From contig NC_057718.1 of NCBI RefSeq assembly GCF_004010195.1, positions 102,372,120 to 102,436,119 on the forward strand: a stretch of DNA of 64,000 nt. The letters are read 5' to 3'. Below are positions 1 through 64,000 of the stretch, piece by piece. Every line of letters starts with the position of its first letter. The first letter of the stretch is position 1. The notes under the pieces were generated by a model. The model was given only the letters and a program-made list of their open reading frames with translations, had not been told where the DNA came from and ran no database searches. The stretch is from Chiloscyllium plagiosum (lineage: Eukaryota). The translations under genes and the position numbers were made by a program.

Positions 1-850
1 GGGATGGGGAGTGAGGATGGGAGGGGAGTGCAGGTAGTGAGGATGGAGGGGGGAGACAGCGGGGGAGTGAGGATGAAGTGGGTAAGTAGTAGAAACAGAA
101 AAGGCAATACCTTCAGAAGTAAGCAACAGATTGGACCTCTCAAATCTAATGTTGATTGTGTTTTTCATGCACCTTCTTCGCAGTCGTAACTTAGTATTCC
201 TCCCTCTGTTCAATCACTTTATTATCTTTGTATGTTGTGCTTTGTCTGTACTACACGCAAAACAAAACTTTTCACTGTTCGTGGTACAAGTAACGATAAT
301 AAAATCAAATACATGTCAAATCAGGACAGTCATCTCTAGGTGATAAGCCATGGAACATGAAACATGTGTCATGGTCCTGTGATGAATACAGAAAAACATT
401 GACAGAAGATGGGGTTTAAAAAAGACTAAATTTCAGATTAATTTGGCAGGTACAAAGAGTTAAGCTGTCAATAGTTGTGCTAAAAGGACAGACTAAACTA
501 TACTGACCAAAATATGCACTTTACATATTTAAAGATATCATGCCCAATTATCCTGCATTTGATTATCCGGAATTCGGTTAACTGAACAAAATACTGCCTG
601 TCCTGTGTCCTTTGGATAATTGAGGTTCCTCTGTACATGGATAAACAGTGTAGACTGATGATTTACAGGCAGTGAAAGAAGTTTCACAGTTTGCAGATTC
701 AGGTACAGACTCAGGTTATACAATTGATAGTTGCAGGATAACTTGGTATAAATTAGCAATTTGTAATTCAGGACCAATTACATATTCTGTATTTTAACTT
801 AACAGGCAACAGGTTAAAACTGACACGCTAAAGCCTTTCTACTAATGATG

Positions 851-1060
851 AAATCAGAAGTTGCTGTAAAAAGTCAGTAGGTCTGGCAGCATCTGGGGAG
901 CGAAAGCAGAGTAAACATTTCAGGTCCAGTAACCCTTCTTCAGAACCTTTACTGGATCCAAAACGTTAACTTTGCTTTCTCTCCACAGATGCTGCACAAC
1001 TGCTGAGTTTTTCTGGCAATATTTTGTTTCTGATTTCCAACATCTGCAGTTCCTTGGTTT
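851..1060. mobile_element. Penelope-like terminal remnant, inverted pair with degenerate hammerhead
   Basis: Same family as 26682-26906; the minus strand reads guu-CUGAAGA-aggguuacuggaccu-GAAAUGUU at 911-946. Confidence 0.6.
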
Positions 1061-1142
1061 TTCCTTTCTGTTAATGATTTGCTGTGTGTCTTGAACATTA
1101 AAAAATCTAAAAAAGAATAAATCTGTAAACAATATTTTTCAG

Positions 1143-1243
1143 AGGTCTGCAGAGTAGCACACGGCCTGAGGAGAGGAGACTGAGAAGCTCATAAGACAAC
1201 CGAAAAAAAGGAGACTAAAGAAAAAAACAGCAATAACATTGAT
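1143..1243 (+). other. Possible non-coding 5' UTR exon of FBXO48
   Basis: Acceptor ttttttcAG ends at 1142 and donor gat|GTAAGA starts at 1244. The sequence is purine-rich with stops in all three frames and lies 160 bp upstream of the FBXO48 ATG. Support is from splice motifs only. Confidence 0.3.
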
Positions 1244-1405
1244 GTAAGAAATTCACAAAAAAAGGGATGATTAATAAATAGAAGGACAAGCAATTTGGTG
1301 ATAACGTCTTATGTCAGTGAGACAGAGAATCAACTAATAAGATTAGTTAAAATTTGATTTGGTTGATTTAAAAGATCTCTTGAGATTCTGGAACAAAATT
1401 AAACT

Positions 1406-1708
1406 ATGCAAAGGTCTTGCAAAAGAAATAAGCAGATTGCTATTCGTGAAGACAAAACTATTTTCTCCACTGGGCAGAAAAAACTACAAAATCGTTATGA
1501 TTTTGCCCAGTTTTTGCCACAAGAGTTAACTCTGAAAATTTTCAACGAACTGGACATTCGAAGCCTGGCTAATGCTGCAATGACATGCAAAGCATGGAAT
1601 GATCTGATCGAAACCAGTGACAGCCTGTGGTACAATCACTGCCTGACCATATTGGCTGTCTGCAAGAGAGAGGTACAGTGGGATCGAGCACATGGACTTT
1701 CATGGAAG
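1406..1708 (+). CDS. FBXO48: F-box only protein 48, coding exon 1 (aa 1-101)
   Basis: ORF MQRSCKRN...FAQFLPQELTLKIFNELDIRSLANAAMTCKAWNDLIETSDSLW..HGLSWK contains an F-box motif (LP.E...KIF..LD...L.....CK.W). Phase-0 donor AAG|GTTTGT at 1709. It matches recalled human FBXO48 (LLPAEITFKIFSQLDIRSLCRASLTCRSWND...SDSLW). Confidence 0.93.
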
Positions 1709-2078
1709 GTTTGTGCAGTTGGCAGTGATTTGCATGAATAAGCATTTTTATTGTCGACCTCCACCCTATTCCTTTTTTCTCAAGAGTGCTTCACTGTCAC
1801 CTCTGTTTCTCTTTTTCACCAGTATTCTCCCTGCTATTGTCCAACATATTATAAATGCAAATATTATAGGAATGGAAACACTTTAAGGAGAATGCTCATT
1901 CCATCCAGCAGGGAGCAGCATGCACTTCTGATATAAAAAATTATTAGCGAAGCCCAGGATAGACAAGTATGGTAATGCCAAAGACCATATGAGATGAAGA
2001 AGACCATGATAGATGTTAAGAGGATATAGAAAGGCTGGTGGAGTGAACACCATACAGTAAAGCAGGTAAATAGCGATA

Positions 2079-2265
2079 TAGTAGTAGTGTCATTGGACTA
2101 ATGATACTGGTACTACTTTGGACATGTGGGTTCAATTGTAAACAGGCCAGTTTGAAAAGAACACAGAGTTTGGAGTATTCTCTCCAAAATCTTTGTGTTC
2201 TTTTCAAATTGAACCCAAATCTCCAGAGCAGTACTACTATTATTAGTCCAGTGACACTACTACTA
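2079..2265. repeat. Imperfect inverted repeat (about 85-bp arms)
   Basis: tagtagtagtgtcattggactaat...tgaaaagaacacagagtttggag pairs with ctccaaaatctttgtgttcttttca...attagtccagtgacactactacta. Confidence 0.85.
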
Positions 2266-2924
2266 CGTCACCAAGATAGTTCAAGGGATGAGGGATTACA
2301 GTTATGCAGAGACACTGGAGAACTGGGATTGTTCTTATTGCAGAAAAGGCTAAAAGGAGGTTTGATGAAGGTATTTAAAATTGGAGAGTTGAGAGGGAGT
2401 AAGATCTATTTCCAATTGATAACCAGAGTACACAGTTGATTAGTAAAAGAATGCGGAGTGATATGAGAAAATCATTTTTTCAGCAAGCAGTTATCGTTTG
2501 GAATATGCCATTTGATAGGCTGATGGAAACAGTTTTGACAGGAACCCCTCAAAAAAGAATTGGATAAAGACATGAGAAAGAAAATGTTTCAGGAACATGT
2601 AAAAAGAGCTGACTAATGAGAGTAACTCAATTGATCTTTGAAAGAGCTGGCACAGAATTGATGATCCAAATAGCCACCTTCAGGATATTTTCTGATCAAC
2701 CTGTTCAGAAATGTTTTTACACACCTCTGGAGCAGATGCAATGCAACTTGAAATCCAGACCTCCTCTTATATTATTCAATGATTTTATGACCTCTGTTTA
2801 TGCAGTACAGGACATATAAGCATAACTACATTTTGTAATGTGACTTTCACAGAAAAAAGCTATGAATATAAGCAGAGTTGATTAATGACTGTAGATAAAA
2901 AGCAGATTGATAGTTTCAAAATAA

Positions 2925-3385
2925 AAATAGGAAATGCTGGTATTACTCATCAGGTCTTGCAGCATCAGGTTGATGACCTTTCATCAGGACTGGGTGAAGT
3001 TCAAGATGAAATAGATTTTGAATGAGGGCTGGGTGAGATAAGAACAAAAGAAAGACGTGTGATGGAATGGAAATCAGGAGGAACTGAGTGGTAGAAGAGC
3101 TAGGCCCCAGAGCCAAAGAAAGTAAAGGTGGAACAAGGAAAGAAACAAAGATGTACCGAGAACAGGTGCACAATGCTAATATGGTCATCCATATAGGGGA
3201 AAAAGAGTTTAAGGAGGGGATCTGAGTAGGACTGGAGCAAGGAATGTTCCACATATCTGATAAAAAGATTGGCATGGCTAGGATCTAAATGGATATGCAT
3301 AGCAACACCTTTTTGGAGGTAGTGAAATGAATTAAAGGAGAAATCGTTAAGTCTGATCACAGATTCCGCCAGATGGACGGACACT
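2925..3385 (-). mobile_element. Penelope-like element fragment: decayed RT plus terminal remnant
   Basis: ORF 3100-3384 HLAESVIRLNDFSFNSFHYLQ-KGVAMHIHLDPSHANLF...FPYMDD resembles PLE RT (GxAMG..xGP; RYIDD). A partial CUGAUGA terminus lies at about 2970-2990. Confidence 0.65.
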
Positions 3386-3444
3386 TTTTTATTTGCATTG
3401 TGTTATTTTTCTTTCAGTTTGGCATCCACTCTTGGCACATCATT

Positions 3445-3890
3445 TAGAATCATAGCACAGAAACATACCCTTTGGTCCAACCAGTCCATGCTGAACATAA
3501 TTCCAAACTAAATCAGACCCACCTGCCTGCATTTGACCCATATCCCTCCAATATTTTTTATTCACGTCCTTATCTAAATGTCTTTTAAATGTTGCAACTG
3601 TACCTGCATCCTCACCCTCCCCTGGAAGTTCATTCCACATATGGACCACTCTCTGTGTAAACCAATTGCCCCTCATGTCTTCTTAAAATCTTTCTCCTCT
3701 CACCAGAAAAACATGCCCCCTAATCTTGAAATGCCCCACCCTAGGCAAAAGATAACCGCTATTCCCTGGAACTATATCTGTCATAATTTTATAAATCTCT
3801 ATAAGGTGACAACTCAAAACCTTCATTTGCAGCACCATCCTAGTTAATCTGTTCTGAACCCTCTCCAGCTTAATGATATCCTTCCTATAA
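3445..3890 (-). mobile_element. CR1 LINE 3' fragment
   Basis: YRKDIIKLERVQNR..; FTQRVVHMWNELP..FKRHLD; typical CR1 3' tail. Confidence 0.85.
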
Positions 3891-3891
3891 T

Positions 3892-4100
3892 AGTTAAAAA
3901 TCACACAACACCAGGTTATAGTCCGACAGGTTTAATTGGAAGCACACTAGCTTTCGGAGCGACACTCCTTCATCAGGTCCTGTTAAAGGAGCAGCACTCC
4001 GAAAGCTAGTGTGCTTCCAATTAAACCTGTTGGACTATAACCTGGTGTTGTGTGATTTTTAACTTTGTACACCCCAGTCCAACACCGGCATCTCCAAATC
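3892..4100. mobile_element. Penelope-like terminal remnant, near-perfect inverted pair
   Basis: 3892-3959 pairs with 3997-4064 almost perfectly. The same family recurs at about 6140-6310, 17605-17730, 40949-41047, 47265-47385, 47808-48003, 48465-48585, 53941-54095 and 55320-55445. Confidence 0.7.
3945..3979 (-). ncRNA. Minimal hammerhead ribozyme motif, intact core
   Basis: Minus strand reads ac-CUGAUGA-a-GGAG ugucg CUCC-GAAA-GCUA^gu, with palindromic AGCU. Confidence 0.6.
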
Positions 4101-4934
4101 TTCCTACAATAGGGAGACCTGCTGTCGGTGCATCTTTTGCCTTTTTCCTTGTCCCATTTGTATTCTCTTTGACCAATAGGTTTAACTATTCTGTATTCAA
4201 TTCCTCCTGTCTTCCTATCACAGACCCTCTTTTTGTTCTTGCCCTACCCAGTCCTCATTCAAAACCTATTCTATCTCTTAAAAAAAATTATCGACTTAAA
4301 TAATTAACTCAGTTCCTCTGTCCACAGAAGCCGAGTCTTTCCAGCATTTTCGGTTCCTGTTTCAGATATCTGGCATCAGAAATGTTCTGATTGCCAGTCA
4401 TAGTGTTTCCTTGTATTGATGTTTATGAACCAGTGTAGTTTTTGAATCACTTCACCATGCTGATTTGGAAACTTATCACTATTCCTTCAGTGTTGTGTAG
4501 TGAAAATCCTGGAACTCCCTCCCTAACCTACAGTGTCTACCTAGAGCACATGGACTGCAGCTGTTCAAGAAGGCAGCTCTCCACCACCTTCCCAAGGGCA
4601 ACCAATAATAAATGCAGGCCCAGCCACTTAAGCCCACATTCCCTTGAATAAATAAAAATACTTTCTTCATATGACCCACATTTGTAGAGTTCTGCAATAA
4701 ACATTTGTTGCAATCTTTCTTAAAAACTTTTGTATTGTATTGAAAGTTGGATAATTCCATCTGTAATAACCGTGGGGACCACTGCAAGCATGCAGTGTAC
4801 TTTAGTTTGGCATACTCAAATGTTTTGACTGTGCCAAAGCAGGTCCTGAAGGGAATATTAATGGCAAAAATATGAACATATCCACATCCCTGAGTTCATG
4901 ATCATCACTGTTTTCATTTTTCAAGTTGTAGCAA

Positions 4935-6140
4935 CATAGGAGAAAGAATATGTCGTTCAGCTCCTCAAGTCTTCTCCGCCATTCTAAATAATGGGCTATA
5001 ATCTACCACAATGTCATATTACCATGCTAGCCTCATATTCCTTAATGTCATTAGTAACTAGAAATCTATAAATCTCTGCCATGAACCTACTTAATCACTG
5101 AGCTTCTACAGCTGTCTGGGGTAGAGAATTTCAAAGATTCACTATCCTCTGAGTGATTTCTTCTCACCTCATTCCCGAAGAAGTTGCCTGTTATTCTGAG
5201 ACTATGGCCCCCACCCTGAGTGTAAAGCAACATCCCTTGTGCATCTAATCTATCTATCCCTTGATGAATTTTGCAAGTTATATGAGGCCAACTCTCATTT
5301 TTTTAATGTAAGAGAATGCAGACCCAGTTTCCTATTTCTCTGCTCCTGGATAGCTCCATCATCCCAGGAATACCTCTATGGCAAGTGTACCCTTCTTTAC
5401 TGCACACAGTATTCGCAATATGCTCTAACACAGGTTCTATACAATTGAAATTTTCCTACCTCTGTGCTGCCATCCTCTTATGATAAAAATTAACATGCTG
5501 TCTACCTTCCAAATTGCTTGCTTTCAGCAACTTTGGAACGAGGTCATCCAGGTCCCTTTGGATTTACTAATCTCTCATCACTTCATAAATACTCTGAACC
5601 TTCATTCCTCCTACTTAAGTGAATATTGTCACACCTATCCACATCATAGTCCACCTGGTAACCTCTTGCCCCATTCACTCAGCATGTCTAAATCCAGCTG
5701 AGTCCGTTTGCATTCTCCTCACAACTCTCGTTCTCACAACTATCAAGTACAATCTTAGAAATAATACAGTCTGTCCCCATATCCAAATCATTGATATAGA
5801 TTGTGAACAACTGGGACCCAAGCACTGATACCTATAGTACCTCGCTGGTCACAGCCTGCCAATCTGAGAGTGATCCATTTATTTCTGCTCCCTGTTTTCT
5901 GCCTGTTAACAATCTTCAATCCATGCTAGAATATGCTTTAATTTCATATGCTTTAAACTTAAATAACTTTCTGAGTCAGACTTTATCAGAAGTCTTGTGA
6001 AAATCCAAATAATTCCACTGGTTCCCCCACACCAACCCTACTGATAATATCCTCAAAAAGCCAAATCAGGCTTGTCAAACGTGATTTCCCCTTCATTAAT
6101 TCATGTTGATTCTTCCCAATCAGACAATTACTTTCTGTGA
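4935..6140 (-). mobile_element. Decayed CR1 LINE (RT to 3' end, internally deleted)
   Basis: NQHELMKGKSRLTSL..FEDIISRV (QHGF motif) plus 3' tail similarity. Confidence 0.65.
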
Positions 6141-7615
6141 GGTGCCAGTATTGGGTTGGGTGGACAAGGTCAGAAGTCACATGATACCAGGTTATAGTCC
6201 AACAGGTTTATTTGAAATCGCAAGCTTTTGGAGCACTGCTCCTTCTGCAGGTGGCTTCACCTGGAAGGTTGTGATTTGGAGTTCACCTGTTAGACTATAA
6301 CCTGGTGTCGAATTTTTTTTTCTAACTTTCCAGAAATCACAATCTTTTATAATAGTTTAGAGTATTCTTCTTATTACTAAAGTCAAGCTAACAAGTCTGT
6401 AACCCCCTGCTTTGGAAGCCCCTTCCTTTGCTGTCTGGTTTTATGCATCTTGCTGTTTACTTTCATATTTTATTCACTTTGTCTTAATTAATTGCTTGGT
6501 CTTCCTTAACTGAATTCTAAAGTTCTCCCAATCCTCAGACTTGCAACACTTTTCTATCTTAACCAGAAGTTTAGCACATTTTCATTCACCTTTAGGACCT
6601 AGTTTCAATCCATCTTCGACTGATGGAATAAAAAAAGTTTATATTTTTTTCTGTTTGAAGAAATTATACGTGCAGTTTGGGCATTTTTAACCCAGTTTGA
6701 CTATACGTTTATTCTATAATCAGCCACACTGTTGGGATTGAAGGATTCCTCAGCAACCTGGCTTCTATTTCTAGTAGCAATGTAAAGTTTCCACTTTACA
6801 GGGAGAATTATAACCAAGATATCATAGCAAAGTCAATATTTTACATCTTTTTTTAAACAGAGATTTCAATTGCATCTTTCACAAGTAAATCTTAAAAGAA
6901 ACTCATGTGAGAGCTACTAGCACAAGAGTCTCTGTTCATTAACCCCGATATTGTTGTTAAAAAATTAACAAGAGTTTGCTGATCTACTGTTGACTAAGAG
7001 ATCACGAAGTGTGTGGTTATTACAAAAACAGTTTCATGTATTTACATAATGTCATTAATATGAGACATACCTGCAGGAAAGTTCTATGAAGCACAATTTC
7101 TCACCAAATTGGGTAGATGACCAAAAGCTTGCTCAAAGAAGTCAGATTAAGGAGCTTCTTAAATGAGGTGGAGAGGCCAACCAGTTTGGGGAGGGAATTC
7201 CATAATTTGCAGCTGCAGTGGTAGAGCAATGAAAATTCAGGGTGCTTTTAAAATTGAAACATTTGACCAGGATACAAGGTAGATCAGAAAACAAAAAGGC
7301 GAATGGCCAAGGCAACAGAGTTTAATGATAAATTATAACATGCATTATATAAAAATCATGCCATGTTGAAAAATAACAGTGCATTCACAACATTTTTTAA
7401 AAACTGACCAGCCTTTTTTCCTCAGTCATTCAGAGATGAAATCCGATATTGTGCAGCATTTTCATCAAATGTAACTTTCTACTTAGTGCAAATACTTTAT
7501 TGGCAAGTGGAATGACCTTAGTTGTTGATTTAGCCCATATACGCTGTTTGGCTTTTATTTCATAAGTGATAAAAGGAATATTAAAATTGAAACATTTTAT
7601 TTGCTTAATATTTAG

Positions 7616-7777
7616 GTTACTCTGATGAGGAACTACAAGAAAAGCAACATAAAACGCGCATGGTTAGATGGTCAATACAGTCACATTCATTCTGCAGCTG
7701 AGCTTCTGCACAACAGTATGTGTGAAATGGATGCAGATGCTTGGGGAGAGATACTGGAGGCAGAACTGGAAAGATAG
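7616..7777 (+). CDS. FBXO48: F-box only protein 48, coding exon 2 (aa 102-154 plus stop)
   Basis: Acceptor tttAG at 7614-7615. Translates VTLMRNYKKSNIKRAWLDGQYSHIHSAAELLHNSMCEMDADAWGEILEAELER*. The C-terminus MDADxWGEILEAELER is characteristic of FBXO48. This frame is not in the ORF track. Confidence 0.93.
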   Translation, partial: VTLMRNYKKSNIKRAWLDGQYSHIHSAAELLHNSMCEMDADAWGEILEAELER

Positions 7778-7843
7778 TATTGTGTTAAGTTGGGGCATTT
7801 TTTGCAGCATCATGCACTTACAAAACAAAGCTAAAAGCACTAA

Positions 7844-8109
7844 AATAAAAGTTTTATTTGTCAAATGGTTTATGCTTTAAAAATAGTAAATAAGAAATTT
7901 TATTGCATTTGTAATCTTTGAATAGTTAGAAATGGAATTTATTTTGAAGTTGCAATTTTATTGGAATATTTAAAAATATAGCTCCTTTTTCAAGAAATAT
8001 GTTCCACTGTTTTAAGCACTTTTGTTTTTCTTTGTAAATTGATCATGGAGGTGTGATAATAACACTATTTTTGATTTCTTTCTCTTGGTAATGTACAGTC
8101 AGAAATAAA
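7844..8109 (+). promoter_or_regulatory. Candidate FBXO48 polyadenylation signals
   Basis: AATAAA at 7844-7849 and 8104-8109 within an AT-rich 3' UTR; the second is followed by a GT-rich tract. Confidence 0.4.
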
Positions 8110-8749
8110 CCTTGGACCTAGTTGTTTTGACTCATCCGTCTGCTGCCAATTTTGGCAATTCTGTAGTTCATTCAGCAGCACTTAAAAAAATCTAATTGAT
8201 TTAGGTGTGCTACAGGAGTGAATATAATCATTACCTTTTTCAAATCTTAGTAATATTGAATAATTCAGTCAATGCATTTGTTTCTGGTTTCTGTTAACTT
8301 TGAGGTTTGTTTTATTACTGAAGTTAAATTATCAATTTTTTGATGACTTTGTTGATCAATGCAAAGACTGAAGAAAACAGACTGAAAGGTTCACTGCTGG
8401 TCTGGGCTCGGTTAGCTATCCTCAGCTGAAACTACGGTAGAGATATAGTAGTTCACCCTCGTGGCTTTTATGGGAATTGGAATAATAATCACTTACATTT
8501 GTAATCATATCTTTTTATTCCTAGAATGTGAGTTCAGATGCTAAAACTAGAGGGCATAGTTTAAAGTGAGAGGGGAGAGACACAAAAGGGTCCAGTGGGG
8601 CAATGTTTCCATACAGAGGGTGGTGAGCATCTGGAACAGGCTACCAGAGGTAGCAGTGGAGGCGAGTACAACATTACCATTTAAGAAACATTTGGACAGG
8701 TACATGGATGGGATAGATATGGACTAGACAAACGGGACTAGTTCCTTAA

Positions 8750-10235
8750 ATCAGCTCCATGTTTTGATTGTCCCCACCCTCTGCATCTTGCTGTCCCATT
8801 CTATGCCTCCGAAGTCTTGCCTAATCGCATTATAATTGCCCTTCCCCCATCTATAACTCTTGCCCTTTGGAATGTATCTATCCCTTTTCCTCACTGAACT
8901 AAGCGTTACCAATTTATGGTCACTCTCTCCAAAGTGCTCACCTATCACTAAATCAAACACCTGGCCTGGTTCATTACCAAGTACCAGATCCAGTGTGGCT
9001 CCTTACCTCTTGTCAGTCCTTCGTTATACTGTGTCAGGAAACCCTCCTGCACACATTGGACAAAAACCTTCCCCAGAATGAGCCTCAATTCCATAAACCT
9101 GTAACCCTCCCTCCTGCACCATCCCTGCAGCCACATCTTCAGCTGATAGCTCTCTCTATTCCTTGCCTCGCTATCACACAGCATGGGGTAACAAACCAGA
9201 GATAACAACTCTGTTTGTTCTAGCTCTCAGCTTCCACCCTAGCTCCCTGAAATCCTGCCTTACATCCCTATCCCTCTTTCTACCTATGTCGTTGGTACCT
9301 ACGTGGACAACGACTTGGGGCTGGTCACTCTCTCCCTTCAGGACCCCAAAGACATGATCCAAGACATCATGGACCATGGCACCTGAGAGGCAACACACCA
9401 ACCGTGAGTCTCTTTCGTTCCCAACAAACCTTGTATCTGACTCTCTCACTACTGAGTCCCCAATGACTAACACTCTCCTTCTTTTCCCCCCTTTCCCTTC
9501 TGTGCAACAGAGATAGACTCTGTTCCAGAGACCTGAACCCCAGTGCATGCCCCTCGTAAATTGTTCCCCCCCTACAGTATCCAAAAGGGTATACTTGTTT
9601 TCCAGGGGAACAATCACAGAGGACCTCTGCACTGGCTGTTTTTCCCCTTCTAAAGGTTACCCAGCTTTCTTCGTGCCTAGGGGTAACTACTTCTCTGTAA
9701 CTCTTATCTATCACAGCCTCTGCGTCCCGACTGATCCGAAGTTCATCCAGCTCCCGCTCCAGTTCCCTAACGCGGTCTTGGAGGAGCAAGAGTTGGGTGC
9801 ACCTCATGCAGATGTACTTGGATGTGACACTAATGGCGTCCCTCACCTCAAACATCATGCCGGAAGAACATTCCTCTCCCTGCACTGCCATCCCAGCTAG
9901 ACCTGTTATCAGAAAGTTTAAAAAAAGAGGAGAAGCTTAGAAGAGAAGCTTACCTGATGTCTCCCTGGTGTTTAAGGTTAGAGGAGGTGGATGGGTGGGA
10001 GGCCCTTCAAGCGTAGAGTCTCAGGTTTACAAAACACTCACTTATAAAGCTGAGGGGGAGAAAATGTCCCTCCTTTGCCAGAAACCTCTGCTATCCAAGG
10101 TGCTGCTGACGCTCGAGGTGGCTTTTAAAGTTTTAAACCAGTGACTCACCTTTCCTGACAGGCCCCTGGTCTAAGCTCCTGTTCTTCCTGCTGCTGGCAA
10201 CTGAAATGGAGGGCTCTGATGCTCGAGGGAAGCAC
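8750..10235 (-). mobile_element. CR1 LINE 5' part: 5' UTR, ORF1 (zinc finger/leucine zipper plus SGNH esterase) fused to an ORF2 endonuclease fragment
   Basis: ECSS..ICMRCTQLLLLQDRVRELERELDEL (9367-9891); VLVIGDSVVR...VVVHVGTNDIG (9174-9632); FVQCVQEGFLTQY and DLVIGEHFGESDH (8750-9070). Confidence 0.85.
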
Positions 10236-10239
10236 AAGT

Positions 10240-10640
10240 GGTAAAATCCCACATGTAGGAAGTGCAGATTTGCAGATCTTTAATAAGATGTAGATATTTG
10301 ACTGTACTGGCATGTACATATATTAGTGCACAGGGGTCTTATTTTTGCAGACAGAACATGCATGCACTTGGCCTTTTCAACTCAACAAAGTAAGTGACAG
10401 CCGTTTCCTAGTTTTGTTCCTCAGGGCAATGCCTTGGCCAAGCAGACTCAACCAGACTGGTTTAAATTTTAAAAAGCTCGGTAGTTAACTGTCGGTCACC
10501 ATTCAATTGGTGCATTCTCCATGGCAATGTCTCTACCAATCTGAGCTCACTTGCCAACCAATCAATCAGCACACTCTTTTCACACAGGAGAGAGATGCAA
10601 ATAGTCCTGGTGGGTGCAAACAAAGATGCTTCAAATTTTT
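10240..10640 (+). mobile_element. Decayed Penelope-like 3' end (endonuclease C-terminus plus UTR with CCAAT repeats)
   Basis: Frameshifted TYISAQG-LIFAD/LCRQ-like segment, then ccaatc repeats and a degenerate gtcCTGgTGg..aaagatgcttc hammerhead-like tail. Recognised from recall of PLE layout only. Confidence 0.35.
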
Positions 10641-11974
10641 TGTATGTTTTTCAGCAGAATTAAGTTGCGTTGTACTATATTTGAGATTGATAGATGTTAA
10701 CAAAAGGCATGAAGGAATATGGGACAAAGGTGGGAATGTGGAGTTAGATTGCAATGAGCCATGATCTGATGGGAATGGTGGGACAGCCGCATGAGGCTAA
10801 ATGAACCCCTTCTCTGTGACCCCAAATGGTTATGTATCTGGGCCAACAGCATTCTCTCATACTTTACACAGTGTAATCCAATAGGATGAATTGATTATAT
10901 TTACTCAAGCTTGATTGAATTCTGAAAAAGAAAATGATAGGAATCTGAAAGGGTTAATTGCTTGGAAGACTGAGAGTCATAGGAACAGGAGTAGGCCATT
11001 CAGCCCCTTGATCCTGCCCTGCAATTCAATAATACCATGGCTGTGGGCAGCTCTTCTATATTTATGAGGAGTCAATTCCAATGTTCAAGTGAAGACGGAA
11101 GTACAAGAATGAATTGTGAGCTATACTTCACACCAATAGTTGGCAATGCAGCTCACAAATTTACGTCATTGTAGGAAGTGCCACTTAGCTAATCAGCTCA
11201 GCACAGACACAGTAATTCACAGACTACTAAAAATGTACTTGAGTGAAAGTTGATCAAAAACAAAGTTTCTGCCCATCCATATCTCTCTTGTGTGGAATTA
11301 ACAAACAGTGACATTTTAACAATACCAGAGGTTGGATAACTTTTCTGTTAACTTTGAGTACACAGTTAATATGGATTAAAGACATATCCAATAGAACTGA
11401 ACATAGTTTATTAGTTAGTCACGGCAAACGTTAGATTCCACGATGAATTTATTCCTTATTTGTGCAAGAATAAAGGTGACCTCCTTTACATCTGTCATGC
11501 GATACATCATGTTTAAACCTAATTTGGGATCAGAACCTTCTGGGAGGAAACAATTCCTTACTTTGTACACATTCTTGAAGAATGTTACAGTTATGTGGAA
11601 CCGACGATGGCCGCTCTGTCCATTGTGTGTGTGCTGGTTCTTTGACAGTATGATTGAACTAGTCCCACTGCCGTCGCCTTCCCCATCAGCAATGCATTTT
11701 TATCCTCTTAATGTATTTATCAGTTGCAGTTTGCAATATCAGATTTGTTTGTACCATCCTTTCAGACAGCCTGTTCCAGAATGGCACACTTCTTTCTTTC
11801 AGATGGAGATTGCAACCATGGGAACGGAACAGATTTTTAAAAAAGCAACCTAAGATTGAAAGAGCACCTCTTTATCGTTCTTTATATTGAATGGAGTACT
11901 TTTAAAACCTAGAAAATGAGGCAAACAGTTGGAGCACAGCAAGATCTCACAACCATTCATACAATTAAAAACTG

Positions 11975-12305
11975 GCACACCTGGATAACTCAGGGGCTAG
12001 CACTGTTACCTCACAGCGCCAGGGACTCGGGTTCAATTCCACCCTCGGGGCGACTGTCTGTGTGGGGTTTGCACATTCTCCCCGTGTCTGCGTGGGTTTC
12101 CTCTGGGTGCTCTGGTTTCCTCCCATAATCCTTCTCTGGCCTTGCTAAATTGCCCATAGTTTCCAGGGATGTGCAAGTTAGGTGGGTTAGCCATGACAAA
12201 CGCAGAATTACAGGGATAGGCTGGGTCTGGGTGGGATGCTCTTCAGAGAGCCAATGTGGACTCACTGGGCCAAATGGCCTGCTTCCAAGCTGGAAGGATT
12301 CTATG
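11975..12305 (+). mobile_element. HE1-type tRNA-derived V-SINE
   Basis: B-box gggttcaattcc, V-domain gtttgcacattctccccgtgtctgcgtgggtttcctc, CR1-like tail. Confidence 0.8.
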
Positions 12306-13479
12306 ATCTGTTAACAGGGTGATGCAGATGGAGGCATCAGTTTTGTGGAAGGAAAGCAGGAAGAGCTGTTCTGCTATTCTTAGAATCGCGTCATGAGACT
12401 TGAACCCACAAGTCTGCGACGCTACCACAGAGCTGAAGCTGGCTCTTGATAATCATATTTCCAGTTCAAGACTCGGCCCTGCTCTCTGTGAGTTTTCCAG
12501 CAAGGACAACAGCAATGAACTCAAAGGTTTGCACCTGATCCCTCCCAAGAACAACCCAATAGTATTTCTTCACTTGTGGATATTTGACAATCATGGATCA
12601 CTGTGGTGATGTGCTGCTCTGATATCACCCTGAACATATCTGACCATAGACTGGACCTTTTGTGTACCCATGTGTACAGTAGCACAGTGATTATGTTGCA
12701 AGACAAAATTAATGCAAATTCAGTCTGCAATCTAAAGGACATTGCTAATAGTGAGCAAGAAGCTACCAGATTGCTGTTAAAAGAATCCCCTCACCTAATT
12801 TACAAATGTCCTTCAAGCAAGAAGCCTGGCACTCTTCCTCAGTCTGTCTGATCTGTGGCTCCAGACACACAAGGTTTCCTCTTAACCACTATCTGAAGTG
12901 GTGAACAAGTCACTCTGTTGTATCAAACCAATATGAAAACACTGAATAAGAACAAAATTGGTCAGACCGCCAAACAAAATGGCGGCACATTCTGATAGGC
13001 CCACACTGCAAAGTCTGACACGACCACTCTCTATGACTCTATGACTCTGTATTAACATCTTGGGGCGGGGTTCGGGGGGAGGGCATGCATCAAAATTGGG
13101 AAAGCAATCCCCAGATCAGCACAGCTACAATACCAGTATCTGCTTGGTAAAGTGGAAAATAGTCCAGGTATGTTTGTTGGCAAGAGGAGGTTAAGAGGGG
13201 ATTTAATAGAGGTTTCTAAAGCCTGGTAACATGAGAGCAGCAGAGAAAGTAACAGAGAAATTGGCCATTCAGCCCAACTGGCCCATGCTGGTGTTTATAC
13301 AGAACACAAACCTCTTCCCCCACCCTGCTCCTCTTCATCCTACCCTAGAGTATATCCCTCTCTTTCTTTGTCTTTTATCTGCTTGTCTAAATTCCCCTTA
13401 ATCTGTAACACTCAACCCAACTCCTCCCTGTGGTATCAAGGTCCACTTTCTCACTACTCTCTGGATAAAGAGTTTTTTT

Positions 13480-13786
13480 TAGATTACATTACAGTGTGGA
13501 AACAGGCCCTTCGGCCCAACAAGTCCACACCGACCCGCCGAAGCGTAACCCACCCATACCCCTACACTTACCCCTTACCTTACACTACGGGCAATTTAGC
13601 ATGGCCAATTTGCCTAACCTGCACATTTTTTGGACTGTGGGAGGAAACCAGAGCACCCGGAGGAAACCACGCAGACACGGGGAGAACATGCAAACTCCAC
13701 ACAGTCAATCGCCTGAGGCGGGAATTGAACCCGGGTCTCTGGCGCTGTGAGGCAGCAGTGCTAACCACTGTGCCACCGTGCCGCCC
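13480..13786 (-). mobile_element. HE1-type V-SINE, full length
   Basis: GGGCGGCACGGTGGCACAGTGGTTAGCACTGCTGCCTCACAGC..GGGTTCAATTCCC plus V domain. Confidence 0.88.
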
Positions 13787-14029
13787 AAACGTTTTCTTTT
13801 GAATTTCCCCTTCGGATCTGTTAGCAATTATTGAATATTTATAGCCTCCTGGTGCTCGTCTCCCTGACAATTGGAAACATAATCCCCATGTTTACCCTGT
13901 CAAATGTTGCAGAATTTTATTAACCTCCAGCAGGTCACCCCTCAAATCTTCACAGAACCCCAACCTCTTTGACACTTTCAGAGGGAGATAATATTTTCAA
14001 ATGTCTCTGCTTCCTGTTCATCAATGTGA

Positions 14030-14703
14030 GGTTCTGCATTTTGGAAAAGCAAATCAGGGCAGGAGTTACACAATTAATAGTACGGTCCTAGGGAGTGGTG
14101 CTGAACAAAGAGACATTGGAGAACTCATAGTTCCTTGAAAGTGGAATCTTAAGTAGACAGGATAGTGAAGAAGGTGTTTGGTATGCTTGCCTTTATCAGC
14201 CAGTGTATTGACTATCGGACTTCGGAGGTCATATTGCAGTTGTACAGGACATTGGTTAGGCCACTTTTGGAATGCTGTGTTCTATTCAGGAGAGGCCGAA
14301 TAGGCTGGGGCTATTTTCCCTGGATCATCGGAATGACCTTACAGGGGTTTATAAAATCATGAGGGACATGGTTAGGGTAAATAGCCAAGGTCTTTTTCCC
14401 GAGGTGGAGGAGTCCAAAACTAGAGGGCATAGGTTTAAGGTGTGAAAGGATAGATTTAAAAGGGACCCAAGGGACAAATGTTTTCATGCAGAGGGCGGTA
14501 TGTTTATGGAATGAGCTACCAGAGGTAGTGGTGGAGGCTGGTACAATTATATTTAAAAGATATCTGGAGGGCATATGAATAGGAAGGGTTTAGAGGGATC
14601 TGGGCCAACTACTGACAAATGGGACTAGATTAGGTTAGAATACCTAGTCAGCATGGACAAATTGGACTGAAGGGTATGTTTCCATGCTGTGCATCTCTAT
14701 GAA
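14030..14703 (+). mobile_element. CR1 LINE 3' fragment
   Basis: KKVFGMLAFISQCI..LYRTLVRPLLE; 3' tail ctctatga. Confidence 0.85.
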
Positions 14704-15381
14704 CTCACCTTTGCTCGTATTGTTTTCTAGCTCCAACAGAAAAGCATCTTTGTCTAAAACTTGTCTGCCTTATTTCCAAAAGCCTTTATGGTTTCATACC
14801 TCCTTATTGACTGAACCTCCTCCAGCCCCACAATCTCTGAGCTCCTCTGATTCTGGCCTTTAGAGCACCTCTCATTTTAACTGCTACATCATTGGTGACT
14901 ATGCCTTCAGCTGCCTGAGCTCTAAGCTCTGGGGTATGCACCCCATATCTCTTCATATTTCTTTCCTCTTTTACCAAGCTTCTTGAAGCCTATCTCTGTG
15001 ACTCAAGCCTTTTGTTCCTTCTTTTAATACTTCCCCATGTGGTTCAGTCTCATATCGTAGTTGATGGCACCCTTAGTTAATGGTCTTGGGTCATTTTTGG
15101 GTGACAAAAGGGATTGGCTAAATGTTATTGTTGATGTTCATGAATCATTTCAAAGTTAGATTTGCATAAATGCTGTGACCGCGTGAATACATTTCATAGT
15201 TCCTTTACAAATGAGACATTTCCTGTGTGGTCATAGGTCTGGGTCAGCTGAAATAAGGTATATGTGTGTGACAGGAAATGAGAAACTTGTAACTATTTGA
15301 AAGTTACCAACAGCATTGAAGGGAAACTTACTGTGCTGAGGAGGTTGTGATCTTGTATTCATCAGATATTGCAGCTTCTCC

Positions 15382-15712
15382 GACATAGAACGTAGAACAT
15401 TGAACATTCCTTCGGCCCTCGATGGTGCGCCGACCTGTGGAACCAAGCTGAAGCCCATCTATCCTACACTATTCCATTTTCATCCATATGTCTATCCAAT
15501 GTCCATTTAAAAACCCTTAAAGTTGGTGAGTTTACAACTGTTGCAGGCAGTGCATTCGATGACCCTACTACCCTCTGAGTAAAGAAACTACCTCTGACAC
15601 CTGTCCTATATCTATCACCCCTCAATTTAAAGCTATGTCCCTTCATACTAACAATCACCATTTAAGGAAAAAGGCTCTCACTGTCCACCCTATCTAACCC
15701 TCTGATTATCTT
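15382..15712 (-). mobile_element. CR1 LINE 3' fragment
   Basis: KGHSFKLRGDRYRTGVRGSFFTQRVV; (catagaa)n tail. Confidence 0.8.
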
Positions 15713-18700
15713 GACGCTTACCCAGTGATTGGAAAAAATCAGAACTGTTCCAAACAAGAGATTATGAAAGAAATTTTGGCAATGGGCCACTTAAAGAGAC
15801 AGGTAAGCAGGTTACTGGAAACCTGGACAGAGATATCAGGTTTTGAGGTGGGACTTAGAGAAGAGAGAGAGAGCTAAGGGAGCCTTAAGGAGGGAACTGC
15901 AGACTAGGCAGGCAGACAAAGAGATGTTTGAGTGATTGGATTCAGGGATGCTCTCGAGAGGCTAGAATTTGGAGGAACGTAGATAGCTTGGAGGCTTGTG
16001 GAGTTGGAAGTAGTTGTGGAAATAAGGAAGGTGGAGACTGTGGTGGAATTTGAAAATAAGGGTAAAAACTTTGAAGTTCAGCATTTCTCATTTTGACTGC
16101 TTTTGGAACTTAACCGTACAGAAGAGCGCTCTGAGAGCCAGTCAAAAACCACTCCTTATGATCAATCAACGTTCTCCTGTTGCTAGTGGGTAAGAATGGT
16201 CACAGATTTGTTAAGGTGTAACCAAACAAGGTCTAACTGTTTAAATCAAGTTTGATGTTGCATTTAAGTCAACTTCAGGAAGTGTCAAATATTAATAGTC
16301 CCTGAGACTTGCTTCCTCAGTCAATTCTCTATCCTTGCACTTTATTTTTCAATCATTGAATCCCTACAGCAGGCCACTCAGCCCACCAAGTCCCTCTGAC
16401 CCTCTGAAGGATGTACGGTCCAAACCCACCCACCACCATATCCCTTTAACCCTGCATTTTCCATGCCAACCACTACACTTCCAGGAAGTGCATTCCAGAC
16501 CACAGCCACAGGTTGTGTGGAAGAAGTTTTCCTCACATCACATTTGCTCCTTTTGCAAATTCTTCTCAATCTTGTTCTTGATCCTTTTCAAGTGAGAACA
16601 GTATCTCCTTATCCCCTCAACCCAGTTCCCACATGGGAGGACATGACACCTGTCCAAGAAAACTTGCCAAATGGAATTGAAAACTACGTTGAGGGGGTTG
16701 TGATCTTGTAACCATCTGATATTGCAGCTTCTCCGACATAGAACATAGAACATAGAACATTACAGCGCAGTACAGGCCCTTCGGCCCTCGATGTTTCGCT
16801 GACCTGTGGAACCAATCTGAAGCCCATCTATCCTACACTATTCCATTAAAATTGAAAACTCCTCACATAAATAAGAATGGGACCAATGTCCTCGTGGCAA
16901 GGATAAATTAATTGAAAATTGAAATTGTGGACATCTGAATGTTACTGCTCATGTAATGTGTGGAGGAGACATACTAAACAGTTCCAATTTGTCATTAGTT
17001 CCTGTGCAGTAAGATCTTGCTGTAGCTCACTTCTCTTTCACCATCTGGTGCTTTCTCCTCTCCTTGTGTACGTGTGATCTCTGTGAGAAAGTTTCTATTT
17101 CTGTTCCCTCACTACCGAGCTTGGTGGGATTTTTAATGTGATAGAGCTTTTGCTGTTCCTGGCCTACAGCAATGATGAGGAGCAGAAATCTGTAGAGAGG
17201 CCGGAGTTGTCTCCATGGATACGCAGGACAGGGATGGATGGAGGTTTTGACACAACATTGACGCCTCAGTTCTCACCAGTATTTAGGTTCCACCATCTGA
17301 AATGATTCCAGCAGAATCAGGGGTAACAGTATCACCAGACAGAAAATGGAAATGTAAGCTGACTGTTACTATTGGCACTTTTCAACACAGAAAAGAAACA
17401 GGAGCCGGGAGGGGATTGGGGGGTGGGTGGGGGGGGGGGGGTCGGGGGGGGTGGAGGCAGTAAGTTGGCTTTTCTACAGGAACAGGAGGGAAATGTGCAC
17501 TGACTTTGGGCATTCGAAAAGAGGAGAGTCTCCTAAGTGACTTTTAAATATCCAGTTTCGCAGGACAACCTCCAAGAGGGGGAGTGACACCCCAGAGAGC
17601 GGACAACCACCTGATGAAGGAGCAGCGCTCACAAAGCTAGTGCTTCCAAATAAACCTGTTGGACGATAACCTGTCATTGTGTGATTTTTAACTTTGTCCA
17701 CCCCAGTCCAACACCGGCATCTCCAAATCATGACAATCTTTCCTGACCGACAGAGGAACGGAAACCAAAACAGGATCATGTGTGAGCTGGTATAGGGGTG
17801 TATTGGATGTAGACCTTAGAGATGACCTTCCCTCAGACAGTCAGGAACCATTCCCTGGTCCCTATTCTTGGACATAGCAAGACAGTTTTGGGGGAGCTGT
17901 GTTGGTGGGTCTCTGACCACCATCCACTTTGGGCTGGGGAAGACACTTCCAAGGGACAGGAGGTGATGAGCCCCCTCTTCCAGAGATTAACCTCCTCCCC
18001 TCACACGCACGCGAGCACACACACACATTGGAAAACTCAGCTTCCACCAGGGACAGGACTGTGTGACCTCCACTTTGCTGACTTAAATGGCAAAGAACGG
18101 TTTGGCTACTGCTTTCATCCAAATGTTCCTGCTCTGTAGCCAATTCCTCAGTTTGGATAAGGTACTGACACACCATGGTGCTGACACTATTATACAAGGC
18201 TGTGGTTCTGAAAGGGTTAAGATTGGACATGGCATCAAGCTCCACCCAACCTGATGATGTCATACAGTTTTGGGGCAGGGTAAAGAGGAGTCTTGCTTGA
18301 ATGGAGACCAATGTGTCCTTGTTATTATGTGTAACCAGCCAATGTAACTTTCCTATCATGCAATAAACTCATTAAGCTAAATGCCTCTTTTTGTTGCGAC
18401 TTCTTATCCTATACCAGTGTTCATCAAATAAGCTCTTAGACTACAGGCCAATAGGAGGATTGGCCTCTAGAGACCAGTGGGCACCACAATGGCTGGGGTG
18501 CATCAGCCCAGATAGTGATACTTTGACTTGGTTTTTATACATTTCCATTGATCGTCACATTTTGGTTTTGTCACTATGCCCCAGTGGGCGCTGTTTAATT
18601 TTGCAGCACATACAACACACCCCTCTGACAATTATAGGACACCAACGACAAATACCTCATGTAAACCAGCTTACTGCTTGCTCACTGTTGCCGGGTAGGC

Positions 18701-19139
18701 AGGCTAACGTCACTGAAACGTTGCCAGGGGACAAATTGCTTGGAGGTGGCAACAGGCCAGTAAGCCACCTGCCATCTCCTTGCATAAAAATTGCCATTAA
18801 TCCAGGCTCTGAACCCACCATCCCCATAATAGCAAAGTTCCAATCCCACAACAATGCAAAGCCCAGTTAATGGGACAGGCTCAGAGGATAGTGTTATTCT
18901 TCAGGTAAGGCAGAGATAGATGCAGAACAGACTCTGAGTGAAGACAGACTCTGTCTAAGAGAACAGCCATCACAATGCAGTATAAAAGCTTTAGTCTGAG
19001 ATTCATGGGTAAGAATCCCTGAGGACAGAGCGACTGAGGGTGATATCCATAGAGGCAGATCTACCCACAGTCCAGCTCAAACCATCGGAGGCTTTTCTGA
19101 AATATAAACACCGCTGTGATGGCTCAGATGGGCTGAAAG

Positions 19140-19645
19140 TACAGTTTTGGTCCCCTTGTTTAGCGAAAATATTACATCATTGGGGGCAGTTCAGAGAAGG
19201 TTCATAAGGGTTCCTACAATGGAAGGTTGTCTTCTGAGCAAAAGGTAAAACAGGTTGGGACTCTACAGACTGGAGTTTGGAAGAATGACAGGTGATCCCA
19301 TTGAAACATATCAGATTCTTAATGAGGCTTGACAGGGTCAATTATTAGAGGATGTTTCTCCTCATGGGAGAGTCCAGAAGCAGAGGGTATAGTCTCAGAA
19401 TAAAGGGGCACCAACTTCAGACTGAGATGAGGAGGAATTCCTTCTCTCAGCAGGTTGTGAGTCTTTGGAATTCCTTGCCCCTGAGAGCTATGGTAGCAGT
19501 GTATACTTAAGGCTGAGATAGATAGATTCTTGATCAGTCGAGGAATGAAGAGTTATGGAGGAAGGGCAGGAAAGTAAACGTGAGGAATGTTGGATCAGCC
19601 ACAACAGAATTGAGGGGCTGAATGGCCTCTTCCGGTTTCTATTCC
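19140..19645 (+). mobile_element. CR1 LINE 3' fragment
   Basis: cagttttggtcccc..gttcagagaaggttca..gagatgaggaggaattc..ggctgaatggcct tail. Confidence 0.75.
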
Positions 19646-20057
19646 TTAGGTGAAATGGTCTTAAGGCCTGTTCCTGTGCTGTACACTTTCTGTTATTCTA
19701 TGTACACTCACTGCTGGTTTTTAAAATTGGACATCCATGAGGGAAGGCACAACAACCTCCAATACTGGGAGCTTCTGACAGTTCCATTACACAAGGCAGT
19801 TTGCATCAGTGCAGAACAGCTTCAGCTGCGAAGTCAAAATGCGCCCACATATCTCCTTTTTTTCAAAAGATAGCACCAAAACTTGTTGAAGACTTTCAAA
19901 ATGCATTATCAGGCCGTGAGTTAGTCATCATGCTATTACTAAATGTGGAACTGACAGGCAGATAGAGGGATGGCCATAATGTCGCATATCATTCCTGACA
20001 AACCACACAAACCATGTTTACAGGGAGGTTTTGTATCTCTCAAAGCAACCAGCATCC

Positions 20058-20185
20058 TGTGTGTCTGTGTGTGCGCGCGTGTGTGTATGTATGTCCATGT
20101 GTGTGTGCGTGTGTATGTGTACATGTGTGTGTGTGCATGCGTGTGCATATGTGTGTATATGAATGTGTGTGTGTGTGTGTGTGTG
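20058..20185. repeat. (GT)n-type compound microsatellite
   Basis: Direct inspection. Confidence 0.95.
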
Positions 20186-20729
20186 GAGGTTGGGGGCGGG
20201 GTTGTTGGGTGGTGGTTTCGGTGGATGGAGTTCCTACACACAGTAACCGGTCAGAAGTTGTGAGAACATATTCCCACAGGTACATCACTAACATACTTGA
20301 ATGAACAATAAACTGGGCACCATGTTAAGACCTGCATTTGTTCTCACATTCTCATTTATTGGCGTTGGGTGGGTTTTGGTGACTCTTAGAGTGGACGTAT
20401 TCTTGTATTCAAACCCAAGGATGTCTTCAGAGTGAAATTCACCAACAGCTGGGGAAATTGACTCGTGACCCACTGGCAGCTGACTTTTTGTCTGTGTTTA
20501 TTTGCCATTGACTTGGAAAATATAGACAAAATTTTAAAATCCAAATTGAGTCAAAATGACTGTGAGACTTGGAGTTGAGTTTTCCGGGCAGAGCTGGGAC
20601 AATTGGTGTGTGAACTTCAGTGAAAAAGTTTTGGGTTTGGTGAAAAATCAGCTACTAATTTGATGCGAGATTGTTTAATCTTGATACCTTGGATCGATTT
20701 CACTCTCAACAGTTCATCACTTCCTCAAG

Positions 20730-21065
20730 ACCATTGATATAGGAGCCGAATTTGGCCATTCAGCCCATCAAGATTGCTCTGGCTAATGAATCATGGCTGA
20801 TGTGTTTCTCAGTCTCATTGTCCTGCCCTGTCTCCATAAACCTTGATCCCCTTACCATCTACCTCAATGATTTGCCCTCCATAGCTCCATGTGCCAATGA
20901 GTTCCATACATTCACCACCCTCTGGCTGAATAAATTCATCCTTATCTCAGTTCGAAAGGGTTGCCTTTTCACTCTGAGCCTATGCCCTTGGGTCCTAGTC
21001 TTTCTAATGAGTGGAAACATTTTCTCCATGTCCACTCTATCCAGGCCTGTCAATAATCTGTAAGT
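20730..21065 (-). mobile_element. CR1 LINE 3' fragment
   Basis: GLDRVDMEKMFPL..RTQGHRLR..FSQRVVNVWNSL. Confidence 0.8.
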
Positions 21066-24000
21066 TTAAAGAGATGGGTGGCTCGAGGGGCCGAATGGAC
21101 TACTTCTACTCCTAATTCATATGTTCACCTGCCGACCCCCCCCCCAACCCCGCGATAAGTATCGACTTACTTGTTAGCCAAAATCTGTCTTTCTCTGCCT
21201 TAAAAATACCCTTTGATCCTGCCACCACTGCTACCTGGGCAAGACCGTTCCAAAGCCTCATGACCATCTGAGAGGAAAGGTTCTCCTCATCTCTGTCTTA
21301 AACGGGGGATCCCTTTCCTCTTCTCCACAGCATTGAGAATGTCTACCCGTTCAGGTGTTTATTTAATTCACTTTTAAAAGCCACAATTGAATGCACCACC
21401 ACCACAGTCCCAGGCAGCACATTCCAGGCCTTAAGCACTCAATGCGTGAAAATATCTTGCCCTTTGATGTAAATGGTGCTTTTTCCAGTCACACTGTGTG
21501 GTGTTCTCGAACCTTGCACCCTAAGAAATAGTTTCCACCTATTCACTTTTCCACCTATCCACTCTGTCCAGATCCCTTATAACTTTGAACCACTTTACCT
21601 CGACCCCATCTGTTTTAAAGTTGTAAAATGACTGAGCCTGAATGGAATAAATGCCTTTTGTCACATTCTTGACCTTTGTTACTCCGTGCAGTGAGAGTTT
21701 GGTGAATTGCAATAACTTTATTGCTCAATCTAACTCTACGGTGATGTAATGCAGTGTCATTTTCTTTATTCTATCATGGCATATTAGAATCACAGCATCT
21801 CGAAATGCCCTTGAATTGCACGGCTTGCTAGGCCATTTCAGAGGGGGCAATTAAGAGTCATAATCATACAGCACAGAAACAGCCCCTTCGGCCCAACCAG
21901 TCCATGCTGAACATAATCCCAAACTAAACTAGTCCCACCTACCTGCTCCTGTGCTCCCTAGTCTTGAAATTCCCCATCTTAGGGAAAAGACAACTACTAT
22001 CAACTCTATCTACAGCTCTCATTATTTTATAAACTTCTATCAGGTCACCTCTCAACCTCCCTTGCTGCATGTAGGCCAGACCAGATAAGGACAGCAGATT
22101 TCCTTCCCCAAAGGGGCATCAGTGAATCTGATGGTTCTTATCAATGGTGGTTTCATGCCATCATTATTGGGGATTGCTTTACCTTCCGGATTTATTCATC
22201 ACGTGATTTGAACCTGTGTCCCAAGAGCTATAAGTCTGGCCTCGTGAACTACTCAGTCAATGACATTGCCACTGTAACATCGCCTCCCTCCATAGTTGCA
22301 GCAAGTGAACAACCTGGCCCAGAAACGCAGACAAACATTCAAACGTGGGAGTACTTGCAGAAGTGAGCACTGGGTGTGGTGCTGAAACTAAAGAGGTGAC
22401 AAACTGCAGCTGAGTTGCTGAAATAAAGGAACTTTGTTCTCTGGCATCAAGTAACGTTGTGGTAAATAAACCGAGCAGTTATGACAATATGCCAAAGACT
22501 GAACAGTTTACACAATGTCAAGAGATGGATTTTAAGTTTGTTGACAGAGACCATTTCCATATTCTGTACAAAAATACATATTTGCCCAAATGTCAAAACA
22601 AAAGTGCACTATCTGCTCAGTCGCATTTATTTACCTAACCAGTCATTCCTAAAGGGTCACGTAAGGGTTTTTAAAACTCTATTCATTAGATGTGGGCATT
22701 ACTGGCTGGACCTACATTTATTACCCATCCCTACCTGCCCTTGAGAAGGTGGTGGAAAGCAGCCTTCTTGAACCACCACATTCCACATGTTGTAGGTAGA
22801 CGCACAATGCTGCTGGGGAGGGACTTGCAGGATTTTGACCCAGTGACACTAAAGGAACGATGATTTTTTCCCCAAGTCAGGATGGCGAGTGGCTTGGAGA
22901 CAAGTCCCAGGTGGTGGTTTCCTCATGAATCTGCTGCCCTTGTCCTTCTAGATGGTAGATGTTGCATGTTGGGAATGTGCTTGGTGCATTTCTGCACTGC
23001 ATCTTGTAGATAGTCAACTCTGCTGCTACTGAGCGTCAGTGTTGGAGGGAATGGATGTTTATGGAAGTGGTGCCAATCAAGTGGGCTGCTTTGTCCTGGA
23101 TGGTGTCAAGCTTCTTGAGTGTTGTTGGAGCTGTACCCATCCAGGGCAAGTGGGGAGTATTCCATCACACTCCTGAGTCAGGAGGTGAGCCTCGACCTGC
23201 TCTTGCTTATTTGACTGGTCCAGTTGAGTTTCCAGTAAAGCATCGATTTTAGTGGGGGCCAGGGGAATCATTAGTGCTTCTCCCAGCTTCCCAAACACTT
23301 TCACCCCCACTGTTGCTTAATCTGAACATGCTGATGCCAAGGACGACCACACCTTCAAAATGGAGTGGGGAAATGAAGTGTGGGTGCTGCACCCACCCAC
23401 TGCCCAGTCTCTGACTGCTCCAGGACACTATCAGCCCCATTGTAAAACAGCCAAAGGTCAGCCCAGACATTAGGGTCATCCAATAATGTAATTCCTTCCC
23501 CTTCCCCACCCTGAGGTAGGAGTGGAGTGGAGTGGGGGGGGTGGGGGAGTTATAAATCAGCCGGGGGTGTGATCTAATGCCTTTGCTGGGGTAGGTGTGA
23601 AAGTAGCAGGGGTCTTTGGTTTGCTTCTTTGCCACCAAGTCACCTCTACCAGATGACATTCGGTGCAGAAAAGCTCGCAGTTATTTTGCCTTAACGCTGA
23701 ATGAAGCCTTTCGAGTTGGCAATTACACAATCGCAGAACTGTCATGGAGCAGAACAAGTTCATTCAGTCCATTGGTTTGTGCTCGCTGAGCATTTCAACT
23801 TTGTGTCGAATCCCTGCCTATTGCCCGTAGCCCTGCATGTCGTTTCTGTTTATCCAATGCCCTCTTAAATGCCTCGATTAAATCTACTCCCACCACAGGC
23901 AATACATCCTCTCACCTGTGTGAAACCGCTTTTCATTGTACTTGCAAAACAATTTAAAATTGTGCCTCTGGTTGTCAATGCATTTATAAGTGAAAACAAT

Positions 24001-24370
24001 TTCTCCCTATCAACTCTGTGGACCCCTCATGATTTTGAAGATGTCTATCAAATCTCCCCTCCAAGGGGGACCACACAAATCTTTCTGACCATTCCGCGTC
24101 CCTAGAACCATTCGTGTAAATCACATCGTTCCTAAACATGCAGTAGTGCCCATAACTACACAGAATACTCCAGCTGAGATCTGAATAGTGTCCTATGTAG
24201 ATTCAGGTAAGTTCTCAGCTCCTGTATGGGACTGACATGAGGAGAGATGATTTAGAATCATAGAATCACTACAGTGTGGAAGCAGGCCATTCAGCCCAAC
24301 AAGTCCGCACAAACCCTTCAAAGAGCATCCCTCCCAGACCCACCCTCTTTTTTATCCTTGCATTGCTCAG

Positions 24371-25905
24371 GGATGGCACTGTGGCTCAGTGGTTAGCACT
24401 GCTGCCTCACAGCACCAGGGTCCATGGTTCAATTCTAGCCTCGGGTGACTGTCTGTGTGGAGTTTGCACATTCTGCCAGTGTCTGCGTGGGTTTCCTCCA
24501 GGTGCTCCAGTTTCCTCCCACAGTCCAAAGATGTGCTGGTCAGCCAGCATGGATTTGTGAGGGGTAGGTCTTGCCTTGCAAGTCTTATTGAATACTTTGA
24601 GGAGGTGACCAAGCATGTGGATGAGGGTAGAGCAGTGGATGTAGTGTACATGGATTTTAGTAAGGCATTTGATAAAACCCATGGTAGGCTTATGCGGAAA
24701 GTCAGGAGGCATGGGATAGTGGGAAATTTGGCCAATTGGATAGAGAATTGGCTAACCGGTTCAGCCTGGAGCCCAGTTACAAGTGGAGTTCCGCAGGGAT
24801 CAGTTCTGGGTCCTCTGCTGTTTGTAATTGTTATTAATGATTTGGAAGAGGGAGTCGAAGGGTGGGTCAGTAAATTTGCAAACGATACGAAGATTGGTGG
24901 AGTTGTGGATAGTGAGGAGGGCTGTTGTCAGCTGCAAAGGGACTTAGATATGATGCAGAGCTGGGCTGAGGAGTGGCAAGATGGAGTTCACCCCGTCAAG
25001 TGTGAGGTTGTCCATTTTGGAAAAACAAATAAGAATGCAGAATACAGGGTTAACAGTAGGGTTCTTAGTAAGGTGGAGGAGCAAAGGGATCTTGGGGTCT
25101 ATGTTCATAGATCTTTGAAAGTTGCCACCCAGGTGGATAGAGCTTGTAAGAAGGCCTATGGTGTATCAGCGTTCATTAGCAGAGGGATTGAATCAAGAGT
25201 CGTGAAGTGATGTTGCAACTATACAGGACTTTGGTTAGGCCACAGGAATAGATAGAGTAGACAGTCAGAGACTTTTTCCCTGGGTACAACAGAGTGTTAC
25301 AAGGGGACATAAATTTAAGGTGAAGGGTCGAAGGTATAGGGGGGATGTCAGGGGTAGGTTCTTTACCCAGAGAGTGGTGGGAGCATGGAATGCGCTGCCT
25401 GTGGGAGTGGTAGAGTCAGAATCTTTGGTGACCTTTAAGCGGCAATTGGATAGGTGCTTAAGCTAGGACAAATGTTCAGCACGACATCGTGGGCTGAAGG
25501 GCCTGTTCTGTGCTGTGATTGTTCTATGTTCTATGGTCATGCTAAATTGCCCATAGTGTTAGGTGCATTAGTCAGAGGGAAATGGGTCTGGGTGGGTTAC
25601 TCTTCAGAGGGTCAGTGTGGACTGAAGGGCCTGTTTCCACACTGTAGGGACTGAAGGGCCTGTTTCCATACTAATCTAATCCACATAACCTTCACATCCA
25701 TGGACACCACAGACAATTTCACACATCCAATCCACCCTAACCTGCATACTTTTGGACTGTGGGAGGAAACCGGAGCACCCGGAGGAAACCCATGCAGACA
25801 CGGGGAGAATGTGCAAACTTCACACAGACAATCGCCTGGGGGTGGAATCGAACCCAGGTCCTTGGTGCTATGAGGCAGTAGTGCTAACCACTGAGCCACC
25901 ATGCT
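24371..25905. mobile_element. V-SINE (+) split by CR1 (24371-24540, 25535-25680), abutting a - copy (25670-25905)
   Basis: Head and V domain precede the CR1; ggtcatgctaaattgccc resumes after it. Confidence 0.8.
24541..25534 (+). mobile_element. CR1 LINE RT/3' fragment inserted in a V-SINE
   Basis: SQHGFVRGRSCL..YMDFSKAFDK..SGVPQGSVLGPLLF..KFANDTK; (gttctat) tail. Confidence 0.9.
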
Positions 25906-26290
25906 GCCTACTTTTAATTCAAACTTTTAATTAATCTTTTAATTCAAAAGGTTTTGAAGTCTTTACCTCAAAGGGTTGTGAATACACCAACATTAAATAT
26001 ATTTAAAGCTGAGATAGAATTTTAGTGTCCAAGGGAATTCAGGGATATATGGAACAGGCAGGAAAGTGGATTTGAAGACCAAAATTGTATAGAATGGTGA
26101 AGCAATGTCAGTGTGCCAAATGGTCTACACATACTCTATTTCTTGTCTTCCTTTGTTTTTGTTAGTCGTTCCACTACATTAAAGGCGCTACATAAATGCA
26201 AGTAATATTGGAGAAAATTGAAACATGAGACGCTTTTAAGTTGCTAAACAAGGAAGAAAGGACTTCAATTGGAATTGATGAAATAAAGAG

Positions 26291-26337
26291 TTTATTAATT
26301 CTCCAATAACAAAGCCTTCTCAGTGTAACGGTTTATT
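26291..26337 (-). promoter_or_regulatory. Candidate PLEK polyadenylation signals
   Basis: tttatt (AATAAA on the minus strand) at 26291-26296 and 26332-26337, about 800 nt past the stop codon. Confidence 0.45.
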
Positions 26338-26681
26338 AATAAACTTGTAAGGAGTGCCATCAGTTTAAATTTGCATCATATGCTAGTCCAGGCTCTGTAC
26401 TGAATTTTGCAATGAAAACAATCTCCCGCAGGCATCACAGAGTGACAATTGATTAGTATCATTCACATTATTTCTCCACGATATCACCAGCATAGGGTGC
26501 ATGCTCGACATATCAACATCATTGCAGCGCTCGCTATAAATACACTGTTAATATTTGCCACAAATAAAGAAAGTTTAGAATAAAAACGAATGAAGCATAC
26601 AATAAAAAGGAAGTGAAAATCAGCCTGTAATTGTCTCTCTTCAGCTAGAGAAATATTCACTAGTTACCAAGAGACAATAAG

Positions 26682-26906
26682 AGAAATTGCTGGAAAAGCT
26701 CAGTAGGTCTGGCAGCATCTGTGGAGAGAAACCAAAGTTAACGTTTCAGGTCCAGTGACCCTTCTTCAGTATCCTAAACAATAACCTAAGCAAAAGCTCA
26801 GAGTTATTGTTTAGGATACTGAAGAAGGGTCACTGGACCTGAAACGTTAACTTTGGTTTCTCTCCACAGATGCTGCCAGACCTACTGAGCTTTTCCAGCA
26901 ATTTCT
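26682..26906. repeat. Perfect 104-bp inverted repeat (Penelope-end derived, one hammerhead core per arm) in PLEK 3' UTR
   Basis: 26682-26785 is the exact reverse complement of 26803-26906, with a 17-nt loop. Confidence 0.9.
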
Positions 26907-27116
26907 ATTTTTGTCTCTGATTTACAGCATCCACAGATCTTTCGGTTTTTATTTAGTAATGAGTTACTAAGACACTGCTTTAGCCATTGTGCGTATACAT
27001 CTAGTTGTTTATATCACTGCTGCCAGCAATAAAGAGTTGACTATTTATTTTGAGAGCTAGTTAATGTCTTTAAAGTTCCGGAGAATCAACAATGTGGTAT
27101 TTGCTTGGCTCCATTT

Positions 27117-27256
27117 TTATTTCCCGGTACTTGCTACACTTTTAATAACCTTTATCCACTCAGTGAGCTCTTCCCGTGTTGCAGCCTGGATCAGGTAGTG
27201 CACTTCATCTGATGTGATGATTTCAAAGAGATTCCCCTTAACATCAGATTTCTTTC
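27117..27256 (-). CDS. PLEK: Pleckstrin exon 9 (last coding exon)
   Basis: acAG|(G)KKSDVKGNLFEIITSDEVHYLIQAATREELTEWIKVIKSVASTGK*. Exons 2-9 join in frame (1020 nt, 339 aa plus stop). Confidence 0.93.
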
Positions 27257-27744
27257 CTGTAAAGAAAATTCTTGGCATGAAATAATTGGTGATTAAACTC
27301 GATACAGACCACGAAACCATTATCTCCACATCCAAAAACCCAAAACAGATAAACACGGCAGTGCACCTACTGAGTTCAGGCCCTTTGGAAAAGACTTTGC
27401 TTTTAGCTCAACAGAGTTTTTTTAACCAAAGGGTCCAAACGGACTATAATGGACCCAAGCACCGAAAGTATCCCTTATCAACAAGCCAGCTGTTCTGAGA
27501 TTTTTGGATAAAGGATTGCTGGCCTATATCAAAAAGAAATCATCAAGACCTTACTGGCAATAATGTGTCCTCCATCAAGCAAATTCGGTAAAATACATAG
27601 AAACATCGAAAATAGGAGCAGGAGTAGGCCTTTCGGCCTTTCAAGCCTGCTCCCCCATTCGATTTTATCATGGCTGATAATCCAACTGAGTCCCCCCTTA
27701 AATAGATTAGGAGGGCTATGAAGACTGGATCAGGTCAGAGAGAT

Positions 27745-27925
27745 TGTGTAGGGGCTTCAGGAAGTTACAGAAATAAGAAGGAGTGTAGGGGCTGGAGGGG
27801 GTTACAGAGGTCGGGAGGGGTGTAGGGGGCTTAAAGGGGTTACAGAATTAAGGTAGATTTTAGGGGAGGGAGGAGTTTATGGAATAAGGGCAGATTGTAG
27901 GGACTGGAGGGGGCTACAGATATTT
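27745..27925 (+). repeat. About 37-bp degenerate tandem repeat, about 5 units
   Basis: Unit resembles tgtaggggctggagggggttacagagatagggaggg. Confidence 0.7.
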
Positions 27926-28088
27926 AAAAGGGTCAGGGAGGGATTGAAACCAAGGAGGAGAATTTAGAAATTGGGGTGTTGATGCCTTAAATCAGATTAC
28001 TGCTTGGAAATTACTTATAGGCATTCTTCTTGGTGGGTTTGTAACCTGGTATCAGGGTCCCCTATTTCCGATAAAGAAGGACACTTAC

Positions 28089-28164
28089 CATCTGAAAGAC
28101 CATCAGTCGCTGTCACTACACAACTCCGCAAGTGAATGGAACCAAGAGGCTGGTCCTGATCATC
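28089..28164 (-). CDS. PLEK: Pleckstrin exon 8
   Basis: acAG|DDQDQPLGSIHLRSCVVTATDGLSD(G)|GTaagt; 76 nt, phase 0/1. Confidence 0.9.
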
Positions 28165-28629
28165 CTGTGGAGGCAACAGAATAGAAAACAGAGTCAATAC
28201 ATTCCACCCCTGGGACTGGCCTCTTAATGGATCATGTCAGATTGGCACAACAGTAAATAAGGAGGAGGGTTAGTAACCAGTGAAATGTCAATTTAATGCA
28301 ATTGCTGAAAGAACCAGGCATGCAATGAGGATAGAAAAATGCAGCAAGTTATTAGGCTCTGGAATGAGCTGCATTGAAAGGATGGTGGGAGGAGATTCAG
28401 TGGAAACATTCAGAAAGGATTTTGATAAATACTGTACTTGACAGGATAAGATTTCCCAGAGATTAGGGGAAGTGGGATTGATGCAACAATTCTACCAAGG
28501 AGTAGGCACAGGCGCAATGGAAGAATGGCCACCTTCTGGGCTGTCCTGGGATCTAAGAACTCGAGCGTGATGTCTCCAAAACGACATCTGTCTGCTTTAC
28601 CATCGCTTGTATCTCGTGGCCTGGTGGCA

Positions 28630-28936
28630 TTGATTAGAATAGATTCCCTTCAGTGTGAAAATAGACCCTTCGGCCCAACAAGTCCACACTGACCCTCTGA
28701 AGAGTAACCCACCCAGACCCATTTCCCTCTGACTAATGCACCTAACACTATGGGCAATTTACCTAACCTGCACATCTTTGGACTGTGGGAGGAAACCGGA
28801 GCACCCATAGGAAACCCATGCAGACGTGGGGCGAATGTGCAAACTCCACACAGACAGTCAACCGAGATGGGAATCGAACCTAGGACCCTGGTGCTGTGAG
28901 ACAACAGTGCTAACTACTGAGCCACCGTGCCGCCCA
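28630..28936 (-). mobile_element. HE1-type V-SINE
   Basis: Full head, V domain and tail. Further copies at 31875-32087 (-), 53605-53920 (+), 56372-56666 (-) and 61097-61300 (+, partial). Confidence 0.85.
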
Positions 28937-29408
28937 ATAGGCTCAGGATAGCATGTGAGCTGCTGAAGCCTGTACCAACGTGGAATAGCTGAGCAGTTTC
29001 TGCCGGGCTGGACAGACTTTGTTTCTCTGAATGAGTCTCGGTGACCCACCTGGAACAGGGCGGAAACCCTTCCATCTCCAGCTGGCAGAAACAAGAATTA
29101 AAGACACTAACACACCATTTTTATTGAATGGTGGAGGAGAGAGCAGGTTCGAAGGGCCGAACGGCCCACTCCTGATTTCAAGGGAGCAAGACGCAAACCG
29201 TGCACAGGCACAGTTCCTTCAGATAAGTTGTCAGGGTGGGGTTGCAGGAAGGGATAGGCATTGGAGCAGTGGGAGTAGTGCCCAGGAGGAGGCTCAGAGA
29301 AGGACAAAGGCTGATGGAACGCAGCAGGAAAGGATGGTTAGTACATGCTTCGTCCGAACTGGTGGGGGAGCAGAAGGTGCAGCGAAATGTCTGCAGGGGA
29401 CTGTGTAC

Positions 29409-29492
29409 CGCTGCTGGGTCGTAGTAATGCAGGTAGGCAGGATCATCGTGCAGAACAAACTTTCGGACTTTCCAGTTCTTCCTCCGGTGACC
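29409..29492 (-). CDS. PLEK: Pleckstrin exon 7 (C-terminal PH domain)
   Basis: acAG|GHRRKNWKVRKFVLHDDPAYLHYYDPAA|GTacac; 84 nt, phase 0/0. Confidence 0.93.
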
Positions 29493-30011
29493 CTGTTGGA
29501 GAGGAAAGATGATGGCATCAATACCCTCAGCCAAAACTTCCACCTGAACAAATGTGAACACTTAGGGTCATCATGTCCACACTGACCATAATCCCAAACA
29601 CAGTTAACGATCCAAGTCTGATAGACTTTCCTTCAGATCCAAAGGGGATTGGGAAAGTTGCAGCTTTGATACGGTTAAAAAAAGGCGAAGGAGGAGCAAG
29701 TGGAATAGATGGGAAAGGTGAGCCAGTGCAAAAGGGAAGGCTGGAGCTAAAGGTAGCAAAGAAGTGATAGAAATGTGGAATAGGTGTTAATGGTAGGTGT
29801 TAATAGATCAGAAAGAAAATTGCAGGAAAAACTCAGCAGGTCTGACAGCATCTGTGGAGAGAAATCAGAGTTAACATTTTAGGTCCAGTGATTCTTCTTC
29901 AGAACTGGAGAAAATCTGCTTCAGAAAATAGATCAATTCTGCTGAGAGCAAACCCATACAAACAAGATGACAAAACTCTTCCTGCCATCACTCCCAGTGC
30001 AATGCATGCAC

Positions 30012-30055
<44 letters not shown>

Positions 30056-30215
30056 CTTACCCTCACCCACACAGGTGCACAAACACAACACACACACTCC
30101 CCCACACCTCTGCCAGACACACACTCACACTCTCACAGATAGGCACTCACACATGCACACACAGACAGGTACACACACACACACAGACAGGTACACACAC
30201 ACACATACATACACA
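30012..30215. repeat. (GT)n(TA)n and (CA)n microsatellites
   Basis: Direct inspection. Confidence 0.95.
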
Positions 30216-30385
30216 GTTTGCTAGTGTCTACTTGTAGCAGTAGAGAGTTGCACTAAAACAAATCAACTATGGTACAATACTGTTGTTCATCTCATGGTTT
30301 CACACTTTTATTCCACAGAACAGTATTGCTGTCTCTTCACCCCTGGACTCTCAAATGACCCAGGTCCAAGTCCTGTCTTACTCAC

Positions 30386-30490
30386 CTGCTTCAGCAAACA
30401 GCCCTGTTTCACAATGACTCCTCGAAACTCCTCTTTTAAAATGTCTTCGTCGTCACCTGAGCTTCCTTCACTGAAAAAGCCGCTGTCAGC
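30386..30490 (-). CDS. PLEK: Pleckstrin exon 6
   Basis: ccAG|ADSGFFSEGSSGDDEDILKEEFRGVIVKQGCLLKQ|GTgagt; 105 nt, phase 0/0. Confidence 0.93.
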
Positions 30491-30639
30491 CTGGAAGGTG
30501 GAGGAAATGCCTGCAGTGAGACACAACAAACACCCTCCCAACATAAGGAATATTCAAATTGCACTGAACTGGTCGAGACACATCTTATTTTTGCTGGTTG
30601 TATGAGCAGCATAACTGCGTATAGCTGGAACTGATTATT

Positions 30640-31480
30640 GAGTCATCAGATACAGAAACAGATCCTTGTTGGAACGGTACCTGCATCTACCACTTCCTCT
30701 GGCAGTTCGTTCCACATACGAATCACCCTGTGTGTGTCAAAAAGCTGATTCTCAGGTCCCTTTTAAATCTTTCTCCTCTCACCTTCAAAATATGCCCCTA
30801 GTTTAGAACAGCCCCACCCGAGGTAAAAGACCTTTACTATTTACCTTATCTATGCCCCTCATGATTTTTAAAATCACTATAATGTCACCCCTCAATCTCC
30901 TATGCTCCAGAGAAAAAACTTCCAGCCTATCCAGTCTCTCCTTGTAACTCAAACCTTCCACACCCGGCCATATCCTGGTAAATCTATTCTGAACCCTCTC
31001 CAGTTTAATAATATCCTTTCTATGACAGGGTGACCAGAACTGCATGCAGTACTTCACAAGAGACCTCATTAGCATCCTGTACAACCTCAACATGATGTCC
31101 CAACTCCTATACTCAAAAGGTCTGAGCAATGAGGGCAAGTGTGCTAAATGCCTTCTTAACCACCGTGTCTATCTGTGACACAAATTTCAAAAAACTATGT
31201 GCCCGAACCCCCTAGATCTCTGTCTTCTACAACACTACCCTGGCCCTACCATTGACTGGACATAAGTCTTGTTCTTGTTTGTTTTACCAAAATGCAATAT
31301 CTCACATTTATCCAAATTAAACTCCATCTGCCACTCCTGAGCCCATTGGCCCAATTGATCAAGATCTCTCTGTGATCTTAGATACTTTCTTCAATGTCAT
31401 CCTGAAACATACCAACCACACCTCCTAACCTCACAATCAAATCATTTACATAAATTACCAACCCTGCACCAATCCCTGTG
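30640..31480 (-). mobile_element. CR1 LINE 3' fragment
   Basis: FEYRSWDIMLRLYRMLMRSLVKYCMQFWSPCHRKDIIKLERVQ. Confidence 0.85.
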
Positions 31481-31569
31481 GATCAGGAGATTCCTGGGGA
31501 GGCAATGGCCTAGTAGTATTATTGCTAAATTATTAATTCAGAAACTCAGCTAACCTTCTGGGCACCCTT

Positions 31570-33150
31570 ACTGACATTGTGAGCTACAGCCAAAATTGAG
31601 AGAGCTGTCTCACAGGCTAGTCAAGCAACAGCCTGACACAGTCATACTCACAGAATCACAGAAAAGTGTTGGAAGGTGTCATCCACAGTGCTGTCCAGCA
31701 GCACCTGCTCAGCAATAACCTATGCAGTGACGCCCAGTTTGGCTTTTGCCAGGGTCACTCAGCTCCTGACTCATTACACCTTCATTCAAGTATGGGCAAA
31801 AGAGCTGAATTCCACAGCTGAGGTGAGAGTGACAGCCCTTGGCATCAAGGCTGCATTCGACAGTGTGGCATCAAGGATTAGATTAGATTCCCAACAGTGT
31901 GGAAACAGGCACTTCAGCCCAACAAGTCCTCACCGACCCTCCGAAGAGCAACCCACCTCTCTCTGACTAATGCAGCTAACACTATGGGCAATTTAGCATG
32001 GCCAACTCACCTGACTTGCACAACTTTGGACTGTGGGAGGAAACCGGAGCACCCGGAGGAAACCCACACAGACACGGGGAGAATGTGCCCGAGTAAAACT
32101 GGAGTCAATGGGTATCAGGGGACAAACTCTCCACTGATTGGTGTCATAGCACATAGGAAGATAGTTGTGGTTGGAAGTCAGTCATCTCAGCTCAAGGACA
32201 TCTCTGGGTAGTATCCATGGCCCAACCATCTTCAGCTGCTTCACCAATGACCTTCCCTCCATCATAAGTTCAGAAGTGGGGATGTTCGTTGATAATTGCA
32301 CCATATTCAACATCATTCCTGACTCCTCAGATACTGAAGCAGTCCATTTTCAAATGCAACAAGATCTGGACAATATCCAGGTTTGGATTAACAAGTGGCA
32401 AGTAACATTTATGTCACACATATACCACGCTGCGACCATCACCAATAACAGACAATCAAACCACCGCCCCATGATATTGAATGGTCTCACCATCACTGAA
32501 CCACCCACAATCAATATTCTGGGTGTTTCCAGTAACTCAACTGGACTCACCACATAAACACAGTGACTCCAAAGAACAGGTCAGAGGCGAAGAATACTGT
32601 AGCAAGTAACTCACCTCCGGACTCCCCCTGTCTCTCCATCATCTAAAATGCACAAGTCAGGAGTGTGATGGGATAATTCCCACTTGCCTGGATGAATGGA
32701 GTTCCAACAACATTCAAGAAGCTTAACACCATCCAGAACAAAGCAGCTGCTTCATTGGCACCACATCCACAAGCGTCCACTCCCTCCACCACTGGCACTC
32801 AGTAGCAGCAGTGTGTACTATCTACAAGATGCACTGCAGCAATTCACCAAAGATCCTTAGATAGCAACTTCCAAACCCACGACCACTTCCATCTAAAAAC
32901 ACCACCACCTACAAGCTCCCTTCCAAGCCACCCACCATCTTGACTTGGAAATATATTGCCGTTCTTTCACAGTCGCTGATCAAAATCCTGGAATTGCCTC
33001 CCCAAGGGTATTGGGGGATCTATCTACAACAGGTGGACTGCAGTGGTACAAGAAGGCAGCTCACCCCTCCTTCTCAAATGGCAACTAGGAACAGGCAATA
33101 AATGCTGGACCCAGCAACTGTGCCCACATCCCACAAATGAATGAAGAAAA
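31570..33150 (+). mobile_element. Second CR1/L2-clade LINE family, decayed RT plus 3' tail
   Basis: VRVTALGIKAAFDSV; GSIHGPTIFSCFTNDLPSIISSEVGMFVDNCT (FADD region). The tail gggcaataaatgctgg..cccacatccca..tgaatgaa also occurs at 4470-4650, 22680-23185 (-), 45010-45185 and 52330-52535. Confidence 0.75.
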
Positions 33151-33220
33151 AGACTGGATGCTGGTCACAGGCATCCAGTCCGAGAAACAACCCTCCACCA
33201 CCACCCTCTGTCTCCTACGT

Positions 33221-33254
33221 TTCCTGAAGAAGGGCTTATGCCCGAAACGTCGAT
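33221..33254 (+). ncRNA. Minimal type I hammerhead ribozyme motif (Penelope-associated), intact core
   Basis: uc-CUGAAGA-a-GGGC uuau GCCC-GAAA-CGUC^ga: canonical core, 4-bp stem II, palindromic ACGU stem III, GUC cleavage triplet. Confidence 0.7.
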
Positions 33255-35318
33255 TCTCCTGTTGCCTGGATGCTGCCTGACCTGCTGTGCTTTTCCAGCA
33301 ACACATTTTCAGCTCTGATCTCCAGCATCTGCAGCCCTCACTTTCTTCTCCTACTTTCAAGCCAATTTTGTAGCCAATTTGTAAGCTCTCCCTGAATCTC
33401 TTGGATCTAACTTCATTAATTAGCTGACCATGCGAAAACTTATCATTGGCTTTAGTGCCTGATCCAGTGAATGGAGATTGGAAGGGGGAGGGAGAGAGAG
33501 AAAGGGGGGGAGAAGGGGGTAGGGGGCAATGCCCTTTTTTTGCTGCTAAACTGCCTCTTCTTATCTGCTCTGATACCACATCAGGATGTTTTTCTGAGGC
33601 AGCTAACATTTCCTAACATTTCAGTGTTCAAAGTGACTAGTGTCGAAGGACTTCTGCACCGTCAGAGACCCTGTCTTTTGGAAGACATGCCTGGAGACTT
33701 CACCTGGAGTTGTTGTGAATTGTACCGTGAACAACAGGAAGAAAGGAGTGTCTCTTTGGAGCAAGTGTGGTGTAGATTCACTAGAAGGAGACCTGGGTCA
33801 GTGATCTTTTAAATCAATTCACTCGGGGGATGTTATTACAAACTTCTCAAACAGGTGGAACTTAAACCTGGGCTCCTAGTTCAGAAGTAGGGACACTACC
33901 ACTGCACCACACAAGCCCTTCAGCCAGGATTGTTTTCCCTGAGATTTAGGAGGCTCAAGGAGGATTTGGTTCAAGTTTTCAAAACACGAAGAAAAACAGA
34001 GAGGGTCGATGGAAATCCACTATTTCTGCTGGTTGGGCAGAGGTGTCTAGAACTGACGTTTCAAGCTGAATTCCTGAACATTAAAATTCAGAACTGACAT
34101 GAGGAAACACCTCTTCACACAAAAAGTGATTGGTAATTTTGTAAAAAAAAAATAAAGACCTGCAGATGCTGGAAATCAGAAACAAAAACAGCAAAAGCGA
34201 TGTAAACTTTTTGGGTCCACCGACCCTTCTTCAAAATTCTTCTGATTTCTGCTTTCTCTCCCAGATTCTGCCAAGGCTGCTGAGATTTTCCCACAATTTC
34301 TGTTTTTGTTAGACTATTTTGGACCTCTTCTTCCAACAGCTATTGATGCTACGTCAACAGTTAATTTTAAATCAGAGAGACTGATGGGGTAAGGGCAGCC
34401 ATACGGGGTTAGGTCACAGATCAGCCATGATCTCACTGAATAGTGGAACAGACTTGAGGGGCTGAATGGCCTACTCAAGATTCAAAAGGGGCAACATTTT
34501 TCACACTGAAGGAATAATCTGCCAGGGTAAGTGGTAGACTGGTACAATTACAACATTTAAAATACATGTGGACAGGTACATGGATAGGAAAAGGTTTAAA
34601 GGGATATGGGCCAAATGCAGGCAAATGGGACTAACTCAATCTAGGAAATCTGGTTGGCATGGACGAGTTGGGCTGAAGGGCATGTTTCAATGCTGTACAA
34701 CTCTATGACCCTAAAACAACTTATCTCAGTGATGTGTGTGAACAAATTTGTGTACATTTCCAAACTGACTAAAATACTATTCACCCTGTGGAAATTCAAC
34801 AAAGATTTTAACTATACTCTGATAATTGCAAGCATTTTTCTTGCCATGGAGAAAAGTAAAACTACTTGCTCCAGTTGGTGTGATGATATCAAGGCACAGG
34901 CAATGGGGATAAGGCAGGGGAATGGATAATTTGAAAAGCTCTCCACAGATGCTACCAGATCTGTCGAGTTTCTCCAGCATGCTTTGTCTATCTGATCTCC
35001 TGCACATGTACTATTTTATTTTTATTCACATGTCAGCACAAGCCTAAGAGACTAGGATCTGTCCCTCCAGGCTGTATCCTTCTATTCCTGTATATGTGAA
35101 GATGTTACAGAACCCATGTTACAGATTGTTGATGCATGAATGATTTCAAACATTTCTGTTAAGACTCCCTTTTAAACCCCCACCCACCCCATCCAAGGTA
35201 GTACATAATCCAAGCAGAGAAAGGGCATTCGTCTTTCATCCAAACAGAACCATTGATTTCAGACACACCACAAAAACAAGATAATGGAATGAAAGACAGA
35301 AATCTTCTGAGCTCTTAC

Positions 35319-35503
35319 GAAATAATAATATGCATTGGAGTCATCAATAAAGCAGTTTTCAGCGATGCGCTCAGCTGCTGATTTGGCCTTCTCTTCAGCT
35401 GGCTGAACATAACCATCACAAACAAGGGCTGCTGCCAGCATCATTCCCTCTCGCCGATTCCTGACAAAGTTAGATGACAGCAACCAATCAATCACAGAGG
35501 CAC
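35319..35503 (-). CDS. PLEK: Pleckstrin exon 5 (DEP domain)
   Basis: gcAG|(G)ASVIDWLLSSNFVRNRREGMMLAAALVCDGYVQPAEEKAKSAAERIAENCFIDDSNAYYYF|GTaaga; 185 nt, phase 1/0. Confidence 0.93.
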
Positions 35504-35649
35504 CTGCAATAATAACGCAAAAAAAATCACTTTGTGTTCTTTATTCTAGGGATGCAAGCAACACAGGGGCAAGGTTTTATTTCATACCCACCCATAATTG
35601 CTCCTAAGATCGTGGTAGGACAGTCAATCACTTATTGCAGGATTGGAGT

Positions 35650-36300
35650 CTAGATTAGGAAGGGGTTGGTATCTCAGAGGCCCAGGCAAACATTCATGGC
35701 ATTGGGGTTCAAATCCTACCATGGTAACTGGTGGAATTTAAATTTAATTGGTAACATTTGTAAAAGAAGGTTCATCTGAGCAATAGCAATCATGAAACTT
35801 CCATCAATTATTGTTAAAACAAAAACATCCAGTTCACTAATGTCCTTTGGAGAAGGAACGCAAATCTGCTGTTTCCACATGGTCTGGCCAACGAGTGACT
35901 CGAGACCCACAGCAATGTGGGTGACTCTTAACTGATGTCATCAACATAGAGTCATAGAGTCATAGAGATGTACAGCATGGAATCAGACCCTTCGGTCCAA
36001 CCTGTCCATGCCGACCAGATATCCCAACTCAATCTAGTCCCACCTGCCAGCACCCAGCCCATATCCCTCCAAACCCTTTCTATTCATATACCCATCCAAA
36101 TGCCTCTTAAATGTCTACCTGCAACTCCACTTTCGTACTAACTGTACCTCTTATGCTCGCATCCAAATCTTTTATGTAAATGACAAAAAGTAGAGGACCC
36201 GGCGCCGATCAACTGAGTAAAACTCAGTTTGAAGGGTAATTAGGGATGTGAAACAAATATTGATCTTGTTTGCAATGCCCACATACTATGAAAGAATAAA
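35650..36300 (+). mobile_element. Second tRNA-derived SINE family, interrupted by a CR1 tail (35945-36210)
   Basis: ggggttcaaatcc B-box, ..gttcactaatgtccttt.gg.aagga..cacagcaatgtgg, and a tail like that of the 31570-33150 LINE. A minus copy lies at about 21780-22290. Confidence 0.6.
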
Positions 36301-36556
36301 ACGTAAACACTGATCAATTCATGAACCTTCACATGAATTATGTGAGAGACAAGACTTTAATACAGATCACCAGATTTATCACAACATGCAATAGTGAGGT
36401 TTGAGTTCTTGTTTATATTTATTCACGGGCATTGCTGCTGGGTCAGCATTTAGTGCCCATTCTAATTATCTTGAAGAAGGTGGTGGTGAGCTGCCATCTT
36501 GAACTACTGCATTCCTGAGGGTCCACATTATCCTGCTATCTAAGTGACTTGTCAAA

Positions 36557-36925
36557 TAGAGTCATAGAGTCATACAGGGTGGAAACAGACCCTTCAGTCC
36601 AACTAATCTATGCTGAACATTATCCCCAAACTAAAGCAGTCCCACCTGCCTGCTCCTGGCCCATATCCCTCCAAACCTTTCCTATTCATGTACTTATCCA
36701 AATGCCTTCTAGATGTTTTAATTTTACTTGCATCCCCACTTCCCTCAGGAAGTTCATTCCACAAGAGAACCAGCCCCTGTGTAAAAAAATTTGCCCCCAT
36801 GCCTATTTTAAAATCTTACTATTCTCACCTTAAAAATGCGCCCTTGAGTCTTGAAATCCCCCATCCTAGGGAAAAGACAGCTACCATCTATACCTCTCAT
36901 TATTTTATAAACTTCTATAAGGTTT
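36557..36925 (-). mobile_element. CR1 LINE 3' fragment
   Basis: FFTQGLVLLWNELPE..RRHLDKYMNRKGLEGYGPGAGRWD; (atagagtc)n tail. Confidence 0.85.
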
Positions 36926-37614
36926 CCTCTCCTCCTTGTAATCTTAATGGTTTCAAAGCCTTATTAACATGCACATTTATCATATACACATATCTTCCAT
37001 TGAAATCAATATCCATTTTTCTTTGATTAGCTCAAATAAATTTATTAGCCTACATATATACACTGACATAGACTCCACAACAGAGCATATTGTATCTATG
37101 TAGTTTTCCATTGTTCAGATTTTTCCATCAGAGACAACGTTATTCTATTTGCCACTCACTCTGAGGAGAGATGCAATCTGTGTCACAGATTTGCCCTATC
37201 CTGATGCCAGTTTGAATCTGGTGCTAAATTAAGGGGGATCTACAGGAACCCAGCAACAGTGACATCATCAAGCAAGCTAACGACCAATGGCATTAATGTA
37301 TTCTCGCTGACAGCAAATCAAGAACCGATGATTATCTTCCACTTTTTATACATTTTATAGAAGGCAAAATAAATGCTTAGACAATGCACAGAAGAAAATG
37401 AAATATCACATTTTTCTTTTTACACGACTTTTTAAAAATACACTTTATTACTTTGGAATACCAGGCAATTCGCATCAAACTGGAAAAAAAACAATTGATC
37501 TCCCTCAAGTGTACAATTATTTGTCGAAGGCCAGAACAGTTGGACAGAAGTGGTTACGATTTTGCATACAATTATATCTCACTAACAAGGAGAATGTAAA
37601 AGCGACATTAAAAG

Positions 37615-38395
37615 GGAAGTTACATCCACTTTGTTGGCAAAAACAGTAAGAGAGACTGTGATCTGAATGGTGGCAGTTTAGGGAAATGTGAGAAGCAATG
37701 AGAGCTGGGTGTCATGGTGGAACAGTCACTGAAGGTTGGTATGCAGGTGCGGCAGGCAGTGAGGAAAGCTAATGGCATGCTGGCCTTCATAGTGAGAGGA
37801 TTTGAGTATTGGAGTAGAGATGTCTTGCTGCAGTTAAACAGGGCATTGGTGAGGCCATATCTTGAGTATTGTGTGCAGTTTTGGTGTCCTAGTCTGAGGA
37901 AGGACATTCTTTCTATTGAGGGGGTCCAGAGATGGTTCACCAAACTGATTCCCGGGATGGCAGGAGTGACATATGAAGAAAGACTGAGTCAATTGGGCTT
38001 CTACTCACTGGACTTTAGAAGAATGAGGGTGGATTGTATAGAAATGTATAAAATACTGATGGAACTTGACAGGCCTGATGCATGAAGAATGTTCCTGATG
38101 CTAAGGAATTGCAGAACTAGGGGTCATAGTCAAAGAAGAAGGGGTAAGCCATTCAGGACTGAGATGAGGAAGAACTTCTTCAGAGAATTGGGAGCCTATG
38201 GAATTCTCTCCCACAGGAAGCTGTTGGGGTCAGTTTGTTAGATATATTCAAGAAGGAGCCGGATGTGGCCCTTGCGGCTAAAGGGATTAAGGGATATGGG
38301 GAGAGGGCGGGTGTGGGATAATGTGATTGCATGATCAGCTAGGTGTAGGCTTGAAGGGCCGAACAGCCTGCTCCTACACCTATTTTCTATGTTTC
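37615..38395 (+). mobile_element. CR1 LINE 3' fragment
   Basis: VRKANGMLAFIVRGFEY..LVRPYLEYCVQFW..IEGVQRWFTKLIPGM. Confidence 0.85.
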
Positions 38396-39236
38396 TACAC
38401 TCTCATCAGGACAGTGACTTCTGAGGATCATTGTTTGTGGGGACTTCATCAGAACATCCTGTGGTCCCTTACGGTAGTCAGGTTCCTGAAGAAGGGCTTA
38501 TGCCGATTCTCCTGTTCCCTGGATGCTGCTTGACCTGCTGCGCTGTTCCAGCAACACATTTTCAGCCCTTACGGTAGTCAGTCCATTGTAAAGTGTGAAC
38601 AAGTTGAAAGACAAAGACATTTTTCATATATTCACTGCAACACCACAAATTCATCTTTTTGTGAGACAAACAGTCCATTTGTGAGCAAACTGAGTTACAC
38701 AGGGGTCTTCTTGGACATCTCAAAGTTCCAATGACACAAAGGTTTGGGCAGGCCCCCCTGTGATTTGAATTCTCCTGACTTTACTGCAGTAAAACATACC
38801 CCAAGACACTCTGCAGGAGGGATTATTAAAATCCAACTCCAGGACATCTAACAAAAATCAGGACAAGTAACCAAAAGCAAAGAGGAAAATGCTGAGGAGT
38901 ACCTTAAAGAAGGAAAGGGAGGTTGGGGAATTAAGAGATAGAATCTCAGGATCCAATCACCTTTAGGCAGGGTTAACAACGCTGGAGTGATTACATTTGG
39001 GGATGTGCAAGAGATCAAAATCAGTAGAATGCAGAGATGACAGAGGGTTGTAGGGCTGGAGAACATTACCAGAGATTGTAGAGTGTTAAAACAAGAGTGA
39101 GAATTCTAAAATGGTGGCGTTGGCAGATAATATAGGTCAATGAGAACAGGGATGATGGGTGAAGGGGACTTGGCATGGGCAAGGATATGGGCAACAGAAC
39201 ATTGTTACACAACACAAACAGCAAGTAATCATTTAC

Positions 39237-39328
39237 CTGCAAAGCAATGATTGAAAACTTTCTTGTCTTTTTGCAGTTTCAGTTCTTTGACTCCGGTCTC
39301 AGGGTCCTTCATAGAAAGATATAAAGCA
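39237..39328 (-). CDS. PLEK: Pleckstrin exon 4 (DEP domain start)
   Basis: ttAG|(G)ALYLSMKDPETGVKELKLQKDKKVFNHCFA(G)|GTaaat; 92 nt, phase 2/1. Too short for the ORF track. Confidence 0.92.
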
Positions 39329-41575
39329 CTAAAGTGTGGGGAAAAGAAATCAGATTTCTAAAATTAGGACAGTCTCTTTGTCATTGCAAACAACATTAAA
39401 CAAGAGTTTGAAGCTGTTTTAAGAGGTTTATTGATAGGTATGTATTTAGTATGAAAGCAAAATAGTTCCTCTCATGGTGCTCTTGAGTAAAGGTGAATAA
39501 ATAAAGCAACAAAACTGAATGGGGAATGCCAGAATAATTACAGTTTTGCTTTTGAAGAGTGATGACTTCCACTTGAGAAACATTTATTTCCTCTTAGACT
39601 AATTAATTGTTTCTCACAAACTTGCACTCACCAATGCACACATACACCCACATGTACTTTCCAGCCAGCTACTTGAATGAAAAGAGCATTAATATCAAGA
39701 ATTACCATCTCACATCTAGCACAAGAGACAGAATTGGGGGAATGGGCAGAATGTGACCAATGGTGTTCCACAGGAATCTGTCTCAGGGCCTCATAGTATT
39801 TATTAATAACTTAGACCGAGAAGGAGAGGACACAGATTTGTGGTGAATGACAGAAGAAACAACAGCATGAGGTTTAGGCACCAATCTGGAATGCACTACT
39901 TCATGTTGTGTTGGAGATTCAATCCAGGCATTCCAGAGGGATTTGGATTATTATGTGAAGAGGAAGAGAAGAGGAGAGGTTCGTGAACCGTTGTAAATTG
40001 CACATTGAGAGGCAATGGGCTGAATGGTCTCCTCCAATGCAATTTTATAATTCTGGAAGCCACATATCCAATTTTGTAAATGAGACAAAAGTGGCTGACA
40101 TTGTAAACTGTAAATATGAAAGTGTAACTCTATCAGTATGGTACTAATAGAGAACTGAATGAACAAAACAGTAGTCAAAAGGATTCCATGTTAACAAATG
40201 TCAAGTCACCTACTCTGGGCCCAAGAAGGATGCAACATCAGACCATAAGACATAGGAGCAGGAATTAGGCCATTCAGCCCATCGAATCAGCTCTGCCATT
40301 CAATTATGGCTGATAAGTTTCTCAACCCCATTCTCCTGTTTTTTTCCCCATAACCCTTAATCCCCTTGATACTCAAAAACCTATCTACCTCAGTCTTAAA
40401 TATACTCAATGACCTGGCCTCCACAGCCTTCTGAGGCAAGGAATTCAATAGATGCAAGAAGTTTCTCCTTATCTCCTAAATTGGGAAACATTAGAAACAG
40501 GAATGATTCAAAGCAGCATGGTTCCAGCAAGACAGATCATTCAAATCTCACAAAGAGGCACAGAAAATAATCACAAAGGCTACTGAAATGTTGTTCCTTA
40601 AATCAAAAGGATGGTAATACAAGAGGATAGAAACCACAGAAATCTCACCAAACAGACAGAGGCTGTTCAGCCCATCATATCGCCAGTGGCTACCCGGTCT
40701 ACACCCACTTTCCAGTGGTTGCTCTGTAGCCTTGCAGATTGCAACACTCTGAATCCAGTGGTAACTGACCTCTCCTCTGGGAGAAACAGGTCTTTCCTGT
40801 CCTGTCTGTCCAAGCCCTTTGACATTTTGTACACATTGAGTACATCCCTCCTCCTGCTCTCTTCTAAGGAAAACTCTATCCAATCGTTGACTAGGATAAT
40901 GAAAGTGAGTGCTGTCGTGTTGATCAGGACAGGTTTAGTTTGCATAGATGTGGAGGTGCTGGTGTTGGACTGGGGTGGACAAAGTTAAAAATCACACAAC
41001 AACAAATAAACCTGTTGGATTATAACCTGGCGTTGTGTGATTTTTAAACCGAGTTTGCACAGACCAGTGATTTAATCATGGATGATGTGGTTTTCAGTCC
41101 AAACTACGACAATCAGGTAAACCTATTTTACTGCCTCAACTGGGGGTGAGGATGTGCCATATTTTCTTCTGATGTTTACTGACAGGATATACAGGGTCAA
41201 GTGCGTAGTGAATGGTTGGAATGATTACAAAATGTCACACAACACATGTCAAAGGAGCAGGTATTTGGTTTGGTAAGATATCGGATTTGAGCACATAATT
41301 TAAGGATTAAGGCAGACACAGTTAATTCTGTTCATCTCATTATCATAGGTGACCTTCATGCCCATATGGGCACCATTATTGATAAGGTTTCTCCAGCCAT
41401 ATTCTTAACCATGTCCTTCCACACATGTCCAATCACCGCCCAAGTACAAGAAAACTGACGTCTCAAAGATTTCAGACTCTCATTTGAACAGTAACAATTT
41501 TGCGACAGGTCAAATAGGACCAAATACACAGAAGCAGTAGACAGAGAAATATAGATCAAGTGAATCCTTTTGTAC

Positions 41576-41757
41576 CCCAAGTTTATATTTTCAGGCAACT
41601 TGATAGACTTCCTCGTTGACTTGCGTGCAAACTTCTGGCCACCTTCAATACATTGAATCGCTCTCTTCACGTCTTTCACCCAAGCATCACGTTCTTCCAG
41701 GTGGGAAGCTTGCAGATAATGGTCCTGATTCTTTGCTGTGTGTAACTTAAAAACAAA
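41576..41757 (-). CDS. PLEK: Pleckstrin exon 3 (end of PH1 plus PKC phosphorylation loop)
   Basis: ccAG|FVFKLHTAKNQDHYLQASHLEERDAWVKDVKRAIQCIEGGQKFARKSTRKSIKLPENINLG|GTacaa; 182 nt, phase 0/2. Confidence 0.93.
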
Positions 41758-42639
41758 CTGGGAGAAAGAAGGATAAGGAAATATAAAATGGAGTAAAGAA
41801 TAAAACCAAGACAGAAGAAGTTAGGAGTATGGGAAATCCACTTGGCACTTTCAGCTTGCTCTGTCAGTCACTAAGCGTGTGCTGACCCGATTACACCACA
41901 TTCTCGATTCTCCTCATAAATAAACTTTCACTACCTTTGCTTATTAAGAAATGATTTATTAATTTTCATTAAAATCAATTTTTTTTTATTAATTTCTTCA
42001 TGACAGGGAAAAGTACTAGAAGAGGAAAGGTGGAAACTGTTGTTTGTGTTAAGCTTTAGATTTATAACAAAATCCTCGTACACCTCTGAAGATCTTTTGG
42101 TGTCAAATTCAACATATGGATATCAGTCTGTTAAACACAGACTTCTCCACAGTGATCACAATTGTGATCTGGGGGACTTGCTGCATGCAAGAAGGGTGTA
42201 AGGAAATTCCATTTCAAAAAGGAATTGAATATATAATTGAAAAAGAAAAACTTGCAGGAGAGAATGGGGAATTGGACATTATTTATTTCTGCTTCAAAGA
42301 TGGGCGAAAGTTCAGGATTGAATTCCAACACAGGTCCTGAAGGTAAAAAGGTACTGCGCTTATCTGCTTCACTGTTCAATGCCACTTATAAAAACACACA
42401 ATAGAGGATAGCTTTTTAAAAATGTTACTAATATAATTTACTTGCAAATATACATACTGCAATGGAACCTGGGGTTTCACAGCCTTTTTTTTAGTTTAGT
42501 GCTGAATGGAAAAGGAAACAAAAAACTAAAATTGAAACTCTTTGAAACCAAATGAAATTTGCAGAGCCATCTAAACTTAAATTGCCCGGTCATGCAGTTA
42601 AAAATAGAAAACATGAAGTCTGGATTTCGGAAATACAGT

Positions 42640-43940
42640 TAGACAGCATGAAACCAGACCCTTCGGCCCAACTTGTTCAAGCTGACTAGGTTTCCTAAAC
42701 TGAATAGCGAAAAGGGTTACCTCAGATTACAACAGGATCTTGATCAGATGGGCCAATGGGCTGAGGAGTGGCAGATGGAGTTTAATTTAGATAAATGCGA
42801 GGTGCTGCATTTTGGGAAAGCAAGTCTTAGCAGGACTTATACACTTAATGGTAAGGTCCTCGGGAGTGTTGCTGAACAAAGAGACCTTGGACTGCAGGTT
42901 CATAGCTCCTTGAAAGTGGAGTTGCAAGTAGTTAGGATAGTGAAGAAGTTGTTTGGTATGCTTTCCTTTATTGGTCAGAGTATTGAGTACAGTAGTTGGG
43001 AGGTGATGTTGTGGCTGTACAGGACATTGGTTAAGCCATTCTTGGCATATTGCGTGCAATTCTGGTCTTCTTCCTATTGGAAAGATGTTGTGAAGCTTGA
43101 AAGGGTTCAGAAAAGATTTACAAGGATGTTGCCAGGATTGGAGGGTTTGAGCTACAGGGAGAGGTTGAATAGGCTATGGCTGTTTTCCCTGAAGTGTCGG
43201 AGGCTGAGGGGGTGACCTTATAGAGGTTTACAAAATCATGATGGGCATGGATAGAATAAGTAGACAAAGTCTTTTTCCTGGGGTGGGGTAGTCCAGAACT
43301 AGAGGGCAGAGGTTTAGGGTGAGAGGGGAAAGATATAAAAGAGACCTAAGGGGCAACTTTTTCACACAGAGTATGTGTATGAGCTGCCAGTGGAAGTGGT
43401 GGAGGCTAGTACAATTGCAAAATTTAAAGGCATTTGGAGGGGTATATGAATAGGAAGGGTTTGGAGGGATATGGGCCGGGTGCTGGCAGGTTTAGGATAT
43501 CTGGTCGGCATGGACAAGTTGGACTGAAGGGCCTGTTTCTGTGCTGTACATCTCTATGACTATGACTTTATAACTAGTCCCATTTGCCCACAGCCTTCTA
43601 AACCTTTCCTATCCATGTAACTGTCTTAATGTCTTTTAAAATGTTGTAATTGTACTCACCTCTACTAGTTCATCTGGGAAATTGTTTGTAAAAACACCAC
43701 CCTGAGTGAAAACGTTATCCCTCAGGTTCCTTTTAAATCTTTCCCCTCTCACCATAAACCTATACCCTCTAGTTTTGGACTCCCCTACCTTTGGGAAAAC
43801 ACATTTGCTATTCACATAATCTATGCCTCTCATGTTTTTATAAACCTCCAGAAGGTCACCCTTCAAATTTCTACGCTTCTGGGAGAAACATCCCAGCCTC
43901 TGTTTATAACTCATACCTCCAGTCTCAGTAACATCCTTTT
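42640..43940. mobile_element. Nested CR1s: + copy (about 42705-43568) inside a - copy
   Basis: LQQDLDQMGQWAEEWQMEFNLDKCEVLHFG.. on +. A minus-strand CR1 tail is split between 42640-42703 and 43570-43940. Confidence 0.8.
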
Positions 43941-44708
43941 AATGAGATAAAGGAAATTAAGATGACTATCACTGCTTTAGTTCATAAAGGAGTCAGTTGA
44001 CCAGAAGCAGCCATACCGTACACAGTGTGTGATGTACAATTTGGATAGATAGATAAAAAACTACATTCTAATCAACCTGTTCCAAAATGTTATTACACAC
44101 CTCTAGAACAGGTGGGACTTGAACCCATGCCTCTGAAGTAGGGAAATTACCACTGCACCACAATAGCCCTCTAGATAGCTCAAGTCTGACGAGAGCAGAA
44201 CAGAGGGCAGTCTGCAGCACTGCGCTGTGTGGGTTTTTGTGGAACTTGGGCTGGTTGTTGGAGCTGCTGATCGATGAGAGTTGGTAGCTGAATCGTCGAG
44301 ATGAAGGGGCTGGAATTCCATCTGAAGAAGGTTGGAACTTTGAAGGACTTTGCAGTAGAGCCTTACGTCATACACACTGAGGTGGGCTGCCCTGAAAATC
44401 CACGAGATCTGTCTTTGACACATTTGCTATTTCACATGTAATTGATAGTTTTTATTGACTGCAATATGTCTGGTAATTCCTGTTTAATTGATGTTGATTT
44501 TAGCTCAATTGTTAAAGTTTTAAAAAGTGAAATATTGTCCAGTGGTTTTCCCTTTGCGGTCATTTGGCAAATTGGGTTCTTTTGGTTTGTGGTTCCATGG
44601 GGGCCAGATTAAAAACACCTAGTACGTTTTATCATAATTTTTTTAACAATTAATATTTACAAACAACCCGTCCCCATAAAAATACAATGACCAGTGGGAT
44701 TTACCCAC

Positions 44709-44864
44709 CATTCTCTTGATGTAGTCTGTACACGGAGATGTAATCGAACTTCCCTTCAGTGGAATGACTCCTTTGGGACTCCCATCACCTTTTTTACTGT
44801 AAAATTCAAACGTATCTTCTAAAAGAACAACCCAAACTGCCTTCCAGGTATTGAACATGTTTCC
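44709..44864 (-). CDS. PLEK: Pleckstrin exon 2 (N-terminal PH domain)
   Basis: ctAG|GNMFNTWKAVWVVLLEDTFEFYSKKGDGSPKGVIPLKGSSITSPCTDYIKRM|GTgggt; 156 nt, phase 0/0. Confidence 0.93.
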
Positions 44865-45794
44865 CTAGAACAGAAAGGAAAGAAAATATCAGATTAGGAA
44901 GAGTTATTAACGCTCGCAGTGACTTCCCAATGACTACCATAAACACTGACATCGGAGAAGCCGCTTTATTTGGATTGCCAGACTTCTGAACCTCAAGACC
45001 AATATTGCTCACTGTCACTGGGTCAAAATCCTGGAATTCCCTCCCTAATGATATTGAGAGTTAACCCATAGCAGGTGGACTGCAGTGGTTTAAGTAGGCA
45101 GCTCACCACCACCTTCTCAAGGGGCAACTAGGGACGGCAATAAATGCTGGCCAACCAACTTCACTCACATCTGACAAATGAATAATAAAAAAAAACAGGA
45201 TCCTTCATAGGAAAAGCATTTCATTAGAGTGCAGAGGAAACCCATCATGCTTACGCCAACTCAAAACAAACTATTTAAGATAGCTCTCCGTGTAAAGGAT
45301 TGTAACAAAGGTGTGTACCTAACACGTGCCATAACAGCTCCAGGCTACAGAACAGATTGTCAGTGTAGCTTGGAGTCTTACCAGCCCTACAATGGGGTCA
45401 CTTTGGTTCTGGTGACTAAAAGATGCCTGTCTGTTGCAAGTTTAGATGCTGCAAGCCATGAAGGGGAGAGTTACTTTTCATTCAGTAATATGCAGAAGGA
45501 CTGAACAAGCTAAATTTGCTAATTCCGAAAACTCTGGACTACAGATAGGAGTCAACAATTGAGCCAGAGATTGGTGTAGCTCTCAATAATCAGTGAAGTA
45601 GCAATGGTACCAGTAAAAGCAGTTCTGGAACTGTTAAATACAAACAATTATCTTTATACACCGGCTTCACTTCTAGGACACCAGCACGCTGGAATTCCCT
45701 CTTAAACCTCTTTCCCTTCTCTACCTGTCTATTTTTCAAGACATTCCTTAAAACCAACACTCTGACTAATTTGTTAGCCCCATATTCTTATCTG

Positions 45795-46303
45795 CCTATT
45801 GGAAAAATGTTGTGAAACTTAAAAGGGTTCAGAAAGGATTTATAAGGATGTGGTCAGGGTTGGAGGGTTTGAGCTATAGGGAGAGGCTGAATAGACTGGG
45901 GCTATTTTCCTTGGAGCGTCGGAGGCTGAGGGGTAACCTTAGAGGTTTATAAAGTCATGAGGGGCATGGGTAGGGTAAATAAGATCTTTTGCCTGGAGTG
46001 GGGGAGTCCAGAACTAGAGGGCATAGGTTTAGGGTGAGAGGGGAAAAATCTATTTGGGACCTATGGGGCAACGTTTTCATGCAGAAGGTGGTGCATGTAT
46101 GGAATGAGCTGTCAAAGGAAGTGGTGGAGGCTGGTACAGTTACAACATTTAAAAGGCATCTAGATGGGTCTATGAATAGGAAGGGTTTAGAGGGATATGA
46201 GCCAAATGCTAGCAAATGGGACTCGATTAATTTAGGATATCTGGTTGGCATGGACGAGTTGGACCGAAGGGTCTGTTTCCGTGTTATACATCTCTATGAC
46301 TCT
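45795..46303 (+). mobile_element. CR1 LINE 3' fragment
   Basis: SRTRGHRFRVRGE..VWNELSKEVVEAGT..FKRHLD. Confidence 0.85.
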
Positions 46304-46719
46304 ATGCATGTTCCCGCAAAGTGCCTTGGCAGTGTTTACTGCAGTGCAGTCATTATGTAAATGCAAGGTCTTGCTGTTATTTTGAATTTGTCAATCATCT
46401 GCTTTGCAAACGCAGCTGTATTCTATTGTGCAAAATGCTTTCAGACAATTTGGTATGAGATTAGGATACTTAAAATTGTTTTAATTTTGCAATGGTTGTC
46501 AATCTGAAAATTAAATACTTTGTAAAATCTCTTTATTTTGAAAGGAAGGATCAGCCATGATCCTATTGAATGAGGAGCATGCTCAAGGGGCTAAGTGACC
46601 TACTTCTGTTCCTGTTTCTTCTGGTCTTATGATCTTAAGGATTAAAATGCCAAATGTGAATGAACTGGGTTGGGTAAATGTTTTCTAATAAGCTTTCCTG
46701 GTGAGGACATGAAAACCGA

Positions 46720-47120
46720 TAGCCAGGGCTACAGGTGTATATGTGTGCAGAAGGTACAACACTTGTCCATTTACCTCCTCTCTCTTCAACATCTAAGACT
46801 CCAGACACACCTTCCAGATGAAGCAACAAAGCCAACTTGTACTTCTCTCAATCCAATCAATTGCATTGGCTACTCAAAGTTTGGGTTCCTTTAGACTGAG
46901 GGGACTGCTTTGTAGAACACCTTTTCTCTGGTCAATAGGAATGACCCTGACTTTCCCATTTGTTACCATTTCAAGAAACCTCCTTGTTCCCATGTTGACC
47001 TTTCCATCCCAGGCTGCTGCAGTTTTTGAATAAAGCTCAATGTGAGTTGGAGGAACAACACTTCATTTTCCATTTGGGCATTTTATAGCCCTAGGACTCA
47101 ATGTTGAATTCCACTAATTT
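46720..47120 (+). mobile_element. Penelope-like GIY-YIG endonuclease pseudo-fragment
   Basis: Interrupted translation CRRYNTCPFTSSL..HTFQMKQ / TCTSLNPINCIGYSKFGFL*TE / DCFVEHL / NDPDFPICYHF / AQCELEEQHFIFHLG / GLNVEF follows the PLE endonuclease motif order. Confidence 0.7.
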
Positions 47121-47429
47121 GCAGCATGACCTCCTTCCTCCAGGGAAGCTTTCTTACAATACCCCACTTCTGGGGCTATGTCTTGTTGACTTTGCTGTCA
47201 GCAGAGTGATTCATTTTCTCCATTTCACACCGAACATTAAGACCTATTTTACATCACAGCCATGATGTGGAGATGCCAATGTTGGACTGGGGTGGACAAG
47301 GTCAAAAATCAAATGACACCAGGTTACAGTCCAACAGGTATATTTGAAATTGCAAGCTTTTGGAGCTCAGGCTCCTTCCTCAGGTAGGGTATGATAGAGA
47401 GGTATAAGACACAGTGTTTATAAGCTCGG

Positions 47430-47630
47430 AGAAAGTGAGGTCTGCAAATGCTGGAGATCAGTAATATGGTGCTGGAAAAGCACAGCAGGTCAGGCAGCAT
47501 CCGAGGAACAGGAGAATCCAAGTTTCGAGCATAAACCCTTCATCAGGAATGTGGTTATGCTCAAAACGTCAACTCTCCTGCTCCTTGGATGCTGCCTGAT
47601 TGGTTGTGTTTTTCCAGCACCATACTTTTT
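47430..47630. mobile_element. Penelope-like terminal remnant, inverted pair (second family)
   Basis: Same family as 33221-33345, 38482-38565 and 57448-57540; minus-strand CUGAUGA at 47540-47546. Confidence 0.6.
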
Positions 47631-49544
47631 GACAGTATTTATACGTAAAAAGGTAACAACTTTATAACTATAGCCCTTGTTGAATCCTTTAAACCATTAG
47701 GAGGTAGACTGCTGAGAAATTTGATGTCTATGTCTATCTGCACAATTTTCTTGGCGATCGTCTCTACTTTGAGCCAACAGTTCGTGCTATCGATCATAGC
47801 TATAATGTGGATGTGCCGGAGTTGAACTGGGGCAGACAATGTCAAAAATCAAAAGACACCAGGTTATAGTCCAACAGGTTTATTTGAAATTGAAATATAC
47901 TTCTCTACCATACCATGTCTGAGGAAGGAGCAGCGGTTCAAGAGCTTGCAATTCCAAATAAACCTGTTGGACTATAACCTGGTGTCTTTTGATTTTTGAC
48001 CTATTTTACATCTCTATCTCTCTTTTACCAACATTAGTACTCCTTTTGTCTTTTGCTCCAGGCACTCTGTTCCACTATCACTCCATTCTCCCTTTGTCAA
48101 AAGCAGAAAAACTCCATTTTCTGGCCCCTTTCAGATCTGAAGAAGAATCTTATCATATTCAAAGCATTAATTCAGTTTCTCTCTCCACGCATGCTACCTG
48201 ACCTGCTGAGTTTCTCCAGCGGTTTCTATTTTAAAACTGGTGCCTTCTCCTAGTTAAGTGGACAGAAAGTCAACAGGGGGTCCATGTCCAAATTGCTGAT
48301 ATGTGATCCACACAAAGAAAGCTGAAGTAACACACCATCCTGCTCCAAGAAAGCCTATCTCAATCTGAAAGTCTTTGTCTGTTATCATCATGTCAACTGT
48401 GGGTAAATTATCTCCTTTATCTTTTCCTATAAATTTGGTGTCCTATGATCCTGCCCCACTAGTTACCCAATGAAGGTGCAGCACTCAAAAAGCTTGTACT
48501 TTCAAATAAACCTGTTGGACTATAACCTGGTGTTGTGTGATTTTTAACTTTGTCCACCCCAGTCCAACAGCAGCACCTCCACATCATGGTTTCTTTGTTT
48601 CAGCAGCACATTCCCTTGAGCGATCCTAAGCACAAGTGCAAGAATTGTGGCAGAATGTCTAGCCTTCGGTGGACTGCAAATATCAATCTGGGGATGAAGA
48701 GGAATAAGTCTGACAACCAAATTGGAAGGTCTTAGCGTCATTGTTGTAGCAGCCTCCTGGCTGTTAAAACACAGGTATATTGCTAATTTGGCGATACCGC
48801 AAGGAATGATGGGTACATTAGCTAAGTAATACTCTAAAATCACAAAAACCCACACAGCAGACACAAGGGAAATGCAGCAGCCAGGTACTAATGACCTTAG
48901 TAGAATGTAAAGGCAACAGTTACCCTGGACAGACATGCTCCCAACAACCTCTCCACTAAACAAAGGAGGGCCCAGACAGAAAGGCAAGGGTCCTGCTATA
49001 CAAAAAAACTAACAGTAACATGGTATTCAAATGATTGACTATTGTTTCAAACTATTGTCTATCTCCCTGATTGGCCAGAACTACAGAAAGATCCAGAAAA
49101 TCATCTGAAAGGTATAAAAACAGCATTCACCTGCAGAGCTTGCTCTTGGAATCTTCTGAGGCCTTCTGAGGAAACCAGCATGGCAAGAGGCAGAGATCCT
49201 CTGACCATCCAGAGAAAGAGCGAGAGAGAGCGAGAGCGAGTGAGAGAGAGCGAAAACGCGAAGAAGAAAGCAGCTTCCTAGACCCAGCACCAGAGCCAGA
49301 CAGAGAAAAAGCAAGTGCGTAAATCTACAGGAGACTCAGGAAGTATTGTAACCTTAAGGGGCCAAATAGTATTAAAAATTAGTTTACTATTAAAGATTAT
49401 TGTAGCTTTGTTTCCAATAAAGTTGGGATTGTTTTGTATTGGTACTGACTTGTGTTCGTATTGATTTGACCGTTTCGGTATTCTGGGACACTTGGGCAAA
49501 TTCATTCATAACATTTTGGTCAGAGTTGTCTTAAGTTGTTTTAA

Positions 49545-49930
49545 GGAGGGATGAAACAACATGGTGCTGAACAGGCTGCACCATTCATCAGAGCAAACAT
49601 ATTCACTTCAGCCACTTTCAGAAGCTTCTGGACATTGGAGAGCAGGATAAAATATGGGCGAGATCTTATAGCAGGCAAAGGAAGCACCACTCTGAACAAT
49701 TCACTCTGGAGCTTTGATAATGACTTCAAGACCTGGGAGAAACTCTCATTGCAAAGCCAAATAAAAAGCTGTGCCGCCTCCCTCAGAAACAGGCGCATCT
49801 CACAGAGAGAAGAAAAGCACAGGGAGTGAAAATCTCCAGCCAGCAACTCAACCTGAGTCTGACGTTTCCTCGCCTGTTTGCAGCAGTACATTCTGGGCAC
49901 TAGGCAGCCTGGACATTTATCTATAGCCCC
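49545..49930 (+). mobile_element. RTE-clade LINE ORF C-terminal fragment
   Basis: G(Q)RK..TLNNSLWSFDNDFKTWEKL...RRISQREEKHRE resembles the RTE C-terminus (RYKDTLK.SL....I....WE..A.DR). Confidence 0.5.
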
Positions 49931-50639
49931 ATTGCAAACTGCCAAAGCCAAGACATGAACACAGTCACCCTCACTTCATCTGGGAAGACAGACAGGATGC
50001 TTGAATCGCCTTGATAAATTACAGCCAGCTATGCTTAAAATTCTAGAGAGACAATGATTGGACAGTCTTGTAGCTAATGAGGGAAGAGGCACATGCACTG
50101 ACTGCAAATTAACAAGTCGAACACACTGGGTCAACAAAATCCCACGCGTTACATTTCAAACTCTTGCAAATGATGATTTCTGTTCTTCCAGGCTAACCCC
50201 GCTGTGTTGTTTGCTGTTGATGGACTGTTACAGCTTCATTGAACACTGGGAAGGATTCCACGTTTCACCAGATTAGGAATCTCTAGCTGCAGATCACTCC
50301 AGCCCTGAGCTTGCCGACCTACAGTGACTCTCAGATCAAAAATGTCTCCACTTTTAACTTCCTAATCACTCCACGGCCTTACCCCTTCCTAATTCTTTAA
50401 TCTTCTCCAGCCCAGCAAACCTCCAGGATCTCTGCTCTCCTCCAGTTTTGGGCACTGTGGACTTTAATGCCCTTTCTACTGCCTGTACATTAAAATTCTC
50501 TCTGAAAACTTGTCTGTTTCTTCACTGCTTTCTCACAATATACACCATAAAACCTACCACTTTGATCTCACTGTAGATAGCCTATTCCTAATGTCACCTT
50601 GTGTGGTTTGCAGTTAAATCATGCTTTTGTAAAACACAT

Positions 50640-51700
50640 TAGTAAGGTCCTAGGGATTGTTGCTGAACAAAGAGACCTTGGAGTGCAGGTTCATAGCTCC
50701 TTGAAAGTGGAGTTGCAGGTAGATAGGATGGTGAACGCGGTTTTTGATTAGATTAGATTACTTACAGTGTGGAAACAGGCCCTTTGGCCCAACCAGTCCA
50801 CACCGACCCTCCGAAGAGCAACCCACCCAGACCCATTCCACTACATTTACCCGTTCACCTAACACTACGGGCAATCTAGCATGGCCAATTCACCTAACCT
50901 GCACATCTTTGGACTGTGGGAGGAAACCGGAGCACCCGGAGGAAACCCATGCAGACACGGGGAGAATGTGTAAACTCCACACAGACAGTTGCTCGAGGCG
51001 GGAATTGAACCCAGGTCTCTGGCGCAGTGAGGCAGCAGTGCTAACCACTGAGCCACCGTGCCACCCACTGGTATGCTTTCCTTTATTGGTCAGAGCATTG
51101 AGTATAGGATTTGGGAGGTCATGTTGTGGCTGTAGAAGACATTAGTTAGGCCAGTCTTGGAATATTGCATGCAATTCTGGTCTCTTTCCTATCGGAAGGA
51201 TGTTGTGAAACCTGAAAGGGTTCAAAAAAGATTTACAAGGACGTTGCCAGGTTCGGAGAGTTTGAGCTATAGGGCGATGCTGGGCAGGCTGGTACTGTTT
51301 TCCCTGGAGCGTCAGATATTGAGGGGTGACCTTATAGAGGTTTATAAAATCATGAGTGGTATGGATAGGGTAAATATACAAGGTCTTTGCCCTGGAATGG
51401 GGGAGTCCACAACTAGAGGCATAGGTGTAGGGTGAGAAGGTGAAAAATTTATTTGAGACCTAAGAGGCAACATTTTCACACAGAGAGAGGTGCGTGCATG
51501 GAATGAGCTGCCAGAGGAAGTGGTGGAGGCTGGTACAATGACAACATTTAAAAGGCATCTGGTTGGGTACATGAATAGGAAGGGTTAGAGGGATATGGGC
51601 CAAGTGTTGGACCAGATTGAGTTGGGATATCTGGTCGGCATGGATGAGTTGGACTGAAGGGTCTGTTTCCATGCTGTACATCTCTATGACTCCATGACTC
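50640..51700 (+). mobile_element. CR1 LINE 3' fragment interrupted by a V-SINE (50745-51066, -)
   Basis: EYCMQFWSLSYRKDVVKPERVQKRFTR; CR1 sequence resumes at tggtatgctttcc after the SINE. Confidence 0.85.
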
Positions 51701-53242
51701 CATGTAAATACATGGGGTTGTTGTTGTATTAGAGCAGGAGATGTTCGAACCATGCAGCAATACTGAGGAGCAGAGAAGATGGAGGTGAAGAGGGAACCTG
51801 AAGCAAAGGGAGGTCGGTAAGAATCTGGGTACTGACTGAGTGCTGAATTAAACAACTGGCGGGAGATATCAAACTAAGGTCTAAATAATCCTCACATTTC
51901 TTCAGTTCAGGTGGGTGGTCATTGATCTCCACTGATGCTTCCTGGCCTGCTGACCTCTTGTTTTTATATCAAACCACGACCTTTTCTACTTCGCTGGAGA
52001 TGTAAATACTTCCATTCTCCAAGAAGGGCAAAGATTTAGCAAGTGTGAAAGAACAGAGAGGCAAAGGCAGAGTATCAGAGTGAAGTGGCAGTGATGAGGA
52101 TAAGGGAGGAAGAGAGCTCCCATGAACTTGAGAGAATAGTGTAAAGAGGGTCTTCATGTCACCATGGCAACGTCTCAACAATTTTGAAACAAACTCAACA
52201 ATTATTTTAGTAGCACAGATGTCCATTACAGGTTTGGAGTATCTTCTCAAGAAAACCATTCTTACAACTACCCTCTTTAAGGACAAGGGCAACAGATACA
52301 TAGGAGCACCCCACATTCCCTACTCCTTGTAATTCCCCCTCTGAGCCACATACCATCCTAACTTGGAAATGTATCACCATTTTTTCAAAGTCAAAATTCA
52401 GAATGCCTTTCATAACCGCACCCTGAGTGTCCTTAACACCTCAAGGACTGCAGCGGTCCAAGAAGGCAGCTCACCTCCACCTTCTCAAGGGGCAATTAAG
52501 GATGGGCAATAAATGACATTCACATCCTGTGAATGAACTCTTGAAAATCTTCACTACAAACCTACACAGGTGATTGAATCAAAAACAGAAACTGCTGGGA
52601 AAACTCAGCAGGTTTGGCAGCATCTGTTGAGAGAAAACAGACTGAAGGGTTGTGAAGAAGGGTCATTGGACCCAAAATGTTGCCTCTGCTTTGTCTCTCT
52701 CCAGATGCTGCCAGATCTGATGAGTTTCCCAGCAATTCCTGTTTTTGTTGCTTGTTTTTTTCTTGTTAGGTGATTGAGTGTTCCATCCACAATTTCTGTT
52801 ATAGCAAGCCTATGTCCCACTGCTGACAGACCTAATATACAACTGAATGCTTCAAGGGTAAGAACTTCAGTGAACGAATTAAAACAGATGAAATGTCCTT
52901 GTTCATTCATAGTTATCATGAAGGAGCAAGCTTGCCTTTGTGAATTTTGGAGGGGGTGCGGAGTTGATCTTAGGGATTGCAGCAATTGTGGCTTTGTGAA
53001 GATTTTGAGAATGCTGAGTGATTAGTGATGGTAAGAGGTTGCTTGGAAAAGATAATTATGAAGAGAATGAAATGCCAGTTACATTTCCGACAAATGTATA
53101 GATCTGTGAAGTGAGAAAATGTCTGAACCTTGATGCATCAATTTTAATATTAAAGTGCACCATGAGGAATCCAGATTCACTCCTTCAATGCATGGACGAG
53201 TAATAATCAGCAGAGAGCAGGGGTGCATGGACAAGGAGTGGA

Positions 53243-53340
53243 CAGAGAGAGAGAGACAGAGAGAGAGAGTGAGAGAGAGTGAGAGAGAGAGAGAGTGTGA
53301 GAGAGTGAGTGTGAGAGAGAGAGTGTGTGTGTGTGCGTGC
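53243..53340. repeat. (GA)n/(GT)n microsatellite
   Basis: Direct inspection. Confidence 0.95.
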
Positions 53341-53940
53341 GCTGATAATAACAGTGGGAGGAGATTGGGAGACAGAACCCATTTGAGTTCATCATGTAGA
53401 ATTTAGAATTTATATGCACTTCACCGAATGAGGGGACCTGTCAAAGGGTTCTTCTGAATGAATTGTTAAAAATCTTTGCTACTAACCTACATATGTGATT
53501 GAATCAAAAACAGAAATTGCTGGGAAAACTCAGCAGGTCTGGCAGCATCTGGGGAGAGAAAGCAGAGTTTTTGAGGGAGGGTCACTGGACTTGAAATGTT
53601 TTGGGTTTGCACTGCTGCCTCACAGTATCAGAGACCCGAGTTTGATTCCAGCCTCGGACAACAGTCTGTGTGGAGTTTGTACATTCTCCCAGTGTCTGCG
53701 TTTGTATCCTCCGGCTGCTCCAGTTTCCGCCCACAGTCCAAAAATGTGCAGATTAGTTTGGCCTGCCAAATTACCCCATAGTGTCCAGGGGTGTGGTGGC
53801 AACATAGGTTAGTCGGTTGTGGGGGGACAATGCAGTGTGTCTGGGTGGGATGCCCTTTGGAGGGTTAAAATGGACTAATTGAGCTGAATGGCCTGCTCCC
53901 ACACTGCAGGGATTCTATGATGCTAACTTCGATTTCTCTC

Positions 53941-53971
53941 AAGCTTTCAGAGTGCTGCTCCTTCGTCAGGT
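53941..53971 (-). ncRNA. Minimal hammerhead ribozyme motif
   Basis: Minus strand reads CUGACGA-a-GGAG cagca CUCU-GAAA-GCUU. An inverted partner copy (CUGAGGA...AAAAGCUU) lies at 53984-54011 on +. Confidence 0.5.
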
Positions 53972-54924
53972 AGAGTCACTTCACTGAGGAAGGGGCAGCG
54001 CTCAAAAGCTTGTGATTTCAAATAAACCTGTTGAACCTGGTGTCGTGTGACTTCTGACGTTATCTCCCCCAGTCCAACACCGGCACCTCCACATCTTGAT
54101 TTCTCTCCAATGACACTGCCAGACCTGCTGAGCTTTTCCGCAATTTCTGTTTTTGATCTGTCTGCGAAACTACCTAATAGCATAATTATCATGGGATTTT
54201 CAGGTTTTTAATCTGTGGGGTCAAAAGGAACCCTGGGTTTCAATACTGCAGCACTGTCCCGAGTGAGTTAGTACAGACACACTGTTTCACATATTCAGCA
54301 GCACACACATTACAACTGACTGTAGCAGTTGCGTGGTTCAGCCTGAACAGAGAAGAGCAGTCTGTGATACAGAGAACCACAGGAATTATGCCATTCACTG
54401 CAACACTGTAAACCCTTGCATCAGCTTCCCCAAGCTGATAAAAAAAAAATCCCATAATGATTAAGTGTATAAACTTGCTGATTGTGGTGAGCTGAATGCA
54501 AGATTATAAATAAAAAGGTGGAAGTCACTCTGAGGACAGCAACTGTCAGGCAGTTAGCTTTCATTTGAGATTTGTTAACTTCCCGGATCATTTGAGAAAT
54601 TGAGAAAGAGAAAGGGAAGTTTCAAAATAACACAGTCAGATTTGGAAAAGGAGGCATCCATTTAAGAAGGGAATCACTTACATTAAATTCATTGCTACCA
54701 TTTTTGCAGCTGATCTATCCACCCTGTTGTAAGGCACCAAGACAACCAAAATTGAAACATCTGACAGATGGCATTGGTCAGGCTCCTTGCACACTGACTC
54801 TGCCAAAGGGCGGTTGTGGTTGTGACATTGTGGAAAGCACGGACCGCTACCTGCCCCACTCGCATTTACAAACAGGATGGCACGTGCAAGGTATAAAGCT
54901 CTTGTAGAAATGGACTCACTGTGG

Positions 54925-55270
54925 AGTCACAGAGTCATGGAGATGTACAGCACAGAAACAAACCCTTCGGTCCTACTCGTCCATGCTGACCAGATATCCT
55001 AACCTAATCTAGTCCCATTTGCCAGCATTTGGTCCATATCCCTCTAAACCTTTCCTATTCATATACCCATCAAGATGCCTTTTAAATGCTGTAATTGTAC
55101 CAGCCTCCACCACTTCCTCTGGCAGCTCAACCCAGAGACACACCACCCACTGCATGAAAACGTTGCCCCTGAGGTGCCTTTTAAATCTTTCCCCTCTCAC
55201 CCTAAACCTATGCCCTTTACTTCTGGACTCCCCCACCACAGAGGAAAGTATTTGTCTATTTATCCTATCC
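54925..55270 (-). mobile_element. CR1 LINE 3' fragment
   Basis: KGHRFRVRGERFKRHLRGNVFMQ..FKRHLDGYMNRKG. Confidence 0.85.
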
Positions 55271-58200
55271 ATTCCCCAGCTTTGTGAAACAGAGGCTAGC
55301 GAATTCAGTCTGAGAATGAGAATGTGGAAGTGCTGGTGTTGGACTGGGATTCTCAAAGTCAGAAGCCACTCGACACCAGGTTACAGTCCAACAGGGTTTA
55401 TTTAAAATCACAAGCTTCTGGAGCGCTGATCCTTCATCAAGTGAAGTGACTTCTGACTCGGGCTGGAGGAGTATCAGTCTGGAAAAGTGTGAGGTGGTGT
55501 TTTTGGGAAAGACTAACTGGACACGGGAATAACTGGCAGAACGCTGGCACCTGTAAAGGAGCAGAGGGACCTTGGACCTGGCCACAGATCCTTTATGGTG
55601 GCTGTGCTAACTCTCCAGATGATCACGAATCCTGGTACTTCAAGGTATTGTCCACCTGCATCAGTATGTGATACTGCACAAGTGTTGCTTGAGATAATTC
55701 CCTGCCACCAATCTCCTCCCCCTTGTCTTTAGACAAACCTAAAGAGCTGCAGATGCCGTATATCAGAAACAAAAACAGAAATTGCTGGAAAAGCTCAGCA
55801 GGTCTGGCAGCATCTGTGGAGAGAAATCAGAGTTAACGTTTTGGGCCTGGTGACCCTTCCTCCGGACTGTGGCTTATAACCTTTGACTCTGATCCTGCAC
55901 ATCGCCGCTTCCCCACTCTGTCTGTAAAATTTTAAGCTGCCTTTAACAATCTGTAGCAACAGCTGATTTCCCATCTCTGAACCAATCAGCTGCATGTAAG
56001 GGGTTTGCTGGCAATCTCCCAGACAGAAAGCAGTGCATCACACAGAATCTGGGATGAGTCCATAAAATACTTTAAGAAGGATTAGGATTTGCCTTAATTT
56101 TGTAAGATTAAGGTTATTTTGTTTTCTTTTTGATTCAAAGCTTTCAATCTTGTACTGTAAAATCATAAATAACGAGGACAGGCAGAAATCCATTGAGCCC
56201 ATCTTTAATGGGCTGGCTCCCTCCAGCACTTCCTGTCTATCTCCACAATCTAATTTAAGACAGAGATAGAAAGGTCCTTGATTAATAAGGGCATCAAGGG
56301 TTACGGGAGAAGGCAGGGGAACAGTGTCGTGAAACATATCAGCCATGATCAAATGGTGGAGCAGACCTCGTAGATTCCCTAGTGTGGAAGCAGACCACTC
56401 AGCCCATCGAATCTACACCAACCCTCCGAAGAACATCCCACCCAGATCCCCCCTATCCTATTCCTGTAACCTTGCATTTTCCAGGGCCAATCCACCCTAA
56501 CCTGCACAATTTTGGCGTATGGGAGGAAACCAGAGCAGGCCGAGGAAACCCACACAGACATGGGAGAACTGCAAACTCCACACAGACAGACAGTTGTCCA
56601 AGGGTGGAATCGAACCCAGGTCCCTGGTGCTGTGAGGCAGCAGTGCTGACCACTGAACCACCATGCTGCAAACCTGATGGACCAAATGGTCCAACTCTTC
56701 TGCTATATGTTATGGTCTAATCTTTTACTCCTCCATTTCTCCTTCTGGAGGATCTGTGCATCTGTGAACTTCAAATCCTAAAGGATTCTAAGAAAGCTTA
56801 ACCTCACATCAGCTCTGCTTCATTCACCTTAAATCTGTCTCTTCTGGCTTTTCAGCCCCTTTATTCTATCCAAGTGTTTCATGATTTTATACAAATCTTA
56901 TCTTAGCTTTCTCTTTGACCCCAGCTTCACCAGTCTATCAATGTAACTATAATCAGTTATTCCTGAGACCTTTATGGTAAATCCCTTCTACACCCTCTTC
57001 CAAGTCTTCACATCCCTCCTAATGCCTAATGCTCAGAATTGGGCATAATTCCTTTCCTTTACATGTTCATAGGATACAGGTATCATTGACTCATCCAAAA
57101 TGTATGTTCCATCCCTAACTGCCCAGGGAGTTACTAGTGCAGTGGTAATGTCACTGGACTAGTGTCTTCCCACTGGGATAGGAGGGGACCTGTGTTTTGT
57201 GTAACTGTAGTTCTATCTCTTCTCCCTGTTTTGGAGGGTTGAGACATGGGTTTTGATTGGATTGATCCATGCTTCTGGGAGAAGCTCAATTGTGGTTTGT
57301 CATGGCCTTTGGCAGGATGACTGACCAGGAGACTCTCCCATTCTTACTGCCTGGTATAAGGGGCATTGGAAGGATTTACAAACAGACAATCAACTTGGTC
57401 ATGTCTCTTGAATGTACCTTCCAAGGCCAACATGGCCAAGGAGGAGTCAAAACGTGTGGCACTGGAAAAGCACAGTAGGTCAGGCAGCATCCCAGGAGCA
57501 GGAGAGCTGACGTTCTGGACACAAGCCCTTCATCAGGATTATGGAAGGGGAAGGGGGCTGAGAGATAAATAGGGGGTTGGGGGTGGGGCTGGGGAGAACG
57601 TAGCTGGGAAGTTGGTAGGTAGATGTAGGTGAGGGGTGATGGTGGTAAGTCGATGGGGAGAATGGAGTGGATAGGAGGGAAGAAAGATGGACAGGTCAGA
57701 TGGGGAGGGTGGGAGCTTCTGGCCCAGAGACAGTGATACTCATCTCTCATTACGATTAGACAGCTTCTTGATGCAGACATTGATTTTCCTTCGCTCTGGA
57801 GTTGTGAATCCTGGAGGTGACTAAACAGTCTGATGCTGATCTGTAGACCTGGTTGTGTGGGAGGAAGTGGGTGTTTGGGTGGGAATGCCTGGGCTTTAGC
57901 ACACTCTTTGCCTCTGGCCTCCTCCTGAGCCTGTCCAAAACACTTAAGACAGCTGGCACCTTCGCGGATGCTCCTGCTCCAGTTCAGACACTTTGACGGC
58001 AAGAGATTTCTAGGAGGCTGGGAAGAGAATGCAGCCCACTGTGCCACCAGCCCTCCTGAACTGTAATTGGATGGAAGACCATAGCCAAGTAGCTTATTTC
58101 ATGTATTCCTCAAACTCCAGATGACATTTAGCAAGATTAGTATTTATCAGCACCAAGTAGCTAAGTTTTTTGCAAGAAGCAGTCAGTGAACGGTCAGACT

Positions 58201-59549
58201 GCACTGTAAAAAGAAGCAAGTGCAAACCACTAACAAACACAACAATGATCAATAGATTAATCAGGGAAACCAAGAAATAACTGCTATCTCATCACAATAA
58301 ATCATCAAACAACAAGAGTATGACCAGAGACCCATTAAAGTCAAAAGCTTTTCCTTCACACAATTCGTACAAAGAGAATGGACAAAAGAATAAAGTCAAG
58401 GTTTATCTCTCTATCTGATCAAATGTGGACATCATTTTTTATTTGGTTCTGCAATTACTGCTCAAAATGTTGAGGACATCAATAAGACTTGGTCAGTCTC
58501 AAGGAGAGAATACTTGCAAATCAAGAAAGTAGCATAAAATATAAAAATGTAGCTGACTTTGCTAGTCAGATGTTATTCGCACATCACCCACCAAGATTCC
58601 AAACATGGCCACAGGGTTCGACCTGAGAAGTTATGTTCCTTCTAATTATTTTCGTGTAAGGTCAGTACATGAGGAAACTTCCGGAGTTGGAAGTCAAGGT
58701 CAGAGTACACAGGATTCAGAGTGACCGGACAGCCTCAAGGGAACATTGTTAATAAGCTGTTGTACTTGTATGTTCTTTGGAAAGCAGAAGTAGACCATTC
58801 AGCCCTTTGAGTCTGCTTTGCCATTCAATAGACTAGAGCTAGATGTTTCAGCCAAACACCATTAGCCTGCATCCTTTCAGGTCTTTAACATTGAGAAGCC
58901 TATTGATCCCTTAAACATGCTCAATGACTGAGCCTCCACAGTCCTCTGGGGCAGAGAATTCCAAACATACACTGCTCTCTGGGTGAAGAAATTCCTCCTC
59001 ATCTCAGCCCTAAACCAACCTGCCCCCACAGTGAGACTGTCCCCGAGAGCATATCAACTAAAGTTAAACTGCAATCGTTGTTTTCCTGACTAGAGCATAC
59101 ACACGGTGGTATAAAGTGAGTTACTAACTTAGGATTGGTGCAGAGAGAATGTACAGGGAAATAAGTATCCGATTGATGTCAGGACTCAAGATCACTTGAC
59201 AGTCATGACTAATAAAACACAAGGCTGGTCTGAGATTCTTAACGACTCAGAGACACTCATTTTTACCAGAATGGAATGCCTAAAAATAGATACACAATCA
59301 ACCAGGACGTGTGTCTCACGTTTGGTTGAAGACCTTTTAACTCATAAAAGTAGTTATGAATGATTGATTAAAGCAAAGTAACAGAAGACTTGAATCAGGA
59401 AATGTTAGCCTTGCATGAGAAAGGATTACCGACTTTGTAAAGACGCTGCTTTCAATAGATCACTATCCCATCTAGATATTGCGAAGGCCATTCTTTATTA
59501 AAACAGGAAACATTCAAACTAGATGGATAACTGTATATAAATAAGGATC

Positions 59550-59853
59550 TATATATATATATATATATATAAATTAGAATGAATACAAATAAAATAGGGA
59601 GAACAGTCACACACACACATATATATATGTGATTGAATATGTATAAACTAGAACGACCATATATAAACTAGAGCGAATGTATATAAACTGACATGAATAT
59701 GTATAAACTAGAATTTATATGCATATAAATGATAATTAATGTAAATACACTTAGGTAATGTATACAATCTAGGATGAATGCAAATAAACTAGGCTGAACA
59801 TATATAAATTAGGACGAGTGTGTGTAAATTAGGGTGAACATATTTATATAAAC
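59550..59853. repeat. (TA)n plus a 20-bp minisatellite
   Basis: Units gtataaactagaacgaccat / atataaactagagcgaatgt / atataaactgacatgaatat / gtataaactagaatttatat ... Confidence 0.8.
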
Positions 59854-62324
59854 ATGGTGATTTATTCACATCTCCCTTGGCCAAAACTAAATCTCCTTCA
59901 TTCCCATGGTAACAGATGACTGCAGCATCATCTTTTATTGAACAAGTCATCCAAAAACATCCAAAAGCAAATCCTCATTCATTTTAGCTCTTGGCAGAGT
60001 GTAGAAATATCCTGGGTTTTTTTTCCCTCCCAGAGTCTTGGTTCTGTACCAGGAGTTCAGGAGGGCAGAATGGCCTGTCCCTGTCTCTAAAAGAGATAAC
60101 CAATCTGATGGTAACTTTCCCTTCAGTTTCACAAGGTCTCTGTAGAGTTCCCATCATTTACAGCTTTCGAGCACATTTCTAAAAATTGTGGTAGATATTC
60201 AAAGTATTGGATTATTCTGAGGACCATTTCCCATTTCCTTTTCAGATGGAGCACTGATTCATTCATACATTTGTCACCAGTTCTTGCCTCCAGTATGAAG
60301 TCTAAGCGCCTTTCTTTGGGCTTCAAACTCCTATTTTCAATCTCACATCAAGGCAGTGCTATTTTCATAACATTTAGTCATAGAGTCACAAAGACATACA
60401 GCACAGAAACAGACCCTTTTGTCCAATTCATCCATGCCAACTAGATATCCTCACTTAACCTAGTCCCATTTGCCAGCACTTGACCCATATCCCTCCAAAT
60501 GCTTCCTATTCATATACCCATCCAGATGCCTTTTAAATGTAGTCATTGTACCAGCCTCCACCACTTCCTTTGGCAGCTTATTTCATACACACACCACCCT
60601 CTAACATAATGAATAGACAGTCCCTCAGGGTTCCTGCAGTCTCTGTTCTACTAGAAGATCAGCAGAAGCACTATGCAAAGGGTGTACTGGTCCACTTTCG
60701 GTCATTAGCACTGGTTCCTGAGGGAAAGGATGGCATGGGGATGTTATGAAGTTATAGCAGGTAGTTAGAGAACATGGTGACACCTGTACTGCTCGCTAGC
60801 CCCCACCCTTCCCTCCAACCCAAGGACATCCTGCTGAGTGACTCCATACCATTCATATATTCACTCAGGAAAAGTGGCCAGTTCAATCACACCCAATCTG
60901 CTGGTCCCTCCTTCACCAGGGAGATGTGGCAGCAGGGGGCACCCAAGCTGGGCACCAATAAGAACCAACTTCCTGAGACTTCTTACTTGTGTAAGTCACG
61001 AGACAAACAGTCAACCATTAGTCAAAGAATCACCTCAATGATTCTTTACACCACCAGAACTCATTGCCTTTAATAAACGACATTCTCTCTGATGTTGATG
61101 TGCAGGTTAAGTGGATTGGCCATGTTAATTTGCCCTGTAGCATCCAGGGATGTGTAGGCTAAGTGGTTAGCTATGGGAAATGCAGAATTACATGGATAGA
61201 GTTGAGGCTTAGGTCTCAGTGGAACACTCTTTGAAGGGTCAATGCAGACTCGATGGGCTGAATGGCCTCTTTCCGTAGTTGTCGATATTCCATAATTCTA
61301 TGAAACTATAGTTTTCCCAACCAGGTACTCTAATATCATTCTGTTTTGGTGACCAGAATACCATCTAAAAAGGGGAGCAGGCTGTCTATGAAATATAGCG
61401 ATAAACCAACAAAGGGTGGAATAAGAGACAAAGATTTGATTCATAAAATTCCCTTCCTGTTGTTTAAAAAGAGAAGAGAGGTTTGGGTAACAGTAAAGTT
61501 TGTCAAATTAACATATTAATAAAAGTATATACAACAAAAAAAAAGGCACTTGGCTGTAGAATAGAGGGTACAATCTGAATCACTAGTTGCACAGGGACTG
61601 AGATGCAGCTAGGAACCAATATTTTGCAAGACTTTAAGCATCGGGGTGAACAGGTTTACCCTCCTGCACTTTGGCGTCCGATTTTCAATGTTTTTGAGAA
61701 CAAAAACTGTTCAAAGGAGACCACTTGGCCAATTGAGTTTGCGTCAACTATTTCAGAGAACAATCCAGTGCACCTCACTCACCTCTGTTCTCTCCCACAT
61801 TTCATTGTACCTTATTCCCCTGCAGGACTGATCTAATTCTCTTCAGAAAGCAGCTGTTGAATGTGAAACCATCACCTCATCAGGGAGCCAATTCCTAACC
61901 ATTCACAAAAACTGTATTCTCTGATCATCTGTTTCTTTCGACTTCACCCACTGCAAAGAATTTTGCTTCATTCAAAATGCTACATGATTTTAAAGGCTCC
62001 TCATTGGAGCACACAAGGGCCAAACAAAAAAATCCCTTTAAGGCAGTAACCAAAAGATACTTTTCATAATCACAAGGGAAATAAAAATCATGGAAATCAA
62101 ACAAAGTAGCCTGAGGAAAGTAAAAGTGTATTAGCATTCATAAAAAATGACCATAAACTGTGTTGTCAGGTTGCAAAAATTGGTTTTCAGGTGAACAGTT
62201 TACAGTTAGAAACAAAGATTTCAGGGTGGCACTGTGGCACAGTAGTTAGGACTGCTGCCTCACAACACCAGGGACCTGGGTTTGATTCCAGACTTGGTCG
62301 TACATGTATTTGTACATGTACTTG

Positions 62325-63432
62325 GATGGACATGTATTTGGAAAAGCAAGGACTGATTCGGGATAGTCAACATGGCTTTGTGCGTGGGAAGTCATGTCTC
62401 ATAAACTTGATTGAGCTTTTTGAAGAAATAACAAAGAAGATTGATGAGGGCAGAGCAGTAGATGTGATCTATATGGACTTCAGTAAGGCGTTTGAGAAGG
62501 TTCCCCATGGGAGACTGATTAGCAAGGTTAGATCTCATGGAATACAGGGAGAACTAGCCACTTGGATACAGAACTGGCTCAAAGGTAGAAGACAGAGGGT
62601 GGTGGTGGAGAGTTNNNNNNNNNNNNNNNNNNNNNNNNNNNNNNNNNNNNNNNNNNNNNNNNNNNNNNNNNNNNNNNNNNNNNNNNNNNNNNNNNNNNNN
62701 NNNNNNNNNNNNNNNNNNNNNNNNNNNNNNNNNNNNNNNNNNNNNNNNNNNNNNNNNNNNNNNNNNNNNNNNNNNNNNNNNNNNNNNNNNNNNNNNNNNN
62801 NNNNNNNNNNNNNNNNNNNNNNNNNNNNNNNNNNNNNNNNNNNNNNNNNNNNNNNNNNNNNNNNNNNNNNNNNNNNNNNNNNNNNNNNNNNNNNNNNNNN
62901 NNNNNNNNNNNNNNNNNNNNNNNNNNNNNNNNNNNNNNNNNNNNNNNNNNNNNNNNNNNNNNNNNNNNNNNNNNNNNNNNNNNNNNNNNNNNNNNNNNNN
63001 NNNNNNNNNNNNNNNNNNNNNNNNNNNNNNNNNNNNNNNNNNNNNNNNNNNNNNNNNNNNNNNNNNNNTTTACAAAATTATGAGGGACATGGATAGGATA
63101 AATAGACAAAGTATTTTCCCTGGGGTCAGGGAGTCCAGAACTAGAGGGCATAGGTTTAGGGTGAGAGGGGAAAGATATAAAAGAGACCTAAGGGGCAACT
63201 TTTTCACACAGAGGGTGGTACATGTATGGAATGAGCTGCCAGAGGATGTGGTGGAGGCTGGTACGACTGCAATATTTAAAAGGCATTTGGATGGGTATAT
63301 GAATAGGAAGGGTTTGGTGGGATATGGGCCTGGTGCTGGTAGGTGGGACTAGATTGGGTTGGGATATCTGGTTGGTATGGACGGGTTGGACTGAAGGGTC
63401 TGTTTCCATGCCGTACGTCTCTATGACTCTCT
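62325..63432 (+). mobile_element. CR1 LINE (RT to 3' end, spanning the N gap) inserted in a V-SINE
   Basis: DSQHGFVRGKSCL..YMDFSKAFEKVPHGRL; the 3' end lies after the gap. SINE head at 62222-62298 and body at 63432-63670. Confidence 0.85.
62615..63067. other. Assembly gap (453 N)
   Basis: Run of N inside a CR1 copy. Confidence 1.
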
Positions 63433-64000
63433 GTGCAGTTTGCACATTCTCCATGTGTCTGCATTTGTTTCGTCCGGGTGCTCCAGTTTCTGCCCACAGT
63501 CCAAAGACGTACAAGCCAAGGTGAGTTGGCCGTGCTAAATTGCCCCATAGTATCACAGGGACATGTAGACTAGGTGGGTTAGCCATGGGGAATGCAGGGT
63601 TACAGGGATGGTTTGGATCTGGGTGGGTTGCTCTTCAGAGGGTCAGTGTGGACTCGATGAGTCAAATAGCCAATGACACGTATCCTTGTTGACCGTGTCA
63701 TTTATTTTTTAAGTATTCCATTCTGGTAAAAATGAGTGTCTCTGAGTCGTTAAGAATCTCAGATACAGCCTTGTGTTTTATGAGTCATGACTGTCACTCC
63801 CTATATTTCCATGATGCTGACAGTTCTGCAGCTTGTTCTTTTTTTAAAATGATAATCCTAGAAAGAACACCCAACGGGCAAGTAACCTAGAGTCCTGACA
63901 TCAATCAGATGCTTATTTCACTGTATGTTCTCTCTGCCCCATTCCCTAGTTAGTAACTCACTTTATACCACCATGTGTATGCTCTATTCAGAAAAATAAT

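Follow-up and report, generated by a model that had tools for sequence, protein, structure and literature searches.

The PLEK locus

The window, by which we mean the whole 64,000-nucleotide stretch of Chiloscyllium plagiosum DNA that was analysed, carries on its minus strand a series of exon pieces whose Pfam matches are PH, DEP, PH and PH domains in that order. The DEP piece matches pleckstrin with an E-value of 3e-20, compared with 2e-9 for pleckstrin-2, and on these sequence grounds the host gene is PLEK. The features of its 3' untranslated region (UTR), including an inverted repeat with perfectly paired arms, are collected in Table 1.

Table 1. Features in and around the inverted repeat of the PLEK 3' UTR, in window coordinates.
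Feature	Position	Strand	Basis
PLEK stop codon	27117-27119	-	open reading frame
Coding portion of the last PLEK exon, where the C-terminal PH domain ends; joined by splicing to the exon ending near 28089	27117..27256	-	domains, contigs
PLEK 3' UTR of about 800 nt, running from the stop codon as far as the inferred cleavage site (near 26316-26319)	26316..27116	-	contig ends at 26316, 26318 and 26354
AATAAA matching transcript ends 14-16 nt downstream	26332..26337	-	motif and contig ends
Perfect 104-bp inverted repeat (26682-26785 / 26803-26906)	26682..26906	.	complementarity, folding
Inverted stub without tail, bearing the sole hammerhead core in sense orientation in PLEK mRNA (start of the core, 26769)	26670..26769	-	
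Centre: 16 nt of filler foreign to the family in both arms, an imperfect inward continuation of 7 nt, a loop of 4 nt and a 10-nt family fragment (26792-26801)	26770..26818	.	
Long stub of the repeat (putative Penelope-type terminal repeat), whose 5' truncation falls exactly on the first C of the hammerhead core; sense on plus	26819..26918	+	alignment, motif
One-sided 35-nt tail, on the long arm only, with an AATAAA at its end when read on the mRNA strand (26948-26953)	26919..26953	+	
Left copy of the likely target-site duplication, overlapping the arm start by 3 nt	26662..26672	+	10/11 identical to 26962-26972
Right copy of the likely target-site duplication, 8 nt past the tail	26962..26972	+	

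Geometry of the inverted repeat

The two arms are complementary at 104 of 104 positions across a spacer of 17 nt, just as the original prediction, made from the letters of the window, had claimed. Folding of the hairpin region gave -231 kcal/mol with a z-score of -30.8, and none of the 100 shuffled sequences folded equally well. When the whole 799-nt PLEK UTR was folded, the 104 stem pairs had a predicted mean probability of 0.999, and the PLEK mRNA is predicted by this modelling to carry a long double-stranded RNA (dsRNA) stem.

The symmetry extends past the perfect block at both ends. The repeat finder lengthened the arms to 116 nt at 98% identity, and when 26670-26791 was aligned globally to 26796-26918 in reverse complement, 123 columns resulted, with four differences, all at the ends. 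Two mismatches (26678 and 26681) fall in the outer 12 nt and are followed by the 104 perfect columns, while one gap and one mismatch fall in the inner seven columns, leaving a true loop of 4 nt (26792-26795). The small second hairpin described earlier in the loop does pair, but it is not a separate structure, as it forms the inward continuation of the same inverted repeat. Sibling inverted pairs are clearly diverged, again as first described: self-alignment identity was 95% for the PLEK fold-back and 68-91% for the other repeat-type fold-backs in the window. In addition, the 16 inner nucleotides said to be absent from the siblings were missing from the 11 sibling pieces that were aligned.

Penelope-type anatomy of the arms

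The arm sequence aligns in 38 pieces within the 64-kb window, several of which form diverged inverted pairs, and the arms are likely the 3' end of an abundant shark repeat of Penelope-type anatomy. Passages of PMC3846280 and PMC8557442 describe the Penelope insertion unit as head-to-head inverted truncated stubs with a one-sided tail of 30-40 bp and a duplication of 8-10 bp, and read the palindromes at inverted junctions as products of self-priming. In the PLEK copy, an inverted 5'-truncated terminal-repeat copy lies beside a direct copy, and a 35-nt tail occurs at one end only. This tail is also found on sibling copies at 55735 and 1062 and is missing from short arms; the origin of the tail in Penelope-like elements is treated in part of PMC11167929. 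The 11-mer of the near target-site duplication has one other match with at most one mismatch on the plus strand of the window. By eye, the 8 nt between the tail and the target duplication appear as a short inverted copy of the adjoining target, a tiny fold-back within 26954-26968.

The assignment to Penelope, which we regard as likely, rests on anatomy. A parent element of this kind would encode a telomerase-like reverse transcriptase together with a GIY-YIG endonuclease. The Pfam scan covered 147 of the 232 frames (at least 70 aa) of the window, and among these neither a GIY-YIG domain nor a Penelope open reading frame beside any family copy was found; two RVT_1 matches (24449 and 32165) are not joined to the hairpin. 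Motif scans of metagenome, viral and prokaryote genome contigs gave 0 matches.

Hammerhead motifs

One hammerhead core lies on each strand (plus 26819 and minus 26769) and stem I is broken, which agrees with the two damaged cores reported at the outset. A reading with two ribozymes in one RNA was rejected, since the cores lie on opposite strands and the PLEK mRNA has one. Its stem I has the 5' strand replaced by filler, with A facing A at the first pair; the sibling copy at 943 on the minus strand retains the pairing strand. Stem II is closed by G-U in place of G10.1-C11.1. Part of PMC4209133 characterises the minimal hammerhead (min-HHR) by one additional base ahead of stem II and by a stem III that is palindromic and has no loop. 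Motif inspection of the PLEK copy likewise revealed the core boxes, the extra nucleotide located after position 9 and ahead of 10.1, a palindromic 15.2-16.2 and a palindromic, loopless stem III. The marks of an active hammerhead, namely a stem I of 4-5 bp by the core and G10.1-C11.1, are lacking, as is a same-strand partner for the dimeric fold with one core per strand. The same part of PMC4209133 states that a single min-HHR motif does not cleave and that dimers have low activity, and it places min-HHR pairs on opposite strands 100-700 bp apart.

No Rfam family reached its gathering score in the window, and no hammerhead family was matched at E up to 10 within 26600-27000, so the ribozyme call rests on motif inspection. 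Matches to Rfam miRNA models at E up to 10 were rejected as generic hairpins (33.7 bits against a cut-off of 69). Because of the broken stem I, the G-U pair in stem II, the missing same-strand partner and the position of the motif within a long stem, the hammerhead in PLEK mRNA is predicted to be inactive. The suggestion that the stem sequesters the ribozyme is formally true, but it is moot with one core per mRNA, no stem I and a partner being required according to that part of PMC4209133.

Inclusion of the hairpin in PLEK mRNA

The mRNA strand has four AATAAA motifs, at 27044, 26948, 26332 and 26291. Two of them (27044-27049 and 26948-26953) come ahead of the hairpin in the mRNA, a point on which the original prediction was silent, and inclusion of the hairpin therefore needed testing. 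We compared four of the 24 listed sequencing runs over 25910-27290, and organisms B, C and D gave matching contigs. As no run is on record as RNA, RNA status was judged by splicing. The match to the window ends at 27257 in the contigs of all three organisms, and the loose end of the organism C contig matches 28090-28107 exactly, over a GT-AG intron, indicating that at least the C contig is spliced RNA. Within the first bin of the intron the depth dropped to 0 in B, 0 in C and 8.7 in D.

On the far side of the hairpin, the distal UTR contigs start at 26316 (B), 26354 (C) and 26318 (D), and those of B and D end 14-16 nt past the AATAAA at 26332-26337; none of the compared runs covered 26098-26285. 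Depth beyond and before the hairpin was 721 and 708 in D, 3.5 and 4.2 in C, and 16 and 48.7 in B, where the ratio is not clean because the proximal contig takes in coding exons. It is possible that organism B makes partial use of a proximal polyadenylation site. The equal depth on either side in D is as expected without cleavage at the hammerhead. Among the listed B, C and D pieces no single contig crosses the entire hairpin stretch, and a high-copy repeat is expected to break the assembly graph in this way.

These results support the conclusion that the PLEK transcript runs through the hairpin to about 26316-26318 with both arms in the mature mRNA, and since distal UTR contigs lie past the hairpin, the stem lies within the mRNA. 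The placement of the hairpin inside the PLEK 3' UTR thus stood up in B, C and D. The AATAAA pair first proposed for this UTR (26291-26337) was right as to the motif at 26332, which fits the transcript ends, and overlooked the two that precede the hairpin. The AATAAA at 26948-26953 sits in the tail of the element just before the stem, where its use would give a short UTR without the hairpin, and the lower distal depth in B could reflect such use.

Age and divergence

Organism D differs from the window at 17 of 515 unique UTR positions, with one further gap (3.3%). Its contigs 26318-26713 and 26914-27257 cross from unique UTR into the element on both sides; as both junctions are common to D, the insertion predates the split from organism D, and the very recent insertion first proposed does not hold at this UTR divergence. 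Within the element, one of 181 covered positions differs in D (Fisher one-sided p 0.031, two-sided 0.054, against the unique UTR), and none of 86 arm letters has changed (p 0.056).

Arms left alone at the divergence of D would be expected to show about 3.8 differences in 116 positions, and 2 were seen (p 0.26). With the tip included, 4 differences in 123 compare with 4.06 expected (p 0.62), so the total divergence needs no conversion. The differences are clustered at the ends, with p 0.029 for the outer 2 in 116 and p 0.002 for the 4 in 123. Arm-to-arm conversion, which had been put forward to explain the perfect arms, is therefore possible but unneeded for the total, and only the end clustering is odd. 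Pure neutral decay fits poorly with this clustering and with the low divergence of the element, and the slightly high conservation may reflect repair between arms or selection. Repair biased to the old letter would also lower divergence, as in work on Y palindromes and plastid inverted repeats.

Both arms carry variants that are rare in the family, at 26704, 26732 and 26735, a pattern to be expected had either arm served as the template for the other during insertion or afterwards. At 26735 and 26884, the letter typical of the family accounts for 93-99% of the depth in B and D. The B distal contig, which extends further into the repeat than the D contig, reaches 26730 with three unplaced differences and has none in its 710 other letters. 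By exclusion these three differences probably lie within 26679-26730 (p 3e-4 if so), and they could represent editing, a different left arm or an assembly path via a paralog. The C distal contig ends at 26703, the exact end of a 10-nt direct repeat, at a depth of 3.5; this end may be due to chance or to a branch from skipping between the direct repeats. In the RNA contigs of B and D, fold-back junctions are numerous among family members, joining arms of differing length across fillers of 2-40 nt.

Centre of the palindrome

The 10-nt fragment at the centre, 26792-26801, directly repeats 26694-26703. For the 17-nt filler, the rest of the window offers no match better than 3 mismatches, and no templated source was found there. 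A 117-nt contig of organism D (depth 901) matches 26792-26888 at 97 of 97 positions and has 20 family-type letters ahead of 26792, where the window has 26772-26791. The k=31 graph of the window centre breaks at the arm-loop junction (unitigs 26756-26832 and 26803-26906); the D contig is unbroken, which indicates that the centre differs in D. The 10 nt at 26792-26801 are thus read as the remnant of a short extra stub of which more is kept in D.

We prefer the reading that D has a longer palindrome with both arms collapsed into the 117-nt contig, and that the window form came about by asymmetric central deletion, a change described at palindromes in part of PMC8701086. The longer D palindrome is deduced from graph logic and depth, as the inner left arm of D (26714-26791) is not seen as a separate piece, and the depth ratio of 1.26, compared with the 2 expected for two collapsed arms, does not decide. 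A short or diverged left arm in D, with the inner left arm of the window supplied by a later template switch, also fits. The longer-palindrome reading is preferred because the left flank of D already reaches into 26704-26713. Among the listed contigs of B and C, none lies over the inner arms or the window centre.

Origin of the hairpin

Based on the inverted arms, the one-sided tail, the near target-site duplication, the inclusion in a spliced transcript, the presence in D and the broken stem I, we suggest with moderate confidence that the hairpin arose before the split from D, when the 3' end of a Penelope-like retroelement entered the PLEK 3' UTR in one fold-back insertion, and that it is now a read-through passenger with a predicted perfect 104-bp stem and a dead ribozyme. 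The polymerase of the element would have copied about 135 nt of its own 3' end and halted at the hammerhead core, and would then have added the filler and a short second stub. The product would next have folded back, and the polymerase would have copied its own product outward, and such self-copying would place the rare variants, together with the filler, in the two arms simultaneously. The centre would originally have been longer, as in D, and would later have been trimmed asymmetrically in the window lineage, which left the 4-nt loop with two errors next to it. The clean middle may owe something to repair between the arms.

An unlikely alternative is that the window lineage started from an ordinary fold-back stub of greater age, which a replication template switch later rebuilt, in which the right arm and the filler were copied into the left side, so that a quasi-palindrome was made perfect in one step and the 10-nt direct repeat was left behind. 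Deleting 26704-26801 does leave a plain unit of short arm, filler and long arm, and what has been inserted is an inverted copy with a direct repeat at its sides, an outcome described for template-switch mutations in part of PMC10710096. Such a switch accounts for a sharp perfect block with errors at both ends and for the different centre of D, and the unplaced differences in the B distal contig would agree with it. On the other hand, the left flank contig of D already runs past the direct repeat into 26704-26713 with the letters of the window. Furthermore, the 20 letters that precede 26792 in D differ at 2 places, by eye, from the start of the left arm of D, so that D is not simply the unduplicated form.

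We consider it rather less likely still that the Penelope relic is now kept by selection as a dsRNA element of PLEK mRNA, for ADAR editing, Staufen binding, nuclear retention or small RNAs, perhaps switched via the AATAAA in its tail. The lower divergence of D inside the element, the unchanged arm letters, the perfect middle and the long UTR at high depth in D all agree with it. Passages of PMC12695637 place short-loop inverted repeats in exons and UTRs among the immunogenic, edited class in human cells, and PMC3681739, in part, reports siRNAs from inverted Penelope copies in flies; both serve as analogies. However, the statistics are borderline and depend on a single outgroup, whose assembly passes through a repeat tangle in which variants are lost from contigs. 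Compensatory changes were not observed, and a pair that never varies is uninformative on structure; moreover, the centre changed between species. The D arm contig has 0 changes in 97 positions and no dominant A-to-G change, although contigs drop rare variants.

That this blood-cell gene has retained a perfect 104-bp dsRNA element in its mRNA across shark species, the arms identical while the flanking UTR drifted by 3%, is doubtful to the same degree. If true, the element would have been exapted as a module for editing, sensing or small RNAs, one that polyadenylation at its own tail could leave out, and the abundant stubs would be a one-step source of perfect self-dsRNA in shark mRNAs.

Least probable by far is that the perfect arms are an assembly or polishing artefact, by fold-back or by homogenisation of similar arms, because organism D gives independent evidence of the right arm with the filler, of where the left arm begins and of 11 nt in the spacer, and because the mismatches at both ends and the spacer are unlike a clean fold-back. 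The original prediction had also raised a fold-back artefact and proposed a check of the raw reads. Four possible source runs contain 0.98-0.99 of 84 words, though they do not count as evidence independent of the assembly, and with a chance of 0.046 that at most one loop word was sampled, the loop of the palindrome is probably in those reads. In the direction of an artefact, the window centre is unspanned by any listed contig of an independent sample, and the unplaced left-arm differences in B could reflect the real sequence. In four other large runs from this species, 0.88-0.92 of the words are present; the shares in other same-species samples range over 0.84-0.92, and their missing words have no assignable position.

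Comparison with known systems

As an insertion the PLEK copy is ordinary, since Penelope fold-back stubs with minimal hammerheads have already been described and are common in this genome. It is set apart by its place and state: it is exonic and read through in several species, its 104 bp pair perfectly around a very small loop, and it is older than such perfection would lead one to expect. As far as described in parts of PMC3846280, PMC8557442 and PMC11167929, the endonuclease-bearing Penelope-like insertion unit resembles it in the head-to-head stubs, the 35-nt tail on one arm, the near 11-nt duplication and the palindromic junction. The PLEK copy differs in having no open reading frame, a length of about 290 nt, a location in an expressed 3' UTR and a mirror that includes the 16-nt filler and a nested family fragment. 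It shares with the min-HHR of metazoan Penelope repeats, in the account given in part of PMC4209133, the intact core boxes, the extra nucleotide, the loopless stem III and a second motif on the opposite strand; it differs in that the 5' strand of stem I is filler, in the G-U pair, in the lack of a same-strand partner and in lying inside a long stem.

The UTR dsRNAs formed by inverted repeats (inverted Alu pairs and the inverted ERV pair in the MRPL19 3' UTR; passages of PMC12695637) are likewise intramolecular stems of mobile-element origin with a short loop. The PLEK stem comes from one insertion rather than two copies, is perfect but shorter (104-120 bp compared with about 280), lies in a shark host and is known here from sequence. 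Template-switch hairpins, as covered in part of PMC10710096, share the inverted copy, the flanking direct repeat and the perfect pairing, but the stretch copied in PLEK would be about 88 nt compared with 28 and up to 83 nt in the examples given there, and the PLEK stem is far longer than a miRNA precursor. The siRNA-producing inverted Penelope of Drosophila (PMC3681739, in part) is also transcribed inverted Penelope sequence able to form dsRNA, but the PLEK case concerns vertebrate soma and a host mRNA instead of an element transcript, and is likewise a case described from sequence. Non-LTR retrozymes (bioRxiv 10.64898/2026.07.22.740005) are similarly Penelope-related, hammerhead-bearing and non-coding. 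In the part of that source concerned they are defined by at least two tandem units with a complete hammerhead each, whereas PLEK has an inverted pair with broken motifs, and identity as a retrozyme was rejected because the arms are inverted, not tandem.

In the literature searched, with most subscription journals outside its scope, no report of a Penelope element with hammerhead or UTR dsRNA in sharks or other cartilaginous fish was found. The locus is convenient for testing how cartilaginous fish handle self dsRNA (editing, Dicer, MDA5 and PKR), and it also suits the study of how short inverted arms repair one another where the genome evolves slowly.

Neighbouring features of the window

Fold-back pairs of a second repeat family lie at 3892-4064, 6183-6309 and 47841-48000, of which the pair at 3892 is 92% complementary with 1 nt between its arms. 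A third family with hammerhead cores occurs at 33224 on the plus strand and at 47465-47624, one of them as a fold-back pair. A 32-nt perfect self-complementary match at 30023-30054 is only a TA microsatellite. The LINE-like remnants comprise a GDSL/OSK-like frame at 9177-9656 on the minus strand and reverse-transcriptase pieces at 24449-25207 and 32165-32554 on the plus strand, and an assembly gap of 454 N at 62615-63068 lies within a LINE fragment. An exon with an F-box domain is found at 1403-1738 on the plus strand, and just past it, at 2079-2265, is a diverged palindromic element of another type. In human, FBXO48 lies next to PLEK, and an F-box exon here would fit conserved gene order.
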